Shown: piece by piece, positions 1 to 64,000 of the stretch | Numbering within the stretch: position 1 is the first letter of the stretch | Layout of the letters: the number at the start of each line of letters is the position of its first letter | Position numbers and translations under genes: made by a program | Assembly (NCBI GenBank): GCA_945866305.1 | Contig: CAMBGS010000001.1 | Span: 148-64,147 of the forward strand | DNA length: 64,000 bases | Reading direction: 5' to 3' | Origin: Bifidobacterium breve | Lineage (GTDB): Bacteria; Actinomycetota; Actinomycetes; Nanopelagicales; Nanopelagicaceae | Notes under the pieces: generated by a model | Told to the model about the DNA's origin: nothing | The model's database searches: none | Seen by the model: only the letters and a program-made list of their open reading frames with translations

Positions 1-464
1 ACCGCTAAATCGTATGAAGAATCTCGACCGATAACTTTGGCGGTGTATTCCTGTCCGCTATTTAAGGTTACGTTAATTGTTCCTTTGCCTGTTACCGCTC
101 CAGCGATTACGTGATTATTGGTAAGAATGTAACCATTACTTTCAATTACAAAACCGGTACCGGTTGCACCACCATTTTTTGTACCCGCTTCAATTGACAC
201 AACGGAGGGAATCACCCGTTTTGCAAGATCAGCAACTGATCCTGGCGCTCGTTCGATCGAATCAGATGTACGAGAAATATTTATCGAGTGTCCAAAGAGT
301 GATCCAGATGATGATGCCCCAAAAATAGAACCAACCAACCCAGCGACAAAGGCTAAGAGGATCGCGTTCGACCGAGTGATTAGGTTAGATTTCCCATTTT
401 TAGTTGCAGGTATCCACCAGGGTCCATTTGAGCCAGGCGCACCTGATGGTTGTGAATTACTCAT
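1..464 (-). CDS. htrA: HtrA/DegP-family trypsin-like serine protease, 5' part (runs off the window start)
   Basis: Not in the ORF track; translated by hand from ATG 464: MSNSQPSGAPGSNGPWW...TM helix AILLAFVAGLVGSIFG...VIPSVVSIEAG...GTGFVIESNGYILTNNHVIAGA, the catalytic-His motif of S1C proteases. Confidence 0.9.
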   Translation of the reverse strand, partial: MSNSQPSGAPGSNGPWWIPATKNGKSNLITRSNAILLAFVAGLVGSIFGASSSGSLFGHSINISRTSDSIERAPGSVADLAKRVIPSVVSIEAGTKNGGATGTGFVIESNGYILTNNHVIAGAVTGKGTINVTLNSGQEYTAKVIGRDSSYDLA

Positions 465-476
465 ATGCCTATCTTC

Positions 477-1121
477 CTACAATTTTGTAGCAAGTAACAA
501 ACCATCACCGACCGGTATGAGTGAAGTCACCCAAAGGTCTACCTGGTTTTTCAGTGATTTCCCAGCCTCGCGAAGCGCAACGGTTTTTGGGTCGCGCTGT
601 GCTGGATCTGAAACCTTCTCGCCTCCGAAGAAATTATCGATAACGAATACTCCACCACTACGCAGAATGCGATGCGCTTCATTTATTGCAAATGGTAAAT
701 CTTCTGGGTCGTGACGGAATATAACCATGTCGTATGCGCGATCCGTCAACTTTGTAACTACTTCCATTGCAGGATTGGTGATTAGGCGAAAGCGAGCGGC
801 TGCAATATCTGCATCTAATAGCGCGATCTTTGCGGCATTGCTGTGTTCCATCTCGTTATCAATAGATGTGAGTGTGCCACTTGCCATCATGCCTTCCAAA
901 ACCCATAGCGCACCAACACCTGAGCCGGTTCCTATTTCAACAACTGACTGTGCCGATAAAATGTGAGCTAAATGTTTTAGGTATGCACCTGTTCCTGTGG
1001 TGGCATCCGTTGCACCCATTTCCTCGCCAACAGCGCGCGCATTTCTCTTGACTTCATCTTCGGGAAGGAAATTTTCTGCATAAGTATGTGGGTCAATCAT
1101 CATTTGAGTGTCGTTAGCCAT
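477..1121 (-). CDS. SAM-dependent O-methyltransferase (Methyltransf_3-like)
   Basis: VVEIGTGSGVG SAM-binding motif, LRSGGVFVIDN, C-terminal PVGDGLLLA; usual neighbour of htrA in Actinobacteria. Confidence 0.85.
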   Translation of the reverse strand: MANDTQMMIDPHTYAENFLPEDEVKRNARAVGEEMGATDATTGTGAYLKHLAHILSAQSVVEIGTGSGVGALWVLEGMMASGTLTSIDNEMEHSNAAKIALLDADIAAARFRLITNPAMEVVTKLTDRAYDMVIFRHDPEDLPFAINEAHRILRSGGVFVIDNFFGGEKVSDPAQRDPKTVALREAGKSLKNQVDLWVTSLIPVGDGLLLATKL

Positions 1122-2635
1122 TCAATGAGAAGTCGGACCCCAAAGCCAGTTCCACCTTTAGGGTTTTCGCCAGAATCGGCTTCGCTGCGTGCTACTCCGG
1201 CGATATCAAAGTGAACCCAGGTGTGTTCTCCAGCAAATTGCTCTAAAAAGAGCGCTGCAGTAATTGAGCCAGCGCTAAATTTTTTCTTAGCAGTAACGTG
1301 GCTAAGGTCTGCAATCGGACTTTCTAGCGCTTCTTGATAATCATCAACTAGTGGCATATGCCAGACTCGATCACCCGAACGCTGTCCTGCTTCATAAAAA
1401 TCTCTTGCCAAGCTTTCATCGCGCGTATACATCGCAGCGTGCTGTCTTCCTAAGCCTAAGGTTGCGGCACCAGTAAGGGTTGCGATGTCAATTATGTAAT
1501 CTGGATTTAGGTTCTTAACTGCATAAGAGATGCCATCCGCTAATACCAATCTGCCTTCAGCATCAGTATCTAATATTTCAACGGTCTTTCCACCATATTG
1601 GGTGATGACATCACTCGGGCGCTGAGCAGTTCCGGAGAGCGCATTTTCTGCCAGCATCATTAATACGGTCACGTGTATATGGGGTTGAAAATGTGAAAGT
1701 ACGCTGATTGCACCAAGTGCTGCAGCAGATCCTGCCATATCCGATTTCATCGCCATCATTACGTCGTAGGGGCGCTTTAATGAAATTCCACCAGTGTCAA
1801 AAGTAATTCCCTTGCCAACAATTACCACATGCGGAAGTGTCCCAGCGCTTTTTTTCATACCTCGTGGATGGTAAGTAATTTCTACAAAACGAGGCCCGGG
1901 GTTGGGAGATGAGTTTCCAACCGCACGTAGCCCGCCAAACTCGGCTAACTCTTTGCCAGCCAGTATTCGAATTTCAAGCCCGTTTTCTTCCGCAATTTTC
2001 TCTGCCTCATTGGCTATCCAGAGTGGAGTCTTAATATTTGAAGGTGTATGTATCAAATCTCGGGTGCGGGAAATTGCGCTGGCAATAACTCCGGCATCAT
2101 TTATTACCTCTGGTTTTTCAGTAGCGAATAAAAATTGTGGTAGTTCTTGTGCCGCACCAGTTTTTTGTGTCCATATATATGCACCAAGTTGTACTGAAAT
2201 GGCAAAAGCCTTTAATTGTTCATGTCCTGCAACACAGATTGATGAGATAACTGTGGCTTTGCCGCGACCTCTGCGTCCCAGCGCCGCACCAGCTTGGCGA
2301 AGCGAAGGAGTAGTTGCATCTCCGAGCCCAAGTAAGAGAATACGGTCGGCTTGCATTTGATCAACCGAAACTGGAATTTCAAATAACTCGCCTGCTTTGC
2401 CGGTAGCAGAGAAGAATTCCAATTCATCTCGCAAATTTAAATCAAATAATTTTTCTAACTTTTTTACGAGTGCACTGTTGGCTGGAAAATCAAAAGCTGC
2501 GGGTGTGCTGGAATCGGCGGTAAACCCAATTGCAATCGCCTGTGAATCCGCGAGCGCATCGATTGAAACCTCGATCGGAGTGAGTAGCGAGGCAGAAAAT
2601 TTTGAGTGTGGTTTAGGCGCAGTCTTAGTGGTCAT
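1100..2635 (-). CDS. pepA: Leucyl aminopeptidase (M17)
   Basis: VGKGITFDTGG, MKSDMAG, (D)TDAEGRL and DIATLTGA metal-binding motifs; start taken at ATG 2635. Confidence 0.92.
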   Translation of the reverse strand: MTTKTAPKPHSKFSASLLTPIEVSIDALADSQAIAIGFTADSSTPAAFDFPANSALVKKLEKLFDLNLRDELEFFSATGKAGELFEIPVSVDQMQADRILLLGLGDATTPSLRQAGAALGRRGRGKATVISSICVAGHEQLKAFAISVQLGAYIWTQKTGAAQELPQFLFATEKPEVINDAGVIASAISRTRDLIHTPSNIKTPLWIANEAEKIAEENGLEIRILAGKELAEFGGLRAVGNSSPNPGPRFVEITYHPRGMKKSAGTLPHVVIVGKGITFDTGGISLKRPYDVMMAMKSDMAGSAAALGAISVLSHFQPHIHVTVLMMLAENALSGTAQRPSDVITQYGGKTVEILDTDAEGRLVLADGISYAVKNLNPDYIIDIATLTGAATLGLGRQHAAMYTRDESLARDFYEAGQRSGDRVWHMPLVDDYQEALESPIADLSHVTAKKKFSAGSITAALFLEQFAGEHTWVHFDIAGVARSEADSGENPKGGTGFGVRLLIEWLTTLK

Positions 2636-2705
2636 GATTGCCAAAGGCTAGCGAGTGCCAGCCCAGAAAGTGCAGTTGGAAGGTAAAAAAATGGGTTAAA
2701 TTGAA

Positions 2706-2885
2706 TTACTTTTTGATTAAAGCCACAGCGGCTTCGAGGGCGGCGCTGAGGTTATTTGCTTCTTGCGGATTCATTTCAACAACTAGGCGTCCCCCGCCTT
2801 CAAGTGGAATTCGCATAACTAGCGAGCGCGCTTCCTTGGTTACTTCCATTGGTCCATCACCGGTACGAGGTTTCATGGCTGCCAT
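2706..2885 (-). CDS. DUF3117-family small protein (59 aa)
   Basis: Missed by the ORF track. Hand translation MAAMKPRTGDGPMEVTKEARSLVMRIPLEGGGRLVVEMNPQEANNLSAALEAAVALIKK matches the conserved actinobacterial MAAMKPRTGDGP...PLEGGGRLVVE pattern; strong SD AAAGGAG upstream. Confidence 0.9.
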   Translation of the reverse strand: MAAMKPRTGDGPMEVTKEARSLVMRIPLEGGGRLVVEMNPQEANNLSAALEAAVALIKK

Positions 2886-3022
2886 TGGGAAGTCTCCTTT
2901 TATTACCTATTTACTACCGAAGATGAGTGAGCCTTTATGGGCGCCACCCGTATTGCAGGGAATTGCAGAGGATAAGTATCTCGTATATCTGGCTAGGTAT
3001 GAAATCGGAGAGGCGGGCGCTC

Positions 3023-3217
3023 CTAAGCCAGCCCAAGTAGAGCGGTAATTCGCGCCTTTCCTGATGCCATAACCGCCACAACCGATTTTTCGGGCACGCC
3101 GAGCATTTGTGCGATCTCTTGGCTTGGAAGTGATCGCAGGTAATGCAGCGACAAAATAATTCGCTCTTCTTCCGGTAACTGCGCCAAGGCGTCCGAGAGG
3201 GATAAGGGCGCGGTCAT
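3023..3217 (-). CDS. Stand-alone sigma-70 region 4 (HTH) protein, 64 aa
   Basis: LSDALAQLPEEERIILSLHYLRSLPSQEIAQMLGV resembles sigma region 4; a -10-like TAACCT lies 7 nt upstream of ATG 3217. Confidence 0.7.
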   Translation of the reverse strand: MTAPLSLSDALAQLPEEERIILSLHYLRSLPSQEIAQMLGVPEKSVVAVMASGKARITALLGLA

Positions 3218-3227
3218 AGGAGCAAGG

Positions 3228-3683
3228 TTACTCGGGTGGACGAAGCGATGTGGAGAGGCGAGCCAGTGATATTCGTACACCAATCCATAAAAATGGAAAT
3301 ATCACTAAGAATTGCAGGCGAGAGCAATCAATATCTTCAGACCAATTAAATCGCGTCGTATTTCTAGAAATTTCAACCAACTCGAAGGTTCCGGCGCCGC
3401 GTAAATATTTGCCTGTATGCATAACATCGCAACGAGCTGGTGGTTGCCAACTTGTAACAATCATTGTGTCCAACAAACCAAGTTTTGAAAAGAGCGGATA
3501 GCGTTTATAGAAGGGTCCAGTAAATGCAGCAATTGTTGTTCCAACTCCTTCACGTATTTCAGAAGTAACCCAAACTTTGCTTTGTAGCATCCAGCGCCCT
3601 TGGCCTTCCCAATCCGCGATCGCTTCCCAAGCGCGCACGCGATCGCAAGGAAGATTTACGGAGAGCTTTATATTGTGAGTCAT
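3228..3683 (-). CDS. SRPBCC/START-fold (polyketide cyclase-like) protein
   Basis: RAWEAIADWEGQGRWM...DTMIVTSWQPPARCDVMHTG...TRFNWSE pattern typical of actinobacterial SRPBCC proteins. Confidence 0.75.
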   Translation of the reverse strand: MTHNIKLSVNLPCDRVRAWEAIADWEGQGRWMLQSKVWVTSEIREGVGTTIAAFTGPFYKRYPLFSKLGLLDTMIVTSWQPPARCDVMHTGKYLRGAGTFELVEISRNTTRFNWSEDIDCSRLQFLVIFPFLWIGVRISLARLSTSLRPPE

Positions 3684-3701
3684 AGCTAATTCAGTGATTA
3701 T

Positions 3702-4241
3702 CTATTTCGAACCAGCAGCGATGTCGAGAGCTTGGTCGATACTTGTGGCCCAATGCAAAAGTTCTCGTTGTCCAGGCTTTACAAAGCCATGTTCTTCTAA
3801 GTGGTCGATCAAAGTAGCAAGGGGTGCATATAAATCAAATGGGTCTAAGACAATTACTGGCTTGGTATGAAACTTTAGAAAGCGACCTACCCAAATTTCA
3901 AAGAGCTCTTCTAAGGTGCCGATTCCGCCAGGTAGTGCGATAAAAGCATCTGATAGATCTTCAATCATTGCCTTTCGGTTACGCATCGAATCAACAACGT
4001 GCAGCTCGTCGCATTCTTTATCTGCAAATTCGATATCAACTAATCGTTGTGGGATAACTCCGATTGTTCGTCCCCCAGATTCACGTGCCCCACGCGAGAC
4101 CGCTCCCATTGCAGATATATGTCCACCGCCTGAGACCAATTCCCAGGATCGCATTGCTATGCCTGCGCCGAGACTGTGCGCTAACTCAATATATTTTGGG
4201 TCAATGGTCTGTGAGGAAGAGCAATAAACGGCGATACGCAT
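3702..4241 (-). CDS. LOG-family nucleotide 5'-monophosphate phosphoribohydrolase (TIGR00730-like)
   Basis: LVSGGG, MRNRK and the PGGIGTLEE (PGGxGTxxE) signature. Confidence 0.88.
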   Translation of the reverse strand: MRIAVYCSSSQTIDPKYIELAHSLGAGIAMRSWELVSGGGHISAMGAVSRGARESGGRTIGVIPQRLVDIEFADKECDELHVVDSMRNRKAMIEDLSDAFIALPGGIGTLEELFEIWVGRFLKFHTKPVIVLDPFDLYAPLATLIDHLEEHGFVKPGQRELLHWATSIDQALDIAAGSK

Positions 4242-4271
4242 GAGCCAAAGAATAGGGGTTAGGCTTATCGC
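4242..4271. promoter_or_regulatory. Back-to-back putative leaderless promoters for LOG and dapD
   Basis: Plus strand TAGGCT (4260-4265) + 6 nt + ATG 4272; minus strand TATTCT + 7 nt + ATG 4241; no SD on either side. Confidence 0.6.
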
Positions 4272-5210
4272 ATGTCTTCATCAAAGCAAACGCCTTCTGC
4301 TCTGGCATCTGGGCACGGAATTGCCACTTTATCTGGCACTACCGTTCTCGATGTTTGGTTTCCAAACCCATCACTTGGCGCGCTAACCGGTCAACCAGAG
4401 AAATCACTTTCATCTCTCGTCGGAGTAGATGAAGTTAGAAAAGTTAAGCGTGAGTTAGTTGCAATTGAAATTGATCTTGCCAGCGCCCCGCAAAACACTG
4501 CCGATGCTTATCTTCGCCTTCACTTACTTTCACATCGATTAGTTAAGCCACATGGCGCTGTGATGGATGGAATTTTTGGACTATTAACTAATGTTGTTTG
4601 GACATCTGCTGGTCCTTGCGCTGTTGAAGGTTTCGATGAAGTCCGCGCTGCTCTTCACCTGAAATTTGGCCACGTCACAGTATTTAGCGTAGACAAGTTC
4701 CCACGTATGGTTGATTACGTAATCCCTAGCGGCGTCCGCATTGCAGATGCTGACCGAGTAAGACTTGGTGCGCACTTAGCACCGGGTACAACAGTTATGC
4801 ATGAAGGTTTCATTAATTTCAATGCTGGAACGCTAGGAACCTCAATGGTTGAAGGACGCATTTCTGCAGGTGTCGTTGTCGGTGATGGCAGCGATGTTGG
4901 AGGCGGCGCTTCCATTATGGGCACCCTAAGCGGAGGTGGAAAAGAAGTCATCTCTGTTGGAGAAAAATGCTTGCTCGGCGCAAACTCTGGTCTTGGTATT
5001 TCACTCGGCAACAACTGTGTGATTGAGGCTGGAACATATGTAACCGCTGCTGCAAAAGTACGTCTGCCAGATGGTGAAATTGTAAAAGCTGGTGCGCTTT
5101 CAGGTGCAAGCGATCTTCTCTTTAGACGTAACTCACTGGATGGCTGCTTAGAAGTTGTAGCGCGCACAGGTACTTGGGGTGGGCTTAACTCAATACTTCA
5201 CGCCAACTAG
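4272..5210 (+). CDS. dapD: Tetrahydrodipicolinate N-succinyltransferase (actinobacterial type)
   Basis: DAYLRLHLLSHRLVKPH, VDKFPRMVDYVIPSGVRIADADRVRLGAHL, hexapeptide repeats. Confidence 0.95.
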   Translation: MSSSKQTPSALASGHGIATLSGTTVLDVWFPNPSLGALTGQPEKSLSSLVGVDEVRKVKRELVAIEIDLASAPQNTADAYLRLHLLSHRLVKPHGAVMDGIFGLLTNVVWTSAGPCAVEGFDEVRAALHLKFGHVTVFSVDKFPRMVDYVIPSGVRIADADRVRLGAHLAPGTTVMHEGFINFNAGTLGTSMVEGRISAGVVVGDGSDVGGGASIMGTLSGGGKEVISVGEKCLLGANSGLGISLGNNCVIEAGTYVTAAAKVRLPDGEIVKAGALSGASDLLFRRNSLDGCLEVVARTGTWGGLNSILHAN

Positions 5211-5213
5211 CAA

Positions 5214-6464
5214 TTACGAAACAACTATAGAAAACCACGCAGACGGTAATTTGCTTCGGCTTCTAAAAGTTTCACCCGTTAGTGTCGCCGTCGCTCCTGT
5301 AGACGAAGTTGCCTGAATCTGATCAACCGTCCCAACTGGGTTTAGCGAAAGAACCTGCAACGAAACGACATCGGGCAAAAGAAATGCAGATGCAATAACC
5401 GCTTGGCTGATCTGCCGCGACCAAGTTGCAAATTTTGGATTTAACTTAACATCAGCGCTCGCTGTATCAGAAACGCTCAATGTGTATGGGGTTGCAGTAC
5501 CCCAAGCATGCTCTGAAGTTTCAGTAACGCCACCGGTAGACGACGTAAAATACGCCGTGATCGGTAAGCCATCGTAAGTAATTATCTGACCAACAGTGCT
5601 ATCTACCGCGTTCTTCCAGAACTTTCCATAAATTGCTTCACTCTCTTTGGAAAATCCAACGAAGGATTGATCGCTTATAGACCCGTATAAGTGACAGCCA
5701 CAAGTGCTCCGAATACTTAAAGATTTCGCCAGAGCGTAAGTTCGGGAAGCGATCGCTTGCGCTTGCAGCGCAGCGAATGGCCAAGATGAAGGAACCTCAC
5801 CAATCCCCCATAAATATTCATCTTGTAACCTGACAGAGTTAATTACCTCCAAACGGTTTCCCAGTAATTTATCTTTTATAACTCTAAATTGGATCTGCCC
5901 GTAGCGATACTTAGTTACCAACGCATTATTAGTTACGGAAACAACGGTTGGCGTACCATCCATATATCGAGTGCCGCTCCAGCGGAGCGTAAATGATTTT
6001 CCGCTGGTTATTGGCGTGATTTTCGATCCACGGGTAGTTGAGATATTTAGATGGCTACTTGATAAATCTACATTCAGCGTGGTTTTGCTCGGTAGCGTTA
6101 AAACGGCTTCAGCACTTTGGGTCTCTGATAACGCTCCGGCGAAGAGTTGTAATTTCGCTCCGCTAGAATCACTTCTTAGCTTCGTCGACTTTAGTAAATG
6201 GCCAATGTTTATAAGCAAAATCTGTGAATCTGTCGCCGTTTCAACTTTGGTTCCACTGTAGTAATAATTCAAGATAGCAGTTGCTGATTCGCCAGCAAGT
6301 GCCTTGGCGCGTGCACCAATCTGGCTCATTCCAACGCCATGCCCATATCCACTACCTGTAAATGAAAAATTTGTGGGTACTGCAGCTGCGCTATTTGTTA
6401 GCGGCAATAAAGTTAAAGATAAAACGGCAGTCATTGCCACAGAGAATCGCTTAAAAAGAGCCAT
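5214..6464 (-). CDS. Secreted SpoIID/LytB-domain protein (putative lytic transglycosylase)
   Basis: Signal peptide; GSGYGHGVGMSQIGA and ILNYYYSG near the N-terminus; YLWGIGEVPSSWP-ALQAQAIASRTYA core; YFTSSTGGVTE. Confidence 0.85.
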   Translation of the reverse strand: MALFKRFSVAMTAVLSLTLLPLTNSAAAVPTNFSFTGSGYGHGVGMSQIGARAKALAGESATAILNYYYSGTKVETATDSQILLINIGHLLKSTKLRSDSSGAKLQLFAGALSETQSAEAVLTLPSKTTLNVDLSSSHLNISTTRGSKITPITSGKSFTLRWSGTRYMDGTPTVVSVTNNALVTKYRYGQIQFRVIKDKLLGNRLEVINSVRLQDEYLWGIGEVPSSWPFAALQAQAIASRTYALAKSLSIRSTCGCHLYGSISDQSFVGFSKESEAIYGKFWKNAVDSTVGQIITYDGLPITAYFTSSTGGVTETSEHAWGTATPYTLSVSDTASADVKLNPKFATWSRQISQAVIASAFLLPDVVSLQVLSLNPVGTVDQIQATSSTGATATLTGETFRSRSKLPSAWFSIVVS

Positions 6465-6467
6465 TTC

Positions 6468-7451
6468 TTAGCGCAACGTTTTAGTTGAGGAGACGTAGCC
6501 TGCGCCCCAAGCAAAATGCATAGTAGGGATGATAGCGAGCAATGAAATGAATTCTCGGGCAGATTTCGCAATCAAGATTGATGAAGTTAGTAGAAAGACT
6601 CCATAAACGGCTGCTGGTAGAAAAAAGAATGGATGAATTAACAACCCGAGAATTATTGAAGTAAATGTTCCAAGAAGCGTGAAGGGCGGCGCAAGATAAC
6701 GTAGATTTACAGTTCCGGGATGGCTTCTGGAAACCACTCTGCGCCAACGTCCATATTGAAAATATTGTTTTGCAAGTTTTCTTATACTAGGCCGTGGTCT
6801 ATATGTGACTTGCAACCGTGGATCAAAATAAATTTTTCCGCCGTTTTTGCGAAGTCGGTGATTTAACTCCCAATCTTGGGCGCGGGTATATCTCTCATCA
6901 AATCCACCAACAGCGTTGATTGCTTCACGCCGAAATGCTCCTAGATAAACGGTGTCTACCTCTCCAGCATTACCGCCAGTGTGAAAACGTGAGGCCCCTA
7001 CACCAAGTGGACTGCGCATAGCGCGAGAGACGGCGACTTCAAATTTTGTCACGCCCTCTGCAGCCATTACTCCACCAACGTTAACTGCACCAGATTCTCG
7101 CAAAATCGACACTGCAAGTGAGAGATAGTTATCTGGGATTTTGGCGTGGCCATCGACTCGAACAATCACTGGACTTTCAGATGCTGCAATTGCCAAATTT
7201 AGGCCCGCTGCTGTTTTTCCAGATGGGTTTGTCACTATTTTTACCCGACTATCACGCGCAGCTAATTTCTCTGCAATAACGTTGGTCTGATCATGTGATG
7301 GACCAAGCGCAAGAATAATTTCAAAAGAGCCGATGTAATCCTGAGAAAGGATTGCAGTCACCGATTCAGCTAAATGTGCTTCTTCATTTAGGACTGGAAG
7401 GATGACGCTAATTGCCGGTGAGACAGATAACTCGCCCATAGATGTCGACAT
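6468..7451 (-). CDS. Glycosyltransferase family 2 (ExoA-like)
   Basis: ISVILPVLNEE, VRVDGH, GGFDER..AQDWELN, QYFQYGRWR and C-terminal TM helices. Confidence 0.88.
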   Translation of the reverse strand: MSTSMGELSVSPAISVILPVLNEEAHLAESVTAILSQDYIGSFEIILALGPSHDQTNVIAEKLAARDSRVKIVTNPSGKTAAGLNLAIAASESPVIVRVDGHAKIPDNYLSLAVSILRESGAVNVGGVMAAEGVTKFEVAVSRAMRSPLGVGASRFHTGGNAGEVDTVYLGAFRREAINAVGGFDERYTRAQDWELNHRLRKNGGKIYFDPRLQVTYRPRPSIRKLAKQYFQYGRWRRVVSRSHPGTVNLRYLAPPFTLLGTFTSIILGLLIHPFFFLPAAVYGVFLLTSSILIAKSAREFISLLAIIPTMHFAWGAGYVSSTKTLR

Positions 7452-7487
7452 AACCCCTCCACGCTATCGCCCAAGTAGAGTTCGCAT

Positions 7488-8600
7488 GTGAAATCGACGC
7501 GAGCGATAAGAATTATTACATCACTCTCTGTTGGTGTTGTCGTTCTTGCATCGGTGTCTTGGCTCGGACTTGGAGCAGTCAGTGGAAAAATCGCTCGAAT
7601 AAGTGTTTTCTCAGGATTGGAAGATCGACCTGAGAAAACCTCAAAGGCTCTCAATTATCTCTTAGTTGGATCAGATACACGTGAAGGGTTAACAAAGGCC
7701 GAACTGAAAGCTTTGCGCGTTGGAAGCACGGCGACCGCAGCTGGTGGACGGTCAGACACCATGCTGCTTGTTCATATCAGTAAAGATAGAGATAAAGCGT
7801 ATTTAGTTTCTTTTCCTCGCGATTCACTAGTGACTATTCCAGCTCACCTAAGCACTAATGGCAAAACACAGATACCTGCGCGTCAAAATAAATTAAACGC
7901 GGCTTTTGCATTTGGTGGCGCCCCTTTACTTATTGAAACCATAGAAGGTGCAACAAACTTAAAAATTGATCATTACATAGAAATAAACTTTGCCGGTTTT
8001 GCTGGAATTGTTAATTCGCTAGGTGGCATTGAAGTCTGTACAAAAGTTGATATAGATGACCCGAAAAGCCATCTTATTCTGAGCGCGGGAACACATACGC
8101 TAGATGGAATTGAAGCGCTTAAATATGTGCGAACTCGCGATTTTGACGGTCGTGGAGACATTGGACGCATGCAGAGACAGCAACAATTTATGAGTTCAGT
8201 ATTGAATAAAGCGACAAGTACTGGCGTTTTGTTGAACCCCATAAAGATTGTTAACTTTATGAATGCAGCGATCTCTACAGTCAAGATGGATGAGAATTTA
8301 AGTAAAGAAGATTTATTGGGCCTAGCCAAACAAATGCGCGGACTCTCATCTGGAAATGTTCGAACTTTGACTGTGCCACTTTCTACTGCTAACGGAAGAG
8401 TTGCGGGACTCGGTTCCGTAGTAATTTGGGATGAAACTCTGAGTGCAGATTTGTGGAATCGCATTCGTACTGATGCCGCGTTAGTTGACGAAGTAAGGCC
8501 ATCGCCATCTGCGAGCAGTTCTGCCTCTGCTAAGCCTGAAATCGTTGATAAATTCAAGACTCGCACCGCAGCAGAAAATCCGTGCGGCGAGATTAAATAG
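7488..8600 (+). CDS. LCP (LytR-CpsA-Psr) family cell-wall glycopolymer ligase
   Basis: N-terminal TM; LLVGSDTR, RSDTMLLVH, SFPRDS, KLNAAF, YVRTR and GDIGRMQRQQ motifs. Confidence 0.92.
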   Translation: MKSTRAIRIITSLSVGVVVLASVSWLGLGAVSGKIARISVFSGLEDRPEKTSKALNYLLVGSDTREGLTKAELKALRVGSTATAAGGRSDTMLLVHISKDRDKAYLVSFPRDSLVTIPAHLSTNGKTQIPARQNKLNAAFAFGGAPLLIETIEGATNLKIDHYIEINFAGFAGIVNSLGGIEVCTKVDIDDPKSHLILSAGTHTLDGIEALKYVRTRDFDGRGDIGRMQRQQQFMSSVLNKATSTGVLLNPIKIVNFMNAAISTVKMDENLSKEDLLGLAKQMRGLSSGNVRTLTVPLSTANGRVAGLGSVVIWDETLSADLWNRIRTDAALVDEVRPSPSASSSASAKPEIVDKFKTRTAAENPCGEIK

Positions 8601-8623
8601 AACTTGCCTTAGACTCTAACTCT

Positions 8624-9928
8624 ATGAAACTTTCAGTAATCGGTTGCGGATACTTAGGCGCAACCCATGCAGCTTGCATGTCGTCCTTAGGGTTTGACGT
8701 AGTTGGAATTGATACTGATCAGAGCAAAGTTGATCTACTTACTAAGGGTGAGCTCCCCTTTTACGAACCAGGTCTGGACACGCTTTTAGCCTCGGAAATC
8801 AAAACAGGACGCCTTACTTTTACTACTGATTTTGCAGCAGCCGCTGATGCCGATATTCACTTTATTTGTGTTGGCACACCACAAAGTAAAGATGGATTGG
8901 CTGCTGATTTAACATTTGTAAAATCAGCAATTGCCGCAATCGCACCACATTTAAAAGATGGGGCTCTAGTTGTTGGAAAATCGACAGTTCCAGTGGGTAC
9001 TGCTCAAGCACTACGTGAACTTCTGGCGACTTCTGCCCCTCAGGCTGATTTAGCTTGGAATCCAGAATTCTTGCGCGAAGGTTTCGCAGTGGTGGATACG
9101 TTAACGCCAAATCGTTTGGTGGTCGGAGTAGTTAATGATCGCGCCGAAGAGATACTGAAAGAAGTTTATAAACCGCTGATTGATCTTGGCACACCTTGGA
9201 TTCGTGCAGATCTTCCCACTGCAGAACTTGTTAAAGTCGCTGCAAATTCATTTCTCGCCACCAAAATTTCATTTATCAATGCCATGGCCGAAGTTTGTGA
9301 AGCCGCTGGCGGTGACGTGACAGTTTTAGCTAAAGCAATTGGTTACGATCCACGAATTGGTAGTCGATTCTTGCAGGCAGGCATTGGTTTTGGTGGTGGC
9401 TGCCTTCCGAAAGATATCCGTGCTTTTATGGCGCGTGCCGAAGAACTTGGTGCTGATCAAGCCCTCGAATTTTTGCGTGAGATCGATGCGATTAACTTAA
9501 GAGCACGTCAGCGGGTAATTGATGTAGTTCGCGCCGATCTTTCTGAAGATTTAACGCAATATAAAATTGCAATACTTGGCGCTACCTTTAAACCAGATAG
9601 CGATGATGTGCGTGATTCCCCCGCGCTGGATATCGCCGCCCAGCTTCAAGCCGCCGGTGCAACAGTTGTTGTCCACGATCCAAAGGGAATCGAACCTGCA
9701 CGTAAGCGATTCCCTCACTTGGATTATGCAGAGAAAGTCACCGATTGCGTAAAGGGATCAGATGCGATTCTCCACTTAACCGAGTGGAAGGAATACCGAG
9801 AACTTGATCCTTCCGTAATTGGTCAATTAGTTAAATCTAAATTCTTAATTGATGGTCGCAACGCCCTTGATCGCGAAAAATGGCGCGCTGCTGGTTGGCG
9901 CGTACACGCACTTGGCCGCACAGATTAG
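8624..9928 (+). CDS. ugd: UDP-glucose 6-dehydrogenase
   Basis: GCGYLG Rossmann, KSTVPVGT, NPEFLREG, GFGGGCLPKD, FKPDSDDVRDSP. Confidence 0.93.
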   Translation: MKLSVIGCGYLGATHAACMSSLGFDVVGIDTDQSKVDLLTKGELPFYEPGLDTLLASEIKTGRLTFTTDFAAAADADIHFICVGTPQSKDGLAADLTFVKSAIAAIAPHLKDGALVVGKSTVPVGTAQALRELLATSAPQADLAWNPEFLREGFAVVDTLTPNRLVVGVVNDRAEEILKEVYKPLIDLGTPWIRADLPTAELVKVAANSFLATKISFINAMAEVCEAAGGDVTVLAKAIGYDPRIGSRFLQAGIGFGGGCLPKDIRAFMARAEELGADQALEFLREIDAINLRARQRVIDVVRADLSEDLTQYKIAILGATFKPDSDDVRDSPALDIAAQLQAAGATVVVHDPKGIEPARKRFPHLDYAEKVTDCVKGSDAILHLTEWKEYRELDPSVIGQLVKSKFLIDGRNALDREKWRAAGWRVHALGRTD

Positions 9929-9932
9929 CGAA

Positions 9933-10439
9933 TTAAAATCCAGTTTTTTGGTTACGGCGGGCGCTTAAATTAGCACCCTTTTCCTTTGCTTCCGAATTGA
10001 TTGCAACTAACGCTTCGCCAACTTTTGCGGAAATTGCGCTATCTGATACCCCAAGAATTCGGGCCGCCAAGATTCCAGCATTTTTTGCGTTACCGACTCC
10101 AACAGTTGCAACCGGGATTCCGGCTGGCATTTGAACAATCGAGAGAAGCGAATCCATTCCATCAAGATTCTTTAGCGCAACCGGAACCCCAATGACGGGC
10201 AAGGTTGTGAGTGAGGCAACCATTCCGGGCAGATGCGCTGCGCCGCCAGCCCCAGCAATAATTACCTTAAATCCTTTTGCTTTTGCTTCTTGTGAAAATG
10301 CAACCATCTCAAGTGGCATACGGTGCGCTGATAAAACCTCAGCTGTGTATGTAATTCCAAACGAATCAAGGACTTTTGCCGCTTCCTCCATTACTGGCCA
10401 ATCAGAATCTGACCCCATGATGATTGCAACATCACTCAT
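9933..10439 (-). CDS. purE: N5-CAIR mutase
   Basis: [30 protein letters not shown]. Confidence 0.97.
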
Positions 10440-11544
10440 CAATTTCTCCGCTCATATAGTTGCGTGCGTGTTCAGCTATCTCAGTCAATTCTAGAAGGTT
10501 TTTACCAATCACGGTGACATGGCCAATTTTGCGCCCTTTACGCACTTCTTTCTTGTATTGGTGAAACTTTAACTCTGGATTTCGAGCCATCAGGTGCAGA
10601 TATGGCCGATACATATCGGTCTTATCTCCACCTAAAATATTGCCCATAACCGCAAAAGGTGCGGTCATCGTTGGATCACCAAGAGGTAAATCTAAAATTG
10701 CACGTAAATGCTGTTCGAATTGACTCGTCCGAGCGCCTTCAATAGTCCAATGTCCAGAATTATGAGGGCGCATCGCTAACTCATTTATATAAAGCTGATC
10801 TCCCTTAACAAACATTTCAACTGCCATGACTCCAATCAGAGAAATCTCCTCGGCAATTGAAAGCGCTAAGTGCTGCGCCTGCTCAGCAACTGCAGATGAA
10901 ATTACCTGCGCCGGAGTGATAGTCAATGTGCAAATTCCATCTTCCTGCACCGTCTGCGTCGGCGCCCAAGAAGTCGCCTGACCATGTTCAGAACGAGCCA
11001 CCATCACAGCAATTTCACTATCGAAATCGATTAATTCTTCGATTAAAAGTTGTGGGTGCTCCTTCAAGATTTTTTCTAAGTAAGCTTTATCTTCTACTTT
11101 CCAGACGCCCCTTCCGTCATAGCCTCCAGATATTCGTTTAGCGATAAATGGAAATTCAAAAGCTTGGTCTGCACCTGAGATAACACGCCAATTAGGAGCT
11201 TGGTACGAGGCTAACTTTTCGCGCATTGCTGATTTATCTTGAGAGTATTGGAACGAGTTTGAAGTCGGAAATACCTTAACTCCTGCCGCTTCTAACCCTT
11301 TGATTACGGGAAGTGGTACAAGTTCATGTTCAAAGGTTACGAGATCGCACTTCTTGGCAAATTCCAACAATTGTGAAAGGTCGCGGTAATCACCAACTAC
11401 GTGTGGTGCAATTTGTGCCGCGCTATCTTGCTCATCTTGTGCAAATAGCAAGAGATTAATGCCCAGTGCGCTCGCTGGAGCCACGGTCATTCGTGCTAAT
11501 TGCCCGGCGCCGATTATTCCGACGGTAGGAAAGCGCTCATTCAC
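10432..11544 (-). CDS. purK: N5-CAIR synthetase
   Basis: [34 protein letters not shown]; start moved to GTG 11544 (TACGAT lies 6 nt upstream). Confidence 0.95.
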
Positions 11545-11548
11545 ATCG

Positions 11549-12313
11549 CTATCGTAGATGAACAATATCTCCGACGTTAACTTCAAAGCCATCATCAAGC
11601 ATTAGCGCTCCAACTTTATTTATGGTTAGCGCCTTCCCGGTGCGATTTGCCCGCCCGATAACCTCAATCTGCACTTGGCGCCCAAGAGTTGCACAGACTG
11701 CGCTATACCTATCGATGAAATCAGCTCCCCCATCCCACTTCTCAAAATTAACTACAAAGAGATTTAGAAAATCGGCAAGTAATAAATTGCGATCTAATTT
11801 AGATGAACCCATAAGTGCTATGGATGTTGCTGTCTCCACTGGCAGCTCTTCTGCTGTCATGGCAACATTAACTCCAATTCCGATAATTACTCCATCGTTA
11901 GTGGCTTGCGACAATATGCCAGCAACTTTTTTATCTCCAATCAAAATATCATTTGGCCATTTCAGGGACACTTGCGATGGAATATCCTGTGAGATAACTT
12001 CCCGCATACTCAGCGCCGCGAGATGCGCTATGAATCCCCAATCGCTGCGCACACGTTTTGGTTTTATGAAAAAAGAAAATAAGAGCGCACTACCTGGTGC
12101 TGCTTCAAAAGTCCGATCTAATCTGCCGCGTCCAGCCGATTGAAATTCTGCAGCGATTACATCTCCATTTATTGCAGCGCTAGAGTTAACTAAATCTGCG
12201 AGATCAATTTGAGTAGATGACGTGAGATCAACCACGCTTACTCGCCAGTATTGCGAAGACCGCGATTCGATCACCGCTTTATCCAGTGGCGCTCTTGGCG
12301 CTGATGTACCCAC
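11549..12313 (-). CDS. birA: Biotin-protein ligase (no N-terminal HTH)
   Basis: QSAGRGRLDR, LKWPNDI, KVAGIL, GIGVNV; start moved to GTG 12313 to avoid overlap with the divergent carboxyltransferase gene. Confidence 0.9.
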   Translation of the reverse strand: MGTSAPRAPLDKAVIESRSSQYWRVSVVDLTSSTQIDLADLVNSSAAINGDVIAAEFQSAGRGRLDRTFEAAPGSALLFSFFIKPKRVRSDWGFIAHLAALSMREVISQDIPSQVSLKWPNDILIGDKKVAGILSQATNDGVIIGIGVNVAMTAEELPVETATSIALMGSSKLDRNLLLADFLNLFVVNFEKWDGGADFIDRYSAVCATLGRQVQIEVIGRANRTGKALTINKVGALMLDDGFEVNVGDIVHLR

Positions 12314-12331
12314 GCCTAGTACCGTAGAGCC
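12314..12331. promoter_or_regulatory. Bidirectional promoter with overlapping -10 hexamers (leaderless in both directions)
   Basis: TACCGTA at 12320-12326 reads TACCGT on + (6 nt before ATG 12332) and TACGGT on - (7 nt before GTG 12313). Confidence 0.65.
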
Positions 12332-13903
12332 ATGAGCCCAGATCTGCATACAACTTCAGGAAAAATTGAAGATCTCCGTCTTCGTGTTGAAGAAGCAATA
12401 CACGGTGGTTCTGCCCGTGCGGTAGAGAAGCAACATGCCAAAGGTAAGTTGACCGCCCGCGAACGTATTGACTTGTTGGTCGATGCTGACTCTTTCACAG
12501 AAATTGATGAGTTCGCACGTCATCGTTCAACGCAGTTTGGAATGGAGAACAACCGCCCATACGGCGACGGAGTAGTGATTGGTACTGCGACTGTAGATGG
12601 ACGACCTATTGCCCTCTACTCACAAGATTTCACTGTTATGGGTGGAAGTCTTGGCGAAGTACACGCTGAAAAAATTGTAAAGATCGCCGAATTTGCGCTC
12701 AAGAGCGGAATTCCATTAATTGGAATAAATGATTCGGGTGGAGCTCGCATTCAAGAAGGCGTCGCATCGCTAAATGGATACGGCAAGATCTTCCGACTAA
12801 ACACTCGCTCATCAGGTGTAATTCCACAAATATCTCTGATCTTGGGGCCGTGTGCTGGTGGTTCGGCATATTCACCTGCTCTTACCGACTTCACAGTGAT
12901 GGTCAATGAAACATCACATATGTTTATTACTGGACCAGATGTGATTAAGACGGTTACCGGTGAAGATGTTGAAATGGAAGAACTCGGTGGCGCTTTTACC
13001 CACAACACTCGCTCTGGAAACGCGCACTATTTGGCAGATAGCGAAGCAGATGCGATTGACTACGTAAAAGCGCTACTTTCTTATCTTCCATCAAATAATA
13101 TGGATGGTTCCCCTCATCTTCCACCAACTCAAAACTTAGATGAAAGCGCGGCAGACACCGCCCTCAATGAATTAATTCCAGATAGCCCTAATCAGCCGTA
13201 TGACATGAAGACTTTGATAACTACCTTGGTCGATGAAGGAGAGTTCCTAGAAGTCCACGCTTTGTATGCTCCAAATATTATTGTTGGTTTTGCGCGCATC
13301 GAAGGTGAATCAATCGGAATTATTGCAAATCAGCCTTCCCAATTAGCCGGTACTTTAGATATCAACTCGAGCGAGAAAGCGGCTCGTTTTCTCCGTTTCT
13401 GCGATGCGTTCAACATTCCTATTCTGACATTAGTGGATGTTCCTGGATTCTTGCCTGGAACGGAACAGGAATGGAACGGCATAATCCGCCGTGGTGCGAA
13501 GCTACTTTACGCATACGCCGAAGCGTCCGTACCGCTCGTAACGCTGATTACACGTAAAGCATATGGTGGAGCCTTTATTGTTATGGGTTCAAAGTATTTG
13601 GGAAGCGATATTAACTTCGCGTGGCCAAGCGCTGAAATTGCAGTGATGGGGGCGCAAGGTGCGGTAAACATTCTCTACCGCAAAGAAATCGCTGAAGCTA
13701 AAGATCCTGAGAAAGCACGCGCTAAATTGGTTTCTGAGTACACCGAAACTCTATCTAATCCATACGCTGCTGCAGAGCGCGGGACCATTGACAGCGTGAT
13801 TGAGCCACATCAATCGCGTGCTTACATCACCAAAGCGTTCCGCACCTTAAAGACGAAGCGCGACACATTGCCTGCGCGCAAGCACGGAAATATTCCACTG
13901 TAA
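12332..13903 (+). CDS. Acyl-CoA carboxylase carboxyltransferase (beta) subunit, AccD5/PccB-like
   Basis: [47 protein letters not shown]. Confidence 0.93.
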
Positions 13904-14088
13904 TGAAATTTACTGTTACCACTGGAAATCCAAGTGAAGAAGAGCTATCAGCGATTAGTCAAGCTTTGGAAAATCACCAGATGCAAGATTTAACGCCTGT
14001 CATTAAGCGAAGTGTCTTCGGATTGCCGCAGTTACGCCAACCGCTGCCCCATCAAATTACATTTGGCGCACGGAGAAAAATCAAATAA
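13903..14088 (+). CDS. Acyl-CoA carboxylase epsilon subunit
   Basis: 61 aa with GNPSEEELSAI motif, directly after the beta subunit (TAATG overlap). Confidence 0.75.
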   Translation: MKFTVTTGNPSEEELSAISQALENHQMQDLTPVIKRSVFGLPQLRQPLPHQITFGARRKIK

Positions 14089-14690
14089 TGCCGCAGATCG
14101 TTCTGGCTTCACAATCAACTTCACGCCTTCGTTTACTTGAAGGCGCAGGCATTTCGCCAATAGTAAGAGTTAGCCAGGTTGATGAAGAGACCGATTTCTT
14201 TAACGCTATGACTCCCGCGGATATGGTTATTGCGTTGGCGGTGACGAAAGCTCACACGGTGCGCGAACAGATCAATTTTCCAGCGATAATTATTGGTTGT
14301 GATTCAACGTTTGATGTAGATGGCGTCTCCTTTGGCAAGCCAGATTCGCCGGAGGTGGCAAGAGAGCGTGCGTTAGCCATTAGCGGTCGAAGTGGATTGC
14401 TGCATACAGGCCACTGCATAATCGATACAGAGCAAGGTCGCGAGATTGCAGATCGTGTGACGACCAAAGTTACATTTTCAAAAATGAGTAGCGATGAAAT
14501 TGATGATTACATTGCATCCGGAGAGCCACTCCACGTTGCTGGTGGTTTTACTTTAGATGGATTTGGTTCGCCCTTTATTCCAGTTATTGAAGGCGATTAC
14601 ACCAATGTTGTCGGAATCTCGATGCCGTTTTTCAGATCTGCCATGTCCCAACTTGGCTATTCTTGGCCGCAAGTTAAGGAGATGCGATGA
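14088..14690 (+). CDS. maf: Maf-family nucleoside triphosphate pyrophosphatase
   Basis: [31 protein letters not shown]. Confidence 0.9.
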
Positions 14691-16405
14691 AACGCGTTTT
14701 AATTGCTAATCGGGGTGAGATCGCGGTTCGCGTTATTCGCGCTTGTCGCGATCACGGAATTGAAAGCGTTGCCGTTTATTCTGAGGAGGATCGCGATGCG
14801 ATTCATACTAAGGGCGCAGATTTTGCCTTCTCGCTAAATGGCACAACAGCAACGCAAACTTATTTAGATATTTCCAAGATAATTGCTGTGGCTAAAGACT
14901 CTGGTGCGGATGCAATTCATCCTGGTTATGGATTCCTCTCTGAACGTGCAGATTTTGCGCAAGCTGTGATCGATGCTGGATTAATTTGGATTGGACCACC
15001 GCCTGCTGCAATTAGTGCACTTGGAGATAAGGTCTCTGCTCGCAGAATTGCCGCCAAAGTAGGTGCGCCCTTGGTCGCAGGAACTAAGGATCCAGTTGCT
15101 GGGCATGAAGAAGTTACAGCTTTTGCAAAAGAACACGGTCTGCCCGTTGCAATCAAGGCGGCATTTGGTGGCGGTGGTCGCGGCTTAAAAGTTGCCCACA
15201 CAATGGAGGAGATTCCCGAACTTTTTGCATCGGCTGTGCGTGAAGCGATCGCTGGTTTTGGTCGTGGTGAATGTTTTGTTGAGCGCTATCTTGATAAACC
15301 ACGCCACGTGGAAACTCAAGTTCTAGTTGATCAACACGGTCACGCCGTTGTCGTAAGTACGCGTGACTGTTCTCTGCAACGTCGCCATCAGAAGTTGGTT
15401 GAAGAAGCACCTGCACCATTCTTAACGGATGCGCAAAATGATGAGCTCTACCGTTCAAGTAAAGCAATTATGAAAGAAGCGGGTTATATCGGCGCTGGTA
15501 CCTGCGAATTCTTAGTTGGAAATGATGGGACCATCTCTTTTCTCGAAGTAAATACTCGTCTACAAGTTGAGCATCCGATTAGCGAAGAAGTTGCGGGAAT
15601 AGATTTAGTCCGCGAACAATTCCGAATTGCTATGGGTGAGAGTCTCGGTTTTGATGATCCGATAATTCGTGGCCATTCACTTGAATTCCGAATTAATGGA
15701 GAAGATCCCGGACGTTCATTCCTGCCCGCTCCAGGCAGAATTACAAAATGGAATTTGCCATCCGGTCCAGGTGTACGTGTAGATGCCGGATTTAAGAGCG
15801 GTGACACCATCGGCGGAAACTTTGATTCGCTTCTCGCAAAATTGATTGTTACTGGTGCCACCCGAAAAGAGGCGATTGAGCGTGCTCGGCGCGCTTTAGC
15901 TGAATTTGAGGTGGATGGATTAGCAACGGCAATTCCTTTCCACCGTGCAATTTTGCAAGATCCTGCTTTCACTGAAGAATTTCGGGTCTACACCAGTTAT
16001 ATTGAAAATGAATTTAAGAATGAGATACCTGCTTTTGCCCCAACGATTGTCCCGCTAACCACTCGAGTTGCAGCAGAACACTTAGTTGCAGAAGTAAATG
16101 GCAAACGCTTTGAAGTTAATATTCACACGCCAGAACCTGTTGTAAAACGCCATCGCGCCAAAGAATCTAAAGTTGGTGGGGCTGGAGGCACTGGGTTAAC
16201 TAGCCCAATGCAAGGCACAGTTGTAAAAGTTGCGGTAGAAGTTGGGCAAACTGTTCTCGCTGGTGATTTGATAATTGTTCTAGAAGCTATGAAAATGGAG
16301 CAGCCGTTGATTGCACATAGGTCTGGCATGATTGCAAATCTCACAGCAGCGATCGGTGAGACGGTGGCGAGCGGCACCGTGCTCTGTGACATTATTGACG
16401 CATGA
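14687..16405 (+). CDS. Biotin carboxylase/BCCP alpha subunit of acyl-CoA carboxylase (AccA3/BccA-like)
   Basis: [32 protein letters not shown] and the biotinylation motif EAMKM. Confidence 0.95.
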
Positions 16406-17232
16406 CTTCAACTGAACTTCTCTACTCTGATCCACTTGCCGCCGCAGCACAAGCCGCTGCAGAAATTGCGCAGCGCACAGGGGTTGCTTCTCACGATATT
16501 GCTTTAGTTATGGGTTCTGGTTGGGTTACCGCTGTAGATGCACTTGGTGATCCTGTATATGAATGTAATGCAGAAGAGTTGACTGGATTCTTGCCGCCAG
16601 CGGTAGAAGGACATTCAGGCAAAGTGCGCAGTTATGAAATCAAAGATGGTGCCAAGACTATTCGCGCATTAGTCTTTTTAGGTCGCACACATCTTTATGA
16701 GGGAAAAGGTATGGAGCCCGTGGTTCACGGCGTGCGCACTGCCGTTAAAGCCGGTTGCAAAGTCATACTTTTAACAAATGCTTGCGGTGGAATTAACACC
16801 ACTTACAAAGTAGGTCAACCAGTACTGATTCGCGATCATATTTCTCTTACTGCTGCTACCCCGCTAGTTGGTGCAACTTTTATCGATTTAACAGATCTAT
16901 ATAGCAAACGCTTGCGTGCGATCGTGAAAGAAGCAGATGCTTCCCTAGCGGAAGGCGTTTACGTACATTGGCGCGGTCCAACATATGAAACGCCAGCGGA
17001 AATCTTAATGATGCGCGGGATGGGTGCAGATTTAGTTGGAATGTCTACAGTTCCTGAAGCTATTGCGGCGCACGCTCTTGGAGCGGAAGTGCTAGCAATT
17101 TCATTGGTAACTAACGCTGCGGCAGGCGTTACTGGTGAAAAACTCAATCACGAGGAAGTAATCGCGGCAGGGAAAGCTGCGGCATCTCGTATGGGATCTC
17201 TTATGAAATCTGTAATTCCCAATCTGATTTAA
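16402..17232 (+). CDS. punA: Purine nucleoside phosphorylase (trimeric type)
   Basis: [35 protein letters not shown]. Confidence 0.93.
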
Positions 17233-17250
17233 TCTCATTAGGCTGTACAA

Positions 17251-18867
17251 GTGAACGCAGAATTAAAGGCTGAGGTGCAAGCCTGGATGACAGATGATCC
17301 AGACCCAAAAACCGCCGCCGAATTAACTGCACTGCTCGAATCAAATGATGAAGAAACTCTAAAGAAATATTTCTCTGGATTTCTTCAATTTGGAACCGCT
17401 GGCTTGCGCGGACCGGTCGGACCAGGGCCTTCTTGTATGAATCGCGCCGTCGTCGGCCGAACTGCTGCTGGTATTTCTGCTTATATGAAAGAGCGTGGAA
17501 TGAAGCGCGTTGTCATTGGACGAGATGCCCGTTATGGATCTGAGGATTTCACAACTGAGAGCGCTGAAATTTTCGCTGGAGCAGGTTTTGAGGTATTTGT
17601 CTTGCCGCGACCGCTTCCAACTCCAGTTTTAGCATTTGCCACCTATCAACTTAAATGTGATGTAGGTGTAATGGTTACCGCTAGCCACAATCCCCCACAA
17701 GATAACGGATACAAGGTTTATATCGGTCCAACCGCAGATGGCATTGATTATGCTGCTTCGCAAATAATTACTCCGACCGATAAATTAATTGCCAAAGAAA
17801 TTGCTGGGATTACATCTCTGGCCAGCGCCCCACGTGGAAAGTCTTGGACCATTGTCGGTGAAGAAGTGATCTCAGAATACGTGCGCCGAACCGCGCTCAT
17901 TGCTCCTAAACCTGGTGATTTAAAAATTGTTTATACCGCGATGCACGGCGTTGGAACGGAGACAGCACAACGCGTATTCAACCACGCGGGTTTTGCCACC
18001 TTGATCCTGGTAGATGAGCAGTGCACACCAGATCCTGACTTCCCAACCGTGGCATTCCCCAATCCAGAAGAACTAGGTGCCATTGACTTGGCGCTAAAAA
18101 AAGCAAGGGACTTTGGTGCTGATCTAGTAATTGCAAATGATCCGGATGCAGATCGCTGCGCCGCTGCAGTCAACGATCCTAAAGTTGGATGGAGAATGTT
18201 GCGTGGTGATGAGCTCGGGGTAATTTTTGGCGAATGGATTGCCCGCTCTCACAGCCACGGAAGTTTTGGAAATTCGATAGTTTCTTCTTCCGCTCTTCGC
18301 AAGATTGCAGCCCACTATTCAATCGATTTTAAAGAGGTTTTAACTGGATTTAAATGGCTGGCAAAAATCGAAGATCTAGCCTACGGATACGAAGAGGCAA
18401 TTGGGTATGCAGTTGATTCAGAGACGGTAAATGATAAAGATGGAATTTCTGCTGCCTTACTTCTTGCACAGATTGCGACAGAGTTAAAGTCACAAGGCTT
18501 AACTCTTTTGGACTTACTAAATGAAGTTTGGTCTCGTCACGGATTCCACGGCACCGAGCAGATATCTATTCGAGTCTCCGATGTCTCGCAAATAACGCAA
18601 GTGCTTACAAGGCTCCGCAACAACCCTCCGACAGAAATTGCAGGGCGGGCAGTTCTTTCAATCGATGATTTAACTAAGCCGCAAGATGGGTTGCCGCCAA
18701 CGGACGGGTTGCGGCTGTGGATAGATGGTGGAATCCGTATGATTGTGCGTCCGAGCGGAACGGAGGCGAAGATGAAGTGCTACATAGAAGTTATAACCAA
18801 AGATGCAGATACATCAAATGATTTACTCAATCAACTTCGCCAGCCGATAATGGAATTACTCTCATGA
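17251..18867 (+). CDS. Alpha-D-phosphohexomutase superfamily enzyme (probable phosphopentomutase by context)
   Basis: FGTAGLRG, TASHNP (phosphoserine), DPDADR, YEEAIG, RPSGTEAK; lies between punA and deoC. Confidence 0.88.
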   Translation: MNAELKAEVQAWMTDDPDPKTAAELTALLESNDEETLKKYFSGFLQFGTAGLRGPVGPGPSCMNRAVVGRTAAGISAYMKERGMKRVVIGRDARYGSEDFTTESAEIFAGAGFEVFVLPRPLPTPVLAFATYQLKCDVGVMVTASHNPPQDNGYKVYIGPTADGIDYAASQIITPTDKLIAKEIAGITSLASAPRGKSWTIVGEEVISEYVRRTALIAPKPGDLKIVYTAMHGVGTETAQRVFNHAGFATLILVDEQCTPDPDFPTVAFPNPEELGAIDLALKKARDFGADLVIANDPDADRCAAAVNDPKVGWRMLRGDELGVIFGEWIARSHSHGSFGNSIVSSSALRKIAAHYSIDFKEVLTGFKWLAKIEDLAYGYEEAIGYAVDSETVNDKDGISAALLLAQIATELKSQGLTLLDLLNEVWSRHGFHGTEQISIRVSDVSQITQVLTRLRNNPPTEIAGRAVLSIDDLTKPQDGLPPTDGLRLWIDGGIRMIVRPSGTEAKMKCYIEVITKDADTSNDLLNQLRQPIMELLS

Positions 18868-19811
18868 CTTTCTACGGAATCGTTGATGGTTCAGAAAGTT
18901 CGCTAAAGCACTTTCTCGCGCAATTACCTGGCGTAGATCAAGTTGGAGCAGATGCTCGCGCCGCGATGTTGGCAACTAGAAGCATTAAAACCTCAAGTAA
19001 GCGCTGGGCAATTGATACCGCAATATCGATGGTTGATCTGACAACTTTAGAAGGTGCTGATACTGCAGGAAAAGTTCGTGCGCTATGTTCAAAAGCGGTA
19101 CGCCCTGATCCAACTGATTCAACGGTACCAAGCGTTGGAGCTATCTGTGTTTACAACGATATGGTCTCGATCGCTCGCATGCACTTAGATGCAATCGGTG
19201 GAAAACATGTTCCAGTTGCTGCAGTCTCAACTGCCTTTCCATCAGGTCGTGCATCAATGGAGGTAAAGATTCAAGATACCCAAGATGCCATAGATGCAGG
19301 TGCTGCAGAAATTGATATGGTTATTGATCGTGGTGCATTTCTATCGGGGCAATATGGTTTGGTCTTTGATGAAATCGTAAAAATCCGCGAAGTCTGTGGA
19401 GATCGCGCTCATCTCAAAGTAATTTTTGAAACTGGCGAATTAGTTACTTATGACAATGTCCGAAAAGCGTCTTACCTAGCCATGCTTGCTGGGGCCGATT
19501 TCATCAAGACATCAACTGGAAAGGTTGCTCCTGCTGCTACCCCGCCGGTCGTATTAGTTATGTTGGAGGCGGTAAGAGATTTCTATCAGATGACGCAGCG
19601 TCGAATTGGAGTAAAGCCGGCGGGCGGAATTCGCAATACTAAGGATGCGATTAAGCAACTAGTGCTCGTTAACGAGACTGCCGGACCAGAATGGCTTACA
19701 CCCGAGTATTTCCGTATTGGGGCTAGCGCTCTGCTCAATGATCTGCTTATGCAACGTATGAAAATGGACGATGGCTACTACGCTAGCCCTAACTACGTAA
19801 CGATTGATTAA
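18864..19811 (+). CDS. deoC: Deoxyribose-phosphate aldolase
   Basis: DLTTLEG, AFPSG, EIDMVIDRG, LKVIFETGEL, DFIKTSTGK, GVKPAGGI. Confidence 0.95.
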   Translation: MTFYGIVDGSESSLKHFLAQLPGVDQVGADARAAMLATRSIKTSSKRWAIDTAISMVDLTTLEGADTAGKVRALCSKAVRPDPTDSTVPSVGAICVYNDMVSIARMHLDAIGGKHVPVAAVSTAFPSGRASMEVKIQDTQDAIDAGAAEIDMVIDRGAFLSGQYGLVFDEIVKIREVCGDRAHLKVIFETGELVTYDNVRKASYLAMLAGADFIKTSTGKVAPAATPPVVLVMLEAVRDFYQMTQRRIGVKPAGGIRNTKDAIKQLVLVNETAGPEWLTPEYFRIGASALLNDLLMQRMKMDDGYYASPNYVTID

Positions 19812-19834
19812 GAGAGAAGATACAGGTTAAAGCG

Positions 19835-21268
19835 ATGACTTTTGAATATGCACCAGCTCCTGAATCTCGTGCGATCGTAGATATCAAAGCGAAATATGGC
19901 CACTTTATTGACGGCAAATTTGTTCCAGGTAAGAAACATTTCGCAACTATAAATCCAGCAACTGAAGAAGTTTTAAGTCAGATTTCACTCGGTGGCGTAA
20001 GTGATGTTGATAAGGCTGTTGCTGCCGCACAGAAGGCATACACCAAAACTTGGTCGAAGTTATCGGGCAAAGAACGTGGCAAGTATCTGTATCGCATTGC
20101 GCGAATTCTGCAGGAGCGTGCCCGTGAATTTGCAGTACTTGAGACTTTAGATAATGGAAAACCAATTCGCGAAACCCGAGATATTGATATTCCACTAGTT
20201 GCAGCACATTTCTTTTATCACGCAGGTTGGGCAGATAAATTAGATTATGCCGGCCTAGGTAAATCACCACAACCACACGGAGTTGCTGGACAGATTGTTC
20301 CCTGGAATTTTCCGTTGCTGATGCTTGCCTGGAAAGTTGCACCTGCTTTAGCCACCGGTAACACCGTGGTTTTAAAACCTGCGGAAACCACTTCACTAAC
20401 CGCGCTCTTATTTGCTGAAGTCTGCCAGCAAGCCGAACTTCCAGACGGCGTAGTAAATATTGTTACTGGTGATGGTTCAACGGGCGCAGCCATAGTTAAC
20501 CATCCTGGCATTCATAAAATCGCATTTACTGGATCTACTGATGTCGGCAAGAAGATTGCCCGTGCGATCGCTGGCACGAATAAGAAAGCCACGCTTGAAC
20601 TAGGCGGCAAAGGTGCCAATATCGTCTTCGATGATGCTCCCTTGGATGAGACTGTAGAAGGCATTGTTAATGGCATATTTTTCAATCAGGGCCACGTTTG
20701 TTGCGCTGGGTCGCGATTGATCCTGCAAGAAGGAATTGCTGACGAACTTATTGAAAAACTCAAAGTACGAATGGCTAAAATTCGGGTGGGTGATCCGCTA
20801 GATAAGAACACTGATCTTGGTGCGATAAATTCTCAAGAACAACTTAGCAAGATTAACGAGTTAGCAAGCGCTGGAGAAGCAGAAGGTGCAGAACGTTGGA
20901 GCCCTGCTTGTAATTTATCTGCAAAGGGTTTCTGGTTTGCTCCAACAATCTTTACCGGCGTAACTCAAGCCCATCGCATTGCGCGTGAAGAGATTTTTGG
21001 ACCAGTACTTTCAATTCTCACTTTCCGCACTCCACAAGAGGCAATTGAAAAAGCGAATAACACACCCTTTGGATTATCTGCCGGTGTCTGGAGCGAGAAG
21101 GGCTCAAGAATTTTATGGGCAACTCAACAACTTCGCGCTGGTGTGGTTTGGGCAAATACCTTTAATAAGTTCGATCCTGCCTCTCCGTTTGGTGGTTACA
21201 AAGAATCTGGTTGGGGTCGCGAAGGCGGCAAACATGGTTTAGCTGCATATTTGAAGGAGGGAAAGTAA
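19835..21268 (+). CDS. Aldehyde dehydrogenase (full length, catalytic)
   Basis: PWNFP, KPAE, FTGST, LELGGK, FNQGHVCCAG (catalytic Cys), EEIFGP, PFGGYKESG. Confidence 0.93.
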   Translation: MTFEYAPAPESRAIVDIKAKYGHFIDGKFVPGKKHFATINPATEEVLSQISLGGVSDVDKAVAAAQKAYTKTWSKLSGKERGKYLYRIARILQERAREFAVLETLDNGKPIRETRDIDIPLVAAHFFYHAGWADKLDYAGLGKSPQPHGVAGQIVPWNFPLLMLAWKVAPALATGNTVVLKPAETTSLTALLFAEVCQQAELPDGVVNIVTGDGSTGAAIVNHPGIHKIAFTGSTDVGKKIARAIAGTNKKATLELGGKGANIVFDDAPLDETVEGIVNGIFFNQGHVCCAGSRLILQEGIADELIEKLKVRMAKIRVGDPLDKNTDLGAINSQEQLSKINELASAGEAEGAERWSPACNLSAKGFWFAPTIFTGVTQAHRIAREEIFGPVLSILTFRTPQEAIEKANNTPFGLSAGVWSEKGSRILWATQQLRAGVVWANTFNKFDPASPFGGYKESGWGREGGKHGLAAYLKEGK

Positions 21269-22141
21269 ATGGCTTCTTCTAAGAAGAGTTCTGCAAGTAA
21301 GTCCACACCACGCTTGGAAGTTAAGAAGACTTATAAGTTGTATATAAATGGAGCTTTCCCGCGTAGCGAATCTGGACGAGTATATGAAGTTACCAATAGC
21401 AAAGATGGTTTTGTTGCAAACCCATCACTTGCTTCGCGTAAAGATTTGCGTGATGCCGTCGTTGCCGCCCGCACTGCTCAGGGTGGTTGGGCGAAAGCCA
21501 CTGCCTACAACCGTGGTCAAATTCTCTATCGAATCGCAGAAATGTTGGAAGGTCGAGCTGATCAATTCGCGTCTGAAATTGTTCTTGCTAGCGGAGTTAC
21601 GCAGAAGAAAGCGCACGATGAAGTTCTCGCCGCAATCGATAGTTGGGTTTGGTATGCCGGCTGGAGCGATAAATTATCGGCAGCTTTTGGCGCTACAAAC
21701 CCAGTATCTGGCCCTTATTACAACTTCACTATCCCTGAACCACAAGGTGTCATTGCAGTTGCGCCAGCTGAAAGTTTTCTCTCGTTAATTGATGCGATAG
21801 CTCCGGCGATAGTCTCGGGAAATTCTGTTGTAGCGCTAGTGCCAGGATCGGCGGCAATTGCAGCGATGACTTTTGCTGAAGTGTTGGCAACGAGTGATCT
21901 ACCTGCTGGGGTATTAAATATTTTGACTGGATCTCACGATGAACTGGCTCCGTGGGCGGCCTCGCATATGGATATCGATGGGTTCGATATTTCTGGAATT
22001 GATAAGAAGAAACGCACCGAACTTAAAGTTGCTGGCGCAGAGAACTTGAAACGAATTCATAGCTTCGATGGTGCAGTTTCACCCACACGTATTTATGCCT
22101 TTATGGAAACAAAGACAGTCTGGCACCCAATCGGGGTTTAA
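21269..22141 (+). CDS. Truncated ALDH-like protein lacking the catalytic domain
   Basis: 290 aa; NAD-domain-like N-terminus (KTYKLYING..RSESGR, NRGQILYRIAEMLE) ending ETKTVWHPIG; no ELGGK and no catalytic Cys. Confidence 0.85.
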   Translation: MASSKKSSASKSTPRLEVKKTYKLYINGAFPRSESGRVYEVTNSKDGFVANPSLASRKDLRDAVVAARTAQGGWAKATAYNRGQILYRIAEMLEGRADQFASEIVLASGVTQKKAHDEVLAAIDSWVWYAGWSDKLSAAFGATNPVSGPYYNFTIPEPQGVIAVAPAESFLSLIDAIAPAIVSGNSVVALVPGSAAIAAMTFAEVLATSDLPAGVLNILTGSHDELAPWAASHMDIDGFDISGIDKKKRTELKVAGAENLKRIHSFDGAVSPTRIYAFMETKTVWHPIGV

Positions 22142-22144
22142 GAC

Positions 22145-23239
22145 TTATTCGCCAGAAATTGCTAAAAAACCAGGCTTTATAACTGTTTCAATAATCGCTA
22201 AACGTTCTTCGAAGGGAATAAAGGAACTCTTTAGCGCATTTATAGTCACGCGTTGTAAATCTAAAAAACTCCAATTGAATGCGGTGACTAATTCAGTCAT
22301 TTCACGGCTCATGGAAGTTGCTGACATTAAGCGGTTGTCAGTATTTACAGTGACGCGGAAACGCAATTTTGCTAAATCTCCGATCGGGTGATCTGCAAAA
22401 TTTGCTGCTGCGCCAGTTTGGATATTTGAAGAAGGGCACATCTCAAGTGGAATGCGTCGGTCACGCACATAAGCAGCAAGTCGACCAAGTCGTGGTGGGG
22501 TATGGTTTAAATCTATATCGTCGATTATGCGAACACCATGTCCTAAACGTTCGGCGCCGCAGAGTTGAATCGCTTCCCAGATTGAAGGAAGTCCATAAGC
22601 TTCGCCAGCGTGAATAGTGAAGTGCGCATTTTCGCGACGCAAGTACTCAAAGGTATCTAGCTGATCACTAGGTGGGAAGCCATCTTCTGGGCCAGCGATA
22701 TCAAAGCCAACCACGCCACGTTCTCGGTATTTAACAGCTAGTTCAGCCACTTCTTGCGATAGTTGATTCTGGCGCATTCCACAAAGCAAGGAGGTAACGC
22801 GAATTATGTTTCCTTCAGCTTTAGCCTCTTTCTCACCAGCGCCAAAACCTTCCAAAATTGCTTCAATCGCTGCCGATAGAGTTAAACCCTTCTCCGTTAA
22901 CAACTCAGGAGCCATTCGTACTTCTGCGTAAACCACCCCATCGCGCGCCAGATCAACGGCGCACTCGCGAGCAACACGAACGATATCTTCACGACGTTGC
23001 ATTACCGCGACAGTGTGTGAAAAAGTTTCTAAATATCGTACTAATGAGCCAGAATCACAAGATGTACGGAACCATTCAGCGAGTTCGACGGAATCATTAC
23101 TTGGAAGTTTGTGACCGATCTCTTTAGCAATATCAATAATGGTTTGTGGTCTAAGTCCACCATCTAAGTGGTCGTGTAGCAAAGCCTTCGGCAAATGCTT
23201 AATCTGCGTTGGCGTTGGGACTTTATTTAGAGTACTCAT
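22145..23239 (-). CDS. add: Adenosine deaminase
   Basis: LHDHLDG, TIHAGEA, RLGHG, EMCPSSN, NTDN. Confidence 0.95.
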
Positions 23240-24546
23240 CCGGTAATCCGTTCAATAACTAGCGGCAGACGATCTACCTTGCCATTTTCTTCAATAACAA
23301 TTGCGCCTGTCAAAATTTCAACCGCACGATCAAATCTAGCAGGCTCATCTGTATGTAAAGTCAGCAGTGCATCACCTTTTTTGATGTAATCACCAGGCTT
23401 TGAATGCATTTCGATTCCAGCACCTGCTTGAACTTTTTCACCTTGCTTTGAACGGCCTGCGCCTAAGCGCCAAGCTGATACACCAATTTTCATGGCATCC
23501 ATCTTTGTCATAATTCCTGATTCATTTGCAATGATTACGTGCTTCTCTTGAGCAACAGGAAGTTTGGCATTTGGGTCACCGCCTTGTGCGGCAATCATTC
23601 GCTTCCAATGATCCATTGCTGATCCATCCTTAAGCGCATCCGCTGGATCTTTTCCGACAATTCCGGCGGCATCAATCATTTCTCGCGCCAGAAGAATTGT
23701 TAACTCAACAACGTCGGCAGGTCCACCACCGGCTAAAACCTCAATAGATTCGCGTACTTCAAGGGCATTTCCTGCTGTGAGTCCTAGCGGTACATCCATT
23801 GCAGTCACGAGTGCGCGCGTTTTAACTCCTGCATCAAGGCCTAGTTGCACCATAGTACGCGCAAGTTCTCCCGCTTTAGCAGGATCGCTCATAAATGCTC
23901 CGCTTCCTGTCTTAACATCGAGAATTAGTGCAGAGGTACCTTCGGCGATCTTCTTAGACATAATTGAAGATGCGATAAGTGGTATTGCTTCTACTGTTGC
24001 GGTCACATCACGCAGCGCATATAACTTTTTATCCGCCGGTGCTAACCCCGCTCCTGCTGCACAAATTACGGCACCAGTTTCTTGTAAAACTTTTAGCATC
24101 TCCTCATTTGAAAGTGATGCGCGCCAGCCAGGAATCGACTCAAGTTTATCTAGGGTGCCACCTGTGTGCCCCAGCCCGCGACCGGAAAGTTGAGGTACTG
24201 CTCCACCGCAAGCAGCAACGAGTGGTGCAAGAGGAAGAGTAATTTTATCTCCGACGCCGCCGGTCGAATGCTTATCTGCTGTTGGTCGATCCAGTGCCGA
24301 CCAATTCATTCTCTCACCTGAATTGATCATGGCATTTGTCCAACGAGAAATTTCACGTGAATTCATTCCGTTTAGAAGAATGGCCATTAAGAGCGCTGAC
24401 ATTTGCTCATCTGCAATTACCCCGCGAGTGTAGGCATCTACTGTCCAGTCAATTTCTTTATCGCTTAACTCGTTACGATCACGTTTTGCTGCGATGATTT
24501 CAACAGCAGCAAATAGCTCAATCCCTGATTTGCTGTGATTAGTCAA
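23236..24546 (-). CDS. deoA: Thymidine/pyrimidine-nucleoside phosphorylase
   Basis: [33 protein letters not shown]; start (TTG 24546) is approximate. Confidence 0.93.
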
Positions 24547-24937
24547 GACGCTTTTCAATCTCTTCAGGACCAAATGCCCAAGGTAAAAGCTCTGATAGTG
24601 ATTTGGTGCCGGTATCCGTCATTAACTGTAGATTTGAACCGCCGTGTTCTTGTAAGAGTTGGCGACACCGTCCGCACGGCATTAAATAATTTCCAGCGAT
24701 ATCAACACAAGTAAATGCGATTAATCTTCCGCCTCCGGTATTAATCAGAGTTGAAACCAGTCCGCATTCGGCGCATAAAGTGAGGCCATAACTCGCATTT
24801 TCTACGTTACAGCCTGAAATTATGCGGCCATCGTCAACAAGTGCCGCAACCCCAACGGGAAATTTAGAGTAAGGCGCATAGGCTTGTTTCATCGCAGTAA
24901 TTGCATGCGATTTTAGTAGCTCCCAATCAACGAGCAT
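24539..24937 (-). CDS. cdd: Cytidine deaminase
   Basis: AYAPYSKFPVG, NVENASY, CAEC, PCGRCRQ. Confidence 0.95.
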   Translation of the reverse strand: MLVDWELLKSHAITAMKQAYAPYSKFPVGVAALVDDGRIISGCNVENASYGLTLCAECGLVSTLINTGGGRLIAFTCVDIAGNYLMPCGRCRQLLQEHGGSNLQLMTDTGTKSLSELLPWAFGPEEIEKRLD

Positions 24938-25922
24938 TTGCTGCAATCGCTGCGGCATTTATGGCTGCAGCCTGCGTCCCTAACGCTTTTGATTTTAGAA
25001 CAATTTCAATTCCTTTTTCAGAAATTGTGTAGCGCCGGCCGTAAATCCCGAGCTCAGCATCAAGTACATCAGAGATCTGGCTGTTGTTTATAGCGGCACC
25101 GATAACATCTCCAACCGCAATATCAACTCGCTTAACAACCGACGCGATTAAGTACTTCGTGGTATTCGGAGTAATTGTTAAATACAAATCTGGTTCGGTG
25201 AGAATCAAGTAAACATCACTAGCAGTCTTCTTACGATTCTTCGCGGTATTTGCTTTCACGATAGCGTCAAAAGCTTTATCGGCTGAACCTGAAGTTGCGG
25301 TGTAAATGACGTCAACGCCAATTTTAATTAAAGAGGTAGTCGCGAGATCTAAATCTGTAGCCGTGTAATTAACGAAAGTACGAACTTTCTTTTTAGACGC
25401 GATAACTCCGGCTAAAAAGCCATTCTGATAAATCTCGGCAGATGATGGTGTGGTTACCATCCCAACTTTTCCAGACTTGGTCGTCAGGGCGGCGCTAAAG
25501 CCTGCCAAGAAGGCACCTTGCGCATCTGCAAATACAATTGAGGTCACGTTAAGTGAGGCAATTGAAGCGTCACCGATTATTGCAAATTGGGTATTTGGAA
25601 ATTCATTGGATAACAGAGTTAACGCTGTTCTGTACTCGGCACCTACAGCGATTATTACTGAGCAATTCTTGGATGTCAGGCTGCGTAAGCGCTTGATTCG
25701 ATCGGCGGAAGTGCCATCTGTTACGACGCCTTCAAAGGTAAATGTAAATTGAGCTTGTGCTGTCTTAACTCCAGCCAATGTGGCATCGTTAAAAGAACGA
25801 TCTCCCAGCCCACCAGTGTCATATGCAACGCATATCTTGCTTGCAGCGCTAGCCGATGTGGGGCTGGTTAGCGTCGCCGCAATTGCCAGCGCAATTACCG
25901 AAATGACCGACCGAAGCTTCAT
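24927..25922 (-). CDS. BMP-family (PnrA/TmpC-like) nucleoside-binding protein
   Basis: Signal peptide; DTGGLGDRSFN, GAFLAG..AA, SVVKRVD; upstream of cdd-deoA-add. Confidence 0.8.
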   Translation of the reverse strand: MKLRSVISVIALAIAATLTSPTSASAASKICVAYDTGGLGDRSFNDATLAGVKTAQAQFTFTFEGVVTDGTSADRIKRLRSLTSKNCSVIIAVGAEYRTALTLLSNEFPNTQFAIIGDASIASLNVTSIVFADAQGAFLAGFSAALTTKSGKVGMVTTPSSAEIYQNGFLAGVIASKKKVRTFVNYTATDLDLATTSLIKIGVDVIYTATSGSADKAFDAIVKANTAKNRKKTASDVYLILTEPDLYLTITPNTTKYLIASVVKRVDIAVGDVIGAAINNSQISDVLDAELGIYGRRYTISEKGIEIVLKSKALGTQAAAINAAAIAANAR

Positions 25923-26917
25923 TAGAGCACCAAACCTAAATTCTTATAGCTTTGCGCAACAGTTGCGCTAGCCACGGTACGCGCTTTATCAGCGCCTGCG
26001 TGAAGAATTTGAACGAGGTGGCGCTCATCTTCCAGGAGTTCATTGGCGCGGGCTCGGATTGGCCTTAAATATTCCACCACGACTTCAGCAACAGCGCCTT
26101 TGAAATCGCCATAACCTTTGCCGGCAAATTCATTCTCCAGATCGCCAATTTTCTTACCTGAGAGCGCGGCATGAATTGTCAGTAGGTTACTAATTCCTGG
26201 CTTTTCTTTTTCATCAAATTTAACTTCTCGCCCCGCATCAGTAGTAGCGCTCTTTATCTTCTTTGCATTCGCCTCTGGAGTATCCATGATTTCAAGGACG
26301 CCAGCGGCTGAACCAGAAGATTTACTCATTTTATTTGTTGGCTCCTGTAAGTCATAAATCTTGGCACCTGATTTAAGAATGTATCCTTCAGGAATTCGGA
26401 AGGTTTCTCCGAAGCGAGTATTAAAGCGTGTGGCTAAATCTCTTGTTAACTCAATGTGTTGTCGCTGATCTTCGCCGACCGGCACATAATGTGCTTGATA
26501 CAAAAGAATATCAGCCGCTTGCAACATTGGATATGTAAATAAACCAACTCGCGCCGAGTCTGCGCCGCCTTTAGCGGACTTATCTTTAAATTGAGTCATC
26601 CGGTTAGCTTCGCCAAAGCCAGCGATACATTCCATAATCCAACCGAGTTGATTATGTTCGGCGACGTGTGATTGCACAAAAAGAGTTGATTTATCGGGCG
26701 AAATTCCCAGAGCAATTAACTGTGCCGCAGATGACAAAATTCTCTTTCGTAAAAGCGCTGGGTCAATTTCTCCAGTAAGCGCGTGCAAATCTACAATGCA
26801 ATAAAAGGCGTCATTTCCTTCTTGAAGTTCTACCCATTGCTTAAGCGCACCCAGATAATTTCCCAGGTGGAAGGAGTCGCTCGTCGGCTGAATGCCAGAA
26901 AGGATGCGCTTGGCCAT
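25922..26917 (-). CDS. trpS: Tryptophanyl-tRNA synthetase
   Basis: SGIQPT, HLGNY, YPMLQAADILLY, VPVGEDQRQH, KMSKS. Confidence 0.97.
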   Translation of the reverse strand: MAKRILSGIQPTSDSFHLGNYLGALKQWVELQEGNDAFYCIVDLHALTGEIDPALLRKRILSSAAQLIALGISPDKSTLFVQSHVAEHNQLGWIMECIAGFGEANRMTQFKDKSAKGGADSARVGLFTYPMLQAADILLYQAHYVPVGEDQRQHIELTRDLATRFNTRFGETFRIPEGYILKSGAKIYDLQEPTNKMSKSSGSAAGVLEIMDTPEANAKKIKSATTDAGREVKFDEKEKPGISNLLTIHAALSGKKIGDLENEFAGKGYGDFKGAVAEVVVEYLRPIRARANELLEDERHLVQILHAGADKARTVASATVAQSYKNLGLVL

Positions 26918-26939
26918 GTTGTTATTCTCGCACGGATCG

Positions 26940-28232
26940 CTAATTACGCGATATCAGTAACTGCCCTGCGCGCTTACCTTCCATGGTTAACACGGTGATG
27001 CGAATACCGTTTATGCCAACCACATCATGGGCAACTGGAATCCGCCCTAAGAAGTGCATAACAAATCCACCAGCTGTTTCATATGGACCATCTGGAATAT
27101 CAATTCCTGTTTGGTCTCTCAAATCATCGAGTGAAATCAACCCGTCTACTTCAAAATCACCGGTACGCGCTTGTTGTGACACTTCTTCATCATCACTGTC
27201 GTACTCATCCTTGATATCACCAATTAGGCACTCCACTAAATCTTCCAGAGTCACAATGCCATCGGTACCACCATATTCATCTAGCACGATGGCTAAGTGT
27301 TGACGTTGGTTACGCATTTCAGTCAGCGCAGGAAGTACTCCCTTTGTGCCAGGCAAAAACATTATGTTGCGAACTAATTCTTGAATCTTTCCGCCAGCGC
27401 TGACTAGCGATGTATCCAATAAGTCGCGAACGTGAATGAACCCAATAACTTCGTCAGTAGAACCACGAACTACTGGATATCGAGAGTGTGCTCGATCGAC
27501 TGCGAGCGCGATCGCCTTGCCAACTGTTAGCGAAGCATCCATAAAATCTACTTCAGTGCGCGGCACCATAACTTCATGCACTTGGCGTTCAGATGCATTA
27601 AATACTTCTTCAACGATATCGCGTTCTTCCGCAGTCAGTGCAGCATGGCCGCTAACTAGATCAAGTAACTCTTCTTCGGACATTTGGCTACGTTGTTCTT
27701 TTGGATCAACTCCGAATGCGCGAACAACTATGTCGGTTGATCGAGATAGCAGCCAAATAACTGGCCGGAAAAACTTGGCAGTTAAATCAATAGCTCCGGA
27801 ACTCCACAGGGCGATCTCTTCCGTACGAAATAGCGCTAAACGTTTCGGCACAAGTTCGCCAAATACCAGTGAGAAATAAGCAATAATTAGCGTTACGCCA
27901 ACTAGTGAAGTTACATTCGCAACATCATCTGATAAACCCAATTCCATAAGTTGTGGAATAACGTAAACTCCAAGTTTTTCAGCACCGAGAGCCGCCGATA
28001 AAAACCCACAGACAGTCACACCGACTTGTGCAGCGGCTAAGAATCGATTCGGATTGGTAGCCAGGTGAGCAACCTTTGCGCCACGTTTACCTCTGGTCGA
28101 GAGTTGGCGAATCTGACTTTCACGTAGAGAGATCAGAGCGATTTCGGCTGCTACGAAGAGAGAGCCAAGCAAGATAAGGCTGGCTACAGTGGCTAGATCG
28201 CCCAGCAACGAACCGATCGGGTAGGGGTCCAT
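26940..28232 (-). CDS. Hemolysin-family/CNNM protein (DUF21-CBS-CorC)
   Basis: [43 protein letters not shown]; start moved to ATG 28232. Confidence 0.9.
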
Positions 28233-28361
28233 AATGCCCCTAATTCTACTTCTTTTGCCATTTAATCTGAGCCCTGGTTCGCAAAAACCAGCCTGGACTG
28301 CGCCTATTCCCAACTTCTACGCTTCTGCATTACCCTTAGCCAGCCTAGCCACCCGGCTAGC

Positions 28362-28406
28362 ACCTTCATCCTTGGACCGTCGGGCACGTACCTGCCCGGA
28401 GAAGGA
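28362..28406 (+). ncRNA. msiK RNA motif (cis-regulatory hairpin sequestering the SD)
   Basis: CCTTC-ATCC-[bulge TTGGACCGT]-CGGGCA-CGTACC-TGCCCG-GA-GAAGG; the outer stem pairs with the SD GAAGG just upstream of msiK, as I recall for the actinobacterial msiK motif. Confidence 0.75.
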
Positions 28407-28416
28407 AGTACCTCAC

Positions 28417-29499
28417 ATGGCATCAGTTGTATTCGAAAACGCTACACGTACATATCCAGGCACAACCAAACCTGCAGTCGACAAGTTAAATCTAACTGTT
28501 AATGACGGTGAATTTCTGGTTCTTGTTGGTCCGTCAGGTTGCGGTAAATCAACATCACTTCGTATGTTGGCAGGTCTTGAAGAAGTTGACGAAGGTCGAA
28601 TTCTTATTGGAGACCGCGACGTAACAAACGTTGCTCCAAAAGATCGCGATATCGCGATGGTCTTCCAGTCATATGCGCTCTATCCGCACATGACTGTGGC
28701 AGAAAATATGGGCTTCGCCCTAAAGATCGCCGGAGTTGCAAAAGAAGAACGCGAAAAGCGCGTTAATGAAGCAGCTAAGTTGCTTGATCTTGAACCATAC
28801 CTAGAGCGCAAGCCTAAAGCTCTTTCAGGTGGACAACGTCAACGCGTTGCAATGGGTCGTGCGATTGTTCGCGAGCCACAGGTTTTCCTTATGGATGAAC
28901 CACTTTCTAACCTTGATGCGAAGTTGCGCGTTGCAACTCGTACACAGATTGCTGCGCTGCAGCGTCGCCTAGGAATCACAACTGTCTACGTAACTCACGA
29001 CCAAGTAGAAGCTATGACAATGGGCGATCGCGTTGCAGTTCTAAAAGATGGTCTACTGCAGCAAGTAGATACCCCACGAAATCTTTACGATAATCCAGAA
29101 AATGCTTTTGTTGCTGGCTTCATCGGATCCCCCGCAATGAACTTGCTATCCGCTCCCGTAAGTGGTGGCAAAGCGATGCTTGGTGATCTTGCAATCGATG
29201 TCCCGGGATCAGCAAGTGGCTCTGTAACTGTTGGTATCCGTCCAGAAGGATTTGCACCTGCAGCAACCGGATTTAAGGTTGTAGTAGAAGTTGTTGAAGA
29301 ACTCGGTGCAGATGCATTCGTTTATGGAAGACCTGCAGATGCTTCAGTTAAATTTGCGCAAGCTGGTGATGAAGGCGCACAAGTTATTGTCCGATGGGAT
29401 CCAAAGAACCCACCGAAGCCAGGTGACACGATTACCGTTTCTGCTGTTGCAGATTCGGTACACCTCTTTAACTCTTCAACCGGAGAGCGCCTAAAGTAA
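28417..29499 (+). CDS. msiK: Multiple-sugar ABC transporter ATPase (MsiK/UgpC-like)
   Basis: [43 protein letters not shown]; start moved to ATG 28417 after SD GAAGGAA. Confidence 0.92.
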
Positions 29500-29506
29500 T
29501 AGTTAG

Positions 29507-29547
29507 AAAATAACCCTCACCAGTGATCTGGTGAGGGTTATTTTTTT
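29507..29547. terminator. Bidirectional intrinsic terminator
   Basis: AAAATAACCCTCACCAG-TGAT-CTGGTGAGGGTTATTTT(TTT) between convergent genes. Confidence 0.9.
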
Positions 29548-29556
29548 AATTACTGG

Positions 29557-30243
29557 TTACGAAAACTCTAGATCTCCCCGCAATATATGAACCTTCCCGC
29601 GGCCATATTTCCGCCAAACATCGGTAAAAACTAAGGCGGTATCTTCATCTATGCCGATCAGTGTTGCATCGGCGTCTTGGCGAATTATTGCTGCGCTCAC
29701 GCGATCAGGAAGCCATCCTAAAAATTTGTCGTAGTGCGGAATCACTTCAATATCTGGCAATAAGTTAAGACCCTCGCTGATGTGCGACCTGCGAATTCCA
29801 ATAATTTTTCCTCCAAATGCCATTGCACCTGCCGAACAACCAGCAAGTGATGCACCAGATTTCCAAGCAGAAAGAATTGCCGACCATAAAGGGGTGTCGC
29901 GGAAAGTATCTGCCAAGTGAACTGGATCTCCACCTGAAAAATAGATTAAGCCGGCATCTTTAACATCTGCTATCCATTGCGGATTGTGCGCATCTTCGCG
30001 AGTTAGGACTGGAAGGTATTTAACTTCGCAGCCGATTCGTTTTCCCTGATCTGCTCCACGCGCTTTCCAGAAATCTAAACTATCCCTTCCCTCCTTACCG
30101 GCGGCAGTCGGTATTTGAATGAAAGTGTTTGCCTTGCCTTTTGAAATTGCTAAGCGCAAGAGCTCACTCTCGAGCGCTTGCGCTTGCGGTAAATACTCAC
30201 CAGAACCAACAAGTGCAATTGCACCAGGCTGGTTTTCAATCAT
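29557..30243 (-). CDS. Peptidase S51 family (peptidase E/cyanophycinase-like)
   Basis: IPTAA, YFSGGD, GCSAGAM (Ser nucleophile), PHYD, GIDEDTA. Confidence 0.8.
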   Translation of the reverse strand: MIENQPGAIALVGSGEYLPQAQALESELLRLAISKGKANTFIQIPTAAGKEGRDSLDFWKARGADQGKRIGCEVKYLPVLTREDAHNPQWIADVKDAGLIYFSGGDPVHLADTFRDTPLWSAILSAWKSGASLAGCSAGAMAFGGKIIGIRRSHISEGLNLLPDIEVIPHYDKFLGWLPDRVSAAIIRQDADATLIGIDEDTALVFTDVWRKYGRGKVHILRGDLEFS

Positions 30244-30245
30244 CG

Positions 30246-31460
30246 TTAAGCCATTGCAACTTTCAGATTTTCATCTATTGAGTTAAGAAACTCTTGAGTT
30301 GTCTGCCAAGGTGCAGTCTTGGAAATCAGGAGCGCGAGATCTTTAGTCATCTTGCCGGATTCAACAGTTTCAATACAGACTCGCTCAAGAGTTGCGCAGA
30401 ACTTTGCTAGTTCGGCATTGTCATCCAATTTCGCGCGGTGGGCTAAGCCTTGAGTCCACGCAAAAATTGATGCAATTGGGTTGGTCGAAGTGGCTTTACC
30501 CGCTTGGTGGTCGCGATAATGGCGAGTCACTGTTCCGTGTGCCGCCTCTGATTCGCAGATTTTTCCATCTGGAGTCATAAGTACTGACGTCATCAAACCA
30601 AGTGAGCCATAACCTTGTGCGACGGTATCTGATTGCACATCGCCGTCATAGTTCTTACAAGCCCAAACGTATCCACCATCCATACGAAGTGACATAGCAA
30701 CCATGTCATCGATTAAGCGGTGCTCATACCAAATTCCAGCCGCGTCAAATTGTGTCTTAAATTCAGCTTGGAAAATTTCTTCAAAGATATCTTTAAAGCG
30801 ACCATCGTATGCTTTAAGAATTGTGTTCTTTGTAGATAGATAAACCGGAAATTTACGGAGCAGGCCGTAATTGAGTGAAGCACGCGCAAAGTCACGAATC
30901 GAATCATCAACGTTATACATAGCCATGGCTACACCGGAAGATTCGAATTTGAAAACTTCTGTGTTGATCGGTGCAGAACCATCTTCAGGAACGAAGGAGA
31001 TGGTTAGTTTGCCTGGACCAGGGACTTTGAAGTCAGCGGCACGGTATTGGTCGCCAAAAGCGTGACGGCCGATAACTATTGGCTTAGTCCAATGCGGAAC
31101 CAGGCGCGGGACATTGGAGATAATGATTGGTTCGCGGAAAATCACGCCACCTAAAATATTACGGATAGTTCCGTTAGGAGATTTCCACATCTTTTTAAGG
31201 CCAAATTCTGCAACGCGCGCTTCATCTGGTGTGATCGTTGCGCACTTGATGCCAACACCGTGCTTTTGAATCGCGCGCGCTGAGTCAATTGTTACTTGAT
31301 CATCAGTTGCATCGCGATGTTCCATGCCTAAGTCGTAGTACTCAAGGTTTACATCTAGATAAGGAAGGATTAGAGAATCTTTGATGAACTGCCACATAAT
31401 GCGGGTCATCTCATCGCCATCTAGTTCAACAACAGTGCCCGTTACCTTGATTTTGCTCAT
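30246..31460 (-). CDS. icd: NADP-dependent isocitrate dehydrogenase (homodimeric, eukaryote-like)
   Basis: [44 protein letters not shown]. Confidence 0.96.
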
Positions 31461-31505
31461 ATCTTCTTCCCTTGGGTTCCTTGATCTTGTTATTTTGGTC
31501 AGTTA

Positions 31506-32456
31506 TTAAAGTGTTTGTACATCGGCTTGCTTGGCGCGAACTGCTTCTGCAGCTTCTTTTAAGCCATTAAGTTCTGAATCTGTGAGTTTAGTTTCAACCA
31601 CTTTCTTCACACCAGTACGACCAATCTCTGCTTCTACACCGAGATATACGCCAGAAATTCCGTATTCGCCATCAACCCAAGCGCAAACTGGCATTACTGC
31701 GCCAGAATCTTCGATTACCGCCTTAGCCATACGGGCTGCTGCGGCAGAAGGTGCGTAATAAGCAGAGCCTGTTTTAAGCAGCGCAACAACTTCGGCGCCG
31801 CCATTACGGGTGCGATCTACTAATTCATCAATTTCTACTTGTGAAAGCAGATCTGTAAGCGGCTTTCCATTTACGGTGCAGCGACTTGGAACTGGAACCA
31901 TTGTGTCGCCGTGAGAGCCGAGGGTTAAAGTCTTTACGGTAGATACCTCCACTGCTAGTTTTTCAGCAACAAAGTTAGTAAAGCGGGCAGTGTCTAACAT
32001 TCCTGCTTGACCCATTACGCGGTTCTTTGGAAAATTAGTTGCGATCTGAGTAAGCGCAGTCATTTCATCAAGTGGATTTGAGACCACGATGATTACTGCA
32101 TTTGGAGAATGCTTCGCAATGTTTTCGGCTACACCGCGAACGATTCCGGCATTTACTCCAATTAAATCCATTCGGCTCATACCGGGCTTGCGCGGAAGTC
32201 CAGCAGTGATTACAACTACATCAGAGTTTGCGGTTGCTTCATAACCAGCACCGTCAGCAGTTGTTGTTGCGCCGACAATCTTTGTCTCAAATCCTTCAAT
32301 TGCACGCGATTGATTCATATCTAGAGCTAGGCCTTCGGGCTTGCCTTCGAGAATATCTGTAAGAACAACGGTGTCGAAGACGTTGTATTCGGCTAAACGA
32401 AGTGCGGTAGTTGATCCATAAAATCCTGCACCTACAACGGTGACTTTCTTAGACAT
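31506..32456 (-). CDS. mdh: Malate dehydrogenase (LDH-like type)
   Basis: GAGFYG, TAGLPRKPGMSR (Arg specificity residue), VSNPLD, LDTAR, GSHGD. Confidence 0.93.
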   Translation of the reverse strand: MSKKVTVVGAGFYGSTTALRLAEYNVFDTVVLTDILEGKPEGLALDMNQSRAIEGFETKIVGATTTADGAGYEATANSDVVVITAGLPRKPGMSRMDLIGVNAGIVRGVAENIAKHSPNAVIIVVSNPLDEMTALTQIATNFPKNRVMGQAGMLDTARFTNFVAEKLAVEVSTVKTLTLGSHGDTMVPVPSRCTVNGKPLTDLLSQVEIDELVDRTRNGGAEVVALLKTGSAYYAPSAAAARMAKAVIEDSGAVMPVCAWVDGEYGISGVYLGVEAEIGRTGVKKVVETKLTDSELNGLKEAAEAVRAKQADVQTL

Positions 32457-32467
32457 AGATAACTCTT

Positions 32468-32485
32468 TCTCTTGACGTCAAGATA
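32468..32485 (-). promoter_or_regulatory. TamR/UrtR-type MarR operator over the mdh-icd start site
   Basis: TATCTTGACGTCAAGAGA on minus, with a perfect 14-bp palindrome TCTTGACGTCAAGA (32470-32483), just downstream of -10 TAGAGT (32492-32487). Confidence 0.7.
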
Positions 32486-32489
32486 AACT

Positions 32490-32726
32490 CTACAACCCGC
32501 GCGGCAGCGAAATTGCCACCGTAAATAGCGCCAATGCAATCCCCAGCGCCAAATAGCGCTCAATTTTGCCACTTTTCCCAGACTCCCAATGTGCGAGAGT
32601 GATCACGCTCATACCAATTGCGATCGCTATAGAGCCCAGACGAACATACGAAAACACCCCTGCTAGAAAGCCCACGGCAATCGTAAGGTAGGCAAGCCGC
32701 ACCCCAAGCAAATTTATTTTTCGCAA
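32490..32726 (-). CDS. Small membrane protein (DUF3017-like by position)
   Basis: 78 aa, 2-3 TM segments, between folD and mdh; family inferred from synteny only. Confidence 0.55.
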
Positions 32727-33556
32727 GCTTCGACCACGTTTGTTAACAACATCGCGCGAGTCATCGGACCGACGCCGCCCGGCATTGGTGCAAAGAAAGC
32801 GGCAACTTCAATTACCCCAGGATCAATGTCGCCGACTAGACCTGAAGCAGTACGTGAAATTCCAACATCTAAAACAGTAGCGCCACTTTTTACATCTCCA
32901 GCTTTTAAGAAGTGTGGGCTACCGATCGCTGCCACAATTATATCGGCGCGCTTGGTGTGTGCTGCTAAATCTTTTGTTCCAGTGTGGGTCAATGTCACGG
33001 TTGCGTTTTCTTGCTTGCGATTGAGTAATAATCCGAGCGGACGACCAACGGTTAGTCCGCGCCCAATCACCACGACTTCTGCGCCAAATAATGGGATTTT
33101 GTAGTGGTTAATTAATTCAACTATGCCGCGCGGAGTGCATGGCAGCGGAGCGCTGTAACCAGCTACAAGTCTTCCTAAGTTCAGCGGATGTAAACCATCG
33201 GCATCTTTTGCAGGATCAATGGCTTCCAAAACTTTCTGGGTATTAATCCCCTGTGGCAACGGGAGTTGAACGATATAGCCTGAACATTCTTTAGCCGAAT
33301 TCAAATCTTTTAGCGCTGCCAGTACATCAGATTCAGTCGCATCTGCCTTTAAATCAACGCGAATAGAATTGATTCCTACTTCCTTGCAGTCACGATGTTT
33401 CCCGGCCACATACGAAAGTGAGCCTGGATCATTTCCTACCAAAATAGTTCCTAGGCCAGGTGTAACTCCTTTGTGCTGTAGTTCTTTGACGCGCGCAGAG
33501 AGATCCTGCTTAATCGAGGCTGCTAAAGCTTTGCCATCCAGAATTGTCGCGCTCAT
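32714..33556 (-). CDS. folD: Methylenetetrahydrofolate dehydrogenase/cyclohydrolase
   Basis: [33 protein letters not shown]. Confidence 0.96.
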
Positions 33557-33594
33557 ATGCGAGATCCTATTAGAAGCGCTCGTGACAAGCGAAG

Positions 33595-35136
33595 TTACGC
33601 ATGTGAGAAATGTCGTGTGCCTGTAAAGAACATAGCGATTCCTGCGGCGCTTGCGGCAGCGATCACTTCTTCATCGCGCACGCTTCCACCTGGCTGAACG
33701 ACAGCGGTTACTCCACCGTCGATCAAGATTTGTAAACCATCAGCAAACGGGAAGAAGGCATCGCTGGCTGCAACGCTCTGCTTCGCTCTTTCTCCGGCAC
33801 GATCTATCGAAAGTCGAGCAGAGTCAACTCGATTTACCTGACCCATTCCGATTCCGACTGCGGCACCATTCTTGGCCAACAAGATGGCGTTGCTTTTAAC
33901 TGCGCGGACTGCGCGCCAAGCAAATTGCAGATCTGCTAAAACTTGTGGTGAAACTTTTTCGCCAGTTACCTGCTTCCAATTTGCGCAATCATCACCAACG
34001 GCATCAATCTTGTCGGTATTTTGGAGAAGCACTCCACCAGATACTGGACGAATTTCTAGCGGTGACAGTTTCGTATTCGGACAAGTCAAAATACGAATTG
34101 ATGGTTTTTTCATCAAAATTTCTAGCGCTGCAGGTTCATATTCAGGAGCAATGATTACCTCGGTAAAGATTTGTGAAAGTGGTTCCGCCATCGCAACAGT
34201 AACTTTACGATTTGCCGCAATTACGCCGCCAAATGCCGAAATTGGGTCGCAGGCGTGCGCTGCTAAATATGCCGCCGCGATATCTATCCCTGTTGCAATT
34301 CCACAAGGATTGGCATGTTTAATAATTGCAACGCAAGGTTCGGTGTGATCAAGAGCTGCTCGCCAAGCAGCATCGGCATCAGTGTAGTTATTAAATGACA
34401 TCTCTTTGCCGTGGCTTTGTACGGCGTTAACGATTCCGGGTGGGCCACCGCGATAAATAGCAGCGTTCTGGTGAGGATTTTCTCCATAACGTAGCGAAGA
34501 TTCCCGCTTCCAAATTAAGCCAAACCAATCTGGAATATCCATACTTATTTGTGTGCCCAACCAACTTGCAATCATCAAATCGTATTCAGCGGTCGTGCGA
34601 AAAACTTCAAGGGCAAAATTACGGCGTTCCTCAAGGGTGGTTCCACCAGCGCTAATTGCGGCAAATAGCGCGTCATACTGGGTAACTTTGGAAATAACCG
34701 CCACTGAGCCGTGGTTCTTTGCGGCACCACGCAACATAGATGGGCCGCCGATATCAATCTGCTCGATGCATTCAGAATATGCGGCGCCCGATGCAATTGT
34801 TTCGGCAAATGGATAGAGATTGATAATTACTAAATCAAAGGGCTCAATATCAAGATCTGCAATGGCCTTTAGATGCTCTGAATTATCTTGATCTGCCAAT
34901 ATTCCAGAATGAATCTTTGGATGAAGTGTTTTCACGCGACCACCCATGATTTCAGGAAACCCGGTGTATTGACTTACTTCTGTAACCGCGATTCCTGATC
35001 CCTGCAAAGTTTTAGCCGTTGAACCAGTGGAGATAATCTCTATTCCAGCTTTGCTTAGAACAGCGCCAAGTTCGAGTAAGCGATCTTTATCGTAAACGCT
35101 GACCAGCGCACGGCGAATGAGTTTGCGATCTGCCAT
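33595..35136 (-). CDS. purH: AICAR transformylase/IMP cyclohydrolase
   Basis: [43 protein letters not shown]. Confidence 0.97.
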
Positions 35137-35708
35137 CAGGACCTCACGAGATTAGTTAGAAGTTGCTGCAGCGTTGCAACATAGAGACGCCGTTCGACAA
35201 TCTTAATGCGTTCGTGCAGTGTGTCTTCGGTATCGGTTGGCGAAATTTCCACACTTTCCTGAGCAATGATCTCACCGGTATCCACACCTTCATCTACCCA
35301 GTGAATTGTGGTTCCGGTCTGGATTGCTCCCGCCGCTAGCGCATCTCGGACAGCGTGCGCTCCGGGAAAGAGCGGCAGCAAGGCGGGATGGCTATTTACG
35401 ATGCGGAATTTCGCAACACAATCGCTAGATAAAATCTTCATAAATCCTGCACTCACAACAAGATCCGGCTTTAGCGAGCCTAATCTTTCTTCAAATTCTC
35501 TATCCCAGTTTTTGCGATCTTGCTGCATAGGAATCAGAAATGACTCAATCTTTGCAACAGCAGCTCGCTTTAACACTTCAGCCTCAGGCTGATCACTTAT
35601 CAACCCAACTATCTGCGCATCCAAAGATCCATTAGCAACTGCATCGATTATCGACTGCGCTATTGAGCCACTTCCTGAAGCAAGTAAAACAATGCGCGCT
35701 TGCTTCAT
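35136..35708 (-). CDS. purN: Phosphoribosylglycinamide formyltransferase
   Basis: [32 protein letters not shown]. Confidence 0.95.
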
Positions 35709-36781
35709 TAGCGCGACCGTAATTTAATTTGAGGAATTAGGACCAGGGCCGCTATTCCAAGCCCAATTTGAACAGTAATTGACAGCGTTAATTTCCAAAT
35801 TGAAACACCGACCGCGCTCATAGCTTCAGTCATCAATGAACCGCTGGCCAAATATGCAAGTACTGAAAGTGAAATTGCAATCAGCACGATTGCCTGAAAC
35901 AAAGAGCGAGAGCTGGAAGCTAGCGCCCAGCTGGCCATCAGCGCACCGAGAGCAATGACGAATACAACCGCAAGCAACGCCCACTTGGATGAAGAAGTCG
36001 GCAAGACCGCCAAAATTGGTAGCGCAGGAATTTCACCCAGACGGTGAATAAATGGTGAAACAATTGTTCCTTCACCAACTGCGAATCCGGTTCCGGTGAA
36101 ATATGCGAGAACTGATACCGCTAGATTTGGTAGATAAAAAAGATTTATGGCAAAGAGTAAAAAAGCCCCAAAGAAACCGGGTTGAAGAACAATTGCGATA
36201 TTTTTAAAGGTGGATAGATTCATAAAGATAGCAATTGCTAGGAAAATGAAGGAGAATCCAAAAAGAATTGCCAATGCTCGGGTGGAATAACTGACTGCTT
36301 GAGACATGCGCAAACGCGATCCTGCAGTTAGCGATGCTAGATAAGCGATAAAAAATGAAAATATTGGTGCTAAGTACCATTGAGCACTCACATTTGGAGA
36401 TCTGCTGGCCAGAGCAAGCAGGGTCACGACGAGTGCGTATTGAGATGCAAAGATCGACCGAACGCTAGAGATATTGTGGAAATCACCGTGTAATTTAGAG
36501 AGAGCGCGCCCAAAACCGCTACGAAGTGCAAAGAACGGTAACAACATCGCACCTATAGGAAGATAAGAAAGATAGCCCGCTGCTTCACTATTTAAGAAAA
36601 ATGGAATGTGATGTGCACCCAGCCACAACCAAATCGCTGCGCGCATTGGATCTGATGTATTGCCGGTTGCGCTACCCGCAGTCGCCCACGCAATTAGTGA
36701 GATAAAAGCGAGTGGTAAAAGCAGTATTGCAACGGTGCGTAAGACTTGTGCAAACGAGACCGCTAGGACACGTTGCAACAT
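35708..36781 (-). CDS. Polytopic membrane protein, PerM/DUF6350-like
   Basis: About 10 TM segments; WLWLGAHH, YLPN, GTGFAVG, PALPILAVLP; sits between sucD and purN like mycobacterial perM. Confidence 0.7.
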   Translation of the reverse strand: MLQRVLAVSFAQVLRTVAILLLPLAFISLIAWATAGSATGNTSDPMRAAIWLWLGAHHIPFFLNSEAAGYLSYLPIGAMLLPFFALRSGFGRALSKLHGDFHNISSVRSIFASQYALVVTLLALASRSPNVSAQWYLAPIFSFFIAYLASLTAGSRLRMSQAVSYSTRALAILFGFSFIFLAIAIFMNLSTFKNIAIVLQPGFFGAFLLFAINLFYLPNLAVSVLAYFTGTGFAVGEGTIVSPFIHRLGEIPALPILAVLPTSSSKWALLAVVFVIALGALMASWALASSSRSLFQAIVLIAISLSVLAYLASGSLMTEAMSAVGVSIWKLTLSITVQIGLGIAALVLIPQIKLRSR

Positions 36782-36789
36782 GGGCTATC

Positions 36790-37671
36790 TCAGAGACCGA
36801 GAATGGCGCGCATTAAGCGCGCAGTTTCGCTAGGAGTCTGCCCCACTTTTACGCCAGCTGCTTCGAGCGCATCTTTCTTTGCCTGCGCAGTTCCAGAAGA
36901 ACCAGAAACAATTGCACCTGCGTGCCCCATTGTCTTTCCTTCAGGAGCGGTAAATCCAGCAACGTATCCGACAACTGGTTTGGTGACGTATTCGGCGATA
37001 AATGCAGCAGCGCGTTCTTCTGCATCTCCACCAATCTCACCGATCATTACGATTGCAGTTGTTTCAGGATCATCTTGAAATGCTTTTAAACAATCTATGT
37101 GTGTTGTTCCGACCACTGGGTCGCCACCGATTCCAACAGCGGTTGAGAATCCAATATCGCGAAGCTCATACATCATCTGATAAGTAAGAGTTCCAGATTT
37201 TGAAACAAGTCCAATCGGACCACGCTTTGTGATATTCGCAGGAATAATTCCCACATTTGATTGTTCGGGACTGATTAGTCCTGGACAGTTGGGACCAATA
37301 ATTTGCGTTGTTCCCTTTTGCAGTGAGTAAGCATAGAAGTATGCCGAATCGTGTACTGGAATTCCTTCGGTGATCACAACTACCAGCGGCATCTTGGCAT
37401 CGATTGCATCGATTACCGCTGCCTTAGCAAATTTAGGTGGAACGAAAACAACCGATACATTGGCTGCGGTTGCAGCCATTGCTTCAGCAACGGAGTTAAA
37501 GACAGGAAGTTGATGTCCATCTATATCAACGATCTGACCTCCCTTGCCGGGTGTAACGCCTCCAACAACTTTTGTACCTGATGCCAACATGCGGCGAGTG
37601 TGTTTAGTTCCTTCAGAACCAGTCATGCCCTGCACAATTACTTTGCTTGTCGAATTAATAAAGATAGACAT
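36790..37671 (-). CDS. sucD: Succinyl-CoA synthetase alpha subunit
   Basis: [26 protein letters not shown]. Confidence 0.97.
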
Positions 37672-38837
37672 TACTTAGCCGCCAATTCTGCAGCGCGTGA
37701 TGCTGCTCCATCCATAGTTTCCGCTTGCTCAACCAATGGATGGTTTGCTGCAGTAAGAATCGCTCGACCTTCCAAAACATTATTGCCATCTAGGCGCACA
37801 ACGATCGGCTTTGTAGCTTTTGGTCCAAGTAGTTCTAACGCCTGAACAATGCCATTTGCGACCGCATCGCAAGCGGTGATTCCACCGAATACATTTACAA
37901 ATACGCTCTTAACATCTGGATCACCTAAAATAATTGAAAGTCCATCAGCCATCACTTGTGCTGAGGCGCCACCACCAATATCTAGGAAGTTCGCCGGGCG
38001 CATTCCGCCAAATTTTTCACCAGCGTAAGCAACAACATCGAGGGTAGACATCACCAAACCTGCGCCATTACCGATAATTCCTACTTGGCCATTCTCGAGT
38101 TTTACGTAGTTCAAACCCTTTTCTTTCGCAGCTGCTTCTAACGCGTTGGCAGCAGCGTGATCAACAAGTGCTGCATGGCCTGGCTGACGAAATTCAGCGT
38201 TCTCATCGAGAGTAACTTTTCCATCGAGGGCAACGATGCGACCATCTTCAGTTTTTACAAGTGGATTCACTTCTACCAAAGTTGCATCTTCCGATTGGAA
38301 TGTTTCCCAAAGCTTCACCAGAACATCCGCGACTTGGTCTGCGATATCTGCCGGAAATTTTGCTTGGGCGATAATTTCTTTCGCCTTCGCTTGGGAAATT
38401 CCATCGACTGCAGTCACTGGAACTTTCGCCAATTTTTCAGGCGCTGTGCGGGCAACTTCTTCAATATCCATTCCACCAGCTACGGATGCCATTACTAAGA
38501 ATGTGCGGTTTGAACGATCTAATAAAATTGAAATGTAGTACTCGTCAACAATTGGCGCAGCTTGCGCGATCATCACCTGATGAACTGTGTGGCCTTTGAT
38601 ATCCATTCCGAGGATTGCGCCGGCTTTCTCTTTGGCATCATTTGCATCAATGGCAAGTTTTACACCGCCCGCTTTTCCGCGTCCGCCAACTTTCACCTGC
38701 GCTTTGACTACAACTTTTCCGCCCATTGCAGATGCGGCTTTAAAGGCTTCATCTTCGGTAGTTGCGACTGCTCCAGCTAGAACGGGAACGTTATGTTTTT
38801 CAAAGAGGTCACGTGCTTGGTATTCAAAGAGATCCAC
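37671..38837 (-). CDS. sucC: Succinyl-CoA synthetase beta subunit
   Basis: [37 protein letters not shown]. Confidence 0.97.
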
Positions 38838-38914
38838 AGATAATTACCGTTTCGACGATTTACTAGCTCTTCTTTGCGCTAGCGGATAGGGGTAATCCTA
38901 ATCCTTGGCGTGGG

Positions 38915-41161
38915 TTACAGAACCACCACAGGCGCGTAGCGCAGCAGCAGTCTTTTCTCACCATATTGGCCAAAATTGATCGTCGCCTCAGATTTATCGC
39001 CTTCGCCAGCGATCGCCACGACTGTGCCAAGTCCGAATGTGTCATGTGACACACGCTGTCCAACTTCGAGAACCATCGCTGAAGATTTTTTGCCAGTTGC
39101 ACGTGGTGGCGCAGTAGAAGCAACTCGTGATCTACGAATTGCAGAACTACCGGATGAAGATTTAGATCGTGTCTCGTTTTTCCATTCAATCAATTCACTT
39201 GGAATCTCATCTAAGAAGCGTGATCCCGGATTGTATTTGGGGCTTCCAAAAGTTAAGCGATACTCAGCTCTGGAAATGTATAAACGTTTTTCGGCACGGG
39301 TTAAACCAACGTATGCCAAACGCCGTTCTTCTTCAATTTCCTTTGGATCATCGAGTGTTCGGGCATGCGGAAAGATTCCGTCTTCCATACCAGTGAGAAA
39401 TACTGTGGGAAATTCCAGACCTTTTGCGGTGTGCAAAGTCATCAGCGTGACAACTCCCCCATGATCTTCACCATCAGGAATCTCATCTGCATCTGCCACC
39501 AGCGAAACTTTTTCGAGGAATCCAGATAGTGAAATTTCTTCATCTTCGCCAAGTTCTTCAAAGGGGCGCTCTTCATATTCCATAGAAGCGGAGACAAGTT
39601 CCTTTAAGTTTTCAACGCGAACTTCATCTTGAGGGTCAGTACTGGCTTCAAGTTCGGTCAACAACCCTGACTGTTCAAGAACTGCCTCAATAATTACAGA
39701 TGGTTTGGTCTTGGCTTCAACCAAGACAGCCAGTGCAGTAAGCATGGACGTGAATTGTGTGATTGATTGTGATGCTTTATTCGGTACAGCAGTTGCTTCC
39801 GAAACTCGTAAAAGCGCATTCCAGAAAGAGATACCTTGTGCATCACCAAAGATTTCAACCTCTTCCAGAGCGCGGTCACCAATTCCGCGTTTGGGGAAGT
39901 TGATTACTCGGCGAAGTGAAACTTCATCGTTTGGGTTTGCCAGAACTCGCAAATAAGCCAGTAAATCTTTAACTTCTTTACGTTCATAAAAGCGCAGTCC
40001 GCCAACTACTTTGTAAGGTATTGCGGCGCGCATAAAGATTTCTTCAAAGATACGTGATTGCGCATTGGTGCGATAAAAGACCGCAGTATCTCCAGGATTT
40101 GAGTGACCCAAATCTTGCAATGAGCGAATCTCACCCTTTACAAATTCAGCTTCGTCGTACTCTGACTCTGCGACGTATCCAACAAGCGGTGCACCTGAAC
40201 CAGCATCAGACCAAAGGTTTTTCTCTTTGCGAGACTCATTCTGTGTGATTACCGCATTAGCGGCGTTAAGAATGTTTTGGGTGGAGCGATAATTTTGTTC
40301 GAGCAGGACTGTTGCGGTATTGGGATAGTCAACTTCAAATTGCAGAATATTCCGAATAGTTGCGCCGCGAAATCCGTAAATTGATTGGTCGGCATCTCCG
40401 ACAACACAGAGTTCGGCTAAAGGGAAACCATCGCCTTCAGTGCCAGTCAACTCTTTAACTAACATGTATTGGGCATGATTTGTATCTTGGTACTCATCAA
40501 CCAAGATGTGGCGAAAACGTGATCTAAAGCGCGCTTTGGTCTCCGGAAATTGTTGTAGTACCTGAACAGTTTTCATAATCAAATCATCGAAATCTAGCGC
40601 GTTAGCTTGTTGCAGGCGCTTTTCATACATTGTGTAGACATCAGCGACGATTGTTTCAAATTGATTTTGAGCCGCTGAGAGATATTGATACGGCGTCTGG
40701 AGTTCGTTTTTCGCGTTAGATATTAAAGCTTGGAATTGGCGGGGCGGATATCGTTTGGGATCAAGGTTTAAAGTCTCCATCACCCGTGAAATCAACTTCT
40801 GCGAATCTGCGGAATCGTAGATGCTGAATGTGCTGCTGTAGCCCAAGCGTTCAATTTCTTGACGCAGCAATCGAACGCAAGCCGAGTGGAAAGTTGAAAC
40901 CCACATAGATTTTGCAATTGGCCCAACAAGATCCGTGACTCGTTCTTTCATTTCGCCAGCAGCTTTATTTGTAAATGTGATCGCCAAGATTTCATATGGC
41001 CGCACCCCGCGTGCCGCCATCAAATAGGAGATGCGGCGCGTTAAGACGCGCGTTTTTCCAGAGCCTGCACCAGCAACAACTAGGAGTGGCGCACCTTGAT
41101 GGATTACAGCTTTCTGTTGCTGCGGATTAAGCCCCGCGAGCAGCGCATCTGTATCAACCAT
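38915..41161 (-). CDS. pcrA: DNA helicase PcrA/UvrD1
   Basis: AGAGSGKT, DEYQD, GDADQSIY, QNYRS, TLHTAKGLEF, EERRLAYVGLTRA and a C-terminal Tudor-like domain. Confidence 0.96.
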   Translation of the reverse strand: MVDTDALLAGLNPQQQKAVIHQGAPLLVVAGAGSGKTRVLTRRISYLMAARGVRPYEILAITFTNKAAGEMKERVTDLVGPIAKSMWVSTFHSACVRLLRQEIERLGYSSTFSIYDSADSQKLISRVMETLNLDPKRYPPRQFQALISNAKNELQTPYQYLSAAQNQFETIVADVYTMYEKRLQQANALDFDDLIMKTVQVLQQFPETKARFRSRFRHILVDEYQDTNHAQYMLVKELTGTEGDGFPLAELCVVGDADQSIYGFRGATIRNILQFEVDYPNTATVLLEQNYRSTQNILNAANAVITQNESRKEKNLWSDAGSGAPLVGYVAESEYDEAEFVKGEIRSLQDLGHSNPGDTAVFYRTNAQSRIFEEIFMRAAIPYKVVGGLRFYERKEVKDLLAYLRVLANPNDEVSLRRVINFPKRGIGDRALEEVEIFGDAQGISFWNALLRVSEATAVPNKASQSITQFTSMLTALAVLVEAKTKPSVIIEAVLEQSGLLTELEASTDPQDEVRVENLKELVSASMEYEERPFEELGEDEEISLSGFLEKVSLVADADEIPDGEDHGGVVTLMTLHTAKGLEFPTVFLTGMEDGIFPHARTLDDPKEIEEERRLAYVGLTRAEKRLYISRAEYRLTFGSPKYNPGSRFLDEIPSELIEWKNETRSKSSSGSSAIRRSRVASTAPPRATGKKSSAMVLEVGQRVSHDTFGLGTVVAIAGEGDKSEATINFGQYGEKRLLLRYAPVVVL

Positions 41162-41210
41162 GGCGCGGAGTCTATTAGGGTTGACTGACTTTTCAGATCG
41201 TTAATGCAAA

Positions 41211-41891
41211 TTAACGAACTGTCACCGTTTTAATTTCAACTGGCTGAATTGGAATTCCATCAGTGGCGTAGTAAGCCTTGCCTGATGCTTCATCAACTTC
41301 GTAAGCTCCAACTTTTTCAAGTTCCAACAACAGCGGCAATCCGCTGGTGATCTTGCCCCAGATTGAATATTTCGCAGGCAAGGCGGAATCTTTATAGACC
41401 AAGAAGAATTGGCTGCCATTGGTCTTTGGACCAGAGTTCGCCATCGCTACCGTGCCCGCTGGATAGGTGACCCCTTTACCTTTAGGTAAATTTTCATCCT
41501 TGTAGCCAGTCCAAGATCCAGGTGAGCCATTTTTTTGTGCAGATGGATCACCGCATTGGAGAACATATAACAATTCAGTGGTTAGGCGATGACAAAAAGT
41601 TTTATCAAAATACTTAGCGCGAGCCAGCGCGGACATATTTGTCACAGTTTGTGGAGCAGCTGGATTCATGGCAATCGTGATCACGCCGCAATTGGTTGTG
41701 ATAGTCATCGTGGTTGCGCGTTTTTTGTCAAAGCTTTTGGGTTGCTTAACGGTGTCAGGCACCCTTAATTTCGAAGTTGGTTTAGTGCAGCCAGCTACTG
41801 TTTGCGGGCGTTCCTCAGCTTGGGATGTCGGAAGAAAAGTTAAGGAACTACAGGCGACTGCCATAGCGCAGAGCGCAGCAAATCTTTTCAT
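41211..41891 (-). CDS. Secreted cyclophilin-type peptidyl-prolyl isomerase
   Basis: Signal peptide; APQTV, CHRL, LQCGDP, GTVAMANSG, NGSQFFLV. Confidence 0.88.
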   Translation of the reverse strand: MKRFAALCAMAVACSSLTFLPTSQAEERPQTVAGCTKPTSKLRVPDTVKQPKSFDKKRATTMTITTNCGVITIAMNPAAPQTVTNMSALARAKYFDKTFCHRLTTELLYVLQCGDPSAQKNGSPGSWTGYKDENLPKGKGVTYPAGTVAMANSGPKTNGSQFFLVYKDSALPAKYSIWGKITSGLPLLLELEKVGAYEVDEASGKAYYATDGIPIQPVEIKTVTVR

Positions 41892-41927
41892 AATTATTCC
41901 CACTCAATCTTTTTGCGAGTGTTCATT

Positions 41928-43478
41928 TCATTCCCACTCGATGGTTCCAGGTGGCTTAGACGTTACATCCAAAACCACTCGATTAACTTCACGTACTTCA
42001 TTGGTAATTCTAGTAGAAATCTTTTCTAAGGTCTCATATGGAATGCGCGACCAATCAGCGGTCATTGCATCTTCGCTAGACACTGGACGCAAGACAATTG
42101 GATGGCCGTAAGTCCGGCCATCGCCTTGCACGCCAACGCTGCGCACATCAGCCAGTAATACAACTGGGCATTGCCAGATCTGACGATCAAGTCCTGCCGC
42201 TTTTAACTCTTCACGCGCAATTAAATCTGCGTGGCGAAGCAAATCCAGGCGCTCTTTTGTGACTTCACCAATAATGCGGATACCAAGACCAGGACCCGGA
42301 AATGGTTGGCGCCAAACAATTTCTTCCGGCAGACCAAGTTCTAAACCAACTTGGCGCACTTCATCTTTGAATAACGTTCGAAGTGGTTCTATTAAAGTAA
42401 ATTTCAGATCATCGGGCAGACCACCTACGTTGTGATGTGACTTAATATTTGCTGTTCCTGTGCCGCCGCCGGATTCCACAACATCGGGATAGAGAGTGCC
42501 TTGTACTAAGAATTCCACATCACCACCGGCTGCAATATTGCGGGCCGCTTTTTCAAAGGAGCGGATAAATTCGCGGCCAATAATCTTTCGCTTAGTTTCT
42601 GGGTCGGTCACACCTGCAAGTGCGCTGAGGAATTGATCAACTGCATCGACCACAACTAGATCAATACCGGTGGCTGCTACAAAATCACGTTGTACTTGCT
42701 CAGATTCACCGCTGCGCAATAAACCGTGATCAACAAAGACACAAGTAAGTTGTGCGCCTACTGCTCGCTGAATGATCGCTGCCGCAACCGCTGAATCGAC
42801 TCCACCAGATAAACCACAGATAACGCGCTTGCTGCCAATTACTGTTTTTGCCTTTGCAATTTCATTTTCTGCGATATTGCCAGTGGTCCAATCTGGTTGG
42901 CAACCAGCAATATTTATCAACCAATTTTTAAGTATTGCCTGCCCGTGTTCTGAATGTAGAACTTCCGGGTGAAATTGCACGCCGGCGATCTTTCCGGTGG
43001 CATCCTCGAAAGCAGCGATTGGTGTATCAGTAGTTACTGCGCACACTGTAAATCCTGCAGGTGCTTCCGTTACAGCATCACCATGTGACATCCAAACACT
43101 TTGCACTGCCGGAAGAGTTGAGAAGATTTTTGAAGTTGATTCAGCTTTTATCTCGGTGCGACCGAACTCTGACTTACCGGTCTGACTAACCACTCCGCCA
43201 AGAGCGGCGGCCATTGCTTGGAAGCCATAACAAATTCCAAATACCGGAATTCCGAGTTTTAAAATATCAGCATCAAACTTTGGGGCTCGGTCGGCGTAAA
43301 CACTGGATGGCCCACCTGATAGAACAATTGCTGCCGGGTTCTTTGCCGTAACTTCTGCGGCGGTAATGTGTGAAGGAACAATTTCAGAGTAAACGTTTGC
43401 TTCGCGTACGCGACGGGCGATCAGTTGGGCATATTGCGCGCCGAAATCAACGACTAAGACTCCGTTTTTAGAATTCAA
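41928..43478 (-). CDS. guaA: GMP synthase (glutamine-hydrolysing)
   Basis: [43 protein letters not shown]. Confidence 0.97.
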
Positions 43479-43482
43479 TCGA

Positions 43483-44592
43483 TTAAGCCCCGTGAATAAT
43501 GACTTCTACGCGCTGGAAAGCTTTCACATCTGAGTAACCAGATGTTGCCATTGCGCGGCGAAGTGCGCCGAATAAGTTCATAGAACCATCAGATGTATGA
43601 GATGGGCCAAGTAAAATCTCTTCAATTGAACCAACGGTGCCAACATTTACACGTTCGCCACGTGGCAACTCTTGGTGATGCGCTTCTGATCCCCAGTGCC
43701 ATCCAAGTCCAGGTGCTTCAACTGCTTTAGCAAGTGGTGATCCCATCATTACCGCATCGGCCCCACAAGCAATTGCCTTTGCAATATCTCCAGAGCGACC
43801 AACAGAACCATCGGCAATAACGTGTACGTAACGTCCACCTGATTCATCCAAGTATTCACGTCGCGCTGCAGCAACTTCAGCGACTGCCGATGCCATCGGA
43901 ACTTCAATTCCTAATACTTTGCGAGTTGTGTGAGCTGCTCCGCCCCCAAAACCGACTAGTACTCCTGCAGCACCTGCACGCATTAAGTGAAGTGCGCCAG
44001 TTGCCGTGGCAACTCCACCAACAATTACTGGCACATCTAGTTCGTAGATAAATTTCTTTAAGTTAAGCGCTGATTCGTCGTTGCCAACGTGTTCTGCTGA
44101 AACTGTGGTGCCGCGAATTACGAAGATATCAACGCCGGCATCGATTACCGCTTTATGCAGTTCTGCGGTGCGTTGGGGGGAAAGGGATGCCGCAACTGTT
44201 ACACCAGCATCGCGAATCATTTTGATGCGCTCTTTAATTAACTCTGGGCGAATAGGCGCGCTGTAAATTTCTTGCATACGGCGAGTGGCGTGTTTATCGG
44301 GCATCGATGCGATTTCACCAAGTGGAATACGCGGATCGTCATAACGCGTCCAAAGGCCTTCTAGATTTAAAACACCTAAGCCGCCGAGTTTGCCGATTGC
44401 AATTGCAGTATCTGGTGAGACAACGGAATCCATCGGCGCTGCCAACATTGGGATATCAAATTTATAAGCATCGATCTGCCAAGCAGTTGAAACATCTTCG
44501 GGGTTGCGTGTGCGGCGACTTGGGACAATTGCGATGTCATCGAAAGAGAAAGCTTGGCGGGCGCGTTTTCCTGGTGCAATTTCGATATCCAT
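43483..44592 (-). CDS. guaB3: GuaB3-family IMPDH-related protein
   Basis: [25 protein letters not shown]; His (GGGAAHTTR) where IMPDH has the catalytic Cys. Confidence 0.88.
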
Positions 44593-44603
44593 GGTGGCCT
44601 TCC

Positions 44604-45746
<1,143 letters not shown>

Positions 45747-45763
45747 CTAGTCTAACTTGAGAA

Positions 45764-46639
45764 TTAGGCGCCGATTGCCTGCTTAATTTCTGAACAAGCC
45801 AGCGCTAAATCATCGGCAAAGGCTGCATCTACACACTCAGTGCGATCCCAGCCTGGTCCACCGAGGATAAAGCGCGGTGAAGGTCGAACAGCTGGAATAT
45901 CGCGGAAGAATTTTGGGTCTCCATTTTTAGGTAGTTGCGCCCAGAGAAAGACTGCTGGTGGCGCGCTGCGCTCAACCACATTAGAGAGGGCTTCCAGAGG
46001 CGTGCGCGCTCCCATGAAATTGCATTCAATCTTCGCCTCGGCTAACGCTGCATGTAAAGCGTGTAGCGCAAGGCAATGCAGTTCTTCACCAACTGATGCT
46101 AGTAAGACGGGGCGGGCATTTAACGGTGTTTTAATCGTCTTGGCACGTTCTCTCAAAATCCCAGTAATTATCTCTGAAAGTAAGTGCTCTACTTCAATGC
46201 CAGCACCGGTTTCAGCCCAAATATCTCCAACAATAATTAGCACAGGAACTATTACTTCTTGCCAGCTATCAATTACTCCATATTTTTCAATATCTCTACG
46301 GATGATTGTTTCAACAAAATTTCTATCCAAAGAATTGGCGGCCTTAACTATTGCTGCGACTACATCCTCGCGAACCTCAAGTGACTTAATGATCTTTTCA
46401 ACTTTTACTTCGCCTTTGTGGGTAAGTGCTTGTTCTGCAGCATCAGCCGGAGCGACCCCTGCTGAAATTAATCGGCGCATCAAAGTTAACTTTGCTAAAT
46501 CACTTGCGCAGTAACGGCGGTGCTCACCAGCCTCGTGTCCAGATGGTCCAAGGCCATAGCGCCGAGCCCAGGTTCGAAGCGTGGCCGGGGCGACTCCGAT
46601 TTGTCGGGCAACCGCCGCAACCGTCAAGAGCTCTTCCAT
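45764..46639 (-). CDS. MerR-HTH + B12-binding-domain regulator (CarH/LitR-like)
   Basis: TVAAVARQIGVAPATLRTWARRYG..HRRY MerR HTH; WAETGAGIEVEH (W-x9-EH); GEELHCL (ExH); ILGGPGW; start ATG 46639. Confidence 0.82.
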   Translation of the reverse strand: MEELLTVAAVARQIGVAPATLRTWARRYGLGPSGHEAGEHRRYCASDLAKLTLMRRLISAGVAPADAAEQALTHKGEVKVEKIIKSLEVREDVVAAIVKAANSLDRNFVETIIRRDIEKYGVIDSWQEVIVPVLIIVGDIWAETGAGIEVEHLLSEIITGILRERAKTIKTPLNARPVLLASVGEELHCLALHALHAALAEAKIECNFMGARTPLEALSNVVERSAPPAVFLWAQLPKNGDPKFFRDIPAVRPSPRFILGGPGWDRTECVDAAFADDLALACSEIKQAIGA

Positions 46640-46703
46640 GGCCCTATCGTGGCGTGAAGTAGCCCACCTCACCACTTGAAACACGCTCACAGTGTGGCGA
46701 AAC

Positions 46704-46757
46704 GAACAACTTTTGGCGCGTTAGATACTTGAACAACCTATGGCGCGGTTGTAAGGT
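46704..46757 (+). promoter_or_regulatory. whiB3 promoter with candidate operator repeats
   Basis: -35 TTGAAC (46729-34), 17-nt spacer, -10 TAAGGT (46752-57); 17-bp direct repeats at 46704 and 46731 (15/17 identical); inverted repeat ACAACC-N8-GGTTGT (46733-46752). Confidence 0.65.
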
Positions 46758-46787
46758 TGGGATACTCGACAAAGCAAGGAGACCAAC

Positions 46788-47087
46788 ATGGCTGAACTAT
46801 CACGTCTACCGCTTCCAATCGCAGATCATTGGGAATGGCAGTACCAAGGCGCTTGCCGCGAACTCCCTGCCGAGATGTTCTTTCATCCAGATGGCGAACG
46901 TGGACCACGACGCCGCAATCGCGAGAACGCTGCAAAAGCGGTCTGCGCAGCTTGCCCAGTAATCGCAGCTTGTCGCGCACACGCTTTGGCAGTTCAAGAG
47001 CCATACGGAATTTGGGGCGGTCTCTCAGAAGATGATCGCGCAGTATTGCTCGGTAAAGAAGAGCCAACTATTTACGAAGCGTCATAA
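46788..47087 (+). CDS. whiB3: WhiB-family Fe-S transcription factor, WhiB3/WhiD-like
   Basis: WEWQYQGAC, FFHPDGERG, CAACPVIAAC, EPYGIWGGLSE; SD AAGGAG. Confidence 0.88.
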   Translation: MAELSRLPLPIADHWEWQYQGACRELPAEMFFHPDGERGPRRRNRENAAKAVCAACPVIAACRAHALAVQEPYGIWGGLSEDDRAVLLGKEEPTIYEAS

Positions 47088-47109
47088 GAAAAAACATATT
47101 AGAAATAAG

Positions 47110-47145
47110 AAATCCCCCGCACTCAATGAGTACGGGGGATTTTTT
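47110..47145. terminator. Bidirectional intrinsic terminator (whiB3/groEL)
   Basis: AAATCCCCCGCACTC-AAT-GAGTACGGGGGATTTTTT. Confidence 0.85.
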
Positions 47146-47149
47146 AAAC

Positions 47150-49083
<1,934 letters not shown>

Positions 49084-49100
49084 GGTTTTTTCTCCTTCAA

Positions 49101-49127
49101 TTAGCAGTGTGTGGCTGAGAGTGCTAA
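49101..49127 (-). promoter_or_regulatory. CIRCE element (HrcA operator)
   Basis: Minus strand TTAGCACTC-N9-CACTGCTAA (consensus TTAGCACTC-N9-GAGTGCTAA), abutting promoter TTGAGC (49155-50)-17-TACTGT (49132-27). Confidence 0.85.
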
Positions 49128-49135
49128 CAGTAGTT

Positions 49136-50170
49136 CTAGAGGGCCACTCGCTCAACTTGGAGGCCAGAATCGGCGTCAAAGGCCTGTGGGCCTGGTTTAC
49201 GGCCCGCAGCCACCATTAGTGAGCCCAAGGCGGCGACCATTGCCCCGTTATCGGTGCAGAGCGCTGGACTTGGGATCCGCAGGCGCACCCCTGCTTTTTC
49301 ACAGCGCTGCTCGGCTAGATATCGAAGTCTGGAATTAGCAGCTACACCACCAGCAATTACTAGCGAATCGATTCCGGTTGCCTTGCAGGCCGCCAGCGAT
49401 TTTTGCAGAAGCACATCAACGATTGATTCTTGGAAAGATGCGGCGACGTCAGCCTTTGCATAATTTGGAGTGCTTTCAAGATATCTAGCAACCGCAGTTT
49501 TTAAACCAGAGAATGAAAAATCGTAAGGTCGCGTTGCCCAATCATTGCTAGTTGTTAATCCGCGTGGAAAATCAATCGCGGTGGGCGAACCAGATTGCGC
49601 GGTGATATCAATTGCTGGGCCACCCGGAAAGCCGAGCCCCATCACACGAGCGATTTTATCGAAAGCTTCACCTGCAGCATCATCCATCGTTGCACCAAGT
49701 TTGGTAATCGTGGAGGTAATGTCATCTACCTGTAATAGCGATGAATGTCCGCCGCTTACCAAAAGTGCAATTGTTGGATCAGTTGGCAGATCGTGAGTTA
49801 AGTAATCAACGCTGATGTGCGCAGCTAAATGGTTTACTCCGTATAAAGGTTTGCCAAGTCCCAGAGCTAAACCACTTGCTGATGCAACGCCAACTAAAAG
49901 TGCGCCAACCAATCCCGGGCCTGCAGTCACAGCAACTGCGTCAATATCTTTTAATGAAATACCAGCATCACGTACTGCTTTATCAATACTTGGTAACATC
50001 GCTTCCAGATGTGCACGGCTTGCGATTTCAGGAACAACTCCCCCAAAGCGCGCATGTTCTTCAACACTTGAGGCAATGACATTGGCCAACAACTTCCGTC
50101 CACGCACGATCCCAATTGCAGTCTCATCGCAAGAAGTTTCAATTCCTAAAACAATTGGCGCGCTCATCAC
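49136..50170 (-). CDS. tsaD: tRNA t6A synthase TsaD
   Basis: [49 protein letters not shown]. Confidence 0.96.
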
Positions 50171-50622
50171 TTGAGCTCCTTACGCATTACAAAGGCATCT
50201 AATCCAGGTCCGTAATACCCTTTGCGAGTTGAGATATTTTCATAGCCCAACTTTTCGTATAACGAGATCGCAACTGTGTTGTCCGTACCCACTTCCAGCA
50301 TCATCGCTGGGGCTTGCTTTGAAAGCGACCAATCTTCCAGAGCCTTCATAAAGTAAGTGGCAATGCCCTGGCGCGCATATTCCGGAAGAACGCCAACGGT
50401 TAAAACATCTGCTTCTACGCCAGGTGCCACAACCAATACGCCGGCGTATCCCACGATCTGATCTTCATCGTTTGTGGCAACTAAGAAATGGCGTGAATTT
50501 GGTACGCCTTTAAATTCTTCTTTAAATTGCCCCATCGACCATGGTGAATCCGCGAAGAGAACTCGCTCCATAGAAACTAAGACCGGAAGATCAAGTTGAA
50601 TTGCAGCGCGGTAGGAAATCAT
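50167..50622 (-). CDS. rimI: Ribosomal protein S18 N-acetyltransferase
   Basis: GNAT motif [26 protein letters not shown]; within the tsa operon. Confidence 0.88.
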
Positions 50623-51152
50623 GTGCGCTCCGCCGTCGGCACCGCATCAGGGCGGCGCAGATACATTGGTTGAGTAACACTCTGCAAAGTACTTAACTCA
50701 ACTAACTTTTGTAAATTGGGATACTGATCAATTATGAAGTTATCTACTTCTGATGGCTTGCTAACTGCTGGTCCTGAAACTCGAACGCCGCCTTTGTATC
50801 TTGCCCAGTAAATTTCTTTACGTCGCGCATCGATCGCCACTGTGTATTCACTTTGGTCAATCGAAATCGCATCGAGTGAGCAAACGCCAATGACTGGAAT
50901 CTCGCGAGCTAGCGCAAAGGCTTGCGCAACTGAAATTCCAACTCGAAGACCGGTAAACGGACCAGGCCCCATACCAACAACTACTTGATCGGGTTTGGGG
51001 CAGATTTCTAAAGCTTTGATCACTAGTTCGGTGATCGCAAAACCATGTTCGGTTGCACCTTCGTGAAATTCTTCAAATAAAACTTTGTCGCCTTCAATAA
51101 TCCCAACAATAGTGCGCGATGTCGCAGTATCTATCGCAAGTGAAATCGTCAT
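50619..51152 (-). CDS. tsaB: tRNA t6A biosynthesis protein TsaB (compact)
   Basis: LAIDTAT, GPGPFTGLRVG, DARRKEIY, PMYLRRPDA; ATGA overlap with tsaE. Confidence 0.93.
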   Translation of the reverse strand: MTISLAIDTATSRTIVGIIEGDKVLFEEFHEGATEHGFAITELVIKALEICPKPDQVVVGMGPGPFTGLRVGISVAQAFALAREIPVIGVCSLDAISIDQSEYTVAIDARRKEIYWARYKGGVRVSGPAVSKPSEVDNFIIDQYPNLQKLVELSTLQSVTQPMYLRRPDAVPTAERT

Positions 51153-51586
51153 AGCTTTAATTCCGCCCAGCGTGGGCCGATGCCGCACCACGAAACTACT
51201 CGCTCTTCATCGGTGCGATCGATATCAATTTCCAATCGCTCATCAGATAACCGCGCAGATTCTGCGCCACCCCACTCGATAACTGTCACGGCACTTTCAC
51301 GTGCGGTATCTAGATCTAAATCATCCAGATAAAGCGCGGCTTTGCCACCTTCCAGTAAACGATAGGTATCAACGTGGATTAAGGACAACGGCCCTTTATG
51401 GATACGCGAGATCACAAAGGTAGGTGAAGTAACCTCAGTAAAGCCAAGGGCTGATCCAATGCCTTGCACCAGCACAGTTTTGCCAGCGCCAAGTGGGCCA
51501 TTTAAAAGTATGAGATCTCCGGCGCGAAGTTGCGCACCAATTCTTTTACCGAGATCGAACATCTCTTGCGCTGATGCAATCTTCAT
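51149..51586 (-). CDS. tsaE: tRNA t6A ATPase TsaE
   Basis: GPLGAGKT, VTSPTF, HVDTYRL, IEWG. Confidence 0.95.
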   Translation of the reverse strand: MKIASAQEMFDLGKRIGAQLRAGDLILLNGPLGAGKTVLVQGIGSALGFTEVTSPTFVISRIHKGPLSLIHVDTYRLLEGGKAALYLDDLDLDTARESAVTVIEWGGAESARLSDERLEIDIDRTDEERVVSWCGIGPRWAELKL

Positions 51587-51622
51587 AAGGCTTAAGGGTA
51601 CTAGTTAACGTCTGATAGAAAT

Positions 51623-51658
51623 AAAACAGGGGCCGCGCTCTAGCGCGACCCCTGTTTT
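51623..51658 (-). terminator. Intrinsic terminator after the hydrolase gene
   Basis: AAAACAGGGGCCGCGC-TCTA-GCGCGACCCCTGTTTT; the mismatch is a G-U pair on the minus strand. Confidence 0.85.
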
Positions 51659-51684
51659 GTAGGATCTTTTCTACAGCTAATTAA

Positions 51685-53331
51685 TTATTTGCTGTAGTAC
51701 TTCATCCATGGATACAAAGTATCGCGGTCGATAACAAGGCCTTTTGCCTTGCGGACCTTTGATAGCTGTAAACCAGACCAAGGCAAGTTACCGTTCTCGG
51801 CTGCAGAAATTGCAGTATCGATTACGAGCTTGTATTGAGCCATAGTGAAGTTGGTGTGACCGGCACCTGGTGTATTTGCTATTGACACTGGTGTTCCGTC
51901 AGCATTGAACTTTGACCAAGTCTTAGGAGTTACGCTCCAAAGAACTTGCAACTTACGCACTGGTGCTGCGTATGCACCGCTCTTTTGAGCGGCTTTCTTA
52001 GCAGCAGCCTTTGCGGCAGCAAAGTCTTCCTCATACAAATCAGAGTAGCGCTGAATGATTCCGGCTGGCTCGATTGGATCGTGCTGACCGATCATCATCA
52101 CTGTTGGGACTTTGATCTTGCCAGTGTGATTATAGGCAGCAGCAGCCTTTGCCAGCGCAGCAGCATCACCCTTGATGCGTGGTGCATCTGGATTTGCAGC
52201 GACAAGTGTCGACAACATTCCAGCGATTGATGCGTTACCACCAAGACCTGCGTTAAAGACAGTGCGATCTTCATCGCTTAACTGCTTTGCGTAATCAGTC
52301 TTCTGAGTATCCGCCCAAACTCCACCCATCTTCGTTTCCAGATCGCGTGCACCGGCAAGTGCATAATTCAACATACCGGCGATGTTTTCTAGAACGGCAA
52401 GTGCTGGTGCATATGCCAATGGCCATGCAGTAACAGCTGCGCCACCAGGAGTTGAGATGCTGTCAAAGGATGTGCTCTGGGTGCTGACACCGGACAAAAG
52501 ACCGATCATCAAGAGCGCACTGCGTGATGGAATTCCCTTAGCCGCAAGTGCTTTTGCTGATGTACTTGAAGTTGTTGGCCAAGCACCTGTTGCAACGCCG
52601 GCCTTAAGAGCACCGAGCAATGCAGCGTATTTAGCGCCGTCTCCCAGCATCTGCAGATCACCAGCAAGTCCTGGGGCATAACCAGTTAACTTAATTGATG
52701 GATCAAACCAAGTTTTAAGTAGCCACAACATATCAATGAAGTACTTGGTCTGTGAGTTAAATGCATCAACGGGGTTCATAACCGCAGCTGAAGCAAGTAG
52801 CTCTGGGTTCTTCTCGGCAAATGCCTGAGTAATTCCGCCACCCATTGAGTAACCCCAAGCAACAACCTTCTTAGTTGTTGTGAACTTTGTCTTAAAGACA
52901 CCAACTAATTCAGCGTTTGTCTTTAGCGCTTCATCAAGGTTCCATGCCTGAGTGCTGAAACCAGAACCCATCACAGCAACGCCCTTATCAGTTAGGTACT
53001 TAATGAGTTCAGCGTTTCCGCCGTTGTCACCAGTACCGTTTGGAGCTAACTGCGCTGAAGAGTCAATCGGTAACGTGTAACCAGGCACATAGGTGTTTGA
53101 ACCAAACCCGTGTGACCAGATAGTTACGGTGCCATTAAATGTTGCAGGGACAACCATCTTGTAGGCAGCGCCGTCAGATGTAGTTCCGGTACAAGTCTGT
53201 ACTGGCGTTTTGCCATCACAAGTTGGACCAGTTGCCGCAGCGTTTGCTGGTGCTGCAACTACCAGCGTTGCAAGCAACGCAGTTGTTGAAACTAGCGCGA
53301 ATGCGCGTGATTTAAACGATGTAGTTCTCAT
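51685..53331 (-). CDS. Secreted alpha/beta-hydrolase of unknown substrate
   Basis: Sec signal (..APANA|AAT); WSHG oxyanion motif; nucleophile elbow GYSMGG; candidate Asp (GQHDP) and His (GAGHTNF). Confidence 0.75.
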   Translation of the reverse strand: MRTTSFKSRAFALVSTTALLATLVVAAPANAAATGPTCDGKTPVQTCTGTTSDGAAYKMVVPATFNGTVTIWSHGFGSNTYVPGYTLPIDSSAQLAPNGTGDNGGNAELIKYLTDKGVAVMGSGFSTQAWNLDEALKTNAELVGVFKTKFTTTKKVVAWGYSMGGGITQAFAEKNPELLASAAVMNPVDAFNSQTKYFIDMLWLLKTWFDPSIKLTGYAPGLAGDLQMLGDGAKYAALLGALKAGVATGAWPTTSSTSAKALAAKGIPSRSALLMIGLLSGVSTQSTSFDSISTPGGAAVTAWPLAYAPALAVLENIAGMLNYALAGARDLETKMGGVWADTQKTDYAKQLSDEDRTVFNAGLGGNASIAGMLSTLVAANPDAPRIKGDAAALAKAAAAYNHTGKIKVPTVMMIGQHDPIEPAGIIQRYSDLYEEDFAAAKAAAKKAAQKSGAYAAPVRKLQVLWSVTPKTWSKFNADGTPVSIANTPGAGHTNFTMAQYKLVIDTAISAAENGNLPWSGLQLSKVRKAKGLVIDRDTLYPWMKYYSK

Positions 53332-54638
53332 TAGTTTGGCAATCCCTTCGCAGGCATCTTTGGACGAGCATAGGTTGATTTCACAACAGCGCCAGTACCG
53401 GAATCTGTGGTGTAAGGCGTGTATGTGAATGTGTCGTTAGGGACAAGATCGCCAGTACGGTTGAAAGTACCGAACCAGTATCCGTTGTAACCGACGTTGC
53501 TTGTCTTGGAATAGTTCAGAGGAACCAAGCCAGCGTTAGCAAATTTCGCTCCATTGTTATCAATGGCGGCAAGAAGTGATTTACGAGTTAAGTTCTTACC
53601 AGCGGACTGAAGGGCCTGAACAGCAATAAATGCGGTATTCATACCGATAAGTGCCCAGCTAGTGAACTTAGCGCCTTTGTTGTACTGAGTATTAATATCC
53701 TTGAACAACTCAACGTACTCATCCTTTGGATCAACAACTGATGGCATAAATGACATCGAGGTTGCGCCAATGATGTAAGGAACTGTCGCTGGGTTAATTG
53801 ATCCGATATCTGCACCGACAGAACCAAGGATCCACTTAGGCGCATATTGCACCTTTGCAGCGGCCAAGATTGTGTACAAGGTTGCACTTGCTACACCGAA
53901 TACAACCTGGACTTCGCATCCCTTGCCTTTGAACTTAGTGATCCATGATTCTGGGACGCCAGCCACACCTTGAGATAGTGATGGGTAAGCAACGGTTTCT
54001 GCGAATACTAAGTTGCCGTAATCCTTACCGAAGCCGACAAGAGCGTCATCGCCAAAGTCATCATCCTGATACAACAGACAAACTTTCTTACCTGGGTAAG
54101 TTTCGTTTACATATTTACCCATCAACTTTGCTTCCATAATGTATGAAGGCAAGATGGTGGATGAAGTTGGATAGGTTTTACGATTAGTAAATCCGCTAAA
54201 GCCAGTGTTAACAAAGAGGCTTGGGATTCCGCGGCGGCCGAGGTTTACGGCAGATGCAACAGCTTTATTATTTGCTGTTCCAAGAGCGCCGATAACTGCA
54301 AGGACCTTATCTTTACCAATTAAATCTTGAGTGTTCTGAATGGCTTGCTTTGGAAGATAACCATCATTTTTTACAACAAGGCTGATCTTGCGACCATTTA
54401 CGCCACCGTTTGCGTTGACATAATCAAAATATGCCTTCATCGCACCTGGTAGTTGGTTGTAGCCGAAGCTGGCTGAGCCTGTCATTGGCAAGGTGATGCC
54501 AAGTTTGATTGTGCTTGAGGTGACGCCAATTTCTGAACGCGGCGACACAGCCTGTGCCGGCATAACAGAGAGTGAGAGCGCTGTTGTAGCCATCACCGCG
54601 GAAGCTACGAGAAACTTCCGACGAGTCGTTCTGATCAT
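53331..54638 (-). CDS. Liv/HAAT-type ABC substrate-binding protein
   Basis: Tat-like TRRKFL signal; IKLGITLPMTG, YVNANGGVNGRKI, YQDDDFG. Confidence 0.85.
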   Translation of the reverse strand: MIRTTRRKFLVASAVMATTALSLSVMPAQAVSPRSEIGVTSSTIKLGITLPMTGSASFGYNQLPGAMKAYFDYVNANGGVNGRKISLVVKNDGYLPKQAIQNTQDLIGKDKVLAVIGALGTANNKAVASAVNLGRRGIPSLFVNTGFSGFTNRKTYPTSSTILPSYIMEAKLMGKYVNETYPGKKVCLLYQDDDFGDDALVGFGKDYGNLVFAETVAYPSLSQGVAGVPESWITKFKGKGCEVQVVFGVASATLYTILAAAKVQYAPKWILGSVGADIGSINPATVPYIIGATSMSFMPSVVDPKDEYVELFKDINTQYNKGAKFTSWALIGMNTAFIAVQALQSAGKNLTRKSLLAAIDNNGAKFANAGLVPLNYSKTSNVGYNGYWFGTFNRTGDLVPNDTFTYTPYTTDSGTGAVVKSTYARPKMPAKGLPN

Positions 54639-54660
54639 ATTTTTCCTTCCATCGAGGGGT

Positions 54661-54701
54661 ATAACGGGGTAGATCTGTACTGCTTAGTGCCCGTTATCAT
54701 A
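54661..54701 (-). promoter_or_regulatory. Internal promoter for binding protein + hydrolase, with inverted repeat
   Basis: -10 TATGAT (54701-54696); 8-bp inverted repeat ATAACGGG (54661-68)/CCCGTTAT (54690-97); SD GGAAGG before ATG 54638. Confidence 0.5.
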
Positions 54702-54715
54702 CGAGCGCTTTACAT

Positions 54716-55696
54716 CTACTTACTGTGACGCGACCGCAACTTTTCGATCGGACCTTTCGGGGCTAAGAAGACCGTCAAGATCAAAAGCGCGCTCACGATG
54801 AAATCTGGCAACACCGTGGCCAGACTCTCGGACCCGCTCCATCGATCTGAGATCGACGAGGCAATCAGAGGTATCGCTACCAGTGCTACAGAACCAATAA
54901 TGACGCCTCCGAGGGTGTTTACGCCAGCGAGGACCGCTCCAGTGGCGATAAAAAAGGAGAGGGCGAGCGGAAATGCGCTCGGCGAGACGTTATTCATGGT
55001 CATCGCCAACAACGCCCCAGCCAGGCCGGCTATTCCCGCACTCACGGTGAAGGCCAAGACCTTGGTGCGCCCCAGATTGATTCCAGCGATTTCGGCAGCG
55101 ACTTCATTGCTTTTCACGGCTAGCCAGGAGCGACCGTAGCGTGATCGCAGAATATTTTGCACCCACCACATGGAAATTAGCGCTGCCAGAGTTGCAATCC
55201 AAAGGAACCATTTATATTGAGTAAAACTTTCACCAAAGGAGAGCGGCGGCCATCCTGCATCAAATGAAATTCCTTGCTCGCCACCTAAAATCGAAAATTG
55301 ATTTGCAATCGAAGGTAGTCCAACGGCTAGCGCCAAAGTTGTTCCAGCTAAATATGGACCAGATAAACGCGCAGCTGCCGCTCCAAGAATTGCGCCAAAG
55401 AGCGCTGTTGCTAAAACTGCTGCTGCAAAACAGATCCAAATTGGCGCGCCAAAATAGATTTGCGTGAGGGCGGCGGTGTAAGCACCGACTGCAAGGAGTG
55501 CGCCGTGACCAAGAGATATTTGCCCCGAGTAGCCGGTTAATAAAATTATTGATGCAATTGCAACTACGAAGACTGCAACAGTTGCGCCTTGGTAAGCCCG
55601 CCACTCATCCACGATATTGCTCAAGATATAAACAACCAAACCAATTAGCACAAAGCCAATGAAGCGATGCTTATTTGTAATTTGACGGCTATGCAC
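54716..55696 (-). CDS. HAAT-type ABC permease (LivM-like)
   Basis: GYSGQISLGHG, RLSGPYLA, AGIAGLAGAL; GTG 55696 after SD AGGTGG. Confidence 0.88.
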   Translation of the reverse strand: MHSRQITNKHRFIGFVLIGLVVYILSNIVDEWRAYQGATVAVFVVAIASIILLTGYSGQISLGHGALLAVGAYTAALTQIYFGAPIWICFAAAVLATALFGAILGAAAARLSGPYLAGTTLALAVGLPSIANQFSILGGEQGISFDAGWPPLSFGESFTQYKWFLWIATLAALISMWWVQNILRSRYGRSWLAVKSNEVAAEIAGINLGRTKVLAFTVSAGIAGLAGALLAMTMNNVSPSAFPLALSFFIATGAVLAGVNTLGGVIIGSVALVAIPLIASSISDRWSGSESLATVLPDFIVSALLILTVFLAPKGPIEKLRSRHSK

Positions 55697-56597
55697 GGCG
55701 ACCACCTTTTACTCCAATGATTCCGTGCGGTCTTAACAACAAAACTAGAATCAAAATTAAGAATGCGGAGAAGAAAACTAGAGATCCACCTACATACATC
55801 AAGATAATCGCCAAGATAATTCCGAGAGTTAATCCGCCAATCACCGCTCCAATTAAACTTTCGATTCCACCGATTACTGCAGCGACAAACCCAAACACTA
55901 AGAGCAGACTAAATTCAAATGCTTCGGGTGTGACAGAACCAGAACCGTTTACAGTCTGCAAGATTCCAGCGGTCGCGCCTGCAGCGCCGGAGATTGCCCA
56001 ACCTAATGTGCGAATCAAGTCGACTCGAATTCCGGATAGCCTTGAAATTTCTGGTGCAAACGATGCTGCTCGTAAAGAAAGTCCTAAATTTGTCCGTTGG
56101 AAAATCAGAGTTAACCCGATCATCAGGACTAGCACTATCCCAAGAATCATTAGGCGCAGTGGAGAAAGGGCGATACTTTCACCCGAGACGATAAATCCCT
56201 TGTCAGAAAGAGGTGGAGAGATTACGCCAATTTTTTCCCCGTAAATAAAATGGAGAAGTGCTTTCATAACACCGAGTATTCCCAGTGTTGCAATAATCGG
56301 TAAGAAAATCTCCTGAGTCCTCTCACCAGAGCGGTGAAGAAGCGGACGTAAAAAGAAGTACTCAATGAAAGCTGAAAGCGCCGCACCAGCCAACATTGCA
56401 ACAGGCAGGGCGATCCAAAACGAGCCAGTTGTTTCTAGAATCGTTGCACCGACAAAAGTTGATGCTAAAGCGATTCCACCCGCGGCAAAGTTAACTACGC
56501 GCGTACTGCGCCATACCAACACGATTGCAATCGCCATAAGTGAATAAATTGAACCGGCAGTGATGCCGATCAGCAGCGTATTTACAAATTCAAACAT
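55689..56597 (-). CDS. HAAT-type ABC permease (LivH-like)
   Basis: GSIYSLMA, VVNFA, TNLGLSLRA, AAVIGG. Confidence 0.88.
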   Translation of the reverse strand: MFEFVNTLLIGITAGSIYSLMAIAIVLVWRSTRVVNFAAGGIALASTFVGATILETTGSFWIALPVAMLAGAALSAFIEYFFLRPLLHRSGERTQEIFLPIIATLGILGVMKALLHFIYGEKIGVISPPLSDKGFIVSGESIALSPLRLMILGIVLVLMIGLTLIFQRTNLGLSLRAASFAPEISRLSGIRVDLIRTLGWAISGAAGATAGILQTVNGSGSVTPEAFEFSLLLVFGFVAAVIGGIESLIGAVIGGLTLGIILAIILMYVGGSLVFFSAFLILILVLLLRPHGIIGVKGGRRA

Positions 56598-56599
56598 AG

Positions 56600-57307
56600 T
56601 TAGAACCCCAAATAAGCAGCGCGCACTGCGGGATCATCTCTAAGCGCAGCTGCGCTACCTGACGCGGCGATAGAGCCAAGATTTAACACAATGCCGATAT
56701 CAGCAATCTTGAGAGCCCCCATCGCATTCTGTTCTACCAATAAAACTGTTAACCCCATTGCGGTAGTTAGATCACGAATAGATTGGAAGATTTGTTCAAT
56801 TACAAGTGGTGCCAGGCCTAGTGAAGGTTCATCCAATAAAAGTAGCTGTGGCTTGGACATCATTGATCGACCGATCGCCAACATCTGCCGTTCACCGCCA
56901 GAAAGTGAATCAGCGCGTTGTGACAGTCGCTCACCTAAACGCGGAAAGAGTTCTACTACTTCTCTCTTAGATTGTGCGGCCTCTTTACGATTGCGGCGCC
57001 AGAGCGCACCTAAATCTAAATTCTCCGCAACGGTTAACTCCGGGATAACAGACTTTCCTTCGCTGACGTGTGAAATTCCATGTCGCACTAATGACTCGGG
57101 TTTTGAATGCAAAATATTAAGGTCACCCCAAGTTGCACTTCCATCCGATGCTTTATTTAGCCCAGACAGGGTGCGCAATAACGTCGTCTTTCCTGCGCCA
57201 TTTGCCCCGATTACTGCAGCCAATTGCCCCTTCTCGATTGAGATAGAGACTCCGTGAAGTGCCCGGATTGCTCCATGATCAACTACCAAATTTTTAATTC
57301 TTAACAT
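56600..57307 (-). CDS. HAAT-type ABC ATPase (LivF-like)
   Basis: GANGAGKTT, LSGGERQMLAIGR, LLDEPSLGLAP, LVEQN. Confidence 0.92.
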   Translation of the reverse strand: MLRIKNLVVDHGAIRALHGVSISIEKGQLAAVIGANGAGKTTLLRTLSGLNKASDGSATWGDLNILHSKPESLVRHGISHVSEGKSVIPELTVAENLDLGALWRRNRKEAAQSKREVVELFPRLGERLSQRADSLSGGERQMLAIGRSMMSKPQLLLLDEPSLGLAPLVIEQIFQSIRDLTTAMGLTVLLVEQNAMGALKIADIGIVLNLGSIAASGSAAALRDDPAVRAAYLGF

Positions 57308-58068
57308 TAAGCCACCCCAGTTCCGAGGTAGGCAGCAATCACGGCAGGATCGCGACGAACTGTTTCAGCCGCACCGCTTGCAATTACTTCACCGAAGTTT
57401 AAAACGTACAAACGATCGCAGACGCTCATAACAACATCCATATGATGTTCCACAATTAGTATTGACATGGTCGCAGTTAAGTTACGAATTAAGTTATTCA
57501 TCCACTCAATATCTTGTGGGCCAAGTCCACCTGCTGGTTCATCGAGCATTAAAATCTTTGGTTCAGAAACTAGTGCGCGCGCAATTGAAACCCTCTTGGT
57601 ATCTGGATAAGCCAAAGTATCTGCGCGTCGATTAGCTAAAGTGCCGGCATAGACGCGATCAAGTGCGCGCATCGCCTTATCGCGCAACACTTCTTCATCT
57701 CGCTTATTTGTGCCCAGGGCGGCAGAAATCAAACCAGTCTTGGCTAACTTCTGCGCTCCGATCATTACATTCTCTAAAACGGTTAACTCTGGAAAGAGTC
57801 CAACGCCTTGCAGCGTGCGCGAAATGCCTAAATCAATTAACTCATCAGTGCGTGGCCAAGAACGTTCTTTGCCTTCAAATTCAAATTTTCCAGAATCTGG
57901 TGTTACCAGCCCACACATGGCATTAAATAAAGTGGTCTTACCCGCGCCATTGGGTCCGATTACTCCAACAACTTCATTAGGGCGAAGTTCTAGGTGTACA
58001 TCTTGCAGAGCCTTAAGTCCGCCAAAAGAGATGCTGACACCCTGTGCGTGCAACAGTGCGGCGCTCAT
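57307..58068 (-). CDS. HAAT-type ABC ATPase (LivG-like)
   Basis: FGGLKAL, GPNGAGKTT, LDEPAGG, VEHHM, VIAAYLG. Confidence 0.92.
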   Translation of the reverse strand: MSAALLHAQGVSISFGGLKALQDVHLELRPNEVVGVIGPNGAGKTTLFNAMCGLVTPDSGKFEFEGKERSWPRTDELIDLGISRTLQGVGLFPELTVLENVMIGAQKLAKTGLISAALGTNKRDEEVLRDKAMRALDRVYAGTLANRRADTLAYPDTKRVSIARALVSEPKILMLDEPAGGLGPQDIEWMNNLIRNLTATMSILIVEHHMDVVMSVCDRLYVLNFGEVIASGAAETVRRDPAVIAAYLGTGVA

Positions 58069-59165
58069 AGTTCGTAGATTCTAGGCACTCGTGGTCCAAT
58101 TCGTGTAACTATCTCGTAATTTATCGATCCAGATGCATTTGCCCAGTCATCTGCGGTGTATTCCTCACCCGTACCTGCTCCAAAAACACTCACCCAATCC
58201 CCAGATTTTGCAGTTGATGCAGCGCCTAAATCGACCACAAATTGATCCATCGAAACGCGGCCAATAATCGGTGCGCGTTTACCATTAAAGGAAACTCCAA
58301 CGTTCTTGGCAATGCGCGGAATTCCATCGGCATAACCCATTGCGACTAGCCCGAGCTTTGTATCCGACTTTGTAATTTCAGTTGCACCGTATCCAACAGG
58401 TGATCCTGCTGGTACATCTTTTACTAAATGTAGCTTTGCACGAAGGGTCATCGCGGGCTTTAGTGAGAGATGTTCAGATGAACCTAAAGTTTTTACATCA
58501 GGACTGAGTCCATACATCGCAATTCCGGTGCGGACCATGTCAAAGGCAGAAGCCGGATCAACCAAAGTTGCCGCAGAATTTGAAAGATGGCGAATTATAT
58601 TTGTGAATCCAAATGATTCTAAGGTGGCGACCATTTTTTTAAAGCGAGTTAGTTGTTCTAAATTCTGTGGCTGGCCTGGTTCATCAGCTCGTGCAAAGTG
58701 AGAAAATATTCCAATAACTTCAACGCCTTTTACATGATGGGCGTCAATCTCATTCCACTCGGATAGAAAACCTCCGCGCGTCATTCCGGTATCTACCTCT
58801 AAATGTATGCGCGGACGTTTGGTACCAGCGACCGCCCCAACTTCTTCAAGTGCTTTAATTGATGAGACGGCGATATCAATATCGTGATCGACTGCGCTCT
58901 TAAAGTTAGATCCTGGTGGAACAAGCCATGCCAAAATTGGTGCAGTGATACCCGCAGCACGAAGTGTTATCGCTTCTTCAAGGAGTGCGACACCCAACCA
59001 AGTTGCACCACCTTCCAGCGCCGCCTTTGCAACCGGAATGAGTCCATGACCATAGGCATCTGCTTTTACTACAGCAAGTAAATCAACTCCAGCCTTGCTT
59101 TTGAGAAAAGCGACATTTGCCTTGATCGCAGATAAATCAACAACTGCTTCTGCGCGGTTTGTCAT
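58065..59165 (-). CDS. alr: Alanine racemase
   Basis: [11 protein letters not shown] (PLP lysine), [27 protein letters not shown]. Confidence 0.96.
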
Positions 59166-59503
59166 CGCTCCACCACAACCATTGCGGATGCGATTCCGGC
59201 ATCGTGAGAGAGTGTTAAATGCACCTTTGCGCCATCTACTAATTCAGCGATTTCTCCACGGAATAAGAAATCTGGTTTTCCGCTCTCGTGATTAATTACT
59301 TCTGCATCGTGCCAAGGTAGGCCGTGTCCAGCGTTTAGCGCTTTGGCAAGAGCTTCCTTTGCGGCAAAGCGGGCGGCTAAGGAAGCGATTGGCTTACTCG
59401 CTTCAGCTGGAGTAAATAACTTCTCACGCAGCGATGGGGTTCGCTCTAGCGATTCGGCAAAGCGAGCGATATCAACCACATCGATACCAATGCCATCAAT
59501 CAT
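59162..59503 (-). CDS. acpS: Holo-ACP synthase
   Basis: [20 protein letters not shown]. Confidence 0.95.
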
Positions 59504-59523
59504 GTTCTTTAGTGTAATTGGGG

Positions 59524-60192
59524 TTAAGAGAGTTGGCTATTAGATGGCCAATATCGATCAATTGCAATGACTAAAACCAATAAAGCACCGCCAATGAATA
59601 GTCCGCCAAGCAAATCTGAGAACCAATGAGTATCGCGAACTAGTGAAACTATGCAGACCGTCAAACTAATGGTCGCAACACCAGCGCTAGCCAATCGCCC
59701 GCGATAGCGATCTACGTGTGCATATCTGTAAATTAAATAAGCGAGAACTCCCCAAGTTAGTAAGGCGTTAGATGCGTGCCCACTGGGATACGACATTCCG
59801 CCAAAGTGCAGTAAATCAATTCCAATTTTTGGTTTTGTGCGACCAAGCCAGAACTTAAAGAATCCAACAACTAGATTGAGGCATATTAAAGAGAGAATCG
59901 CCAAGTTAAGTGGGCGCCAAGTTTTAAATCGCCGGGCGATATAGAAGGCGGCAATTAATAATGCGGTGGCAGTAACACTGCGTAGACCAAGATCATCTAA
60001 GCGACGAATAACAAAACCGCTTAACCCTTCATATTCTGGGCGATCTAAATCGTGAATCCACTTATCAATTCTTATAAGTGGTCCATCGATAATTACTTGG
60101 TGAGTTGTTAGGAGAAAGCCAATGAAGAGAGCTGCCGACCAACGAAAAGCACGCGCCATCTGCGCACGACGTACATCAAGTAATTCCGACAT
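59524..60192 (-). CDS. PAP2-family membrane phosphatase
   Basis: [22 protein letters not shown] and several TM helices. Confidence 0.82.
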
Positions 60193-60194
60193 GG

Positions 60195-62039
60195 CTATTC
60201 GACCGTAACTGATTTAGCCAAGTTACGTGGCTGGTCTACATCGTTGCCTCGGGCAACTGCCATTTCATAGGCAAATACTTGCAAAGGAACGGTGGCTAAT
60301 ATCGGTTGGAAAAGTGGCGAACAGGCCGGAATGCGAATGATGTGTTCTGCACCGACTACTTCTGCGCCTTCATGCGCAATGACTATAACTCGGGCACCGC
60401 GCGCCTTAACTTCTTGAATATTGCTAAGCATCTTCTCATCGAGTGCGTGATCACTTCCTGACGGAAGAATGGCGATAACTGGAGTGCCTTTAGTTTCGTC
60501 AATCAGTGCGATTGAGCCGTGCTTCAGCTCGCCGCCAGCAAATCCTTCGGCGTGAATATATGCCAACTCTTTTAACTTAAGCGCACCTTCGAGTACAACG
60601 GGATAGCCGATATTGCGACCAATAAAGAGAACTGTCTCTGATTTAGCAAAGGTGCGGGTTAAAGCGCGTAATGGCTCAACTGTTTCCAAGATCTGTTCAA
60701 TCTTGCCAGGAAGTTCCAGCATTTCGTTATAAAGATCGTGCACCTGCGCATCGCTCAATTCGCCACGGACTTGAGCTAAATGAAGTCCAATTAGATCAAC
60801 GGCAACGATCTGGGTTAGTAGTGCTTTAGTAGAAGCAACTGCAATTTCAGGGCCTGCGTGTGTATACAGAACTGCATCTGATTCGCGCGGAATTGTTGAG
60901 CTATTGGTATTACAAATGGCGAGTACTCGCGCACCGGCTGCTTTGGCATGGCGAATCGCCATCAAAGTATCCATAGTCTCGCCAGATTGTGAAATTGCGA
61001 TAACTAATGTGTTCGAATCAATAATTGGGTCGCGGTAACGGTATTCGCTGGCGATTTCTACTTCCACTGAAATCTTCGCCCACTTTTCAATTACATACTT
61101 TGCGATCATGCCTGCGTGATAAGCGGTGCCACAGGCGATTACGACAATCTTTTTAAGCGCCTTTATTTCGGCATCTGACATATGTAATTCATCAAGTTCG
61201 ATTTTACCGTTATCGGTTAAGCGGCCAATTAAAGTATCGGCAACCGCCTTAGGCTGTTCAAAGATTTCTTTGAGCATAAAGTGCGTGTAGCCACCTTTTT
61301 GCGCAGAAGCCGAATCCCAAGTAATTGTGTACTCCTTGGGAGTGATGGCTTTACCATCTAAGCCAATAATGTTTATTCCGGCTGGTGTCATTGTGATGAT
61401 TTCATCTTGTCCAAGTTCAACCGCGCGCTTGGTGTAATCAATAAAGGCGGCAACATCGGATGCCATAAAGTTTTCGCCATCACCGAGACCCACCACCAAA
61501 GGTGAATTACGGCGGACCCCAACAATTACTTCTGGGGCATCAGCGTGGACTGCCACCAAAGTAAAAGATCCACGTAGATGAGTTACCGCCTCGCGCATTG
61601 CTTGGGTGAGATCACCATTATGAGATTTACGTAGGTCAGAAAGTAAATGTGCGACCGATTCAGTATCTGTTTCTGAGGAAAAAGAGTGGCCGCGCGCTTG
61701 CAGTTCTGCTTTAAGTTCAGAATAGTTCTCGATAATTCCATTATGGATAACCGCTAGTTTGCCTTCGTTATCAGTGTGCGGATGTGCATTGCGATCAGTT
61801 GGCCCACCGTGTGTGGCCCACCGTGTGTGGCCAATTCCCGAATGAACAACTGGCATATTTGCAGGCAGTGCACCTTCGAGATTTGCTAACTTGCCCGCCC
61901 GCTTTTCAATAAAGAGCGCACCTGATGTACCGAGTGCGATTCCTGCTGAGTCATAACCGCGATATTCAAGACGACGCAAACCTTCAATTAATGGAGTAAC
62001 TGCAGACTGTGGCCCTGTGTAACCCACAATTCCGCACAC
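60195..62039 (-). CDS. glmS: Glutamine-fructose-6-phosphate aminotransferase
   Basis: N-terminal MCGIVG, HTRWATHG, SQSGET, PRNLAKSVTVE. Confidence 0.97.
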   Translation of the reverse strand: MCGIVGYTGPQSAVTPLIEGLRRLEYRGYDSAGIALGTSGALFIEKRAGKLANLEGALPANMPVVHSGIGHTRWATHGGPTDRNAHPHTDNEGKLAVIHNGIIENYSELKAELQARGHSFSSETDTESVAHLLSDLRKSHNGDLTQAMREAVTHLRGSFTLVAVHADAPEVIVGVRRNSPLVVGLGDGENFMASDVAAFIDYTKRAVELGQDEIITMTPAGINIIGLDGKAITPKEYTITWDSASAQKGGYTHFMLKEIFEQPKAVADTLIGRLTDNGKIELDELHMSDAEIKALKKIVVIACGTAYHAGMIAKYVIEKWAKISVEVEIASEYRYRDPIIDSNTLVIAISQSGETMDTLMAIRHAKAAGARVLAICNTNSSTIPRESDAVLYTHAGPEIAVASTKALLTQIVAVDLIGLHLAQVRGELSDAQVHDLYNEMLELPGKIEQILETVEPLRALTRTFAKSETVLFIGRNIGYPVVLEGALKLKELAYIHAEGFAGGELKHGSIALIDETKGTPVIAILPSGSDHALDEKMLSNIQEVKARGARVIVIAHEGAEVVGAEHIIRIPACSPLFQPILATVPLQVFAYEMAVARGNDVDQPRNLAKSVTVE

Positions 62040-62045
62040 TTGTTT

Positions 62046-63386
62046 TTACCCCAGCTCTGCTTGTACGACCTTTGCGAGGTCATTTGCTATTTCGCTGGCT
62101 AGGTTATCACTCTGCGCTTCAACCATCACGCGGACAAGCGGTTCTGTTCCAGATGCTCTTAATAGAATACGTCCATGCGTGCCGAGTTTTGCTTCAGCAG
62201 CGGCAACCGCGGCCTTAATCACTTGAGATTGATCTAACTTATCTTTAGCAACATTCTTAACGTTTACAAGCACTTGCGGAAAGCGAACCATTGCAGATGC
62301 TAATTCTTGCAAAGTCTTTCCGGATTTAACAACTTCTTGTGCCAAGGCAAGTGCGGTTAAAGTCCCATCACCAGTTGTTGCAAAATCGCGCATAATTAAA
62401 TGACCAGATTGTTCGCCGCCCAATGTGAAGCCTTTTTCAATCATCTTCTCAAGAACGTAACGATCACCGACTGCGGTTGTTTCAACTTTTATGCCGGCAT
62501 CTTTCATGGCATGCAAGAAACCGAGATTGCTCATCACCGTTGCAACAATTGTGTCTGCCTTTAACGATCCGGAAGCTTTAAATCCGCGCGCCAGAATTGT
62601 CATTATGACATCGCCATCTATTTCAGCACCATGTGCATCAATTGCTAATACGCGATCGGCATCACCATCGTGAGCAACTCCGAAATCAGCGCCTTCGCGC
62701 AGTACAGTGGTTCGTAGTTGTTCCAGGTGAGTAGAACCACAACCATCGTTGATATTCCAGCCATTAGGGGAATCAAAGATTGCGATCACTTCAGCACCAG
62801 CGCGACGGTAGGCCTCTGGTGAAACGGTAGATGCTGCGCCATTTGCGCAATCAACCACAATCTTTAAACCTTTAAGTGGAGTCTTAACCGATGAAAGCAG
62901 GTGTGTTAAATATCTTTCGCGAGCACTCTCGTCAACGATTGCACGGCCTACACCGTTGCCAGTTGGACGCTCCCAAGGTTCACCAATGCGGGCTTCGATT
63001 GCCTTCTCAATTGCATCATCTAACTTTCCGCCACCACGGGAAAATAACTTGATTCCATTATCTGGAGCTGGATTGTGAGATGCCGAAATCATTACGCCAA
63101 GGTCTGCGCCAGATTCAGCGACTAAATGTGCGATCGCTGGTGTTGGCAGTACACCAACGCGATAAACATCAACGCCGGCGCTAGTTAAACCAGCAACAAC
63201 GGCTGCTTCTAAGAATTCACCGGAAGCGCGAGAGTCTTGTCCAACAACGGCTTTAGGGCGGTGTGATTTATCTGGATTTGTTTCAACGAGAATATGTGCA
63301 GCAGCGACAGCAACGTCGAGTGCTAATTCAGCGGTGAGATCACGATTGGCTAAGCCACGTATTCCATCGGTTCCAAAGAGTGCCAC
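62046..63386 (-). CDS. glmM: Phosphoglucosamine mutase
   Basis: FGTDGIRG, SASHNP, DGDADR, GGEQSGH, RASGTEP. Confidence 0.96.
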   Translation of the reverse strand: MALFGTDGIRGLANRDLTAELALDVAVAAAHILVETNPDKSHRPKAVVGQDSRASGEFLEAAVVAGLTSAGVDVYRVGVLPTPAIAHLVAESGADLGVMISASHNPAPDNGIKLFSRGGGKLDDAIEKAIEARIGEPWERPTGNGVGRAIVDESARERYLTHLLSSVKTPLKGLKIVVDCANGAASTVSPEAYRRAGAEVIAIFDSPNGWNINDGCGSTHLEQLRTTVLREGADFGVAHDGDADRVLAIDAHGAEIDGDVIMTILARGFKASGSLKADTIVATVMSNLGFLHAMKDAGIKVETTAVGDRYVLEKMIEKGFTLGGEQSGHLIMRDFATTGDGTLTALALAQEVVKSGKTLQELASAMVRFPQVLVNVKNVAKDKLDQSQVIKAAVAAAEAKLGTHGRILLRASGTEPLVRVMVEAQSDNLASEIANDLAKVVQAELG

Positions 63387-63404
63387 TGTGGGGCGCCTTT
63401 GAAA

Positions 63405-63899
63405 TTAACGCTTGCTGTATTGCGAACGCTTACGGGCCTTCTTCAGACCGTACTTCTTGCGCTCGATAACACGTGCATCACGTGAGAGGAATCCAGCTTT
63501 CTTAAGCGCTGGACGGTGCGCATCAACATCGATCTCGTTAAGTGAACGTGCCACGCCTAAGCGAAGTGCGCCAGCTTGACCAGAAACTCCGCCACCGTTG
63601 ATACGTGCGAAAACATCGTATTGATTTTCAGCACCAACGGTGCGGAATGGCTCAGAAACTAATTGTTGGTGAACCTTGTTTGGGAAGTAATTCTCAAGTG
63701 TCTTACCGTTAACAACCCAACGACCTGTACCAGGTACTAGGCGAACGCGAGCTACTGCTTCTTTACGACGACCGGTGCCTGCGCCAGGTGCCTTGATTGC
63801 TGGGCGGTTGGTTGCAGGAGCTGGTGATGATGAAGTGTAAGAAGTAGGAACTTCGTTTTCATCTAGTTCTGCGACTTCGTTATAAGTTGTATCTGACAT
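63405..63899 (-). CDS. rpsI: 30S ribosomal protein S9
   Basis: [39 protein letters not shown]. Confidence 0.98.
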
Positions 63900-63913
63900 T
63901 TGTTATAGGTCCC

Positions 63914-64000
63914 TTACTTTGATATCTGTGAAACTTGAGTAAATACATATGGAGTTGGTGCTTGAGCGCCGTGTGGATGCTCTGGACCTGCATAAACTTT
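63914..64000 (-). CDS. rplM: 50S ribosomal protein L13, C-terminal fragment
   Basis: Hand translation KVYAGPEHPHGAQAPTPYVFTQVSQISK*, directly upstream of rpsI. Confidence 0.92.
   Translation of the reverse strand, partial: KVYAGPEHPHGAQAPTPYVFTQVSQISK

Follow-up and report, generated by a model that had tools for sequence, protein, structure and literature searches.

The 64,000-nucleotide stretch of DNA analysed here (the window) carries, head to head, a gene for a B12-domain regulator of the LitR/CarH family and a gene for the Fe-S regulator WhiB3, and this LitR-whiB3 module is real, conserved and apparently undescribed (Table 1). On balance, we read the regulator as a Streptomyces-type LitR that would act as an adenosylcobalamin (AdoCbl)-dependent, light-released repressor with the whiB3 promoter as its main predicted target. 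The basis of this reading is the domains and fold of the protein, its W-x9-EH motif and His188, the divergent pairing with whiB3, and a DNA repeat that tracks the regulator gene. The closest named relatives of the host are Ca. Planktophila and other Nanopelagicaceae.

Table 1. Features of the LitR-whiB3 locus (window coordinates).
Feature	Position	Strand	Remarks
guaB (IMP dehydrogenase)	44604..45719	-	conserved downstream neighbour of the regulator
LitR/CarH-family regulator, Streptomyces-LitR type	45764..46639	-	291 aa; ORF translation, Pfam domains, fold match
Inferred regulator promoter	46646..46675	-	-10-like hexamer 46646-46651, conserved block 46669-46675; read by eye
Second, weaker repeat-pair copy	46702..46723	+	27 bp upstream of the operator; retained in part of the genus
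Predicted operator, two tandem 11-bp direct repeats	46729..46750	+	spans the whiB3 -35 and most of the spacer
whiB3 -35 hexamer	46729-46734	+	within the first repeat
Predicted whiB3 -10 hexamer (TAnnnT)	46752..46757	+	conserved columns; 17 bp after the -35
Shine-Dalgarno-like AGGAG of whiB3	46777..46781	+	sequence
whiB3/whiD-subclass Fe-S regulator	46788..47087	+	99 aa; four Cys; best solved relative WhiB3
Terminator-like hairpin, 15 pairs	47110..47142	.	between convergent whiB3 and groEL1
groEL1	47150..48787	-	conserved neighbour beyond whiB3

The regulator consists of a MerR DNA-binding domain, a four-helix cap containing W141-x9-E151-H152, and a Rossmann domain with H188, which are the three domains of class I LitR/CarH proteins (MerR, four-helix bundle, Rossmann B12). 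Pfam placed MerR_1 at residues 6-68 and B12-binding_2 at residues 96-163, above cut-off; the B12-binding family aligned with residues 178-272 at 22.6 bits, below its cut-off of 32.1. An AlphaFold model (mean pLDDT 90.6) matched T. thermophilus CarH in Foldseek at E 2e-17 with probability 1.0, and all 25 fold matches listed for the regulator were CarH structures. An earlier note on this DNA had proposed a CarH/LitR-type sensor, and the MerR and B12 domains, the signature residues in their places and the CarH fold all agree with that proposal. The signature residues are well kept among the 95 proteins encoded next to whiB3: W-x9-EH occurs in 93 of them, W141 likewise in 93, and G138, E151, H152, H188, G210 and P214 are invariant. 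Of the four motifs given in the available text of PMC11796333 (SignatureFinder), the regulator has GxxW, EH and GxxxP; the fourth, GxxH, is not matched, with its Gly present in only 5 of the 95 linked proteins.

The B12 motif is E/DxHx2Gx41SxTx22-27GG in the available part of PMC8156234. The regulator reads E186-x-H188-x2-A191, with FLWAQ at 231-235, and the spacing is preserved (41 residues between A191 and W233, 24 from Q235 to G260-G261). Against the canonical form ExHx2Gx41SxT/Vx22-27GG, the E, the H, the GG pair and the spacing are kept, but A191 stands for G, W233 for S and Q235 for T. Trp occupies the Ser position in 90 of the 95 linked proteins and Pro or Ala the Gly position in 92. 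By alignment, Trp233 takes the place of the Ser that lines the pocket for the nucleotide tail, and may narrow this pocket.

It had been suggested from these substitutions that the ligand could be a cobinamide or heme, and this was not supported. The same substitutions occur in Q9RI53 of S. coelicolor, which has ENHTLP, LWSQ and GPGW at the corresponding places, and in 14 of 14 homologues from other contexts, beside carotenoid (7), photolyase (1), rhodopsin (3) and ECF-sigma (3) genes, all of which have the equivalents of Trp233 and Pro/Ala191. The cap motif of these 14 homologues (four exact W-x9-EH, three W-x10-EH) is less faithful than that of the whiB3-linked proteins. Among the sequences compared, the altered B12 motif is the norm for this branch of LitR proteins. 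According to the available text of PMC11519972 and PMC12705666, the LitR of Streptomyces is responsive to blue and green light, induction is lost in a mutant of B12 synthesis, and B12 supplementation strengthens repression in the dark; the former source also states that the biochemistry of S. coelicolor LitR is still to be worked out. Because the LitR-type protein of S. coelicolor has the altered motif too, Streptomyces LitR depends on B12 in vivo and the present host makes and needs AdoCbl (see below), the motif does not point to heme. A pocket that accommodates cobinamide, heme or a different tetrapyrrole, as a sensor of redox or oxygen, would fit a tail pocket narrowed by the Trp and Pro/Ala residues. 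It would also fit the contexts of three homologues (L079, L129 and L078), two of them divergent from cytochrome b genes (family f38) and one from a gene for a HemD-domain regulator. The S. coelicolor residues, the B12 dependence of Streptomyces LitR and the exclusively CarH fold matches among those listed speak against such a pocket, and we consider it improbable. An operator-like site of 13.2 bits was seen at L079.

The partly replaced motif could also belong to a cofactor-free repressor that leaves its DNA in response to a partner protein or some other signal, in the manner of M. xanthus CarA, which has a B12 motif yet acts without B12 (PMC8156234, available part). The same source describes CarA as lacking W-x9-EH, which this regulator keeps. 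Among the neighbours, no conserved anti-repressor-like gene was noticed, and the regulator directly abuts guaB and whiB3 in the window. We therefore give a CarA-like mode of action little probability.

The divergent gene encodes a protein whose match to the solved structure of WhiB3 (E 1e-33) was far better than that to WhiB1 (E 5e-13). It has four Cys, the G(I/V)WGG turn, and R38 and R42 of the Arg-rich DNA-binding motif, whose equivalents are DNA-binding residues of the subclass according to the available text of PMC10245118. From its family, the protein is expected to carry a [4Fe-4S] cluster and to be a partner of sigma-A region 4. The two ATGs are separated by 148 bases (46640-46787), exactly the head-to-head layout noticed earlier. 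In RNA runs, contigs of relatives cover whiB3 in four of four runs, one of them spanning 46778-47087; these contigs come from small shares of the runs and show coverage, not a start site, an expression level or a day/night pattern. The ORFs between 36 and 56 kb include none recognised as a carotenoid or photolyase gene, in agreement with the earlier remark that carotenoid genes are not adjacent; the neighbouring target genes of class I LitR/CarH systems are thus missing here. The crtB, photolyase and rhodopsin genes were located on other contigs of the same genome. Elsewhere in the window, at 51685-56597, translations indicate a cluster for an ABC transporter of the branched-chain type, preceded by an ORF for a secreted alpha/beta-hydrolase-like protein. 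The guaB product is 371 aa long, about the size found in all own-genus loci, while about 1,490 bases were matched in other families; judging by this length, the CBS subdomain has probably been deleted in the genus.

We then asked how widely the pairing is conserved. The regulator gene was present in 15 of 15 same-genus genomes of at least 99% completeness, and some regulator match was found in 153 of 251 genomes across the class, a tally that takes in two unpublished genomes (G051 and G058). We took 144 homologous loci, mostly from best hits, and dropped four duplicates. A divergent whiB3 lay beside the regulator in 96 of the remaining 140 loci (95 within 600 bp), representing 27 families and 42 genera, although this count overstates independence because the linked loci are kin and mostly best hits. 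The pair usually sits between groEL1 and guaB. In seven of the other loci the regulator occupies the groEL-guaB place but whiB3 is missing; the remaining 37 lie elsewhere. Among named GTDB loci the pair was found in 76 of 80; three of the other four were too short, and one (Actinomadura flavalba) had no whiB. A WhiB3-like match at E 1e-20 was missing in 16 of 20 listed genomes without the regulator. The proposed pairing is thereby confirmed well beyond this genome. The accompanying idea of an adaptation to surface water was not supported: the pair was also found in two Kibdelosporangium isolates, in bins of Frankiales and Mycobacteriales and in acAMD-2, and it occurs in genomes of up to 5.7 Mb, in soil and other lineages. 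Because the pair spans 27 families, with isolates and bins of varied lineages, the module is old and general, and is not a product of streamlining.

Some loci depart from the usual arrangement. In family f17 (L024, L072, L107, L110, L114, L142, L143) the regulator has intact motifs and lies at the groEL-guaB place; no WhiB3-like match was found in 15 genomes of this family, and the operator described below was likewise not found at the f17 loci. At L087 (G081:C5) the regulator is split across two frames and the operator is kept, reflecting a frameshift or an assembly error. A same-genus genome has, at L031 (G013:C69:15594-16256), a second CarH-like gene, which is more canonical and lies divergent from a gene for a fasciclin-domain protein.

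The spacers between the paired genes share a 25-bp block, with a TTGA(A/C)C hexamer, 17 bp and then TAnnnT. The first 22 bp of the block form the predicted operator, in which each 11-bp repeat has TG at positions 2-3. A start codon follows the second hexamer by 6-7 nt in 11 of 91 loci, which is consistent with this hexamer being the -10 of what would there be a leaderless mRNA. In the present genome the whiB3 transcript is predicted to start near 46764. The regulator mRNA itself is likely leaderless, its -10-like hexamer lying 6 nt before the ATG. A generic promoter scan missed the whiB3 promoter. According to the available part of PMC8156234, the sites bound by CarH are 11-bp repeats in tandem (nAnnTnnACAn), and in CarA/CarH systems the operator overlaps the -35. 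Read on the opposite strand, the family consensus of the operator keeps four of the five defined bases of the CarH consensus in repeat 1 and three of five in repeat 2. In its sequence pattern (tandem 11-bp direct repeats over the -35 of the target) and in its co-occurrence with the regulator, the site thus resembles an operator of the CarH type, and its place over the -35 of a promoter with a normal 17-bp spacer suggests repression. The weaker copy upstream scores 15.6 bits, inside the range of shuffled maxima.

A matrix was built from 33 own-genus sites, with the 99th percentile of shuffled sequences (6.0 bits) as threshold. Of 62 linked loci from other families, 58 had a site above threshold and four scored below it; both of two linked loci added later also had one (60/64). 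At whiB3-like loci without an adjacent regulator there were none (0/14 and 0/18, together 0/32), even where the chromosomal position is unchanged; about six of these loci are possibly not true whiB3 but paralogues. In family f40, the two linked loci scored 21.9 and nine unlinked loci 2.7 or less. A matrix from the other families detected the site at every one of the 76 named linked loci, a set that overlaps its training loci in kinship and partly in identity. The operator was absent from all seven loci in which the regulator is kept and whiB3 lost. It was also not found at L147 (G132:C1:800218-803472), where a degenerate regulator lacking the EH and the cobalt His is still divergent from whiB3.

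The site requires both genes, which speaks against autoregulation by WhiB3 and against an ordinary promoter, with the proviso that the loci are kin and not independent. The order groEL1-whiB3-guaB is found also in loci without the regulator, as would be expected if the pairing were old gene order only and the conserved DNA a plain promoter or a site for WhiB3 or another factor. We nonetheless hold this to be highly improbable, given that the conserved spacer bases vanish in all 32 regulator-less loci. The regulatory link between sensor and whiB3 proposed in the earlier note is backed by this co-inherited repeat, and it is probable, from the comparative sequence evidence, that the regulator controls whiB3 directly. 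Because the repeat is found only where the sensor adjoins, light likely acts on whiB3 by way of this predicted repressor.

In a scan of this genome (83% complete), the whiB3 site was the only outstanding one, at 32.2 bits; the next-best sites scored 21.1 and lower, with shuffled maxima of 13.8-19.5. A wider direct regulon was considered and rejected, as the five next-best sites that were checked all sit within long open frames. None of 10 rhodopsin and photolyase loci had an operator score above 6.8. Scores of 10-12 near crtB in four of five loci fall inside a kinase-like ORF, and a crtB operator was discarded. Effects beyond whiB3 would run through WhiB3. A half-repeat in the actinorhodopsin promoter, which resembled the operator, was also dismissed, only 1 of 19 usable leaders exceeding 6 bits (32 loci, 13 without the anchor). 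The actinorhodopsin leaders (L257-L261, L294-L316; G000:C25) have an element of their own, a conserved hairpin-like structure with a fixed CCTCGAGG core and covarying flanks. Among 32 loci searched with that anchor, 19 have the CCTCGAGG-core element, 60-90 nt ahead of the start of actinorhodopsin; it is possibly a leader RNA structure or an operator.

The host appears equipped for the proposed cofactor. A PduO-type adenosyltransferase, MetH, a cobalamin riboswitch match and class II NrdJ were found for the host in five of five genomes; neither a class I ribonucleotide reductase beta subunit nor a mutase was found there. Gene content thus indicates that the host makes and needs AdoCbl. This capacity is permissive only, because nearly every genome of the class encodes the adenosyltransferase (59 of 60 that have the locus, and 19 of 20 that lack the regulator); its co-occurrence does not discriminate and was rejected as evidence. 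The same operator could serve a regulator that mainly reports AdoCbl supply, with whiB3 derepressed when B12 is short. An apo-repressor would leave DNA in either case, the only ribonucleotide reductase found in the host is AdoCbl-dependent, acI-B is predicted to be a B12 auxotroph (PMC5574706, available text), and the pair persists in lineages from soil and elsewhere. Against it, the W-x9-EH that caps the adenosyl group is kept in 93 of 95 linked proteins, sister proteins adjoin carotenoid, photolyase and rhodopsin genes, and no operator was found at the B12 genes of this genome. We consider a supply sensor unlikely.

Under the favoured, AdoCbl- and light-dependent reading, an oligomer of the AdoCbl-bound regulator would sit on the repeats in the dark and block sigma-A polymerase. 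Blue-green light would break the Co-C bond, the oligomer would release the DNA, and WhiB3 would be made from the freed promoter. WhiB3, as an Fe-S protein and sigma-A partner, would then relay the signal to further genes, giving a two-step, one-target cascade resembling LitR-LitS, in which WhiB3 would take the role of the ECF sigma factor. We count against this reading the replaced G, S and T of the B12 motif, the unmatched GxxH, an Ala at the position of His132 of T. thermophilus CarH, and the imperfect repeats.

In two quick trees, the regulator grouped with Streptomyces LitR-type proteins, with which it shares LW(S/A)Q and GPGW, and apart from T. thermophilus CarH (SH-aLRT of the inner group 95-99). 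The whiB3-linked proteins do not form one clade (6-7 changes), and sigma-, crt- and rhodopsin-linked groups lie among them. The larger tree left out 19 own-genus and 2 truncated rows. These observations are compatible with whiB3 being an old partner of actinomycete LitR, tentatively so because the trees are quick ones with a mostly open backbone (21 of 55 inner branches open). A bolder version, possible and in our view rather doubtful, is that repression of whiB3 by a B12 photoreceptor was the ancestral job of actinomycete LitR. Light would then be an old master input of WhiB3/WhiD, still serving as a daytime one-gene switch in the most abundant bacteria of lakes, and Streptomyces- and mycobacteria-like lineages would have rewired the sensor to sigma factors or to carotenoid, photolyase or rhodopsin genes. 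Three homologues of the same branch (L125:4963-6938, L135:3965-5897 and L094:1085-3932) lie just upstream of microbial rhodopsin genes, two of them also with a divergent ECF sigma gene; B12-photoreceptor control of rhodopsin is possible in families f19 and f24.

To our knowledge, WhiB3/WhiD has been studied almost only in mycobacteria and Streptomyces, the very lineages whose loci lack the LitR-whiB3 module. If our reading is true, whiB3 is controlled by a B12 photoreceptor in many other actinomycetes, among them the dominant freshwater acI, and acI would have a concrete light-sensing circuit tied to a vitamin. The claim is directly testable, because the operator is predicted at single-base level and Kibdelosporangium provides cultured carriers. 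A Trp in the SxT position is normal for this whole branch of LitR proteins, which has no solved structure among the PDB hits. We found no paper on a LitR/MerR/B12-whiB3 pairing in the openly accessible literature searched, which covered some of the primary LitR papers. The available text of the review PMC4255298 does not mention the pairing, and that of PMC9758184, which lists five LitR classes, does not mention a whiB link.

Finally, we compared the module with known systems. The protein scored 91.3 bits against the NCBIfam CarH equivalog NF052513 (cut-off 400), and because both this cut-off and the canonical B12 motif failed, we file it, by its sequence, as a Streptomyces-type LitR with a new predicted target and not as CarH. 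With T. thermophilus CarH (PDB 5C8D/5C8E) it shares the fold, W-x9-EH, the cobalt His and tandem 11-bp repeats over the -35; it differs in overall sequence (28% identity, 79 bits), in the replaced G/S/T, in having no His132 equivalent, in a Thr for Gln25 in the recognition helix, and in a target that is not crtB/phr. SCHIC, AerR and PpaA domains have a B12-domain-like fold with a His ligand. These proteins, as far as we know, have no MerR domain, and none of their structures was among the 25 fold matches listed for the regulator. The WhiB3 partner resembles M. tuberculosis WhiB3 and Streptomyces WhiD in its four Cys, in R38 and R42 and in its locus near groEL1/guaB, but its C-terminal tail is acidic, not basic, and the Streptomyces-type and mycobacterial-type whiB3/whiD loci examined had neither an adjacent regulator nor the repeat. 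We took Q9RI53 to be the LitR of S. coelicolor: the representative of its 90% cluster has 88% identity with an S. atratus protein placed between an ECF sigma gene and a crt cluster, the order given for crt, litQ and litR in the available bioRxiv text. Q9RI53 is the nearer relative (33% identity, 146 bits), with ExHxL(P/A), LW(S/A)Q and GPGW common to both, although it has W-x10-EH where the present regulator has W-x9-EH. As in the LitR-LitS system, in which the sensor is divergent from the ECF sigma gene litS, the sensor here is divergent from a second regulator, and the Streptomyces litR-litS spacers have 11-bp repeats of their own (by eye), whose sequence differs from that of the whiB3 operator. 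Unlike LitR-LitS, the module has WhiB3 and not an ECF sigma factor as the partner, no crt genes nearby, and a fixed locus between groEL1 and guaB.
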